Positions 1 through 32,000 of a stretch of 32,000 nucleotides of DNA are shown here, in pieces; the first letter of the stretch is position 1, and each line of letters begins with the position of its first letter. Under the pieces are notes generated by a model. It searched no databases. It was not told the origin of the DNA and saw nothing but the letters and a program-made list of their open reading frames with translations. This DNA comes from Xanthomonas campestris pv. campestris str. ATCC 33913 (lineage in GTDB: Bacteria; Pseudomonadota; Gammaproteobacteria; Xanthomonadales; Xanthomonadaceae), in contig NC_003902.1 in the NCBI RefSeq assembly GCF_000007145.1, forward strand, positions 4,913,426-4,945,425, written 5' to 3'. The position numbers were made by a program, and so were the translations under genes.

Positions 1-2634
1 CGGCTTTGCCGCTTCCGGGCTGACGCGTTCGATGGTGTGGCGCAGCTCGCGGCCGAGGATGAACTTGGCGTCCTTGGCCCACGCGTCCAGGCGCTCGTCG
101 AACATCAGCTTGCTGTTCTCGTCCGGCCACACCAGACGCAGTTCGCGCAGTTTCTGGATGAAGCTGCGGAACAGGGTCTTGTCGAAGAACTCCGGCGCGG
201 CCGGTGCGTACAGCAGGCTCAGGCGTTGCGCGGCCTGCTGGCACAGGCTTTCCAGCTCGCCGGCACCGAGCACGCCGGGGCCGTTCTTCACCAGCACCGA
301 AATGGCGATGTAATAGCGCTCGAACGCCTGCTGCAACGAATGGCCGATCGCACGCAGGCGGAACACTTCGTCGGTCTGCCCGGTGTTGCGCGCCAGGATG
401 CCGCCATCGTCATCGGTGACGTTGAGCAGCAAGCCCTCGCGCACGAACATGTCGATGGTCTGCTCGATGCGTTCGGCGAAGCGGTCCTCGCTCCACGGCA
501 GGAACAACTCGGCCTGCAGGAACGGGTACACCGTGCGGCCCAGCCGCAACAACCCGGCGCGGCTCATGCGGCGGTTGTTCTGGAAGCAGCACGCCACCCA
601 CGAGGAGGCGGTAAACAGATGCAGCACGTTGTTGCGGAAGTAGCTCAGCAACACCGCGGTATCGCCACTGACGCTCAGCACATCGCCCAGCGGGTGCGAG
701 ACGCGGGTGAGCACGTTGATCTCTTCGGCGTGGGTGATGATGCGCGCCGGCGTGTGCGGCGTGACCGTGACGCGGTCCGAATACGGCATTTCGGCCAGCA
801 GCTTCTTGCACAGTTCGATCTGCGCGATCAAATCGGCTTCGCCCATCGCATGCTTGGGCGTGGACAGCAGCGCCAGCGCGAGCAGGTTGATTGGATTGAC
901 GTCGGCGGCGCAGTTGATGCGGGTCTGGATCTGCGTGGCCAACGTGTCCACCGCCGGTGCAAGCCAGGTCGGCTTTTCATCGTCTGGCAGCGGTTCGCCA
1001 TTCCATTCCGGCGCGTGCTTGGCCAGCACGTCGTTGAGCGCGATCGGCTCGCCGAAGTTCACCACCACCTGGCCGTAGTTCTGCTTGAGCACCTTGGGGA
1101 TGGACCACAGCAGGCCCCAGATCGATTCCTTTTCCTTCGGGCGGCCGGTGAGTTCGTCGAGATAGCTGTTGCCTTCCATCAGCTTCTCGTAACCGATGTA
1201 CACCGGCTGGAACAACACTGGCTTGCGCGGCTGGCGCAGATACGCGCGTAGCGTCATTGCGATCATGCCGCCCTTGGGCTGCAACAAGCGCCCGGTGCGC
1301 GAGCGCCCGCCTTCGACGAAGTACTCGATCGAATAACCGCCAGCCACCAGCTGCGCCACGTATTCGCTCAGCACCGCCGAATACAGCGCATTGCCACGGA
1401 TGCTGCGGCGGATGAAGAACGCACCGCCCTTGCGCAGCAGCGTGCCCACCACCGGCAGGTTGAGATTGATGCCCGCCACGATGTGCGGCGGCACGATGCC
1501 GCGCTCATACAACAGGTAGCTCAGCAGCAGGTAATCCATGTGGCTGCGGTGGCTGGGCACGTACACCACTTCATGCCCGGGCGCGGCCTGTTTGAGCTTG
1601 TCCAGGTGATGCACCAGCACGCCGGCGTAGATGCGGTTCCACACATGAGTGAGCAGGAAGCTGGCCGAGCGCACCACCGGGCTGGAATAGTCCGCAGCGA
1701 TTTCCCAGGCATAGGCGTGCGCCTTGCGCCAGGCATCGACCGGCTTGGAGTTGTCGCGCTTGGCCTGGGTGGCGATGGCTTCGCGCACCGAATCGGCGGC
1801 CAGCACCTGGTCCACCAGCAGACGACGGGTGGACAGGTCCGGGCCGATCACCGCCTCGCGGATGCGCCGGAAATGCGTGCGCAACACGCGCTGCAACTTG
1901 CGCAGCGTGCGCTCGGGCGGCAGCCCTTCGGCCATGGTCTGGCGCAGCGAGATGGGCGGCGCGAAACGCACGATGGTGGTGCGGCCATTGAGCAGTACCG
2001 AGAGCAGGCGGCGGAAGCGGCCGACCAGCGCCCAGTTTTCCGAAAACAGCACCGCAAACCAGCCGCTCTGCTTGTCCGGCGCACGGCCGACGAAGATCGA
2101 CACCGGCACCAGATGCACGTCCAGGTCGGCGCGCACGCGGTGCGCCTGCAGCAACTTGGCCAGCGAATCGGAATGCGTCTTGCCGCCGCGTTGTTCGGGA
2201 ATCAGCGAGTTGCTGCTGCTGCGCCGCGACAACGCCAGGTAGGCGCGCTTGCGCTCCAGCGGGTCGCCCGGCAGCGGCACCAGCGGCGACGGCAGGCCGG
2301 CCTCGCGGCAGGCCTTGTCCAGGATCAGGGCATTAGAGAGGCCGTAATCCTCGAGCACATACACCACCGGCTTGCCGTCGTCATAGCGCCCGGGTTGTTC
2401 GGGTTCGATGGTCAGGCTCAGCCACGGGTCGGCCAGCCGGCCGAGCAGGCGCGCCCACCACGGGCGTTTGGCCACGCGTGCCGGGGCGAGCACTGGCGCG
2501 GCGGGCGCCGGTGCGTCCAGCGCCACGGGCGCGGCAGGCGGCAGCGCAGCGGCCGTTGCGCCGGTCTCGGCGCCGGCAGGGCTGGGCGGGGCGGATTGGC
2601 CGTCCGGGAACGGCAGGGGATTCTGTTCTGGCAT
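1..2634 (-). CDS. plsB: glycerol-3-phosphate 1-O-acyltransferase PlsB (3' end leaves the window; 878 codons present)
   Basis: Own minus-strand translation. ATG at 2634 gives MPEQNPLPFPDG.... In the same frame, segment 1260-1569 reads VVYVPSHRSHMDYLLLSYLL...GAFFIRRS...IEYFVEGGRSRTGRLLQPKGG. These are the HxxxxD, FxxR and EGGRSRTG acyltransferase blocks typical of PlsB. It is absent from the ORF track because no stop lies in the window. I did not translate every codon. The + ORFs 37..1251 and 1483..2787 are its antisense shadows. Confidence 0.9.
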   Translation of the reverse strand, partial: MPEQNPLPFPDGQSAPPSPAGAETGATAAALPPAAPVALDAPAPAAPVLAPARVAKRPWWARLLGRLADPWLSLTIEPEQPGRYDDGKPVVYVLEDYGLSNALILDKACREAGLPSPLVPLPGDPLERKRAYLALSRRSSSNSLIPEQRGGKTHSDSLAKLLQAHRVRADLDVHLVPVSIFVGRAPDKQSGWFAVLFSENWALVGRFRRLLSVLLNGRTTIVRFAPPISLRQTMAEGLPPERTLRKLQRVLRTHFRRIREAVIGPDLSTRRLLVDQVLAADSVREAIATQAKRDNSKPVDAWRKAHAYAWEIAADYSSPVVRSASFLLTHVWNRIYAGVLVHHLDKLKQAAPGHEVVYVPSHRSHMDYLLLSYLLYERGIVPPHIVAGINLNLPVVGTLLRKGGAFFIRRSIRGNALYSAVLSEYVAQLVAGGYSIEYFVEGGRSRTGRLLQPKGGMIAMTLRAYLRQPRKPVLFQPVYIGYEKLMEGNSYLDELTGRPKEKESIWGLLWSIPKVLKQNYGQVVVNFGEPIALNDVLAKHAPEWNGEPLPDDEKPTWLAPAVDTLATQIQTRINCAADVNPINLLALALLSTPKHAMGEADLIAQIELCKKLLAEMPYSDRVTVTPHTPARIITHAEEINVLTRVSHPLGDVLSVSGDTAVLLSYFRNNVLHLFTASSWVACCFQNNRRMSRAGLLRLGRTVYPFLQAELFLPWSEDRFAERIEQTIDMFVREGLLLNVTDDDGGILARNTGQTDEVFRLRAIGHSLQQAFERYYIAISVLVKNGPGVLGAGELESLCQQAAQRLSLLYAPAAPEFFDKTLFRSFIQKLRELRLVWPDENSKLMFDERLDAWAKDAKFILGRELRHTIERVSPEAAKP

Positions 2635-2642
2635 CGCCGTCA

Positions 2643-3617
2643 TTATCGCCCACCCGGGCCTTTGCCGGTGCTGGCAGGCGGCGCGGGCGTGGCCGCCGGC
2701 GCGTCGGGCGCCGCCGCCGCAGCGGGTGAGGAAGCCGCCGGCACTGCGCGCAACACGGCCTGCACGTCGTCCTGGGTCTGCTGCTGATACCAGTGGCCCT
2801 CGCGCTTGATCAGGCTGACGCTGAGATCGATGTCGCGCGCGGCCAGTGGGTAGCGCAGGCGCACCTGGGCGCTGTCGCCCTGCTGCTTGACCAGGCCGGT
2901 GCGCAGCGCATCCAGGCTGCTGTCCAGCGACAGGTCGTAACGCTCCAGCACCTTCTTGCAGGCCGCCCAGAACGGCCCGAGCCGGCGCAGGCTCTCTTCC
3001 ATGCCCAGTTGCTGCAGGTCGGCGTCGGACTGGATTCCGGTGGCACGCGCGGCGGCCACCAGCTCGGCGATGCTGGCCTTGGCACGCGGGCGGTCGGCCA
3101 GCGGCGCAGTGGCGGCCCAGGCGCTCAGCGCATCGACCAGCTGCACGTAGTGGGCGCGCTGCTCCGGTTGGTAGTCGGTGCGACTGCGCAGGTACTGCAC
3201 GCCGAACTGGCCCAGCGACTGCGCGGCCTGGCGGATGCCCTGCGCCTGCCCGGCCAGTTGCTGGTCGAAGGCCTGCTGCAGGCGGCGTTCGGCATCCGGG
3301 GCCGACAGGTTGCCCAGCAAGCTGCCTACCTCATTGGGCAACGGCAGCTCGGTCAATGGCCAGCGGCTGGCGCCACTGCGCCAGGCCGCTTCCAGTGCGG
3401 TGTATTGCGTGGGCGTGACCCGGATGCGCGCATAGGCGACCAGGTCGTTGCGGCGCAACGGCGTGGTCATGGCCTGCATCGCCGCCGCCGGTTCGGCATT
3501 GGCGCCTGGCAGCGCGGTGGCGTGGTCGCTGCGCTTGCAGCCGCCCATGCACAACAGCGCAAGCAGCAACCACCCGGCGGACTGGAACCGACCTGGGCGG
3601 ACGGTGGATAGCGACAT
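2643..3617 (-). CDS. putative lipoprotein of unknown function, directly upstream of plsB
   Basis: These are the last 324 codons of track ORF 2643..5099. ATG at 3617 gives MSLSTVRPGRFQSAGWLLLALLCMGGCKRSD, a signal peptide with a lipobox-like MGGC. The C-terminal tail is Ala/Pro-rich. The stop lies 8 nt before the plsB ATG. No family recognised. Confidence 0.65.
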   Translation of the reverse strand: MSLSTVRPGRFQSAGWLLLALLCMGGCKRSDHATALPGANAEPAAAMQAMTTPLRRNDLVAYARIRVTPTQYTALEAAWRSGASRWPLTELPLPNEVGSLLGNLSAPDAERRLQQAFDQQLAGQAQGIRQAAQSLGQFGVQYLRSRTDYQPEQRAHYVQLVDALSAWAATAPLADRPRAKASIAELVAAARATGIQSDADLQQLGMEESLRRLGPFWAACKKVLERYDLSLDSSLDALRTGLVKQQGDSAQVRLRYPLAARDIDLSVSLIKREGHWYQQQTQDDVQAVLRAVPAASSPAAAAAPDAPAATPAPPASTGKGPGGR

Positions 3618-4019
3618 GCGCACGATGTTCCCCTGATCGATGGCGCATCTTGCTGTCTGAATGCAGCCGCGGCAAGGCACTGGCCTTCCGTGCGGGCGCG
3701 TACGGTGCGCGGCGTGGTGACGCGCGGCGCGCTGCACGATGGCGCCGGATGTCAGGCGCTGACCGGTATTGTCTTCTCGGACAAAGTTGTCCATGCCCGC
3801 GCCCGGAGTCCTTGCCGGAGTAAGGATTCGCCCGATGCTGCAATGCATCATGTAAGCGCTTGCAGTTCCTGTTAGCGTGCGCGCCATCTCGCTCTGAGGT
3901 CGCCATCGGATGGGGCCGATGTCATTCATGCGCAAGTTCGCCACGAACGCTCTGCCCGTATGGACCGTCCGCCAGCCCCTGGCGCGCGTCGCCTGGCGCA
4001 TGCTTTGGGGAAACACGCC

Positions 4020-5072
4020 ATGAGCCGGCCACGTTCGGACAGCGGCAGCGTCACCATCAAGGATGTGGCGCGCGAAGCGCAGGTGTCGGTGGCCACGGTG
4101 TCGCGCACCATGAACGGGCATCAGCATGTGGCCGAGTCGGTGCGCGAGCGCGTACTGCAGGTGGCGCGCGCGCTGCACTACATCCCGCATCACGCCGCGC
4201 GCAGCCTGAGCAGCCGCCGCACCCACACCATCGGTGTGGTGTTGCCGGACCTGCACGGCGAATTCTTTTCCGAATTGATCCGCGGCATCGACCAGGTGGC
4301 GCGCGACCAGGGCTATCACCTGCTGGTCTCCAGCTCGCACGGCGACCCGCAGGCGCAGCGCAAGGCGCTGGAACGTCTGCCTGGCCGCGTCGACGGCGTG
4401 GTGGTGATGTCGCCGTCGCTGGGCGATTCGGGCGTGCACGAAGACGCGCTGCCCGGCGGGCTGCCGGCGGTGCTGCTCAATTGCGCCGGCACCGCCAGCC
4501 AGCGCCCGGTGCTCAACGTGGACAACTACGGCGGTGCGCGGGTGATGACCCGCCACCTGCGCGACAGCGGCCACCGCCGCATCGCCTTCATCGCCGGGCC
4601 GGACGACAACTTCGACGCGCACGAACGCCTGCGCGGCTACCGCGACGAACTGGCGCTGGATGCGCAGGCGCAGCCGTGGGTGCTGCCGGGCAACTTCGAC
4701 GAAGAATCCGGCTACCGCGCCGGGCAGACGCTGGCGCAGCACGATCGCCCGGACGCAGTCTTCGCCGCCAACGACATGATGGCGCTGGGCTGCCTGTTCG
4801 CGCTGGGCCATGCCGGGTTGAAGGTGCCGCACGACATCGCACTGGCCGGTTTCGACGACGTGCCGATGGCCCGCTACGTGCTGCCGGCGCTGACCACCAT
4901 GCGCGTGGACATCGCCGGCCTGGGCGCACGCGCGCTGCGGCTGTTGCTCGGCCAGCAGCTGGTGGACGCCCCGGCGGCGCCGGCCGATGCCGCACCGCCG
5001 GCGTTGTCGGAGATGGTCCCGGAGCTGATCGTGCGCGCATCCAGCGCGCCGCGGAGCACACCCGGTGGCTGA
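4020..5072 (+). CDS. LacI-family transcriptional regulator
   Basis: Track ORF 3960..5072. The internal ATG at 4020 gives MSRPRSDSGSVTIKDVAREAQVSVATVSRTMNG, the classic LacI N-terminal HTH. A periplasmic-binding-fold effector domain follows (HTIGVVLPDL..., FAANDMMALG). The start is chosen so that the HTH sits at the N-terminus. Confidence 0.9.
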   Translation: MSRPRSDSGSVTIKDVAREAQVSVATVSRTMNGHQHVAESVRERVLQVARALHYIPHHAARSLSSRRTHTIGVVLPDLHGEFFSELIRGIDQVARDQGYHLLVSSSHGDPQAQRKALERLPGRVDGVVVMSPSLGDSGVHEDALPGGLPAVLLNCAGTASQRPVLNVDNYGGARVMTRHLRDSGHRRIAFIAGPDDNFDAHERLRGYRDELALDAQAQPWVLPGNFDEESGYRAGQTLAQHDRPDAVFAANDMMALGCLFALGHAGLKVPHDIALAGFDDVPMARYVLPALTTMRVDIAGLGARALRLLLGQQLVDAPAAPADAAPPALSEMVPELIVRASSAPRSTPGG

Positions 5073-5236
5073 GGCGCGTGCGCCGCGTCGCATCTTCACG
5101 CGATCTTTGCAGTTTCTTATGGTTTTTTAACTTACGCCGTTTGCTTGATTTGGTTGCCGCTGTTCTTGAAACAACGCATTACACGCGCCACGCCAGCGAC
5201 TGCCGGTAGGCGCCTGACCCCTGGGAGGGGGACGCC

Positions 5237-8200
5237 ATGAACACCTACCGTACTGTCTCGACCTTGCCGGCGCGCAGCCTGCTGGGCTGCGCGCTCGCCG
5301 TTTCGCTACTGGCCACCACCCCGGCCATGGCGCAGTCCAGCAATGCCACGTTGCGTGGGCAGGTGTCGGCAGGCCAGGCCGGAACCACGGTCACCGCCAC
5401 CAACGTCGCCAGCGGCGCAGTGCGGCGCGCGACCACCGGTGCCGACGGCAGCTACGCGCTGGTGGGTCTGCCGCCGGGCACCTACAAGGTCGACGCCGGC
5501 CCCGGCACCGAACAGACCGTCACCTTGTCGGTGGCCTCGTCGGTGAGCCTGGATCTGGGCGGCAGTGGCGCCAATGCCGCGGCGCCTGCCGGCGATGCCA
5601 CCACGCTGGATGCGGTGCAGGTCACCGCCACCACGCTGCAGGAGGTCAAGACCTCCGAGGTGGGCACCAACATCTCGCTGAAGCAGATCAACACCGTGCC
5701 GCAGCTGACGCGCAACTTCCTGGAGTTTGCCGACACCGTGCCGGGCATGCAGTTCGAGACCGATGCCAACGGCAACAGCCGTATCCGCGGCGGCGCGCAG
5801 GCCAGCTCGGCCGTCAACGTCTACATCGACGGCGTGGGCCAGAAGAGCTATCTGTTTGGCGGCGTGTCCGGTCAGCAGCAGAGCGCCGGCAACCCGTTCC
5901 CGCAGCTGGCCATTGGCGAATACAAGGTCATTACCTCCAACTACAAGGCCGAGTTCGACCAGGTGGGGTCGGCGGCGATCGTGGCGTCGACCAAGTCCGG
6001 TGGCAACGAATTCCACGGCGAGATCTTCGGGCGCACCACCAACACCGATTTCCGCGCGCGCCAGGCCGACGAACGTGCCGGTGCGCCCAATGCCGATGGC
6101 AACAAGCGCCAGACCCACCAGGACGAGTACGGCATGGCCTTCAGCGGGCCGATCGTCAAGGACAAGGCGCACTTCTTCCTCAGTTACGAGGGCAAGGGCT
6201 TCGAGGTCTCGGCCAATCCGGTGTCGGTGCCCGATAACTTCAGCAGCCTGCGCGACGACTTGCCGGCCGGCGTGCAGAGCCGCCTGGGCTCGGTCACCCG
6301 TCCGTTCAACGAGGACCTGTACTTCGGCAAGATCGACTGGGACATTGGCGCCAACGATCGCCTGGAGCTCACCGCCAAGTACCGCGATGAAGAAAGCCGC
6401 GACAGCGTGGGCGATCGCAACACCGCCATCGCCGCCAAGATCAACCTCAACACCGAAGAACGCTACGACCTGCGCTGGCAGCATTTCGGCGAGAACTACG
6501 TCAACGAAGCACGCGTGTCGTACGAAGACGTGCTGTTCAACCCGACGGCCTACACCATCGGCAGCCAGAGCGTGTACACCCGCGCCATTGCCGAAGACGA
6601 CGTGCTGATCAACGACGACGCCACCAGCGGCCTGGCGATCCAGCGCAAGGGACAAAAAGGCCCGAGCTTCCAGAACGACCTCACCCTCAACAACATCGAG
6701 TGGCACGGCAACCACGTGATCAAGATGGGTGTGAAGTACAAGGAAGTAGAGCTGACCCAGAGCGAAAACTCCGCGGCCAACCCGTCGTTCTACTACGCCG
6801 TCAACGATGGCCAGGGCACGCAGCCGATCCCCTATCAGGTGCGCTTCAATCTGCCGTTTGCCGGCGCCGCGCCGTCGGTGACCACCACCAGCAAGCAGCT
6901 GGGCCTGTACCTGCAGGACGATTGGGACGTCAACGACAAGTTGCAGTTGAACATCGGCGTGCGCTGGGACGGCGAAAAGATTCCGTCCTACCTGGACAAC
7001 GTGACCCCGCCGGAAGTGATCGCCGCATTGAACGGCCCAGGCACCGACCCGGCCGTCAGCGCCACCTATGCCGAACAACTGGCCAAGGGTGGAGTGAACA
7101 TCAACGACTACATCAGCAACGGCCGTAACCGCAAACAGGACAACAACAACTTCGCGCCGCGCCTGGGCTTTTCCTACGACTTCCGTGGTGACGAATCGCT
7201 GGTGCTGTTCGGTGGTGCCGGGCGCAGCTACGACCGCAACCTGTTCGACATCATGGGCCTGGAACAGGTCAAGTCGGCGCTGTCGCAATACACCATCCGC
7301 TTTGTCGAATCCCCCGGCTGCACACCGGCGGCCGGCACCTGCACCAACTTCAATCCGGCCTTTCTCAGCAACCCGGACAGCCTGGGCGGGCTGGTCGATG
7401 CGCGCGTGCGCAACGGCGAGATCGACCTGCTCAACAACGATCTGAAAACACCGTATTCGGACCAGTATTCGATCGGCCTGCGCACCCGCGTGGGCGACTG
7501 GAGCAACTCGGCCACCGTGTCCTACATCCACAGCAAGGACGGTTTGATCCTCACGTTGGGTAATCGCTATCCCAATGGCGATTTCTTCCAGGCCGGTGCA
7601 CAGCCGTGGACCCAGCCGCCGCCGGGATTCGGCAACCTGATCATCGGCAACAACGGTGTGGAGACCAAGACCGCGCAGTTGCTGCTGTCCACTGACAAGG
7701 CCTACACCAAGGAAAGCGGCTGGGGCCTGACAGCGGCCTATACGTTCTCGCGCGCACGCGGCAACCGCGGCAATGACGATCAATACGGCTTCGATGCCGC
7801 CACGATCGCCAACTACACGTTCCTGGATCTGAATTCGGTGCCGCGCCACCGCCTGGTGGTCACCGGCATCTACGACCTGTTCTGGGGCATCAGTGCCTCG
7901 GCCAAGTTGACGCTGGCCACGGTGCCGCCGCGCAACGAGGCGGTGTCGTACGACCTCTACGGCGGCCCGCCATCGGACAACATCCGCATCGTGTCGGTGG
8001 ACGCACCCGGCGGCAAGTTCCTGGCCGGAGGCGACATTTTCGGCACCCGCCAGCTGGACCTGTCGCTGTCCAAGGACATGCACATCACCGATACGGTGAC
8101 GGTGCAGGTGCGCGGCGATCTGATCAATGCGCTGAACTTCCGCAACTACGATCAGTACAGCATCGATTGGGGAAACAACGGTGTATACAACCCACGCGCG

Positions 8201-8272
8201 AGCATCAACCAGTACGGCGCGATGACCACCCCGCCCCGCACCTTGTTCATGAGCGCCCGCATCATCTGGTAA
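5237..8272 (+). CDS. TonB-dependent outer-membrane receptor (Oar-like, N-terminal carboxypeptidase-regulatory-like domain), paralogue 1
   Basis: 1011 aa. Signal peptide ending AMAQ. ATLRGQV...GSYALVGLPPGTYKV is a CarboxypepD_reg-like segment. The TonB-box-like motif is TTLDAVQVTA. Plug/barrel motifs include NFLEFADTVPG and FPQLAIGEYKVITSNYKAEF. The protein ends with a terminal aromatic residue (...ARIIW). SD GGGAGGGGGA lies upstream. Confidence 0.92.
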   Translation: MNTYRTVSTLPARSLLGCALAVSLLATTPAMAQSSNATLRGQVSAGQAGTTVTATNVASGAVRRATTGADGSYALVGLPPGTYKVDAGPGTEQTVTLSVASSVSLDLGGSGANAAAPAGDATTLDAVQVTATTLQEVKTSEVGTNISLKQINTVPQLTRNFLEFADTVPGMQFETDANGNSRIRGGAQASSAVNVYIDGVGQKSYLFGGVSGQQQSAGNPFPQLAIGEYKVITSNYKAEFDQVGSAAIVASTKSGGNEFHGEIFGRTTNTDFRARQADERAGAPNADGNKRQTHQDEYGMAFSGPIVKDKAHFFLSYEGKGFEVSANPVSVPDNFSSLRDDLPAGVQSRLGSVTRPFNEDLYFGKIDWDIGANDRLELTAKYRDEESRDSVGDRNTAIAAKINLNTEERYDLRWQHFGENYVNEARVSYEDVLFNPTAYTIGSQSVYTRAIAEDDVLINDDATSGLAIQRKGQKGPSFQNDLTLNNIEWHGNHVIKMGVKYKEVELTQSENSAANPSFYYAVNDGQGTQPIPYQVRFNLPFAGAAPSVTTTSKQLGLYLQDDWDVNDKLQLNIGVRWDGEKIPSYLDNVTPPEVIAALNGPGTDPAVSATYAEQLAKGGVNINDYISNGRNRKQDNNNFAPRLGFSYDFRGDESLVLFGGAGRSYDRNLFDIMGLEQVKSALSQYTIRFVESPGCTPAAGTCTNFNPAFLSNPDSLGGLVDARVRNGEIDLLNNDLKTPYSDQYSIGLRTRVGDWSNSATVSYIHSKDGLILTLGNRYPNGDFFQAGAQPWTQPPPGFGNLIIGNNGVETKTAQLLLSTDKAYTKESGWGLTAAYTFSRARGNRGNDDQYGFDAATIANYTFLDLNSVPRHRLVVTGIYDLFWGISASAKLTLATVPPRNEAVSYDLYGGPPSDNIRIVSVDAPGGKFLAGGDIFGTRQLDLSLSKDMHITDTVTVQVRGDLINALNFRNYDQYSIDWGNNGVYNPRASINQYGAMTTPPRTLFMSARIIW

Positions 8273-8280
8273 CTGCTTGA

Positions 8281-8314
8281 GCAGCCGTTCGACCACGCTG
8301 TCGAACGGCTGCTG
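8281..8314 (+). terminator. perfect 14-bp stem hairpin just after receptor 1 stop (terminator-like, no U-tract)
   Basis: AGCAGCCGTTCGAC-cacgct-GTCGAACGGCTGCT begins 9 nt after the stop. No T-run follows, so intrinsic-terminator status is uncertain. Confidence 0.4.
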
Positions 8315-8608
8315 CTATCGCTACCGGAGTTCCGCTCTTTATTCCCGTGCATGGTCAGCGCTTCGTTCCGGACTGGTAACGGTTACTGGTCCATCGCTGT
8401 CGGTGCACCGACGCGCTCGCTGTGCAGCACGCCTCGATTCCGGCGCTGCGTGCGCAGCCCGTTTTTAAGTGTTTTTGCCGTCTTTTATCTGCAATGCCTG
8501 TTGTTTGTTGCTGTTGCCGCTGTTCCCGTGTCACTCACATCAAAGTACCAACCTCGACGCGCCAGTCACTCCACTGGTTCGCGCTTTACCCCTGGGAGGG
8601 GGAAAGTC

Positions 8609-11600
8609 ATGAAGAAGCACCGTACCGTCTCCACCCTGCCCGCGCGCAGCCTGTTGTGCTGCGCCCTGGCCGCCTCGTTGTTTGCCACCACCCCGGCCAT
8701 GGCCCAGTCCAGCAACGCCACGTTGCGCGGCCAGGTCGCCTCCGCGCAGAGCGGCAGCGAAGTCGTCGTCACCAATGTCGCCACCGGCTCGGTGCGACGC
8801 GCGCCGGTCAATGCGAACGGCAACTACACCATCGTCGGTTTGCAACCGGGCACCTACAAGGTGGAATCCAACGGCATCAGCCGTACGGTGACCTTGTCGG
8901 TGGCCTCCAGTGCCACCGTCGATCTGGGTAACGAGACGGCGGCTGCGCCGGCCGGCGATGCGACCACACTGGACACGGTGACCGTCAGCGCACCGATGAT
9001 TCGTGACGTCAAGACCTCGGAAGTGGGTAATACGGTTTCGCTGCGGCAGATTCAGCAGTTGCCGCAGGCCACGCGCAACTTCCTGGAGTTCGCCGACACT
9101 GTGCCGGGCATGGTGTTCACCATCGACCAGGACGGCAACACCAAGTTGCGCGGCGGTGCTTCCAACGCCAGTTCCAGCAATTTGTATATCGACGGTGTGA
9201 GCCAGAAGAGCTACGTCTCCGGTGGCGGTATTGCCGGCCAGGACGAGACTCAGGGCAATCCATTCCCGCAGCTCGCCATCGGCGAGTACAAGGTGATCAC
9301 GTCGAACTACAAGGCCGAGTACGGCCAGATCAGTGGTGCGGCGATCACCGCAGCCACCAAGTCCGGCACCAATGAGTTCCATGGCGAGGCGTTCTATCGC
9401 TTTACCAATCAGGATCTACGTGAGAGACGCCCGGACGAAGAAGACGCCAAGGTCGATTCACAGACCAAGGAATACGGCTTTGCCATCGGCGGCCCGTTGA
9501 TCCAGGACCGGATGCATTTCTTCTTTGCCTACGAAGGCAAGGACAACGTGGCGCCCAAGAGCGTGCAGCCGAGTGCCGAGGCCTCGCCGTTCATTGGCCT
9601 GCTGCCGTCCAATCTTCGCGATCAGTACGGCGCGTCCAACATGCCGTTCACCGAAGACCTGTACTTCGGCAAGATCGACTTCGAGCCGACCGATAACGAT
9701 CGCATCGAACTGGCAACGCAGTACCGTGACGAAACCCAGGTCAGTAATGTCGGCGGCCAGAACGCGCCGGACCGCGCGGTGGACAAGATCAACAAGGACA
9801 AGCGCACCAGCCTGCGCTGGCAGCACAGTGCCGACAGCTGGTTCAACGAAGCCATCCTCACCACCGAGGATTCGCGCAATGTGCCGACGCCGCGCGGTGT
9901 CGGCAACGGCTCGATCTACACCTACATTGATCGCACGCAGGCCGATCCGCGTCAGTGGGTATTTCTCAACACCGGTGCTGCCAGTGGCGAAGACTTCAAG
10001 CTGCGTAGCCAGAAGGGCTGGTCGTTCCAGAACGACCTAACCTTCAATGCGCTGGAGTGGCATGGCGAGCACACCATCAAGACCGGCGTGACCTATCGCG
10101 ACATCAAGCTGACCTCACGCGAGTCCAGTTCGCTCAACCCGCAGTTCAGCTATGAAGTCGGTCAGAACGGTGTTGCGCCGGTTCCCTTCCAGGTGCGCTA
10201 TATCCGTGCATTCGACAATCCCGGTCAGGTGCCGGTGGTCGAGTCGCCGTCCAAGCAGTACGGCATCTACCTGCAGGACGACTGGGCGGTGAACGACAAG
10301 CTGATGCTCAACATCGGCGTGCGTTACGACTATGAAGACACCCCGGCTTACACCGACTTCGTGACCTCGCAGCCGTTCATCAACGCGCTGTATTCGGACG
10401 ACCCCGACAACCCGGGTCAGCCGTGGGCCAACCGCCTGCTGCCCAGCGGTATCAACGTGGCCGATTACATCAGCACCGGCAACAACCGCAAGAACTTCAA
10501 GGACGCCTGGGCACCGCGCTTCGGCTTCTCGTATGACTTCTTCGGCGATGAGAGCGCGGTGCTGCATGGCGGCGCCGGTCGCTCTTACGATCGCAACCTG
10601 TTCGAGCAGCTCGCACTGGAATCGGTCAAGGCTGCGCTTTCGCCGGTGGTGGTGTACTTCAGCGATGCTGCCAGCGGACAGGGCTGCTTCCGCGACGACC
10701 GTGCGTGCACGGCATGGAATCCGGCATATTTCACCGGTATTGATCAGCTCAACACGATCGATGGCACCAGTGACAGCTCCGAGCTTTTCATGTTCAAGAA
10801 CAAGCTCAAGACTCCGTACAGCGATCAGTACAGCATCGGTATCAGCAACCAGGTCGGCGACTGGTTGACCGACGTAACCTTCCAGCGCGTGCTGGCCTAT
10901 GACGGCCTGGTGATGAGCCTGGTCAACCGCTACCCGAATGGTGCGTACTTCGACGCCACCGGCAGCGTGCCCTGGGGCGAGCCGGTGCCGGGCTACCGCA
11001 ATACGATCCTGGGCTACAACGGCCTGGAGCAGCGCAGCAGCCAGGTGTTGCTGTCGGCCGAAAAGCCCTACACCAAGGAATCGGGTTGGGGCTTGAACCT
11101 CTCCTACACCCATACCAGCGCGCGCCAGAACCGCACGATCGACGAGCCATTTGCTTTCGACAAGGCGACCATTCGCGACTACCCGTTCGTGAAGTCGGAT
11201 GCCGTGTCGGCGCATCGTTTCGTTGCGTCCGGCTCGATCGATGGCCCGTGGGGCGTCACCTTCGGTGCAAAGCTGGTGCTGGCCACGCCGGAGCCGATCA
11301 ACACGATCGCCTGCTACGGCTTTACCGATCCGGATGGCGGCACCTGCCAGGCCGTGGGCGTGACCCCGCCGGGCAATGGCAAGTTCCTGCTGGGTGGCAA
11401 GATCTGGGGATATCGCACCGTCGATCTGCAGGCGAACAAGGAGTTCACCGTCGTGGGCGACTTCAAGCTCAACGCACGTATCAACGTGCTGAATGCCTTC
11501 AACTTCAAAAACTTCACCCAATACCAGTACAACAGCTTCGGTAGCGACGGACGCTTGCAGCCTGATATCACCGTGGTCGACAACGGCGAGATCAGCTATG

Positions 11601-11641
11601 TGCCGCGCAGTGTCGTCCTGGAAGTGGGTGCAAAGTTCTGA
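8609..11641 (+). CDS. TonB-dependent outer-membrane receptor (Oar-like), paralogue 2
   Basis: Track ORF 8351..11641. ATG at 8609 gives MKKHRTVSTLPARSLLCCALAASLFATTPAMAQSSNATLRGQV, nearly identical to the N-terminus of paralogue 1. It is preceded by the same CCCCTGGGAGGGGGA SD block. TonB-box-like TTLDTVTVSA is present. The protein ends ...EVGAKF. Confidence 0.92.
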   Translation: MKKHRTVSTLPARSLLCCALAASLFATTPAMAQSSNATLRGQVASAQSGSEVVVTNVATGSVRRAPVNANGNYTIVGLQPGTYKVESNGISRTVTLSVASSATVDLGNETAAAPAGDATTLDTVTVSAPMIRDVKTSEVGNTVSLRQIQQLPQATRNFLEFADTVPGMVFTIDQDGNTKLRGGASNASSSNLYIDGVSQKSYVSGGGIAGQDETQGNPFPQLAIGEYKVITSNYKAEYGQISGAAITAATKSGTNEFHGEAFYRFTNQDLRERRPDEEDAKVDSQTKEYGFAIGGPLIQDRMHFFFAYEGKDNVAPKSVQPSAEASPFIGLLPSNLRDQYGASNMPFTEDLYFGKIDFEPTDNDRIELATQYRDETQVSNVGGQNAPDRAVDKINKDKRTSLRWQHSADSWFNEAILTTEDSRNVPTPRGVGNGSIYTYIDRTQADPRQWVFLNTGAASGEDFKLRSQKGWSFQNDLTFNALEWHGEHTIKTGVTYRDIKLTSRESSSLNPQFSYEVGQNGVAPVPFQVRYIRAFDNPGQVPVVESPSKQYGIYLQDDWAVNDKLMLNIGVRYDYEDTPAYTDFVTSQPFINALYSDDPDNPGQPWANRLLPSGINVADYISTGNNRKNFKDAWAPRFGFSYDFFGDESAVLHGGAGRSYDRNLFEQLALESVKAALSPVVVYFSDAASGQGCFRDDRACTAWNPAYFTGIDQLNTIDGTSDSSELFMFKNKLKTPYSDQYSIGISNQVGDWLTDVTFQRVLAYDGLVMSLVNRYPNGAYFDATGSVPWGEPVPGYRNTILGYNGLEQRSSQVLLSAEKPYTKESGWGLNLSYTHTSARQNRTIDEPFAFDKATIRDYPFVKSDAVSAHRFVASGSIDGPWGVTFGAKLVLATPEPINTIACYGFTDPDGGTCQAVGVTPPGNGKFLLGGKIWGYRTVDLQANKEFTVVGDFKLNARINVLNAFNFKNFTQYQYNSFGSDGRLQPDITVVDNGEISYVPRSVVLEVGAKF

Positions 11642-11684
11642 TGCAGTGCACATCCATGTGCACGCTGTCGGCGTGTGCATGATC

Positions 11685-11710
11685 CGAACGGGGCCGCTTG
11701 GCCCCGTTCG
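11685..11710 (+). terminator. 11-bp stem hairpin downstream of receptor 2 (terminator-like)
   Basis: CGAACGGGGCC-gctt-GGCCCCGTTCG, followed by a weakly T-containing stretch (cctatccgcggtttcctctttcg). It lies between the receptor stop and the preferred halogenase start. Confidence 0.45.
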
Positions 11711-11751
11711 CCTATCCGCGGTTTCCTCTTTCGTGCAGGATCGAACGCATC

Positions 11752-13272
11752 ATGATCCCCGCTCCACTCCGCAACATCGTCATCGTCGGCGGCGGAACCG
11801 CCGGCTGGATGGCGGCCGCCGCGTTCGCCCGCGTGCTTGGTCCCAGCTTCAATGTGCAGCTGATCGAATCCGAGCAGCTCGGCACCATTGGCGTCGGCGA
11901 AGCCACCGTGCCGCACATCAAGGCCTTCAACAATCTGCTCGGCATCGATGAAGCCGAGTTCGTGCGCCAGACCCAGGGCAGCTTCAAGCTCGGCATCGAG
12001 TTCATCGACTGGCAACGGCCGGGCACCTCGTATATCCACGGCTTCGGCACCCAGATCGGCCATCCGCTCGGGCTGCTGCCGTTTCATCAGTACTGGATCA
12101 AGCAACAGCGGCGCGGCAAGGCGCAACCATTGGGTGCCTACACGCTCAATACCGTTGCCGCCACGCGCGGCAAGTTCATGACCTCCGCCGGCGATGTGCC
12201 AGCCAATTCGCCGCTGGCCAACATCGCCTACGCGTATCACTTCGATGCCAGCCAGTACGCGCGCTTTCTGCGCGGCTACGCCGAGCAGCGCGGGGTCACG
12301 CGTCTTGAGGGCTTGATCGAACAGGTGCAGCTGGATGCGCACACCGGCCACGTGCAATCGGTGCAACTGGCTTCCGGGCAGGTGGTCAGTGGCGACTTGT
12401 TTATCGACTGCTCCGGCTTCCGCGGTCTGTTGATCGAAGAGGCGCTGCACACCGGCTACCACGACTTCACCCATTGGCTGCCGTGTGACCGCGCACTGGC
12501 CGTGCCCTGCGAAAAGGTCGGCCCGCCCACACCCTACACGCGCTCCACCGCGCGCGCCGCCGGCTGGCAATGGCGCATTCCGTTGCAGCACCGCACCGGC
12601 AATGGCTACGTGTATTCGAGTGCACACGTCAGCGACGACGAAGCCGCCGCCACGCTGCTGGCCAATCTGGATGGCACACCGCTGGCCGACCCGCGCCCGC
12701 TGCGTTTCACCACCGGGCGACGCAAGCAGTTCTGGAACCGCAACGTCGTGGCGTTGGGCTTGGCCAGCGGCTTTCTGGAGCCGCTGGAATCGACCAGCAT
12801 CCATCTGATCCAGTCCGGCATTTCCAAGCTGCTGGAGCTGTTCCCACGCGAGAGCATCAGCCCGGTGCTGGTGCAGCGCTACAACGACCGGCTGGCCTTC
12901 GAGTTCGACCGCATCCGCGATTTCCTGGTGCTGCATTACCACGCCACCGAACGCGACAACAGCGCGTTCTGGCGCCACTGCCGCACGCAGCCGATCACCC
13001 CGGAGCTGCAGGCCACGCTGGACCTGTTCCGCGACAGCGGGCGCTTCTACCGCAATGCCGAAGAGATGTTTGCCGAAATCAGCTGGGTGCAGGTGATGGT
13101 GGGCCAGGGCATCCTGCCGCAGGGCTATCACCCGCTGGTGGACCAGGTGCCGGACACCGACGCCGAAGGCTTCCTGGCCAGCGTGGCGCAGACCATCAGC
13201 CATTGCGTGGACGTCATGCCGACCCACCAGCAATTCATCGACCGCTATTGCCGCGCTGATCGGGTGCGGTGA
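11752..13272 (+). CDS. flavin-dependent (tryptophan-type) halogenase family protein
   Basis: Track ORF 11698..13272. ATG at 11752 gives MIPAPLRNIVIVGGGTAGWMAA, the GxGxxG FAD fold. GVGEATVPHIKAF contains the conserved Lys region. GWQWRIPLQHRTGNGYVY is the WxWxIP signature that separates halogenases from monooxygenases. The upstream alternative start would overlap the hairpin at 11685-11710. Confidence 0.85.
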   Translation: MIPAPLRNIVIVGGGTAGWMAAAAFARVLGPSFNVQLIESEQLGTIGVGEATVPHIKAFNNLLGIDEAEFVRQTQGSFKLGIEFIDWQRPGTSYIHGFGTQIGHPLGLLPFHQYWIKQQRRGKAQPLGAYTLNTVAATRGKFMTSAGDVPANSPLANIAYAYHFDASQYARFLRGYAEQRGVTRLEGLIEQVQLDAHTGHVQSVQLASGQVVSGDLFIDCSGFRGLLIEEALHTGYHDFTHWLPCDRALAVPCEKVGPPTPYTRSTARAAGWQWRIPLQHRTGNGYVYSSAHVSDDEAAATLLANLDGTPLADPRPLRFTTGRRKQFWNRNVVALGLASGFLEPLESTSIHLIQSGISKLLELFPRESISPVLVQRYNDRLAFEFDRIRDFLVLHYHATERDNSAFWRHCRTQPITPELQATLDLFRDSGRFYRNAEEMFAEISWVQVMVGQGILPQGYHPLVDQVPDTDAEGFLASVAQTISHCVDVMPTHQQFIDRYCRADRVR

Positions 13273-13711
13273 GTGCGCGGTGGCAAACCTGGCCCAGCCA
13301 AGGCCAGCGTTGCCGCCGCGAGGGGCTCACGCTGCGCCCGCGGCGGCGTGGAGCAAGGCAATGGGGATCACCGTGTGGTGCGACCAACCTGCATGGGGCT
13401 GGGCGTTGCCGCGCAGCGGCGCGCCGTGATGGGCGTTGGGCGCCAGGCGGGCGGGCGGGCAGGCGGTGGGTCAGTGCGTGCCTTACGGGTTGCGATGCCG
13501 TTACGCGCGCCACCGATGTCGACGACACGGCGTGGTGCACCCACAGCAGCTCCGGCCCGTGCAGGCTTGAGACCATCCCGAAGCTGCACCACGCCCGGCA
13601 TGGCTTGCCGCCAGCGAGCAGCGCGGCGTGGGCGTACCCAAGGCGCGATGATTTGGGCGGCAGTTCCCACGTGGCCTGGCTCGATGGCTGGCGGCCGCCC
13701 GGCCACCGGTC

Positions 13712-13742
13712 AAAAAAAAGGATCGGGCACAAGGCCCGATCC
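13712..13742 (-). terminator. strong rho-independent terminator (minus strand)
   Basis: The minus strand reads GGATCGGGC-cttgt-GCCCGATCC followed by TTTTTTTT. That is a 9-bp GC-rich stem, a 5-nt loop and an 8-U tract. Confidence 0.85.
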
Positions 13743-13746
13743 CTTC

Positions 13747-13767
13747 AAAAACCGGGACAAGCCCGGT
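13747..13767 (-). terminator. second, smaller hairpin plus U-run immediately upstream of the main terminator (minus strand)
   Basis: The minus strand reads (A)CCGGG-cttgt-CCCGG(T)TTTT. The loop sequence CTTGT is the same as in the main terminator. Confidence 0.5.
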
Positions 13768-13810
13768 GGACAATGCGTGGCACAACTTCCGACTGACATC
13801 GGACGCCGGC

Positions 13811-13839
13811 ATCGTACGTCGACTTTAACGTTAAAGCAA
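13811..13839 (-). promoter_or_regulatory. putative sigma70 promoter overlapped by a perfect 14-bp palindrome
   Basis: Minus strand: -35 TTGCTT (13839..13834), a 17-nt spacer, -10 TACGAT (13816..13811). The palindrome CTTTAACGTTAAAG (13823..13836) covers the spacer and the -35 edge. A second palindrome, CTTTAAAG, lies at 13842..13849. Confidence 0.3.
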
Positions 13840-13903
13840 CACTTTAAAGATGGGCGCCTAACTATTTGATTTTGCTGGGCACCAAATGTACCGCGCGGCA
13901 GCC

Positions 13904-14635
13904 TCAATCCCGGTGCTGCACCACGGCCGCGCGGATTTCGGCCTGGATGGCGGCGGCGGCGGCGGCGGGGTCGTTGGCCAGGCGGATCGGGCGGCCGACC
14001 ACAATGGCATCTGCGCCATCGGCGAAGGCCTGCGCCACGCCCACGGTGCGCTGCTGGTCATCGCCGACCGGGCCGCCGGGGCGGATACCGGGGCAGACGA
14101 TCGAAAAGGCCGGGCCGGTGGCGCGGCGGATCATGCCCGCTTCCTGGCCCGAGGCGATCACCCCGTCGATGCCAGCGGCTTGGGCGGCCAGCGCGCGCTC
14201 CACCACCACGTCCACCGGCTCGCGGTCGATGCCCATCGCGGCCAAGTCCGGCCGGCCCATTGAGGTCAGCACGGTCACTGCGAGCAGGCGCATGTCGCCC
14301 TGGTTGGCCGCAGCGGCGGCTTCCAGCATGCCGGCGTGCCAGCCGTGCACGGTGCAATAGCTCACCGGCCATTGCGACAGGCGGCGAATGGTGCCGGCGA
14401 CGGTGGCGGGAATGTCGAAGAACTTCAGGTCGACGAACACGCGCTTGTTGCGCTTGGCCAGCGCATCGAGCACGTGGAAGTACTCGCCCGACGCCAGCAA
14501 TTCCATGCCGATCTTGTAGAACGCCACCGACTCGCCCAAACGGTCCACCCAGGCGATGGCCTCGTCATGGCCGGGCACATCCAGCGCAAAGATCAGCCGA
14601 TCGTGCGCGGCCAGCGGTAACGGGGGACGGTTCAT
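13904..14635 (-). CDS. pyrF: orotidine 5'-phosphate decarboxylase
   Basis: This is the C-terminal part of track ORF 13904..14899. ATG at 14635 gives [47 protein letters not shown]...[14 protein letters not shown]...IVVGRPI, which are canonical PyrF motifs. 243 aa. Confidence 0.93.
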
Positions 14636-15579
14636 CGTGCGAGCTCCAGTGCGGCGCGCTTGGCGCCGTGGCGGGTCTGCCAGGGTTGCGAATAATCGTT
14701 GTTGAACTGGGCCGGCTCCCAGCCACCGTAGCTGGGGTTGGGCAGCATCCACCAGCGCTCGCCGAACCAGTCGTGGTACTGCTGCAACAGCGCGCCGCGG
14801 GCAGTGCCGGTGTTGGCGGTGACCTGCACGAAGTCGCCGAGCTGGTCGCCGAACTGCATCAGCACGCGGTACTTCTCGCCGGCCAGGCGGCGGCGGCAAT
14901 TCTTTTCGCTGCCATTCTGCTCGCAGCCGGGCACCACCGTGCCCAGGCCCAGGAAGACGCTGTCATCGGCCACCGGCAGCCCGGCGCTGCGCAGGTTGGC
15001 CAAGGTGGCGTCCTTGAGGTGCACGGCGCGGTTGGAGATGTAGATCAGGGTGATGCCGCGGGCGTTGGCCGCCTTGGCGAAATCGACCACGCCCGGGATC
15101 GGTTTGGCCTTCTTTTCGGCCACCCACTGGTCCCAGCTCAGTTCGTCGTACTCCTTGCCATCGCGCACCAGGCGCGCCTGGTACGGCGAGTTGTCCAGCA
15201 CGGTCTCGTCCACATCCAGCACCACCGCCGGCTTCAGGCCGGTGGCGGCATTGCCGCGTTCTTCGGGCACCAGCGCGTCCCAGTTGGGCTGCTTGAGGGC
15301 GGCGTCGAGAGTCTCGGCTGCGGCGCGGTAGGTCTGCTCGGCCACGGCGCGGTATTCCTCCGAACGCTGCATCCACAGCACCGCATTGAGGTTGTCATCG
15401 CCGGCAAGCGCGCCGGCTGTTGCCGCCGGCTTGCCCGCAGCAGCGCTGGCGGCGGCATTGGCAGACACGGCAGCGGCTTGCGCGCGCTGCGCCGTCTCTT
15501 CATGAGTGGGCTTGCAGGCCGCCAGCGCCAGCACGGCGCAGGCAAGCAGGGACATCGGTGCGTGAAGCGAGGGGCGCAT
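14632..15579 (-). CDS. class C acid phosphatase / 5'-nucleotidase, lipoprotein e(P4) family (HAD superfamily)
   Basis: Track ORF 14632..15726. ATG at 15579 gives [24 protein letters not shown], a signal peptide plus lipobox LAAC. The motif [16 protein letters not shown] is the DDDD-type e(P4) signature. ITLIYISNR is also present. An alternative start lies at 15555. The stop TGA overlaps the pyrF ATG (ATGA). Confidence 0.85.
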
Positions 15580-15952
15580 GGCATCCACCAGGACAGGAAC
15601 GGCAATGAAGCGCGCAATTTTAGCCGGTTCGCGTGGTGGCGCCCTGCTCCGCGGCCGCCGCGTGCGCGCCCCCCCCGTGTCGGGTGGGTCTTGCGTGCGG
15701 GTGGCGAGGCGGTTTCTCGCTTTCAACCACGGTGCGCCTGGTTTGCATGCGGCCCGCAGCGTGCGCTGGCCTTCTGCCGTCTCCCGCTATCTATGCGCAC
15801 ATAGACGCTGCGTGGCGCACGCACAGCGGCGGCTGACGCAACCACGGCGCACCGTACGGCCCTGCAAGGCGGCAGCGTCGCGGCGAACGAGGCGCAGAAC
15901 GCCGGCACGGGATCGGCATATCCTTGCGGGCTGATCGCCCAGGAGTCGCCGC

Positions 15953-16621
15953 ATGACAGAGACATTGCCCACGCCCGTTCTCGATACCGCCCAGGCCCGC
16001 GTGCTCGGCTGCCTGATCGAGAAGGAAGCGACCACACCGGACGCCTACCCCCTCACCGTCAACGCCGCCCAGGTGGCCGCTAACCAGAAGACCGCGCGCG
16101 AGCCGGTGCTCACCCTGCAGACCGGCAAGGTGCATCACGCGCTGCGCCAGCTGGAAACCCTGGGCCTGGTGCGCCAGCAGTTTTCCTCGCGGGCCGAGCG
16201 CTACGAACACAGGCTGGGCAGCGCACTGGACCTGACCCGGCAACAGGTCGCGGTCATCGGCCTGCTGCTGTTGCGTGGCCCGCAGACGCTGGGCGAGCTG
16301 TTTGCGCGTAGCGAGCGGCTGGCCCGCTTCAACGACAGCGACGATGTGCGCCATCACCTGGAACGGCTGATCCAGCGAGGCCTGGCCGTGCAGCTGCCGC
16401 GCGCCAGTGGCCAGCGCGAAGACCGCTACGCGCATCTGCTCAGCGGCGAGCTGGATCTGGATGCGCTGCAGGCCGCCGCCGCACGTGCGGCACCGAGCGC
16501 CCGCAGCGGCGCCGACAGCAGCGAGCTGGAAGCCCGCGTGCTCAGCCTGGAAACCACCGTGGCCGAGCTGCAGGACGCGCTGAGCGCGCTACAGGCACGC
16601 CTGGATGCGGCTGGCGCCTGA
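15953..16621 (+). CDS. yceH: YceH-family protein (DUF480 / UPF0502)
   Basis: 222 aa. The protein aligns by eye with E. coli YceH over its length. Examples are [74 protein letters not shown], and a C-terminal coiled segment [19 protein letters not shown]. Confidence 0.88.
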
Positions 16622-16885
16622 GCGCAGGTTTGCGTGTGGCTGGTCTTATGGTGGCCTAGGAGCGAGTTGCGGGCTTAGCTGGCGACAGCTTGATTGAAAT
16701 ACAGCCCTGGCCGTTTGCAGGCCCGCCTGCCGCCTGAGGATAACTGGCGGCATTGCGCACATTCGGACCAGCCCGCAGCAGGCAGCCAAACTGCTTGCCG
16801 CGCTCCAGCCGGCCCGCGCGACGGAGTGCCAGCGGGGCGTTGTGGCCGCCGCGCCGTGCCAAGCCGCTACCCGCAGAACACGCCC

Positions 16886-17920
16886 TCAAGTCGGCGTATC
16901 CACCTCGTCCCAGGCTGCATCTTCGAAATGCAGCAGCCAGTTGAGCGCGTAGTGCCGCTCGTAGACCACGCCGGGCACGACGCCGGCGGGCACCGGCTGC
17001 TTGGACTGCCCGGCCTGGCGCACTGCCCAATGCAGGCGCAGGTGCCGGTCCAGCGCATCCAGCAGCTCCGGCAGCGGGCGCAATACCAGCACCGGCGGCG
17101 TGTGCGCCTCGGCGTGCTCCAGCGCGCGCCGGGCCACGCCCGGCACATCGCACAGATCGGTTGGCAGAGGCAGCGTGTCGGTCATGCCCGCCGCCCATTG
17201 CAGCGTCGCCAGGCTTTCGTAGCGCCAGCCGAAGTTGGCCAGCTGCTGCGGATCCGGTTGCGTTTGCTCGAAAAATTCCAGCTCCTGCGGTGACAGCGCG
17301 GCCGCCAAGCCCGGCAGCCGCGCGCCCATCTCGGCAAGCGACGGCGGTGGATCGCCTGCGGCGAGGATCTCTGCACGCAGCGCCACCGCAAACAGCGCGC
17401 GCATGCGCTCGGCCACGGCTGTGGCATCGCGCACCCGGGCTTCGGCCTCACCGGGCACCGGTGGCAGGCTGGGCGGCACGCGGATGCCCAGCGCGGCCAA
17501 CTGATCCTGCTGCCGCGCGCGGCGCTCCAGCGCGTCCGGTGGATACGGCACCTGCGCATCGTCGTCGAGCGGCGGCTCGCCCTGGCTCAGCAGCACGTGC
17601 CCGTGCGGGTCGCGCACGCTGCCATCGGCCAGGAAGCACACCGCGTTGGCCTGCTCGGCCCACTTGGCCAACGCACCGAAGGCGGCATCGTCCACCTCGA
17701 AGGTGAACTGCTGGCGCACCCGCTGCACGTGGCGCATCAGGTGGTAGCGCGCCTGCGTCATCTGGCCATCGCCGGCCTGGCTCACATAGCCGACAAACCC
17801 GTGCAGATGGTTGGTCAACTCCGGGTCGGTGTGGTCGCGGTGCTGCACCGCAGCCTGCGGCAGAAAATCCGGCCACACGGGATCGCGCAGCGTGGAATAG
17901 GCATTGACCAACAACGGCAT
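16886..17920 (-). CDS. hypothetical protein (C-terminal region reminiscent of DUF4272; assignment from memory only)
   Basis: Track ORF 16886..17941 (TTG). The ATG at 17920 is preceded by AAGGA at a 7-nt spacing and gives MPLLVNAYSTLRDP.... The composition looks coding and non-shadow (D/E/Q/L-rich, ends ...YERHYALNWLLHFEDAAWDEVDTPT). No catalytic motif recognised. Confidence 0.65.
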   Translation of the reverse strand: MPLLVNAYSTLRDPVWPDFLPQAAVQHRDHTDPELTNHLHGFVGYVSQAGDGQMTQARYHLMRHVQRVRQQFTFEVDDAAFGALAKWAEQANAVCFLADGSVRDPHGHVLLSQGEPPLDDDAQVPYPPDALERRARQQDQLAALGIRVPPSLPPVPGEAEARVRDATAVAERMRALFAVALRAEILAAGDPPPSLAEMGARLPGLAAALSPQELEFFEQTQPDPQQLANFGWRYESLATLQWAAGMTDTLPLPTDLCDVPGVARRALEHAEAHTPPVLVLRPLPELLDALDRHLRLHWAVRQAGQSKQPVPAGVVPGVVYERHYALNWLLHFEDAAWDEVDTPT

Positions 17921-17970
17921 GACGCGTCCTTTGGGCGGCAAGACAGGCCGGCAGCGTGCCGCAGGCCAGC

Positions 17971-18528
17971 TCAGCTGTCCACGCCAGGGCCAAGATCGAT
18001 CACGTAATACAGCACGTCATCGGTGCCCGGACTCAGCACCCGCAGCCCCTGCCGCTGCAGCCCGAGTTGTTCCAGCGCACGGATCGAATCGCTGTTGTCG
18101 GGCGACACGATCGCGCACAGCTGCGGCAGCCGCAGCACATCGCGCGCATACCGCAGCACGGCATGCCCGGCCTCGCGCACATAGCCCTTGCCGCGATAAT
18201 CCGGCAACAGCGCAAAGCCGATATGCGGCACCGGCAAGGTGTCGCGGCACAACAACCCCAGGGTGCCTGCGAAGGCGCCTTCGTCACGCGTTTCAACCGC
18301 CCAGTGCGCGAACCCGTGGCGCTCCTGATGCGCCTGCGCCCACTCGCGCAGGTGCGCGCGCGCCTGCTCGCGGGTCCGTACGCCACGATCGTTGATGCCG
18401 GCGATGAAGGCGGGGTCGTTGACCAACGCCAGCATTGCGTCGGCGTCGCGCTCCGCATCAAGCGTCCGCAAGCGCAGGCGCGGGGTTTCGATCACCACGG
18501 TCACGGTGTGCTCCGGCATCAGGAACAC
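17971..18528 (-). CDS. GNAT-family N-acetyltransferase (RimJ/RimL-like)
   Basis: 185 aa. ETPRLRLRTLDAERDADAMLALVNDP is the typical Acetyltransf_3 N-terminus. IGFALLPDYRGKGYVREAGHAVLRYA is the acetyl-CoA binding Q/RxxGxG/A-type motif. The start is either GTG at 18528 or ATG at 18519. Confidence 0.85.
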   Translation of the reverse strand: MFLMPEHTVTVVIETPRLRLRTLDAERDADAMLALVNDPAFIAGINDRGVRTREQARAHLREWAQAHQERHGFAHWAVETRDEGAFAGTLGLLCRDTLPVPHIGFALLPDYRGKGYVREAGHAVLRYARDVLRLPQLCAIVSPDNSDSIRALEQLGLQRQGLRVLSPGTDDVLYYVIDLGPGVDS

Positions 18529-18931
18529 CCAGCCTGCCGTGCAGATGCCTCACTGGCAAGCCTGTGCGGGCACAGCGTCGTGGGGTGGCAGGCGTTTACT
18601 TGCAAGGCAAAACCGCCTGGCGATAAGCATCAACAAATGCCACACGACAATTGCTGCACACCTCGCTCTACTCGTGCAGTTGGCACGCTGCGCGCCGTGA
18701 TCGCGTGCTATGCGCACGACCGAGAGTGCCTGCATCGTTGCCATGGTTGAGAAGGCGTCCGCCGCAGCACGCATGCGACCACATGCTGCGGGATTCCAGA
18801 CGCGTGCAGCACGCGCAAACACCGCGCATCAACTCGCTGCTTGAAGCCCCAGGGACTCATCGTGCAAGCGATGCGCATCGGCGCCGACCAGCGCCTTACC
18901 GCCTCTCATACGCACGTGTTGTCAGCGTGCG

Positions 18932-20908
18932 TTAGTCGAACAACGCCTGGATCGCCGCCAGCCCCGCGTTGGCGCGTTCCTTCTTGCGTTCGGCATCGGC
19001 CACCGGGTCGGCGCCGTCGCGTTGCAGTTCGGCCGCCGGAATCTCGTCGAAGAAGCGGCTCGGCTTCAGTCGCACATGCTCGCCGAACTTGCGCGTCAAC
19101 TTGCTGTAGCTCATCCACAACTGCTGCTTGGCGCGGGTAATGCCCACGTACAACAGGCGCCGCTCTTCCTGCAGGTTGCCTTCTTCCAGGCTGACCTCGT
19201 GCGGCAGCACGCCGTCCTCGCAGCCAACGATGAACACGTAGCGGAATTCCAGGCCCTTGGACGCATGCATGGTCATCATGCGCACCTGGTTGCCGCCGTC
19301 GTCCTTGTCGTTACGCGACAGCAGCGCCAACTGCGCCGCCAGATCGCTGGCGCTGGCGCCACGCGGGCCGCCTTCGAACCATTCGGCCAGCTCATCGAGG
19401 TTGCGCTTGCGGCGCTGGAACCCGGCTTCGTCCTTGGACTGATTGCGCAGGTCGTTGAGCAGGCCGGACTTGTCGGCCAAGGTGCGCACCAATTCGCCGG
19501 CCGGCAGCGTGGCCGAATGCTCGCGCATATCGCGCAGGATGTCGGTAAATGCGCTCAGGCCGTTGGCCGCACGCGGCGGCAAGTGCTGCAGCGCGCCCAT
19601 CGATTCGGCCGCGCGTGACATCGGCACCGACTTGGCACTGGCCAGTTCGGCCAATCGCGCCAGCGAGGTCGCACCGACTTCGCGCTTGGGCGACTGCACC
19701 GCACGCAAGAACGCGGCGTCGTCTTCGGGATTGACGATCAGCCGCAACCACGACAGCACGTCCTTGACCTCCTGCCGCTCCAAAAACGCGGTGCCGCCGG
19801 TGAGGTGGTACGGCACACGCAGCAACTGCAGCGCCTTTTCCAGTGGCCGCGACTGGAAGTTGCCACGGAACAGGATGCAGAAATCGCTCCACGGCACCTG
19901 CTTGGCCGTGCCCAGGAACGAAATCTCGGCGGCCACTTTTTCCGCTTCGTGCTCGCTGTCGCGGCACTCCCACACGCGAATGCGCTCACCGTCGGCCTGG
20001 TCGCTCCACAGGGTCTTCAAGTGCTCGTGCGGGTTGTGCGCGATCAAGGCATTGGCCGCACGCAGCACGCGGTTGGAGCAACGGTAGTTCTGCTCCAGCT
20101 TGATGATTTCCAGCGCCGGGTAGTCGCGCCCCATCTGCTGCAGGTTTTCCGGGTTGGCGCCACGCCAAGCGTAGATGCTCTGGTCGTCGTCGCCCACGCA
20201 GGTAAAGTTGCCGCGCGGCCCGGCCAGCATCTTCAGCAGCCGGTACTGCGCATCGTTGGTGTCCTGGCACTCGTCGACCAGCAGGTAGCCGATGCGTTCG
20301 CGCCAGCCCATCACGATCTCTTCGTTGGCCTCCAGGATCTGCACCGGCAGGCGGATCAGGTCATCGAAGTCCACCGCGTTGAAGGTGGTCAGCCGCGCCT
20401 GGTAGCGCTCATACAGGCTGGCCGCTTCCTTCTCGCGGTTGCTGCGCGCCGCAGCCATCGCCTGCTCGGGCGACATGCCGGCGTTCTTGGCCCGCGAAAT
20501 CAGGTTCTTGGCGTCTTCGATCGCATCGGGCTTGGCCCCATGCATCAGGTCCTTGATCTGCGCGGCCGCATCGTCGGAATCGAAGATCGAAAACCCACGC
20601 TTCAACCCGGCCGCGGCATGCTCGATCTGCAGGAACTTCAACCCCAGCGCGTGGAAGGTACAGATGGTCAGCCCGTCGGCCCCGTCGCCACGGATACGCT
20701 TGGCCACACGCTCGCGCATTTCCTTGGCCGACTTGTTGGTAAAGGTGATCGCGGCGATGCGCTTGGCCGGATAGCGGCCGATGGCGATCAGATGCGCGAT
20801 CTTCTCCACGATCACGCGCGTCTTGCCGCTGCCGGCACCGGCCAGCACCAACAAGGGACCTTCGCAGTGCAGGACGGCAGCGCTTTGCGGGGGATTGAGA
20901 CCGTGCAT
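18932..20908 (-). CDS. rep: ATP-dependent DNA helicase Rep (UvrD/Rep SF1 family)
   Basis: Track ORF 18932..20920 (TTG). ATG at 20908 gives MHGLNPPQSAAVLHCEGPLLVLAGAGSGKTRVIVEKIAHLI, the Walker A motif. Also present are DECQDTN (motif II), QNYRCSNRVL, TMHASKGLEF and YVGITRAK. At 658 aa the size fits Rep rather than UvrD. Confidence 0.92.
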   Translation of the reverse strand: MHGLNPPQSAAVLHCEGPLLVLAGAGSGKTRVIVEKIAHLIAIGRYPAKRIAAITFTNKSAKEMRERVAKRIRGDGADGLTICTFHALGLKFLQIEHAAAGLKRGFSIFDSDDAAAQIKDLMHGAKPDAIEDAKNLISRAKNAGMSPEQAMAAARSNREKEAASLYERYQARLTTFNAVDFDDLIRLPVQILEANEEIVMGWRERIGYLLVDECQDTNDAQYRLLKMLAGPRGNFTCVGDDDQSIYAWRGANPENLQQMGRDYPALEIIKLEQNYRCSNRVLRAANALIAHNPHEHLKTLWSDQADGERIRVWECRDSEHEAEKVAAEISFLGTAKQVPWSDFCILFRGNFQSRPLEKALQLLRVPYHLTGGTAFLERQEVKDVLSWLRLIVNPEDDAAFLRAVQSPKREVGATSLARLAELASAKSVPMSRAAESMGALQHLPPRAANGLSAFTDILRDMREHSATLPAGELVRTLADKSGLLNDLRNQSKDEAGFQRRKRNLDELAEWFEGGPRGASASDLAAQLALLSRNDKDDGGNQVRMMTMHASKGLEFRYVFIVGCEDGVLPHEVSLEEGNLQEERRLLYVGITRAKQQLWMSYSKLTRKFGEHVRLKPSRFFDEIPAAELQRDGADPVADAERKKERANAGLAAIQALFD

Positions 20909-21022
20909 AGGGACTTCCAACAGAGCGGGCCATTGTACCGGCGCGGCTGCGGGCAGGCCGCCGGCGTCGGTTCATGCGGCAAGCCATGACCGCACGCCAC
21001 CTGACCCGGTAAACTCATCCAA

Positions 21023-21041
21023 TGGCCAAGCTCTATTTCTA
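21023..21041. repeat. left copy of 19-bp direct repeat (attL-like core) at the native tdk start
   Basis: TGGCCAAGCTCTATTTCTA is identical to 25089..25107. Here it is preceded by A, giving ATG GCC AAG CTC TAT TTC TA. It continues TTATT, against CTACT at the right copy. Confidence 0.9.
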
Positions 21042-21518
21042 TTATTGGCGTAAGAGGGTGTTCAGAGGCGTAAGTAAATGGCTGTTTCTTAGCTTATTTT
21101 CGGGCCGTCTTCGTAAGTTGGTTTCAGGTTGTATTCGGACGCGATACCGTCGGCATGACACCGGCTGCTTATGCCCAACATCTGACAAACACCGATATCA
21201 TCAACCCCGGACTCTAAACCAAGCCGCTACTCAGGGCGGGGGGACGTCGATTGGTCCAATCGGCTTTTTGAGTTCTTTCGACGCGAGGCCCGGCGCTTGG
21301 GGGATCTCAAGACGCATGGGCTGCCCGCCTATGCGAACCAGCCCCATGGGACCTTGATCGTTCTGTGTTCCGCCGAGCGAGAACAAAGCTTGAAGATGAG
21401 CGCCAGAGTGCAGCGCGTTATTGCGGAGGCTTGAAGGCTTGGAGAATGTCCGAAGTGATACGCCCAGGGTTTCCTAGACATCTCAAGGCCATGGAAAATG
21501 GTCGATTCGGAGGTGCCT

Positions 21519-21791
21519 ATGAGCAGCAAGCGATATACGGATGAGTTCAAGATCGAGGCGGTCCGGCAAGTGACTGATCGTGGGTTCAAGGTGGCAGAAG
21601 TCGCCGAGCGGCTGGGTGTCACGACGCACAGCCTGTACGCCTGGCTGCGCACGTTCGGCAAGTCTGGCGTGGTGCATCGCGCCGAGGTGGACCAGAGCGC
21701 CGAGGTTCGGCGGCTGAAGGCAGAGTTGCGTCGAGTGACCGAGGAGCGCGACATCCTAAAAAAGGCCGCCGCGTACTTTGCCAAGGGGTAA
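21519..21791 (+). CDS. IS3-family transposase OrfA (HTH)
   Basis: MSSKRYTDEFKIEAVRQVTDRGFKVAEVAERLGVTTHSLYAWLRTFGK is an HTH_Tnp_1-type domain. A leucine-zipper-like segment RRLKAELRRVTEERDILKKAAAYF follows. GGAGG lies 5 nt upstream of the ATG at 21519. The track start at 21498 is an upstream in-frame ATG. Confidence 0.9.
   Translation: MSSKRYTDEFKIEAVRQVTDRGFKVAEVAERLGVTTHSLYAWLRTFGKSGVVHRAEVDQSAEVRRLKAELRRVTEERDILKKAAAYFAKG
21758..21764 (+). promoter_or_regulatory. programmed -1 ribosomal frameshift heptamer A AAA AAG
   Basis: In orfA's zero frame the sequence reads CTA AAA AAG (L K K). The heptamer therefore sits as A AAA AAG in X XXY YYZ register. The -1 frame is open from here into orfB (KKGRRVLCQGVKAKYAFMQAHCGEF...), as in IS3-family OrfAB fusions. 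Confidence 0.8.
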
Positions 21792-21808
21792 AGGCAAAGT
21801 ACGCCTTC

Positions 21809-22663
21809 ATGCAAGCCCACTGCGGGGAATTCAGGGTGTGTGCAATGTGCCGGGTATTGCGGGTCAACCGGTCGGGTTATTACGCCTGGTTGTGCTCGCC
21901 CAACAGTGAGCGCGCCAAGGAAGATGATCGCTTGCTTGGACTAATCAAGCACCACTGGCTGGCCAGCGGCAGTGTCTATGGGCATCGCAAGATCACCACG
22001 GATCTGCGCGATCTGGGTGAGCGTTGTAGTCGTCATCGGGTGCATCGGCTGATGCGCACCGAGGGACTGCGTGCCCAGGTGGGCTATGGTCGCAAACCGC
22101 GCTTCCATGGAGGAATGCAGTGCAAGGCGGCGGCCAACCTGCTTGACCGACAGTTCGACGTGACGGAGCCGGACACGGCCTGGGCGAGCGATTTCACCTT
22201 CATCCGCACGCATGAAGGCTGGATGTATTTGGCTGTTGTGATCGATCTGTTTTCCAGGCAGGTCGTCGGCTGGGCGATGCGCGATCGGGCCGACACCGAG
22301 TTGGTCGTGCAGGCGGTGTTGTCTGCGGTGTGGCGGCGCAAACCCAACGCTGGTTGCTTGGTTCATTCGGACCAAGGGTCTGTCTACACCAGCGATGACT
22401 GGCGCAGTTTCCTGGCGTCCCATGGCTTGGTGTGCAGCATGAGTCGGCGTGGCAACTGCCACGACAACGCACCCGTGGAGAGCTTCTTCGGCCTGCTCAA
22501 ACGCGAGCGGATCAGGCGGCGGACCTATCCCACCAAGGACGCCGCTCGCGCCGAGGTATTCGACTACATCGAGATGTTCTACAACCCCAACCGCCGCCAC
22601 GGTTCAACTGGCGACCTGTCACCTGTAGAGTTTGAACGGCGCTACGCGCAACGAGGGTCTTGA
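21809..22663 (+). CDS. IS3-family transposase OrfB (DDE / rve integrase domain), normally expressed as an OrfAB fusion
   Basis: WASDFTFIRTHEGWMYLAVVIDLFSRQVVGW has the first D, LVHSDQGSVYTS the second D, and CHDNAPVESFFGLLKRE the E. These are the classic rve catalytic-core blocks. The frame is -1 relative to orfA. Confidence 0.9.
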   Translation: MQAHCGEFRVCAMCRVLRVNRSGYYAWLCSPNSERAKEDDRLLGLIKHHWLASGSVYGHRKITTDLRDLGERCSRHRVHRLMRTEGLRAQVGYGRKPRFHGGMQCKAAANLLDRQFDVTEPDTAWASDFTFIRTHEGWMYLAVVIDLFSRQVVGWAMRDRADTELVVQAVLSAVWRRKPNAGCLVHSDQGSVYTSDDWRSFLASHGLVCSMSRRGNCHDNAPVESFFGLLKRERIRRRTYPTKDAARAEVFDYIEMFYNPNRRHGSTGDLSPVEFERRYAQRGS

Positions 22664-24691
22664 GTGTCTACGGAACCCTGGGCGTATCACCCACTTGTTC
22701 ATGTCCTTCTTACGGTCTCCCGAAGAGAACCGAGCGAACAACTTGGAGATGCGCTCTATTTCTTCCTGAGCCTTCTTGTGATTGTCCTCATCAACGGGGA
22801 GCACTCTTTCGCGCGCTGGATCGTCGATGCCCACGAATTGGGAGTAGCACATGAAGACTTCGCCCTGCGCTTCGTCATCAGCTACTTTTTTGCGCATGAT
22901 AAGAATAGACGTCTTGACTCTTGCTTCAGATCGCTGGAAGGCGTCGCCTGGCAGCGATACAACCGCTTCTACGATGTATTTTTGGGCTAGCCAGGCACGG
23001 GTAGTCGCGAAAGCCTTGCTGCCTAGTACGCTATCGTCTATCACGCTCACCAAACGCCCTCCTGGTTTGAGGAAGTCTAGATAACGCTCCAAGAACATTG
23101 CGCTCGACTTAAGTTTGGCTTTCGGAAGGATCTCGGCGGGACCGTCGTACGACAGCTCATACGCATCCAAAACCGACGGTGCGTATGCACGTCCACCACC
23201 CCGCTTCTTACGTTCGTAATCGCGCGCAAAGGGCGGATTTGTCAGTGCGACGTCAGCAAAGCCCTCAGCGTTGTCCTTCAGGACACGCTTAAAGTCTCTA
23301 AGTTCGGACCTGGACTCTGGGCTAGCATTGTTTTCCTCTGCGAGCCCCTTGTCCAATGCGTCCAACTGATAGATTGCGCTTCCGCCGTCTCCATGCAGAT
23401 ACATGTTCATTCTGGCGATGCGGGCCAGTGCCGGATCTTTGGCCGAGTCAATTCCGTAGATGCACTTAGTTGCGATATCGTTCTTAAGCTCATTCTTTGC
23501 AGCCTGCGACAGCTTGGGAGAGCTCTCAACCTTCTTCCACATAGCCGCCAGAGCCTCGATAAGGAACCCCCCACTTCCGCAGCATCCATCAATAACTACA
23601 TCGCATCCCTGATGCTTGATCCCAACTTGCAGATCAGACATCGCGACCGCCAACTTGACGACGCTTCGCGGCGTAAAGTACTGACCAAGCGACTTGCCCC
23701 TCAGAGTGGCATTCAGGAACGTCTCAAATAGACGACCATTGATATCGGCGTCCAAACCGTAGAGATCGGCGGATTCCAGACGCCGGACGATGTCTTTTGT
23801 CAGATCTTTGCTCAGGGCTAGCTTCTCGTTTTCCGAGAAGATGCGTTTTTTGTTTTGCTGTTTTATTTGGAGTTCAAGACTCTCACGAAGCTCATCAAAT
23901 CGGACAGCAATTGGATTATCAATCCCAGCTTCTTCCGCCGCATTGATGGCAGCCACAGAGAACTTCACATTGCGGGCAGGCTCGATCACCTGAAAAACGC
24001 CGGATTCAGCCATTTCAGGGTTCTTTTCGTGTACTTCGCGGTCTGATAGAAGCTTGATGAAGATAAGCTTCACAAATTCCATAAACGCAGCAGTGTAGCT
24101 GAGCGCGTCTTTTCTATGTATCTGATCATGGCACCAAGCAAAATCAGCGTTTAGATCGTTAGCGCTCTTCCTGCGTATTGTCAGGCTGGGCAACTGTTCG
24201 TTGAGCTGAACATTCAGTTTATCGCTATCAGCGGATAGCAGTTCCTTAAGCTGTTTTAGCTTCGGATTGCCCACCGCGAAGTCTTTGAAATCCATCACGA
24301 GAAGCGGCCGGCTTGAGTCCCAGTGGTACACGCGGGTTTCTTTGCCATTCGTCAGCATGTAGTAAAGGACGGGGTTCTCACCTGGGCCGTATCGCTCGTT
24401 AAGCTCATGGCAATAGCTCTTACATTGGCCGCGCCATTTCTCAATACCCTCTGATGGGCTCTTCGCATCACAGACCCAGCGAACGTGGCCGCCCTTAGTG
24501 ACAGCGAAATCAGGCCGATACAGTACACGCCGCCGACCAGCGCTAACAGAAAGCGTCTCGATGGTCTCTTTCAGCCGGATATTGGTGTCCTTGTAGCCAA
24601 GGAGGTCCTTCAGCATCCTCGCCATGAAGAACGACTCCACTCCGGCCTCGTTCCTAAGGTCCTTGTCCGTGCAAAGGATATTTTTAGTCAT
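22619..24691 (-). CDS. fusion of a PD-(D/E)xK (HSDR_N-like) nuclease domain with an HsdM-type gamma-class N6-adenine DNA methyltransferase; 3' end interrupted by the IS (native sequence 22690..24691, last 23 codons IS-encoded)
   Basis: ATG at 24691 gives MTKNILCTDKDL.... The track start GTG at 24736 is an alternative. The N-terminus is NEAGVESFFMARMLKDLLGYKD...VLYRPDFAV...VRWVCDAKSP, the type I R-subunit N-terminal nuclease pattern (E..VE, LGY, PD, D-x-K). The middle is HsdM_N-like (FAWCHDQIHRKDALSYTAAFMEFVKLIFIKLLSD). MTase motif X is LGQYFTPRSVV and motif I is VVIDGCCGSGGFLIEA. Then come IYGIDSAKDPALARIARMNMYLHG and motif IV LTNPPFA. The reading frame crosses the IS right end at 22689/22690 (...DMNKW | VIRPGFRRHS...LYR*). 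Confidence 0.85.
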   Translation of the reverse strand: MTKNILCTDKDLRNEAGVESFFMARMLKDLLGYKDTNIRLKETIETLSVSAGRRRVLYRPDFAVTKGGHVRWVCDAKSPSEGIEKWRGQCKSYCHELNERYGPGENPVLYYMLTNGKETRVYHWDSSRPLLVMDFKDFAVGNPKLKQLKELLSADSDKLNVQLNEQLPSLTIRRKSANDLNADFAWCHDQIHRKDALSYTAAFMEFVKLIFIKLLSDREVHEKNPEMAESGVFQVIEPARNVKFSVAAINAAEEAGIDNPIAVRFDELRESLELQIKQQNKKRIFSENEKLALSKDLTKDIVRRLESADLYGLDADINGRLFETFLNATLRGKSLGQYFTPRSVVKLAVAMSDLQVGIKHQGCDVVIDGCCGSGGFLIEALAAMWKKVESSPKLSQAAKNELKNDIATKCIYGIDSAKDPALARIARMNMYLHGDGGSAIYQLDALDKGLAEENNASPESRSELRDFKRVLKDNAEGFADVALTNPPFARDYERKKRGGGRAYAPSVLDAYELSYDGPAEILPKAKLKSSAMFLERYLDFLKPGGRLVSVIDDSVLGSKAFATTRAWLAQKYIVEAVVSLPGDAFQRSEARVKTSILIMRKKVADDEAQGEVFMCYSQFVGIDDPARERVLPVDEDNHKKAQEEIERISKLFARFSSGDRKKDMNKWVIRPGFRRHSRPSLRVAPFKLYR

Positions 24692-25087
24692 GCTGCCCTT
24701 AACTCCATCATGTCCTGTACTGTGACCACCAATCACTTTTTGGCTTTTGGTGATCAGTGCACCTGCACGTCTAACTGGCGGTCCAAGTCCACGCTATCGC
24801 GTGGGCGCTTGGTCTAACGATCTATGCTAGCTCAGGACAGCCCGAAGACGTCATTGCAGCAGCTTCGAGCCACTGCATTGGCGCGGTACAGTGGCGTCAG
24901 GCCATCTCGTATCCTGAGACAGCGCTCATGTTCGGGAAGCTGCGTTGCAACCGATTGCAACAGACGGTCCGTGCTGGACTCGCGGCACCGGCTGCAAGTG
25001 ACGGTATAACTGTCGGTACTGGTTCACAGTCATGCGTCCGCTTCCTACATAATTCCCATTAAATTCAATACCTTAAGTTGAACCCAG

Positions 25088-25717
25088 TTGGCCAAGCTCT
25101 ATTTCTACTACTCGGCAATGAATGCCGGGAAGACCACCACCTTGCTGCAGTCGGCGCACAACTACCGCGAGCGGGGTATGCGCACGTCCATCCTCACGCC
25201 CAAGCTCGATCACCGCGCCGGCAGCGGCGTGGTCGCCTCGCGCATCGGCTTGCGCGCCGATGGGCAGACCTTCGACCGCCAGACCGAGTTGCTGCAGTTG
25301 ATCGAGCGCGACATTGCCGCGCACGGCCCGCTGCACTGCGTGCTGGTCGACGAGGCGCAGTTCCTCAGCAGCGCGCAGGTCTGGCAGCTGAGCGAGGTGG
25401 TCGACCGCCTGCGCATCCCGGTGCTCTGCTACGGGTTGCGGACCGATTTCCGCGGCGAGCTGTTCGAAGGCAGCCAGTTCCTGCTGGCCTGGGCCGATGA
25501 GCTGGAAGAGATCAAGACCATCTGCCACAGCGGCAGCAAGGCCACCATGACCGTGCGCGTGGACGCACAAGGGCATGCGGTGCAGGACGGCCCGCAGGTG
25601 GAGATCGGCGGCAACGAGCGCTATGTCTCGGTCAGCCGCGCCGAGTTCAAGAAGATCATGCGTGGCGAAGGCCGGATCGACCCGCTGCAGATCGCGTTGC
25701 CGTTGCCGCCGGCGTAA
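25088..25717 (+). CDS. tdk: thymidine kinase (start codon now TTG; native ATG and upstream region displaced 4 kb to the left)
   Basis: (M)[32 protein letters not shown]...[11 protein letters not shown]...[44 protein letters not shown]...[12 protein letters not shown] is near-colinear with E. coli Tdk ([17 protein letters not shown]...). 209 aa. Confidence 0.9.
25089..25107. repeat. right copy of 19-bp direct repeat (attR-like core) at the present tdk 5' end
   Basis: TGGCCAAGCTCTATTTCTA is identical to 21023..21041. Here it is preceded by T, giving TTG GCC AAG.... Confidence 0.9.
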
Positions 25718-26053
25718 ATCACGCTTCGCCACGACGCGCACGCCGGCGGGGTGCCGGGAATCGTAGTGCATGGGCAGGGACATGAGGCCTGCAACCTTGC
25801 TGGCGGCGATCGCCTTTCCGCACTGCCGCTGCCGATGCAGGCGCGCGTGGCAGGTGACGCGCGTGCAGACTCCACACCGCAGCATCGGTAGCTGCCAACA
25901 TGTCAGCCATCAGCAGGTGACATACCGCTGTATCAGCGCGTTATACCAATCGTCAGACCACCACACGCGATTGCGCCGGCAACGCCGCGCTCTCACAACC
26001 GGACGCAACCGGGCTCCTGTAAACTGCGTGCATCACGGTCCGGGAAGAAACGC

Positions 26054-27301
26054 ATGGGTCAGCTTCCTCCCGAATTGCACGCCGATGTCGCGCGTGTCGG
26101 CCGGCTGTCGTCGGTCCCCGATGTGCTGACCATCCTCACCCGCCTCACCGGCATGCGCTTTGCCGCGGTTGCCCGGGTCACCGATGCGCGCTGGGTCACC
26201 TGCCAGGTGCAGGACACGCTCGCCTTCGGTCTGCAGCCCGGCGACGAACTGCCGCTGGCCACCACGTTCTGCGATGGCGTGCGCCTGCGTAACCAGGCGG
26301 TGTCGTTTGGCCATGCCTCGCAGCACCCGGTCTACCGCGACCATCCCTCGCCCAAGTTGTATGGCTTCGAGAGCTATGTGTCGGTGCCGATCCGTCTCGA
26401 CGACGGCAGCGTGTTCGGCACCTTGTGCGCGCTGGATCCGGAGCCGCGCGTGATGGATGCGCCGCTGGTGGAGAAGATCGAACTGCTCGCGCAATTGCTG
26501 GGCGCGCAGATCCAGGCCGAACTCCGCGCCGAACAGAGCGCGCTGGAATCGCGGCAAGCCCGCAGCGAACTCGGACGGGTCGGCGCCTCGGCGCGGCTGC
26601 GCGAAGAGTTCATCGGCATCCTCGGCCACGACCTGCGCAACCCGCTGCAATCGATGCATGCGGTGGTGGACATGCTGTCCATCGACCAACTCAGCCAGCG
26701 CCAGGGCGGCGCCATCCGCTCGCTGCAGCGCAGCCTGCGGCGCATGGAAGAGTTGATCGACTTCGCCAGCGATTTCGCACGCGGCATCGAACGCGACTGG
26801 CTGCAGCTGGACTATGGCAACGGTAGCGACTTGCTCGATGCGCTCTCGCAGGTGGTGGACGAAACCCGCGCCGCTTATCCCAACCAGGTGCTTTCCGCGC
26901 ACGTGGCCATCGACGAACCGGTGCATGGCGATGCCATCCGGCTGGCGCAGATGTTCGGCAGCCTGATGATCAACGCAGTGGTGCAAGGCCAGCAGAGCTC
27001 GCTGATCAAGGCCATCGCGGTTACCGAACAAGGCCGGCTGCGCATCGAAGTCTGCAACCTGGACGGCATCGAACCACGCCGGCTGGACATCCTGCATGCC
27101 TCCACGCATGTGCATACCGCCGGGCGTGCCCTGCCCGAGGTCGACCTGGGCCTGCACATGGCCGCACAGATCGCGCAGGCCCATCAGGGCGAGCTGCGCA
27201 TCACCAGTGGCAAGGACGGCACCTGCTTCCACGTGGAGCTGGCCTGCCAGCGCCCACGTGCGCGGATGCAGCTGGTCGACAACCGCTCGACCCCGGCCTA
27301 A
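26054..27301 (+). CDS. GAF-domain sensor histidine kinase (cytoplasmic, no adjacent response regulator)
   Basis: 415 aa with no TM segment. The N-terminal GAF-like region includes MRFAAVARVTDARWVTCQV...SYVSVPIRLDDGSVFGTLCALD. A coiled linker follows. The H-box is FIGILGHDLRNPLQS. N-box-like MINAVVQG is present. The C-terminal DLGLHMAAQIAQAHQGELRI is G2-box-like. Confidence 0.85.
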   Translation: MGQLPPELHADVARVGRLSSVPDVLTILTRLTGMRFAAVARVTDARWVTCQVQDTLAFGLQPGDELPLATTFCDGVRLRNQAVSFGHASQHPVYRDHPSPKLYGFESYVSVPIRLDDGSVFGTLCALDPEPRVMDAPLVEKIELLAQLLGAQIQAELRAEQSALESRQARSELGRVGASARLREEFIGILGHDLRNPLQSMHAVVDMLSIDQLSQRQGGAIRSLQRSLRRMEELIDFASDFARGIERDWLQLDYGNGSDLLDALSQVVDETRAAYPNQVLSAHVAIDEPVHGDAIRLAQMFGSLMINAVVQGQQSSLIKAIAVTEQGRLRIEVCNLDGIEPRRLDILHASTHVHTAGRALPEVDLGLHMAAQIAQAHQGELRITSGKDGTCFHVELACQRPRARMQLVDNRSTPA

Positions 27302-27328
27302 GCACGGCCAGGGTCCCGGCAACGCAGG

Positions 27329-28930
27329 TCAGTAGATCTTGCGTTCGCTCGCCGGCGGCGGCGTCCACTGGTACAGCCAGGTTTCGGTCAACGGCTTACC
27401 GTTGGCGCGCAGGAACAGACGGATATCGATCTGCTGGGTGCCCTCATCCGGCGGCACCAGGTCGAACATCGCCCGGTAGCCCTTGAGCTCATGCAGCGGC
27501 CGCGCCGAGACGATCTCGGTGGTGCCGCGCGACACCTGCAGCACCGCTTCGACCTTGGCCTTGGGGTCCTTTGCAAGCGCAGCCAGTTCACCGCCAGCAA
27601 AATCCACCGCAAAGCGCCAGGAGAAATGGCTGCGTTTCTGGCCCACGATGCCGCCCAGCCCGGTGCGCGTGGCCACGCAATGCGCCAGCGGCGAACTGGC
27701 CGGCGGGTGCGCACCCCAGTACAAGCGGTACCCCATCAATAGTTCCTGCCCCGGCTGCGGCTTGGCCTGCGGGTTCCAGAACGCCACGATGTTGTCGAAG
27801 GTCTCGTCCACGGTGGGGATCTCCACCAACTGCACCGAGCCCTTGCCCCAGCCGCTCTTGGGCTCCACCCACAGGCACGGGCGCTTCTCGTAGAACACGC
27901 CGTCGTCCTGGTAATGATCGAAATTGCGATCGCGCTGCAGCAAGCCAAAGCCGCGCGGGTTCTCGTCCACGAACATGTTGAAACGCAGGTGCGGCGGATT
28001 GCATAGCGGCCGCCAGATCCACTCGCCGCCGCCGGTCCACATCGCCAGGCCATCGGTATCGTGGATTTCTGGGCGCCAGTCCCAGTCCATGCGGCGGTCG
28101 TTCTCGCCGGTCTGGTACATGCTCGTGCACGGGCCGATGCCCAGCCGCTCGATCGCCTTGCGCGGATACAACGCACTGTCGATATCCATCACCAGTACCT
28201 CGCCATTGGTGATGGCAAAGCGGTACGCGCCGGACACGCTGGGCGAATCCAGCAAGCCGTAGACCACCACCGTGTCCGAATCGTCGGCCGGTTGTTCCAG
28301 GTAATAGGCGATGAAATCGGGAAATTCTTCCGGCCCACCGGTACCGGTATCGATCGCCAGCCCGCGCGCCGATTGCCCGTACTGGCCTTCCTTGCCCACC
28401 GCACGGAAGTAGCTCGCCCCCAGGAACGCGGAGAAATCGCGGTCGGTATCCTTGCGTGTGTTGAGCCGGAAGCCGGCAAACCCCAGGTCCTTGGGCAGCT
28501 GTTTGCCACCCAGGCCGCTGCGGCCGTAATCGAACGCCGCCGGGTCGTACGCCAGCTGCTGCGCCTTGCCATCGACGATGTCGTAGATGTGCACCGGGGT
28601 GTGGAAGTACAGGCCCAGATGGAAGAACTTCGCCTGGAACTTGCCATTGCCGTCGGCCCACAATGCGTGATCTTGGCGGTAGCGGATCGACTGGTACTGA
28701 TCCCAGTTCAAGGATTCCAGCGGGCCAGGCAGCACCTGCTTGTGGCTTTTGTAGGGCGCCTTGGCCAATGCACGCGCCTGGCCCTTGAGCCACGCATAGT
28801 CGAACGGCTGCGGCTGGCCCAGGCGACGCAGCCCCACTGCCTTGGCAGCCAGCGCCCACGGCGGCAGCGCCGGCAAACCGAGCGCAGCCAGGGCGGCGGC
28901 GGCATTCTTCAGGAAGTGGCGTCGTTGCAT
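27329..28930 (-). CDS. opgD: periplasmic glucan biosynthesis protein OpgD/MdoD (Tat-exported)
   Basis: 533 aa. MQRRHFLKNAAAALAALGL is a twin-arginine signal. MdoG/MdoD family blocks are present throughout (FFHLGLYF, GASYFRAVG, RGLAIDTG, EEFPDF, SGAYRF, ENPRGFGLLQRDRNF, VEIPT.DE.FDNIVAFW). Confidence 0.92.
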   Translation of the reverse strand: MQRRHFLKNAAAALAALGLPALPPWALAAKAVGLRRLGQPQPFDYAWLKGQARALAKAPYKSHKQVLPGPLESLNWDQYQSIRYRQDHALWADGNGKFQAKFFHLGLYFHTPVHIYDIVDGKAQQLAYDPAAFDYGRSGLGGKQLPKDLGFAGFRLNTRKDTDRDFSAFLGASYFRAVGKEGQYGQSARGLAIDTGTGGPEEFPDFIAYYLEQPADDSDTVVVYGLLDSPSVSGAYRFAITNGEVLVMDIDSALYPRKAIERLGIGPCTSMYQTGENDRRMDWDWRPEIHDTDGLAMWTGGGEWIWRPLCNPPHLRFNMFVDENPRGFGLLQRDRNFDHYQDDGVFYEKRPCLWVEPKSGWGKGSVQLVEIPTVDETFDNIVAFWNPQAKPQPGQELLMGYRLYWGAHPPASSPLAHCVATRTGLGGIVGQKRSHFSWRFAVDFAGGELAALAKDPKAKVEAVLQVSRGTTEIVSARPLHELKGYRAMFDLVPPDEGTQQIDIRLFLRANGKPLTETWLYQWTPPPASERKIY

Positions 28931-29002
28931 GCGCTGGATCTGATCGGTGGTGTGGGCTACATCATAGCCACACCAACGCCCGGCACAGACGTTATGCGCT
29001 AC

Positions 29003-30103
29003 TCAGGGCACCGCAGGCGAACCGGCGCAGGCATTGGTCAACGCAAGCTCCTGCGCCTTGCTGCACAGGAATTGCCGCTGCGCCTGCCGCTCGTTGGGCC
29101 CGGTATAGCGCAGCAGCGTCCATTGCTCCTGCGCCTGCATGTCGGCACCGGGCGCGAGCGTGCGATACGGCGCGTGCACCTCCATTTCCAGCAGACCGTG
29201 TTCGGGGTGCTGCGGGGGCGCGTCCAGATACAGTTCCACCTGTCCTTGTTCGGGATGGATACGCGCCTTCGGCTGGTGCGCAAAGCGAATCACCAACACC
29301 TGCGTGCCGGCAAAACCAGCCATCCAGCCAGCGGACGGCTGCAGCAGCAGCTTGCCGCGCTGGATCAACGTGTCCGCGCGGGTGTCGGCACTCAAGACGA
29401 ACAGGCCACCTTCAAGCTGATAACGCGGCGCGACGGTACCGGGATCGCTGGGTGGTTGCAGGCGTAGATCGGCCGCGTCCGCCACCGGCACGAACACCCG
29501 CGTATCTGCAGCCACACGTGTGTTGAACCACAGATCCCAGCTGAGCGGCTCGGTGCGGATGTTGCGGGCGGTGGCCTGCACGTCGATGGTGTCCGGGCGC
29601 GACGGCGACAGGGCCACACGCTTGCGCAGTTGCACGCCGGTCACCGGGCTGGGCACGCCGTCCATCACCAGCTGCGTCGCGTCATGTATTGTCGCCCGCG
29701 TCGTCGCCAGCGAGAGATAGGGGTCCGGCGGCCACACCGCGCCTGCTGCCTTGCGCTGTGGATTGACCTGTTGATGCAGCCACCAGTGGCTTTGCGGGCC
29801 AACCCAGACGTCATGCCCCAGGTAGGCGATATCGCCTGCAGTGCCCGATACCTGCGGTGCCCGCTGCTGTTCCACCGCCGCACCGAGCTTGAGCACGCTC
29901 GGCTGACCCCGTAGCTGAAATGCCAGGATGCGCCCTCCAAACGACGGCGTGGCCGTCACTTCGATCACCTCGTTACCGAGCGTGAGGCGTTCGATGGCGG
30001 GAGGCGTCTTACGCGCTGCAGTGTCTGCGCAGCTGCCCGCCGAGGGCAATACGAGCAGTCCCGTCATGACCGCCACCACAGGAAAGCGCATCACCTTCGC
30101 CAT
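29003..30103 (-). CDS. secreted hypothetical protein (possibly DUF4380 / beta-sandwich fold; weak assignment), upstream of opgD
   Basis: Track ORF 29003..30121. ATG at 30103 has GGAG 7 nt upstream and gives MAKVMRFPVVAVMTGLLVLPSAGSCAD, a signal peptide. The composition is protein-like. The stop lies 72 bp before the opgD start on the same strand. Family call is from memory only. Confidence 0.65.
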   Translation of the reverse strand: MAKVMRFPVVAVMTGLLVLPSAGSCADTAARKTPPAIERLTLGNEVIEVTATPSFGGRILAFQLRGQPSVLKLGAAVEQQRAPQVSGTAGDIAYLGHDVWVGPQSHWWLHQQVNPQRKAAGAVWPPDPYLSLATTRATIHDATQLVMDGVPSPVTGVQLRKRVALSPSRPDTIDVQATARNIRTEPLSWDLWFNTRVAADTRVFVPVADAADLRLQPPSDPGTVAPRYQLEGGLFVLSADTRADTLIQRGKLLLQPSAGWMAGFAGTQVLVIRFAHQPKARIHPEQGQVELYLDAPPQHPEHGLLEMEVHAPYRTLAPGADMQAQEQWTLLRYTGPNERQAQRQFLCSKAQELALTNACAGSPAVP

Positions 30104-30260
30104 GCCCAACTCCGCATCCATCGATCAGCCAATTGTCGCGCGCTGGTGCGCGGCACACCAGCAAGTGCGCTGCAGGAGCGAGCGCTGCCGATGTCTGCAG
30201 GTGCAACTGGCAAAGCACCAAATAATGCGAAACGTAGACGCGATGCCGACATGCATCGGA

Positions 30261-30716
30261 TGGAAGCGCCGCTGCACATCTATGCAGAGACTGGCGGTTT
30301 TACAAAGTGATGCGATGGAATGCGTTTGGCGAATGCCAACAGGCCTCAGCTGGAAGCTGCTGCATCTACGCCGCGGCTCGCGACTTACAGCGTGGCAGTG
30401 GTGAACTTAGAGCAGCTATCAAAAATTACTGCGCAGCCGTCAGGTGGGCGCGGCCGGTGCTCGGAATCGGCATGTACCCACGTACATTCCGGTTCCTCCG
30501 CGCCGTCCGCACCCACCTGACGACTGCTCGCTACGTTTTGTTAGCCGCTCTTGGTCGCGTGATACAGACAGGCGTTAGCTGGAAGCCATGCTGCTCTGTT
30601 TATGCCGCAGGTAGCGGCTTACAAAGTGACATGGTAGATGCAGTTGATGATTCGACAGATTTCAGGAAGAGTCGAAGCGGCGATGTTTATGCAGCGAGTA
30701 GCCGCTTACGAAGTGA
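30261..30716. repeat. four dispersed copies of a ~45-50-bp imperfect repeat in a 630-bp intergenic region
   Basis: The copies lie at 30261-30310, 30351-30394, 30580-30629 and 30672-30716. Copy 1 is TGGAAGCGCCGCTGCACATCTATGCAGAGACTGGCGGTTTTACAAAGTGA. Copy 3 is TGGAAGCCATGCTGCTCTGTTTATGCCGCAGGTAGCGGCTTACAAAGTGA. Copy 4 is TCGAAGCGGCGATGTTTATGCAGCGAGTAGCCGCTTACGAAGTGA. Copy 2 is TGGAAGCTGCTGCATCTACGCCGCGGCTCGCGACTTACAGCGTG. All four are in the same orientation. Confidence 0.6.
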
Positions 30717-30757
30717 TGCTTGTCTCCGTCGCGTTACTGCTTGTATTTGAGCGGCAG

Positions 30758-31573
30758 CTAGCGCTGGCAAGCCGCACACCACACCGTGGCGCGTTGGCCG
30801 ATTGTGGCGTGCTTCAACTCGCCACCGCAGTGTCTGCAGGCTTCGCCTTCGCGGCCATACACCATCAGTTCCTGCTCGAAATAACCGGGCGCGCCGTCCG
30901 GGCTGATGAAATCGCGCAGCGTGGTTCCACCGCGCTGGATTGCATAGGCCAGGATTTCCTTCACCGCATCCGCCAGCCGTCGATAGCGCTCCCGCGACAC
31001 CTTGCCAGCTTCCCGCAGCGGGCTGATTCCTGCGCGATGCAGGCTTTCTGCCGCATAGATATTGCCAACGCCGACCACCACCGCCTGGTCCATCAAGAAG
31101 GTCTTGACCGCCGCACGGCGACCGCATGCCAATGCGTGCAGATAATCGCCCGTAAATGCGGCAGATAATGGTTCGGGCCCAAGGCTGGCCAGCAGCTCAT
31201 GCGTTTCGCAATCGCGCTGCCATAACAGGCAACCAAAGCGGCGTGGGTCATTGAACCGCAGGACACGCCCGTTCTGCAGGCTGATATCCACATGGTCGTG
31301 CGCACGTGGTGGCGTATCGCCCGGCAAAACCCGCAGGCTGCCCGACATCCCTAAATGCAGCACGGCACTGCCGCCTGCATCGGTATCGATCAGCAGATAC
31401 TTCGCCCGCCGACGCACATCGGTAATCGTGGCGCCTGGCAGCAACTGTTCGATCTGCGCTGCAATCGGCCACCGCAGGTCAGGCCGCCGCAGGATCACGC
31501 CATGGATGCGTTGCCCCACCAGGTGCGGGGCCAGTCCACGTAGGGTGGTTTCGACTTCGGGAAGCTCAGGCAT
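30758..31573 (-). CDS. mutM: formamidopyrimidine-DNA glycosylase (Fpg/MutM)
   Basis: 271 aa. MPELPEVETTLRGL has the catalytic N-terminal Pro. LHLGMSG is present. The H2TH region is RRAAVKTFLMDQAVVVGVGNIYAAESL. The C-terminal zinc finger is CRHCGG...RATVWCAACQ. Confidence 0.93.
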   Translation of the reverse strand: MPELPEVETTLRGLAPHLVGQRIHGVILRRPDLRWPIAAQIEQLLPGATITDVRRRAKYLLIDTDAGGSAVLHLGMSGSLRVLPGDTPPRAHDHVDISLQNGRVLRFNDPRRFGCLLWQRDCETHELLASLGPEPLSAAFTGDYLHALACGRRAAVKTFLMDQAVVVGVGNIYAAESLHRAGISPLREAGKVSRERYRRLADAVKEILAYAIQRGGTTLRDFISPDGAPGYFEQELMVYGREGEACRHCGGELKHATIGQRATVWCAACQR

Positions 31574-32000
31574 GCAGATCGACTCGACTCACGGTAATAG
31601 ACCGGAGCACACCACATGGTGGTGCACGCAGGCAAACACAAATGCTGTGGCGATATGAGCGGACCTAGAACCCCGCGTGCAGCAGCAGATTCTAGCCGTC
31701 TACCGGACCTACCAAGCGATCTAAACGCATGGCGGCTACTACAGGAATGTGCTCAGACATCGCATGTGGCTAAGCGCACCACTCATCTGTGCAGCAGTGT
31801 CAGTAAATGCCTATTACCCGTGCCGAAGAGGCCAATGTTTTACGCATAGTGCCTACGCATAACGCCAGGCTGATCAGCTAAGCGGACTAAGAAACGGTCG
31901 ATCCACGCGGCCTCACCACATGCATTCTGTCGCTGGACGCTGCGCACCAATACCAAGACCAACACCTAAAGCAAACGTGTCCAAGCCGAGTCAGCATTAA

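Follow-up and report, generated by a model that had tools for sequence, protein, structure and literature searches.

The SXT/R391 ICEs, which measure ~100 kb and carry int, xis and a conjugation apparatus, insert at the 5′ end of prfC, where the core is 17 bp long, and supply a new promoter and new first codons that keep the gene functional. CIMEs of the ICESt family of Streptococcus thermophilus are att-flanked remnants without a recombination module; deletion is their presumed origin, they depend on functions in trans to move, and the cognate integrase-bearing element at the same site is known. The dusA-specific islands sit in the 5′ end of their target gene between direct repeats that are 19-28 bp long and semi-conserved, and they provide the gene with a replacement 5′ end (including beta-strand 1) and new upstream DNA; an integrase gene of the dusA-associated tyrosine integrases always lies beside the target gene, and the islands excise as circles (Farrugia et al., 2015, PMC4482086). 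Restriction-modification (RM) units also form a class termed “insertion with long target duplication” (Nobusato et al., 2000; Furuta, Abe and Kobayashi, 2010, PMC2853133), sought in two screens, the first for target duplications of >30 bp and the second for those of at least 20 bp, with copies that match the empty site.

The islet described here occupies the start of tdk (thymidine kinase) in a window of 32,000 nucleotides, the whole stretch of Xanthomonas campestris pv. campestris ATCC 33913 DNA that was analysed (Table 1). Like the dusA islands, it is an insertion into the 5′ end of a housekeeping gene, with short direct repeats, a replacement 5′ coding end and cargo that varies at the site; unlike them, it targets tdk and has no integrase, islet size is 2.6-3.5 kb, and occupancy is seen in X. 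campestris only. The locus displays repeats matching the target, an empty site, varied cargo and a restored frame, as islands of the dusA/prfC type do, but not an integrase gene inside the element beside the att site. With SXT/R391 at prfC it shares a short core in a protein-coding 5′ end and a target kept functional by element sequence, although int, xis and the conjugation apparatus are missing. As in CIMEs, the cargo lies between attL- and attR-like repeats with no integrase, whereas a cognate integrase-bearing element at tdk was not found in our searches.

Table 1. Features of the tdk islet and its flanks (window coordinates).
Feature	Position	Strand	Remarks
rep/uvrD-type helicase gene, left core flank	18932-20920	-	Pfam UvrD-helicase E=1.2e-85
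Native rep-tdk intergenic DNA	20921-21022	+	Orphaned tdk promoter and start
Junk ORF, 111 codons (MAKLYFYY, then islet sequence)	21022-21357	+	From ORF list; made by the insertion
Left direct repeat, attL-like	21023-21048	+	Perfect core 21023-21041; extension TATTATT to 21048
Left arm of islet, 99 bp, 44% GC	21042-21140	+	
3′-terminal remnant of second IS3-family element, IS1404-like, ~110 bp	21141-21249	+	5′ part deleted
RM gene, last 11 codons (...SDILQAFKPPQ) and stop	21418-21455	-	Severed from gene body
Complete IS3-family element	21456-22689	+	orfA ~21498-21791; orfB 21809-22663
RM gene, first 667 codons	22690-24691	-	Type IIG-like single-chain restriction-modification gene
Right arm of islet, non-coding, 397 bp, 54% GC	24692-25088	.	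Ends ...TCAATACCTTAAGTTGAACCCAGT
tdk (thymidine kinase), 209 codons	25088-25717	+	Pfam TK E=1.4e-46
Right direct repeat, attR-like	25089-25114	+	Perfect core 25089-25107; extension TACTACT; within functional-looking tdk

The perfect direct repeat on which the preliminary description rested was located as two exact copies of the 19-mer TGGCCAAGCTCTATTTCTA, and the window holds only these two even when 2 mismatches are tolerated; 100 shuffles gave 0 matches, none being expected by chance. The imperfect extension it had reported beyond the core is likewise present, bringing the repeat to 24/26 over 26 bp (5/7 in the extension itself), and (M)AKLYFYY is indeed what both copies encode. The 10 RM-islet loci examined all share one sequence for the left copy, which agrees with the empty site of X. 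campestris at 24/26 positions, the right copy agreeing at 26/26. The differences in the extension are two synonymous changes at third codon positions (TAT TAT vs TAC TAC). Since X. melonis, Stenotrophomonas and Lysobacter have TAT TAT in their tdk, the left extension appears to be tdk-derived and not copied from the resident allele, as would be expected of the P′ side of an attP. The same sites are polymorphic inside X. campestris (L129 and L130 read TATTACT), which makes this argument weaker, though it does not remove it.

That the repeat is a chance match, or belongs to a larger duplication of tdk, has a negligible probability. The start of tdk is highly conserved and somewhat AT-rich, and nothing further speaks for this explanation, which is refuted by the shuffles (0/100 with an extra copy) and by empty sites with a single copy; moreover, the similarity ends after 26 bp. 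Because no more than 19-26 bp of tdk are duplicated, the segmental duplication that had been named as a possible refutation does not apply.

No dyad symmetry or hairpin was detected in the core, secondary structure in attB, attL, attR and a reconstructed attP was not significant (z-scores -0.1 to -1.5), and Rfam returned no match. Insertion as an integron cassette or by a hairpin-dependent route (attC, IS200/IS605-type) was rejected, as palindromic recombination sites and subterminal hairpins are lacking. Similarly, the islet ends have no terminal inverted repeats beyond chance and the IS elements are internal, so that a transposon-like RM unit or an IS-bounded composite was discarded.

To the left, rep is the conserved neighbour of tdk throughout the Lysobacteraceae. 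The left repeat had been described as keeping the native ATG and upstream DNA; in agreement, the 102 bp from the rep start to the ATG equal the rep-tdk gap at the empty sites of X. euroxanthea and X. arboricola (L001 and L003). A -10-like TAAACT (21010-21015) ends 6 nt ahead of the A of the native ATG (21022), and a TAnnnT hexamer ending 5-8 nt before the ATG occurs in 49/80 species against a background of 0.5%. The intergenic segment diverges strongly from that of empty-site X. campestris strains. The junk ORF behind this native promoter has no Pfam match, and public annotations of the locus do not list it as a gene. The right repeat is indeed joined to the rest of tdk, where element sequence restores the reading frame and yields an intact gene of the full 209 codons. 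Its start codon is TTG here, ATG in empty-site strains and GTG in strains with the RES islet described below; the change from ATG to TTG arises because the base before the repeat is islet-derived. Hundreds of X. campestris assemblies contain the same protein.

The visible drop in base composition noted earlier amounts to a fall from 65% GC in the flanking DNA to 44-54% where the insert is not IS sequence; the ancestral insert, reconstructed from several strains, comprises ~3.5 kb and one gene, with 52% GC. The left arm, without a match in plasmids or phages, contains CGTAAG three times (21049, 21069 and 21112) within 70 bp of the left core, the sole + strand copies in the window, and these are possible arm-type sites of a recombinase. 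Regarding the cargo, the IS3-family element and a truncated RM fusion gene are as previously described, but they are accompanied by a second IS remnant, which is IS1404-like. Lying 99 bp from the left repeat, this remnant matches, at 90-96% identity, the 3′ end of transposase genes of the IS1404 family and the IS end on 58 Xanthomonas plasmids, and is the scar of an earlier IS insertion and deletion within the islet; its proximity to the repeat means that genes may have been lost there.

The 667 codons left at the start of the RM gene specify an N-terminal nuclease motif, PD...DAK, together with an N6-adenine methyltransferase domain (Pfam N6_Mtase E=1.4e-30, Eco57I E=9e-8). In PADLOC, the reconstructed 908-aa protein matches MTase_II, REase_MTase_IIG and Specificity_I (the last spanning residues 735-878); a PDFAV...CDAKS motif lies near residue 60, and the best solved relative is RM.BsaXI (E=4e-18). 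Intact homologues of 908 aa exist (P0370, P0364 and P0365), as does an intact X. campestris copy (WP_274509323.1). Judged by its domains, the reconstructed or intact protein fits Type IIG, with a predicted nuclease, gamma-type N6-adenine methyltransferase and target-recognition domain in one chain. In the window, the severed 3′ end of the gene translates to the C-terminus of P0001 and P0370, and comparison with L081 indicates that the complete IS3-family element took the place of 686 bp. Since the target-recognition domain is thereby deleted, the gene is a pseudogene here. The element has 26-bp imperfect terminal inverted repeats, Pfam HTH_Tnp_1 and rve domains, no target-site duplication (flanking bases GAAG vs CCCA), and full-length copies of 99.8% identity on X. 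campestris plasmids. The IS elements are later additions, as other strains lack them at those positions, and the RM gene has been disabled independently in different strains.

Alignment with related genomes, proposed in the preliminary description, yielded insert-free sites with a single copy in X. campestris (L099-L102), X. arboricola, X. euroxanthea and 24 X. hortorum contigs. The empty site predicted there is correct as to the coding bases, whereas those immediately before the ATG are different, real sites reading ...GGTAAAATCCCCCGATGGCC.... Relatives that keep both repeats without ever having had the cargo were not encountered: one strain (L096) retains both repeats and almost no cargo, yet it derives from that islet by a secondary deletion, which begins exactly at 21250, the edge of the IS1404-like remnant. 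The junctions are identical in all ten RM-islet loci, and islet identity is 99.9% even where the flanks of two strains diverge by ~2%. The tract of low divergence reaches ~250 bp beyond both repeats; between L081 and the window, 20775-25309 shows no differences except 3 inside the islet. Together, these observations indicate a single insertion of the islet and its later spread between X. campestris lineages through homologous recombination in the flanks. Such homology could not have carried the unit between genera, and an RM protein 97% identical occurs in Stenotrophomonas maltophilia (WP_414486293.1, HGM5142509.1), which implies that the unit crosses genera. The closest homologues of the RM and RES genes outside Xanthomonas lie in unrelated genomic contexts.

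In some X. campestris strains (L090, L129 and L130) the site holds another cargo, a RES-toxin gene pair consisting of a RES-domain protein and a 218-aa partner. The RES and RM islets join tdk at one and the same nucleotide, after the first base of the start codon (...CTAG and ...CAGT, respectively, each followed by TGGCCAAG). The inserts have no similarity except a 9-nt motif, TCAATA[C/A]CT, which stands in the right arm and at the same offset in the RES islet. The use of an identical nucleotide by an unrelated cargo argues for a site-specific process. Also in favour of such a process are the IS scar, in a place that an integrase gene could have occupied, the three CGTAAG motifs beside the left repeat, and the synonymous nature of the two differences in the extension. 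With respect to tdk as an integration hotspot in this group, different cargos (RM, RES) at the one site bear this out within X. campestris, but not beyond it. At its left junction the RES islet keeps only ATGGC, next to a truncated IS, an arrangement that fits an illegitimate join as well as a later deletion. The IS remnants at the left end of both islets imply that deletions have happened there.

No gene for an integrase, excisionase or any other recombinase was found (by ORFs and Pfam) in the islet, in its RES counterpart, in the rest of the window or in the reconstructed ancestral islet; the islet is decayed, as had been proposed. The integrase-carrying relative with the same core that was expected did not come to light. 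Among 80 Lysobacteraceae species, no integrase-bearing element or second copy of the tdk start lay within 10 kb of tdk; 24 X. hortorum contigs and 24 contigs of Pseudoxanthomonas/Stenotrophomonas type had no integrase-bearing relative at tdk, and viral, plasmid, phage and metagenome collections had no attP-like junction. The IS scars at the left end may leave room for an earlier loss of an integrase. The original view of an att-type integrative element is partly supported: it holds for a foreign insertion at the first tdk codons with a duplicated 5′ end, and the former integrase is a supposition.

The best explanation, to which we give about an even chance, is a decayed att-type integration that rebuilt the 5′ end of tdk, in the manner of the dusA and prfC islands, by an exchange of the attP x attB type. 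A small foreign DNA molecule would have carried one Type IIG RM gene together with a 19-26-bp copy of the first codons of a tdk gene, and would have recombined reciprocally, once, with the chromosomal tdk start, most likely through a tyrosine integrase and less likely by a Campbell-type crossover on short homology. One hybrid repeat would thus be left at each end, the left one joining the native promoter and ATG to islet sequence, and the right one joining islet sequence to the rest of tdk, with frame and first beta-strand rebuilt, a new upstream region and a TTG start. We infer a recombinase and its loss: it may have acted in trans, or have been deleted with the missing part of the IS1404-like element. 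The islet would now be immobile except through flank homologous recombination among X. campestris lineages, with decay under way where the second IS3-family element removed the RM target-recognition domain in this window. In itself, the locus is a fairly ordinary insertion scar without a surviving mobility gene.

A rather unlikely alternative dispenses with a dedicated recombinase and att site: a DNA break in the tdk start would have admitted the RM gene, and repair would have duplicated the 19-26-bp target. The lone RM unit (R and M functions, insert <20 kb, no other mobility gene), the start-spanning direct repeats around an intact target gene and the empty site in a relative recall the RM class with long target duplication, in which Type IIG genes with 20-25 bp repeats are included (Furuta et al., 2010, PMC2853133); the absence of terminal inverted repeats agrees with it, and the RES islet, with the same right boundary and a shorter apparent duplication (TGGC), could reflect “long and variable” duplication from a fixed nick. 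Against this, the repeat (19 bp perfect, or 24/26) falls short of the 30-bp criterion and is borderline for the 20-bp one, in a class without a demonstrated mechanism. Such repair also predicts identical copies, whereas the left extension has its two synonymous differences in an islet otherwise 99.9% conserved, and two unrelated cargos (one of them non-RM) at the same junction nucleotide would not be expected from random breakage. The site might instead be a defence-gene hotspot between core genes, its cargo swapped from other Xanthomonas by recombination in the rep and tdk flanks and the repeat no functional site but an incidental by-product of an old join, illegitimate or facilitated by homology, in the donor, which we consider unlikely. 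The low-divergence tract running past both repeats is in keeping with this, as is the truncated IS fragment abutting ATGGC in the RES islet; furthermore, with flanking genes at 98-99.9% identity, the empty, RM and RES haplotypes still differ sharply in their rep-tdk intergenic DNA, which suggests that each cargo came with its own intergenic segment. Swapping accounts for spread but not for origin, and leaves unexplained the tdk-derived 26 bp at the left end, the identical junction nucleotide of two unrelated cargos and the 97% identical RM protein in another genus.

Another reading would make the first nucleotides of the tdk transcript, probably leaderless, a dedicated landing site for a family of tiny integrase-less defence or toxin islets, moved in trans by a recombinase from elsewhere or by fixed-nick break-and-copy and travelling between Stenotrophomonas and Xanthomonas with a mimic of the tdk start that rebuilds the gene with a non-ATG start; we regard it as quite improbable.

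The right arm contains no ORF with homologues. It must hold the RM promoter, and any promoter that tdk now has is supplied by it. A scan of the arm returned no consensus promoter; by eye, TTCACA-N19-CATAAT at 25023-25053 can be picked out as a candidate.

The preliminary description had placed an AT-richer foreign insert, bounded by a perfect direct repeat, at the first codons of tdk, and this arrangement is confirmed as written by pattern counts, shuffles, reading frames and GC content. In the whole 32-kb window, the 19-mer TGGCCAAGCTCTATTTCTA has exactly two copies, at the two ends of the islet, even with two mismatches allowed, and matches were obtained in 0/100 dinucleotide-preserving shuffles of the window. 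Past this perfect core, the similarity continues over 5/7 positions (TATTATT in the left, attL-like copy and TACTACT in the right, attR-like copy). The native ATG precedes the left copy, 102 bp from the start of the helicase gene, and the tdk gene opened by the right copy now starts with TTG. GC content is 65% in the flanks, 44% in the left arm, 52% in the restriction-modification (RM) gene and 54% in the right arm. The best reading, to which we give about an even chance, is that an att-type exchange placed a small defence islet at the start of the tdk coding sequence and that this RM islet is what remains of it, no longer mobile and eroded by ISs.

Features of the rep-tdk region and the RM islet (window coordinates)
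Feature	Position	Strand	Description
rep/uvrD-type helicase gene	18932-20920		divergent from tdk
TAnnnT hexamer before native ATG	21010-21015		-10-like box
Native ATG	21022		directly before left copy
Junk ORF	21022-21357		111 codons
Left repeat copy	21023-21041	+	extension to 21048
Left-arm remainder	21042-21140		99 bp, left repeat to IS1404-like scar
CGTAAG motifs	21049, 21069, 21112	+	GGCGTAAG, GGCGTAAG, TTCGTAAG
IS1404-like remnant	21141-21249(-21264)		transposase gene end and IS terminus
Terminator-like hairpin	21246-21264	+	followed by TTTTTGAGTT
Last 11 RM codons	21418-21455		immediately across IS from RM gene body
Complete IS3-family element	21456-22689		26-bp terminal inverted repeats; orfA and orfB; HTH_Tnp_1 and rve domains
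RM gene fragment	22690-24691	-	first 667 residues of N6-adenine methyltransferase fusion
Candidate promoter	25023-25053		TTCACA-N19-CATAAT, weak, by eye
TCAATA[C/A]CT motif	25064-25072		right arm
tdk, thymidine kinase	25088-25717		209 codons, intact, opened by right copy; Pfam TK E=1.4e-46
Right repeat copy	25089-25107	+	extension to 25114

The thymidine kinase of the window is residue-for-residue identical in hundreds of X. campestris assemblies, and X. campestris pv. campestris 8004 (CP000050.1) carries the whole arrangement at 99.7% identity. A one-genome-per-species scan yielded 80 Lysobacteraceae tdk loci, in none of which a second tdk-start copy within 10 kb of tdk, or the RM gene, was found; rep-tdk spacing is 102 bp in X. 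euroxanthea and X. arboricola. The site is empty in four X. campestris loci (L099-L102), which read ...GGTAAAATCCCCCGATGGCCAAGCTCTATTTCTACTACTCGGCAATGAATGCC..., in all 24 X. hortorum contigs and in all Pseudoxanthomonas/Stenotrophomonas-type tdk sites examined. The empty-site sequence predicted beforehand agrees with the four X. campestris loci in its coding part, to which its correctness is limited. Neither of the two outcomes named as contrary to an insertion occurs, namely relatives with two repeats and no cargo or a larger duplication of tdk, and both are excluded. Longer rep-tdk gaps in other genera were considered as insertions and rejected, their contents being native genes such as those for Sel1-repeat proteins.

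A different insert lies between rep and tdk in CP017308.1 (L090) and in four contigs (L129-L132) found via the same RES protein. This RES islet encodes a RES-domain protein and, upstream of it, a partner of 218 aa, and also holds a truncated IS3-family fragment; it has no nucleotide similarity to the RM islet. Its right junction reads ...TTTTTCTAG/TGGCCAAGCTC, with GTG as the tdk start, against ...GAACCCAGT/TGGCCAAGCTC in the window and ...CCCCCGA/TGGCCAAGCTC at the empty site (slash, junction), the junction nucleotide being common to all three states; L129 and L130, the two contigs reaching tdk, have the same right junction as L090. Random insertion hardly explains why two unrelated cargos meet tdk at a single nucleotide, one base inside the start codon; any position in the 100-200-bp intergenic region would be less harmful. 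The only motif common to both right arms is the 9-nt TCAATA[C/A]CT, offset 16-24 nt from the junction (L090 7977-7985), with 8/9 matches and a shuffle P of about 0.006. At the left end of the RES islet, ATGGC alone is kept and is directly followed by a truncated IS reading frame (...QQNAYV); therefore, the left repeat was lost or was never longer than TGGC. A CGTAAG at this left junction was considered as a common element end and rejected, as it belongs to the truncated transposase frame.

An att-type exchange, for which a circular form of the islet would carry the junction ...GAACCCAGTTGGCCAAGCTCTATTTCTATTATTGGCGTAAG..., would account for the hybrid repeat copies, the restored frame and the junction common to two cargos, as well as for the tdk-like left extension with TAT TAT in place of the resident TAC TAC. 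The two changes are transitions at third codon positions and are synonymous, and X. melonis, Stenotrophomonas and Lysobacter have TAT TAT as their tdk allele. By our own estimate, the chance of 5/7 extension matches with exactly this pattern is well under 1e-3, although the extension sites are polymorphic within X. campestris too, L129 and L130 reading TATTACT. The likeness to dusA-specific islands is close: these carry 19-28-bp semi-conserved repeats in the dusA 5' end and replace the target 5' end including beta-strand 1 (PMC4482086), and at tdk the repeats likewise lie at the 5' end of the target gene, which is rebuilt. However, the integrase, which defines the dusA-specific islands and is their sole common feature (PMC4482086), is absent from the tdk islet. 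The search for an intact relative pairing an integrase with the same core gave none at tdk among the 80 Lysobacteraceae loci, the X. hortorum and other contigs, and the viral, plasmid, phage and metagenome scans. In viral contigs, exact patterns of the core, the left junction and both arms were searched for and gave nothing; the one metagenome scan, made with the left junction, gave 17 hits, all of them rejected as fortuitous matches to AT-rich genomes, lacking the tdk core. The nearest homologues of the RM (67%) and RES (84-89%) proteins all lie in unrelated defence neighbourhoods without tdk, and no conservation of the non-coding arms was found around them; elsewhere, both cargos keep company with defence genes. 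An RM homologue of 68% identity adjoins a small resolvase/invertase gene (L086 3335-3901), and an 84% identical RES pair lies downstream of rho, beside a SIR2-HerA defence pair (L121 6137-9228).

The main rival explanation is the “insertion with long target duplication” of the Kobayashi group, in which a lone RM unit is flanked by target repeats. Members of this class are lone RM units without mobility genes, their target repeats often span a start or stop codon, and Type IIG cases with 20-25-bp repeats are included, the mechanism being unknown (PMC2853133). The islet is likewise a lone RM unit without a mobility gene and its repeats lie across a translation start; nevertheless, the tdk repeat is shorter than the class criteria, one of its two copies differs from the resident target, and a non-RM cargo uses the same junction. 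In a third reading, rep-tdk is an ordinary flank-recombination hotspot, which accounts for the spread among X. campestris lineages but leaves the origin of the islet unexplained. Integron-type (GTTRRRY) and dif/Xer-type sites were rejected from the sequence, since cassette insertion gives no 19-bp repeat and the core is not a dif-like 28-mer. Searches for transposon-like ends, hairpins, Rfam families and consensus promoters or terminators gave nothing informative. A role of tdk as a dedicated landing site for mini-islets that are mobilised in trans and common to Stenotrophomonas and Xanthomonas appears unlikely.

The erosion of the islet is visible at its left end. An attP-like query (right arm, core and left arm) searched in plasmids and phages had its sole match in a segment with 90-96% identity to the terminal ~100 bp of IS1404-family elements. 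Thus, the islet once contained a second IS, of which a later deletion took away the 5' part and some adjoining islet DNA. Three CGTAAG motifs stand within 70 bp beside the left repeat, and none is found elsewhere on the + strand of the 32-kb window. By position, the scarred left end would correspond to that at which the integrase gene and arm-type sites lie in many islands. Relative to the orphaned tdk promoter, the terminator-like hairpin around the end of the IS1404-like remnant is downstream, and it faces the RM gene in convergent orientation.

In L081 (CP066997.1), another X. campestris locus, the RM gene runs 241 codons further to the C-terminus ...SDILQAFKPPQ. As its 11 terminal codons sit beyond the IS in the window, comparison with L081 indicates that the IS stands in place of 686 bp that encoded the target-recognition domain. 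This IS3-family element has 99.8% identical copies on X. campestris plasmids and no target-site duplication around it. The RM gene has been knocked out independently in different strains: by the IS and the 686-bp deletion in the window, by a different IS at window-equivalent 24410-24414, near the 5' end of the gene, in L081, by an extra IS5-like element nested in the IS in L092, and by a deletion of ~3.1 kb (21250-24388) in L096. An additional IS3-family element (377-aa transposase) lies in L081 at window-equivalent about 30173-30176, a site that is empty in the window. An intact 908-aa RM protein from one X. campestris genome (WP_274509323.1) is present in the protein cluster, and two S. maltophilia proteins of 908 aa (WP_414486293.1, HGM5142509.1) are 97% identical to the X. 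campestris version, far above the core proteins of both genera (rep about 83%). The domains of the reconstructed protein are N6_Mtase, Eco57I and, at 735-878, a Type I S-like half recognition domain; a PD...DAK nuclease motif lies near residue 60, and the best solved relative is RM.BsaXI. From these motifs, the protein is predicted to be a Type IIG-like single-chain R-M-S enzyme, represented in the window by a pseudogene. After removal of the ISs, the ancestral insert comes to about 3.5 kb, with its single gene between arms of about 376 bp (left) and 397 bp (right). In the public annotation of 8004 and ATCC 33913 (AAY51272.1, AAM43363.1), the truncated gene is a 487-aa “XmnI methyltransferase”, a name unsupported by the domain architecture seen.

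The junctions are identical in 10/10 RM-islet loci. Between the window and L081, the flanks differ about every 50 bp, while 20775-25309 holds only three differences, all within the islet; L088 and L096 have comparable low-divergence tracts. The near-identical tract extends about 250 bp past both repeats, and therefore the passage of the islet among X. campestris lineages took some flank DNA along and did not depend on recurrent site-specific integration. Divergence from the empty-site strains is unusually high in the 78 bp immediately upstream of the left ATG, which suggests a somewhat different Xanthomonas background for the original insertion. The three X. campestris haplotypes (empty, RM islet and RES islet) have rep-tdk intergenic DNA (window 20945-21022; L090 5355-5528; L099 7880-8000) of sharply different length and sequence, and the genes flanking it are 98-99.9% identical across the three.

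No paper describing tdk as an integration target was found in the literature. The phenomenon can be assigned to kinds already described, repeat-flanked RM units and islands that restore the 5' end of their target, and is no new class of system. If the att-type reading holds, tdk would join dusA, prfC and tRNA genes as a conserved gene end used for landing, and the islet would be a compact example of a defence gene delivered, fixed by loss of mobility, spread by flank recombination and destroyed by ISs. Apart from mechanism, the three states of the locus, which is empty or holds the RM or the RES islet, make it a practical marker of strains in X. campestris pv. campestris.

A TAnnnT hexamer (TAGAAT, TAAACT, TAAAAT...) ends at a distance of 5-8 nt, most often 6, upstream of the A of the tdk start codon in 49/80 species, against a background of 0.5%, and no Shine-Dalgarno sequence precedes tdk in the Lysobacteraceae loci. 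Given this promoter geometry and the missing Shine-Dalgarno sequence, the tdk mRNA is probably leaderless and begins at the A of the ATG across the family. In the window, the native promoter and ATG now serve the junk ORF and the real tdk has islet DNA upstream, in which the promoter scan found no consensus promoter and a weak candidate was noted. The duplicated codons encode KLYFYY, the strand before the P-loop, and the next ATG is codon 11; since a start there would lose this strand, rebuilding of the codons would be needed to keep the enzyme. In most sequenced strains, tdk is without its native promoter and ATG, which matters for its use as a counter-selection marker and for nucleoside-salvage phenotypes. 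In several genera, pyrimidine-rich repeats of the ATTCCC(C)GATTCCCGG type occupy the 30 nt up to the tdk ATG (L062, L063, L065, L071, L072, and L010, L015, L021), standing in place of the -10-like box, and these have the appearance of one family of short intergenic repeats that has inserted at a single position.

What the first reader, a model, noticed from the sequence alone, without database searches (positions are those of the whole stretch)
22619..24736. Single-polypeptide nuclease-methyltransferase (HSDR_N-like PD-(D/E)xK + HsdM_N + N6_Mtase) with no specificity partner
The protein has three parts. The first is an N-terminal domain with the type I R-subunit N-terminal nuclease pattern (GVESFF...LLGYKD...YRPDFAV...WVCDAKSP). 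The second is an HsdM-like helical region. The third is a complete gamma-class adenine MTase core (YFTPRSVV, VIDGCCGSGGF, NPPF). This architecture resembles the A subunit of BcgI-type (type IIB) systems, or type IIG enzymes. BcgI-type enzymes need a separate HsdS-like subunit. MmeI-type enzymes carry a C-terminal target-recognition domain. Neither is present here. About 60 residues after the MTase core the frame runs into the IS3 right end and picks up 23 IS-encoded codons. Two readings are possible. The system may have been inactivated by loss of its downstream specificity module. Alternatively it may be a compact stand-alone defence or epigenetic enzyme whose specificity determinant is not obvious. 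Both are worth resolving, because such HSDR_N-HsdM fusions are poorly characterised.
Basis: partly seen in the sequence, partly recalled or inferred. Interest (0 to 1): 0.7.

Follow-up and report, generated by a model that had tools for sequence, protein, structure and literature searches.

The report
IS-truncated fused restriction-modification gene remnant
This is a broken copy of a one-protein restriction-modification enzyme (nuclease, DNA methylase and DNA-reading domain in one chain): an insertion sequence removed the DNA-reading end, so the missing specificity partner is explained and the gene is almost certainly dead.

Summary
The ORF and all quoted motifs are real. It is not a compact stand-alone enzyme. 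It is the 5' 73% of a 908-aa gene.

An IS3-family element (21456-22689) sits where 686 bp of coding sequence used to be. The last 11 codons and the stop codon survive on the far side of the IS (21418-21453).

Intact 908-aa alleles exist at the same tdk|rep locus in X. campestris CP066969.1, and in S. maltophilia inside an integrase-bearing island. The lost piece encodes a single HsdS-type target-recognition domain plus a coiled-coil helix.

The intact protein has four modules: PD-(D/E)xK nuclease, helical connector, gamma-class N6-adenine methyltransferase and TRD-CR. Residues D61 and K77 are invariant, position 75 is always D or E, and E19 is present in 101 of 102 homologues. The closest solved structure is the RM subunit of the Type IIB enzyme BsaXI.

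The family was found in at least 579 species genomes. It has no conserved neighbour gene. Distant relatives are two-gene RM + HsdS systems.

The likely mechanism of the intact enzyme is a homodimeric BcgI/BsaXI-like restriction-modification enzyme acting on a symmetric bipartite site. This is an inference. The window copy lacks any TRD and is predicted to be inactive.

Interest is low to moderate.

The parts
22690..24691 (-). Surviving 5' part (codons 1-667 plus 1 nt) of the 908-codon fused restriction-modification gene
   Evidence: It is 99.9% identical to the same gene in X. campestris CP066997.1 and aligns with the intact allele in CP066969.1. The reconstruction gives 908 aa. The 690-aa product is identical to P0121.
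24287..24691 (-). N-terminal PD-(D/E)xK (HSDR_N-type) nuclease domain, residues 1-135, with E19, P60-D61 and D75-A-K77
   Evidence: Across 102 homologues D61 and K77 are invariant, position 75 is D or E in every one, and E15 and E19 are present in 101. HSDR_N or HSDR_N_2 is hit in 24-30 of 53 homologues. The HMM alignment places D61 and (D/E)75-x-K77 on BsaXI D90 and E105-x-K107, which are catalytic by mutagenesis (PMC11997821).
23777..24163 (-). Multi-helical connector (HsdM N-terminal-like), residues 177-305
   Evidence: The AF2 model is helical here with pLDDT 84-95. Foldseek aligns about 700 columns to BsaXI RM and 566 columns to HsdM 5ybb_A. There is no Pfam HsdM_N hit.
22799..23776 (-). 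Gamma-class N6-adenine DNA methyltransferase domain, residues 306-631 (motif I VIDGCCGSGGF, motif IV NPPF)
   Evidence: Pfam N6_Mtase E 1.4e-30 and Eco57I E 8.7e-8. NPPF and the motif I glycines are invariant in 102 homologues.
22721..22798 (-). Post-methyltransferase long helix (residues 632-657). Natural two-gene relatives end their RM polypeptide just after the equivalent helix.
   Evidence: AF2 helix 632-657. RM polypeptides of L073, L077 and L079 end with the equivalent helix and are followed by an HsdS gene.
22619..22689 (-). IS-encoded read-through tail (22-23 codons plus stop) of the truncated ORF
   Evidence: The junction lies at 22689/22690 by comparison with the intact alleles. The tail IRPGFRRHSRPSLRVAPFKLYR is also present in the ATCC 33913/8004 annotation P0128.
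21456..22689 (+). IS3-family insertion sequence, 1234 bp: imperfect 26-nt terminal inverted repeats, orfA 21498-21791, orfB 21809-22663
   Evidence: Inverted repeats 21455-21480 and 22665-22690 are 92% complementary. orfA hits HTH_Tnp_1 at 5.5e-17; orfB hits rve at 3.2e-27 and HTH_21. There is no target-site duplication, and the flanking sequences are 686 bp apart in intact alleles.
21418..21453 (-). 3' remnant of the same gene: last 11 codons plus stop (SDILQAFKPPQ*)
   Evidence: Translation. The 38 nt from 21418 to 21455 are identical to the 3' end of the intact gene in L002.
21045..21417 (.). Remaining non-coding left part of the island (region downstream of the RM gene joined to the integrase-proximal island end)
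   Evidence: Window 21255-21455 matches S. maltophilia L003 12690-12886. Window 21022-21152 matches L003 17346-17475, which lies next to the integrase.
21023..21041 (+). Left copy of the 19-nt att core (TGGCCAAGCTCTATTTCTA), carrying the original ATG and 5' end of tdk
   Evidence: Direct repeat. The same core bounds the island in X. campestris and S. maltophilia.
25089..25107 (+). Right copy of the 19-nt att core, at the present 5' end of tdk (TTG start at 25088)
24692..25088 (.). Island right end: region upstream of the RM gene. It now also forms the sequence upstream of tdk.
   Evidence: G+C of the island without the IS is 0.53, against 0.65-0.67 in the flanks.

Best explanation
The ORF is a pseudogene, the IS-truncated remnant of a horizontally acquired 908-aa single-polypeptide restriction-modification enzyme.

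**What happened (shown by comparison)**
- An IS3-family element now occupies the place of 686 bp of the gene.
- That segment encoded a single HsdS-type target-recognition domain and most of its coiled-coil conserved-region (CR) helix.

**What the intact enzyme probably does (inferred)**
- Its domain order is PD-(D/E)xK nuclease, helical connector, gamma-class N6-adenine methyltransferase, TRD-CR. This is a fused RM plus half-S version of the BcgI/BsaXI (Type IIB) design.
- Two chains would pair through the CR helix and the post-methyltransferase helix. This would rebuild the (RM)2S arrangement.
- The dimer would read a symmetric bipartite site. It would methylate adenine there on host DNA and cut unmodified DNA near the site with the N-terminal nuclease.

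**What the window copy probably does (inferred)**
- It keeps the nuclease and methyltransferase but has no TRD.
- It should therefore neither find a site nor methylate or restrict. It is a relic carried by a decayed integrative island in the 5' end of tdk.
For: **Truncation**
- Homologues are 870-935 aa.
- The same locus in CP066997.1 has an intact 3' end, and CP066969.1 has an intact 908-aa gene.
- 686 bp are missing from the window, there is no target-site duplication, and the last 11 codons and the stop codon survive at 21418-21453.

**The lost part is a TRD**
- Family profile against PDB HsdS chains 5ybb_D and 3okg_A: E 3e-9.
- PADLOC Specificity_I: E 4.4e-13 on residues 735-878.
- A TRD profile finds canonical two-TRD HsdS proteins at E 1e-21 to 1e-28.

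**Nuclease**
- D61 and K77 are invariant in 102 homologues, position 75 is always D or E, and E19 is present in 101.
- D61 and (D/E)75-x-K77 align to BsaXI D90/E105/K107, which are catalytic by mutagenesis (PMC11997821).

**Overall fold**
- AF2 model pLDDT 89.4.
- The best Foldseek hits are BsaXI RM chains, E 7e-21 over about 700 columns.

**Solitary gene**
- No conserved neighbour was found in 85 loci.

**Two-gene relatives**
- Distant relatives are two-gene RM + HsdS systems whose RM ends about where the window protein is cut.

**Purifying selection on intact alleles**
- X. campestris against S. maltophilia: 249 synonymous and 31 non-synonymous codon differences.

**Precedent for a half-S**
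- BsaXI RM plus an engineered TRD1-CR1 cuts at the symmetric site AC N5 GT (PMC9159934).
- HaeIV is a single-chain Type IIB enzyme that forms homodimers (PMC4027205).

**Repeated independent disruption in X. campestris**
-.
Against: - No biochemical or methylome data exist for any member, so cleavage, methylation, dimerisation and site symmetry are all inferred.
- The window protein's own HSDR_N hits are below Pfam cut-offs.
- PADLOC scores it best as a plain 'MTase_II', not as a IIG REase-MTase.
- The TRD is nearly as conserved (0.51 pairwise identity) as the catalytic domains. This is unusual for families that shuffle specificity.
- The truncated 690-aa allele is carried with few changes in about 90 X. 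campestris contigs. This is compatible with recent clonal inheritance but does not exclude residual use.
Confidence: 0.85

Rival explanations
1. The truncated 690-aa protein is still functional. It would act as a BcgI-A-like RM subunit that borrows a specificity subunit encoded elsewhere, for example a Type I HsdS, or it would work as a low-specificity methyltransferase or nuclease.
For: - It ends about 10 residues after the point where natural two-gene relatives end their RM polypeptide, and it keeps the post-methyltransferase helix.
- All catalytic motifs are intact.
- The allele is widespread and nearly invariant in X. campestris pv. campestris.
- X. campestris pv. campestris 8004 has a Type I system elsewhere (XVR22 in PMC2246292).
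Against: - The end point was created by an IS-linked deletion and carries a junk 22-residue tail.
- Other strains disrupted the same gene at other places, as expected for a dispensable gene.
- There is no S gene in the island or the window.
- Window against intact allele: 3 non-synonymous and 1 synonymous change. The numbers are small but show no sign of constraint.
- From general knowledge of BcgI and Type I enzymes, RM/M subunits pair with their cognate S subunits through matched helices.
Confidence: 0.06
2. The intact family is methyltransferase-only (an orphan or epigenetic enzyme). Its N-terminal PD-(D/E)xK-like domain would serve DNA binding or regulation, not cleavage.
For: - Source annotations and the best PADLOC model call it a methylase.
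- The conserved TRD resembles conserved-specificity orphan methyltransferases. CamA is among the fold hits.
Against: - The nuclease catalytic positions are conserved across phyla: D61 and K77 in all 102 homologues, D or E at position 75 in all, and E19 in 101.
- The gene sits in mobile or defence contexts: beside BREX, beside McrBC, near IS elements, and in an integrase island.
- Its distribution is patchy and it is repeatedly inactivated, which is typical of restriction systems.
- Its closest solved relative, BsaXI, is an active Type IIB nuclease.
Confidence: 0.08
3. It is the methyltransferase component (MAD2) of a MADS-type multi-gene defence system, or of a Type I or BREX system, whose partner genes were lost.
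For: - NCBIfam MADS2 is the top hit (197 bits).
- PADLOC mad2 E 3e-38.
Against: - The score is far below the MADS2 cut-off of 720. hsdM scores 33 against 243 and PglX 19.5 against 500.
- MADS is an 8-gene operon with a separate specificity subunit (bioRxiv 10.1101/2023.03.30.534895).
- Intact alleles and 85 related loci have no such neighbours.
Confidence: 0.01

Closest known systems
BsaXI / BcgI (Type IIB, (RM)2S)
   Same: - N-terminal PD-(D/E)xK nuclease, multi-helical connector and gamma-class N6A methyltransferase in one chain.
- Best PDB match by profile (E 8e-33) and by fold (E 7e-21).
- HsdS-type specificity module.
- Distant relatives of the family are two-gene RM + S systems like BcgI and BsaXI.
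   Different: - Here a single TRD-CR (half-S) is fused to the C-terminus instead of sitting in a separate two-TRD S subunit.
- The RM part is about 660 aa, against 916 aa in BsaXI.
- Sequence identity is only 18-20%.
- I did not test for the BsaXI knob or paddle motifs.
- In the window copy the TRD is deleted.
HaeIV, and AloI/TstI/CjeI-type single-chain Type IIB enzymes
   Same: All three functions (R, M, S) are in one polypeptide. HaeIV is reported to form homodimers (PMC4027205).
   Different: - AloI/TstI-type RMS fusions carry TRD1-CR1-TRD2-CR2 (PMC11997821). This family has one TRD-CR.
- Homology to HaeIV could not be tested because no sequence was at hand.
Engineered BsaXI RM + TRD1-CR1 half-S, and natural half-size HsdS
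   Same: One TRD-CR per RM. This arrangement gives an active enzyme with a symmetric bipartite site, AC N5 GT (PMC9159934). It is the functional model for the intact allele.
   Different: That arrangement is engineered and in trans. Here it is natural and covalently fused.
BpuSI / Eco57I-type Type IIG enzymes
   Same: Single-chain nuclease-methyltransferase-TRD of about 880 aa. There is a Pfam Eco57I hit, and Foldseek hits 3s1s at E 1.7e-14.
   Different: - The PADLOC IIG models score weakly (about 43 bits).
- The TRD here is HsdS-type with a long CR helix, which suggests dimeric rather than monomeric asymmetric recognition.
MADS MAD2 methyltransferase
   Same: It is the best NCBIfam hit. Both are related HsdM-like gamma-class methyltransferases with an N-terminal extension.
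   Different: The score is 197 bits against a cut-off of 720. MADS needs 7-8 genes, including a separate S subunit, and none is present here.

Membership tests
BcgI/BsaXI-like Type IIB (or IIG/IIC) fused restriction-modification enzymes | N-terminal PD-(D/E)xK endonuclease domain with catalytic acidic residues and Lys | tested here: met
   E19, D61 and D75-A-K77 are present in the window protein. In 102 homologues D61 and K77 are invariant, position 75 is D or E, and E19 is present in 101. D61 and D75-x-K77 align to BsaXI D90/E105/K107. Pfam HSDR_N/HSDR_N_2 is sub-threshold in the window copy but hit in 24-30 of 53 homologues.
BcgI/BsaXI-like Type IIB (or IIG/IIC) fused restriction-modification enzymes | Gamma-class N6-adenine methyltransferase domain (motif I, NPPF) in the same chain, after a helical connector | tested here: met
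   N6_Mtase E 1.4e-30. The motifs are invariant. Foldseek aligns about 700 columns to BsaXI RM.
BcgI/BsaXI-like Type IIB (or IIG/IIC) fused restriction-modification enzymes | HsdS-type specificity module (separate S subunit or fused TRDs) | tested here: not met
   The window copy has no TRD because 686 bp were deleted, and there is no S gene nearby. The intact allele P0130 does have one TRD-CR. The ancestral gene therefore meets this feature and the window copy does not.
BcgI/BsaXI-like Type IIB (or IIG/IIC) fused restriction-modification enzymes | Cleavage at fixed distances on both sides of a bipartite site, and methylation of that site | not testable with these tools
   This needs enzyme assays or a methylome.
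MADS (MAD2 methyltransferase) | NCBIfam NF047738 score above the cut-off, and an 8-gene mad operon | tested here: not met
   196.8 bits against a cut-off of 720. No mad-like neighbours were found in the window or in 85 related loci. Operon composition is from bioRxiv 10.1101/2023.03.30.534895.
Type I restriction-modification HsdM | TIGR00497 equivalog score, with adjacent hsdS and hsdR | tested here: not met
   32.8 bits against a cut-off of 242.75. There are no hsdR or hsdS neighbours. Pfam HsdM_N is not detected.
MmeI-type (Type IIL) enzymes / BREX PglX | MmeI_Mtase and associated MmeI domains, or a PglX model score with brx genes | tested here: not met
   MmeI_Mtase scores 17 bits against a cut-off of 27. 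PglX scores 19.5 bits against 500.
IS3-family insertion sequence (the disrupting element) | Two ORFs (HTH_Tnp_1 orfA, DDE rve orfB) and terminal inverted repeats ending TG...CA | tested here: met
   A target-site duplication is absent, which is consistent with an adjacent deletion.

The most novel reading that the evidence does not exclude
The intact 908-aa family would be a natural, previously unrecognised subtype of Type IIB-like restriction enzymes.

- It would be an RM-half-S fusion that works as a homodimer on a symmetric bipartite site.
- Its TRD is unusually conserved from Proteobacteria to Archaea, which implies one shared or slowly drifting specificity.
- It is currently annotated only as 'N-6 DNA methylase' and missed as a nuclease by defence-system finders.
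- A bolder extension: the widespread 690-aa X. campestris allele retains activity by pairing with a foreign HsdS.
Probability: 0.3. Interest if true: 0.5.

Novelty: new variant of a known kind. Interest (0 to 1): 0.27.

Why it matters
**For the window itself, little.** It documents one more IS-inactivated restriction gene on a decayed island. That island is a known variable region, XVR27, of X. campestris pv. campestris.

**For annotation**
- It shows that 'N-6 DNA methylase', 'XmnI methyltransferase' and 'restriction endonuclease subunit M' are labels on a fused nuclease-methylase-specificity enzyme.
- The enzyme family was found in at least 579 species genomes.

**For enzymology**
- The intact alleles (X. 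campestris WDK31811.1, S. maltophilia WP_414486293.1) are ready candidates for a natural half-S Type IIB-like enzyme.
- Together with the two-gene relatives, they would allow a direct test of how fusing or splitting the S module shapes site symmetry and cleavage.

Tried and rejected
**Family assignments rejected**
- MADS/MAD2 membership: top NCBIfam hit but 197 bits against a cut-off of 720, and no operon.
- Type I HsdM, MmeI and PglX: all far below their cut-offs.

**Searches for a partner gene**
- Six hand-inspected contexts plus ORF clustering over 85 loci found none. The only recurring neighbour is an unknown ~146-aa ORF limited to 10 actinobacterial loci, with no Pfam hit.
- The small ORFs of the S. 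maltophilia island gave only HTH and C-protein-like hits.

**Searches that were uninformative**
- A word-index protein search with the TRD alone returned only 12 fragments. The exhaustive profile search replaced it.
- The available Xanthomonas methylome paper (PMC5117858) covers other species and says nothing about this gene.
- The promoter/terminator scan of the island found nothing above chance.

**Not possible with these tools**
- A REBASE BLAST.
- An HaeIV sequence comparison.
- Multimer structure prediction.
- Finding an empty tdk site.


Full report
**1. The observation**

The ORF 22619..24736 (-) exists as 705 aa from a GTG. The ATG at 24691, preceded by AAGGG, is the likelier start. 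It gives 690 aa, identical to the NCBI X. campestris protein P0121, and it matches the start of the intact 908-aa alleles.

| Motif | Position |
|---|---|
| GVESFF | N-terminal domain |
| YRPDFAV (P60-D61) | nt 24509-24514 |
| WVCDAKSP (D75-A-K77) | nt 24461-24469 |
| YFTPRSVV | methyltransferase domain |
| VIDGCCGSGGF | nt 23564-23596 |
| NPPF | nt 23228-23239 |

Pfam gives N6_Mtase at E 1.4e-30 and Eco57I at E 8.7e-8. The N-terminal 178 residues alone reach only sub-threshold HSDR_N_2 (E 0.0023) and HSDR_N (E 0.038). Among 53 homologues, 30 hit HSDR_N_2 and 24 hit HSDR_N at E <= 0.01. Pfam HsdM_N is not detected.

The frame enters an IS3-family element at 22689/22690 and reads 22-23 IS codons. 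That element has:
- 26-nt imperfect inverted repeats at 21455-21480 and 22665-22690;
- orfA with HTH_Tnp_1;
- orfB with rve.

**2. What is really there: a truncated gene**

Homologues are 870-935 aa, not about 670 aa.

- *X. campestris CP066997.1 (L001).* The same tdk|rep locus carries the same gene at 99.9% identity. A different IS3-family element sits at window-equivalent 24410-24414, and the 3' end is intact.
- *X. campestris CP066969.1 (L002).* This strain has an undisrupted 908-aa gene at the same locus, with nothing else between tdk and rep.

Alignment shows that the window lacks 686 bp (L001 11608-12293). The IS sits exactly in their place, and it has no target-site duplication. The last 11 codons plus the stop (SDILQAFKPPQ*) survive at 21418-21453 on the far side of the IS. 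The window therefore holds codons 1-667 of 908.

The 690-aa allele is common in X. campestris pv. campestris. It accounts for about 90 contigs, and ATCC 33913 and 8004 annotate a 487-aa piece of it as 'XmnI methyltransferase'. At least one other independent disruption exists, and a 682-aa N-truncated form may be a further one. He et al. 2007 already listed the locus as variable region XVR27, recently acquired (PMC2246292).

**3. The lost part is the specificity domain**

- The family profile matches HsdS chains 5ybb_D and 3okg_A at E 3e-9 over profile positions 749-875.
- PADLOC Specificity_I scores E 4.4e-13 on residues 735-878 of the intact protein.
- Methylase_S is hit in 2 of 53 members.
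- A profile of the C-terminal region was searched exhaustively against 1.84 billion representatives. It finds 76 proteins at E <= 1e-30, which are fusions and fragments. From about E 1e-28 it finds canonical 370-460-aa HsdS proteins with two matching stretches.
- The AF2 model of the intact protein has pLDDT 89.4 and pTM 0.78. It shows a beta-rich domain at about residues 700-852, a 35-residue helix at 855-889, and a short helix carrying the near-invariant AFKPP end.

The architecture is therefore nuclease (1-135), helical connector (177-305), methyltransferase (306-631), long helix (632-657), and one TRD-CR.

**4. Family and mechanism**

*Closest solved relative.* The RM subunit of the Type IIB enzyme BsaXI is the best match by profile (E 8e-33) and by fold (E 7e-21 over about 700 columns). 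It is followed by Type I HsdM, DrdV, BrxX, BpuSI, CamA and LlaBIII.

*Nuclease residues.* The HMM alignment places D61 on BsaXI D90 and (D/E)75-x-K77 on BsaXI E105-x-K107. BsaXI E73, D90, E105 and K107 are the residues whose alanine substitution abolishes cleavage (PMC11997821). Conservation in 102 homologues of about 47% identity:

| Position | Conservation |
|---|---|
| P60, D61, K77 | 102/102 |
| Position 75 | E in 62, D in 40 |
| E15, E19 | 101/102 |
| NPPF | 102/102 |

*Selection.* The intact X. campestris and S. maltophilia alleles differ by 249 synonymous and 31 non-synonymous codons. The nuclease domain accounts for 36 and 2 of these, and the TRD for 38 and 9.

*Distribution.* The family is very widespread. 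At least 579 species-representative genomes carry it, across many bacterial phyla and some archaea, and most align over residues 1-908.

*Genomic context.* The gene is solitary.
- Hand inspection of six contexts found no conserved neighbour: Xanthomonas, Stenotrophomonas, Flaviflexus, Gracilibacillus (beside BREX), Actinocrispum and Kytococcus (beside McrBC).
- ORF clustering over 85 loci agreed. The only exception is an unknown ~146-aa ORF in 10 actinobacterial loci.

*Two-gene relatives.* More distant relatives (L073, L077, L079) are two-gene systems. An RM polypeptide of 614-654 aa is followed by a full two-TRD HsdS gene. The RM ends at the helix equivalent to residues 632-657. The IS truncation in the window has therefore produced, by accident, something the length of a natural BcgI-A-like subunit but without any S.

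*Inferred mechanism of the intact enzyme.* It is a BcgI/BsaXI-like restriction-modification enzyme in which half an S subunit is fused to RM. Two chains would pair through the CR helix and the post-methyltransferase helix. This gives the equivalent of (RM)2S and a symmetric bipartite recognition site, with adenine methylation for self-protection and cleavage by the N-terminal nuclease.

Precedents:
- BsaXI RM plus an engineered TRD1-CR1 cuts at AC N5 GT (PMC9159934).
- HaeIV is a single-chain Type IIB enzyme that forms homodimers (PMC4027205).
- Known RMS-fusion Type IIB enzymes otherwise carry TRD1-CR1-TRD2-CR2 (PMC11997821).

Dimerisation, site symmetry and cut positions are inference only.

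*The window copy.* It has no TRD and is predicted inactive for both activities.

**5. The island**

The gene sits in a 4.07-kb low-G+C insert. Without the IS its G+C is 0.53, against 0.65-0.67 in the flanks. The insert lies between rep/uvrD and tdk and is bounded by a 19-nt direct repeat of the tdk 5' end, at 21023-21041 and 25089-25107.

In S. maltophilia the same core bounds a 7.9-kb island. That island carries the same gene at 86% nucleotide identity over the part the window retains, four small ORFs including a C-protein-like HTH, and a P4-type tyrosine integrase. The X. campestris island kept only the RM gene and the two island ends. As a consequence, tdk now starts at a TTG with island DNA upstream, while the original ATG lies 4 kb away.

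**6. Rivals**

- *Residual function of the 690-aa protein with a foreign S subunit.* This is not excluded, but it is unlikely. The end point is accidental, the tail is junk, other strains disrupted the gene independently, and there is no S gene nearby.
- *Methyltransferase-only reading of the family.* This is disfavoured by the conserved nuclease residues and the defence and mobile contexts.
- *MADS, Type I, MmeI and BREX membership.* All fail their score cut-offs and their context requirements.

**7. Verdict**

The reading 'compact stand-alone enzyme' is wrong.

The object in the window is an ordinary pseudogene. The family behind it is a recognisable but apparently uncharacterised fused RM-half-S variant of the BcgI/BsaXI design.

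Noticed in passing
window 21022-21044 and 25088-25110 (tdk 25088-25717, +): The island integrated into the first codons of thymidine kinase. tdk now begins with TTG and has island DNA as its upstream region. The original ATG and the promoter side are stranded 4 kb away, fused to island sequence (spurious ORF 21022-21357). Whether tdk expression is altered is unknown.
   Followed up: partly
L003 9599-17474 (S. maltophilia JAXAZC010000002.1); also L004, L005: A 7.9-kb integrative island is bounded by the same 19-nt tdk core. It carries the intact 908-aa gene, a P4-type tyrosine integrase, a C-protein-like HTH (PADLOC Control_protein E 1.5e-15) and three ORFs with no family hits of note (105 aa and 329 aa with none, 133 aa with only weak HTH hits). 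It is the probable ancestor of the reduced X. campestris island.
   Followed up: partly
L001 8684-9881 (X. campestris CP066997.1), equivalent to window 24410-24414: A different IS3-family element independently disrupts the same gene near codon 94, with a 5-bp overlap that looks like a target duplication. A 682-aa N-truncated form (P0129) may be a third disruption. The gene appears to be inactivated repeatedly in X. campestris.
   Followed up: partly
L006 10701-11144; also L012, L014-L017, L020, L021, L036, L053: A conserved ~146-aa ORF with no Pfam match lies a few to ~20 nt downstream of the RM gene, on the same strand, in 10 actinobacterial loci. It is absent from the Xanthomonas and Stenotrophomonas copies. 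Its function is unknown.
   Followed up: partly
L073 5255-8649, L077 2807-6053, L079 5998-9274: Archaeal and Bacteroidota relatives are split into an RM polypeptide (614-654 aa) plus a full two-TRD HsdS gene. The same enzyme lineage therefore exists in both fused and two-gene forms.
   Followed up: yes
alignment A2, residues 701-852 of the intact protein: The TRD is almost as conserved as the catalytic domains across phyla. Mean pairwise identity is 0.51, against 0.56 for the nuclease and 0.64 for the methyltransferase. This is unusual for Type I/IIB-like specificity domains and suggests a shared or slowly changing recognition sequence.
   Followed up: partly
L007 1-6338 and L009 11097-14260: Homologues sit next to other defence systems: BREX (PglX, PglZ, BrxL) in Gracilibacillus, and McrBC in Kytococcus-like contigs. 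This is a defence-island context.
   Followed up: no
window 30173-30176: Relative to the window, strain CP066997.1 carries an extra IS between mutM and the DUF4380 gene (L001 1693-2917), and strain CP066969.1 carries a DDE_Tnp_1 element there. The neighbourhood is an IS hot spot.
   Followed up: no
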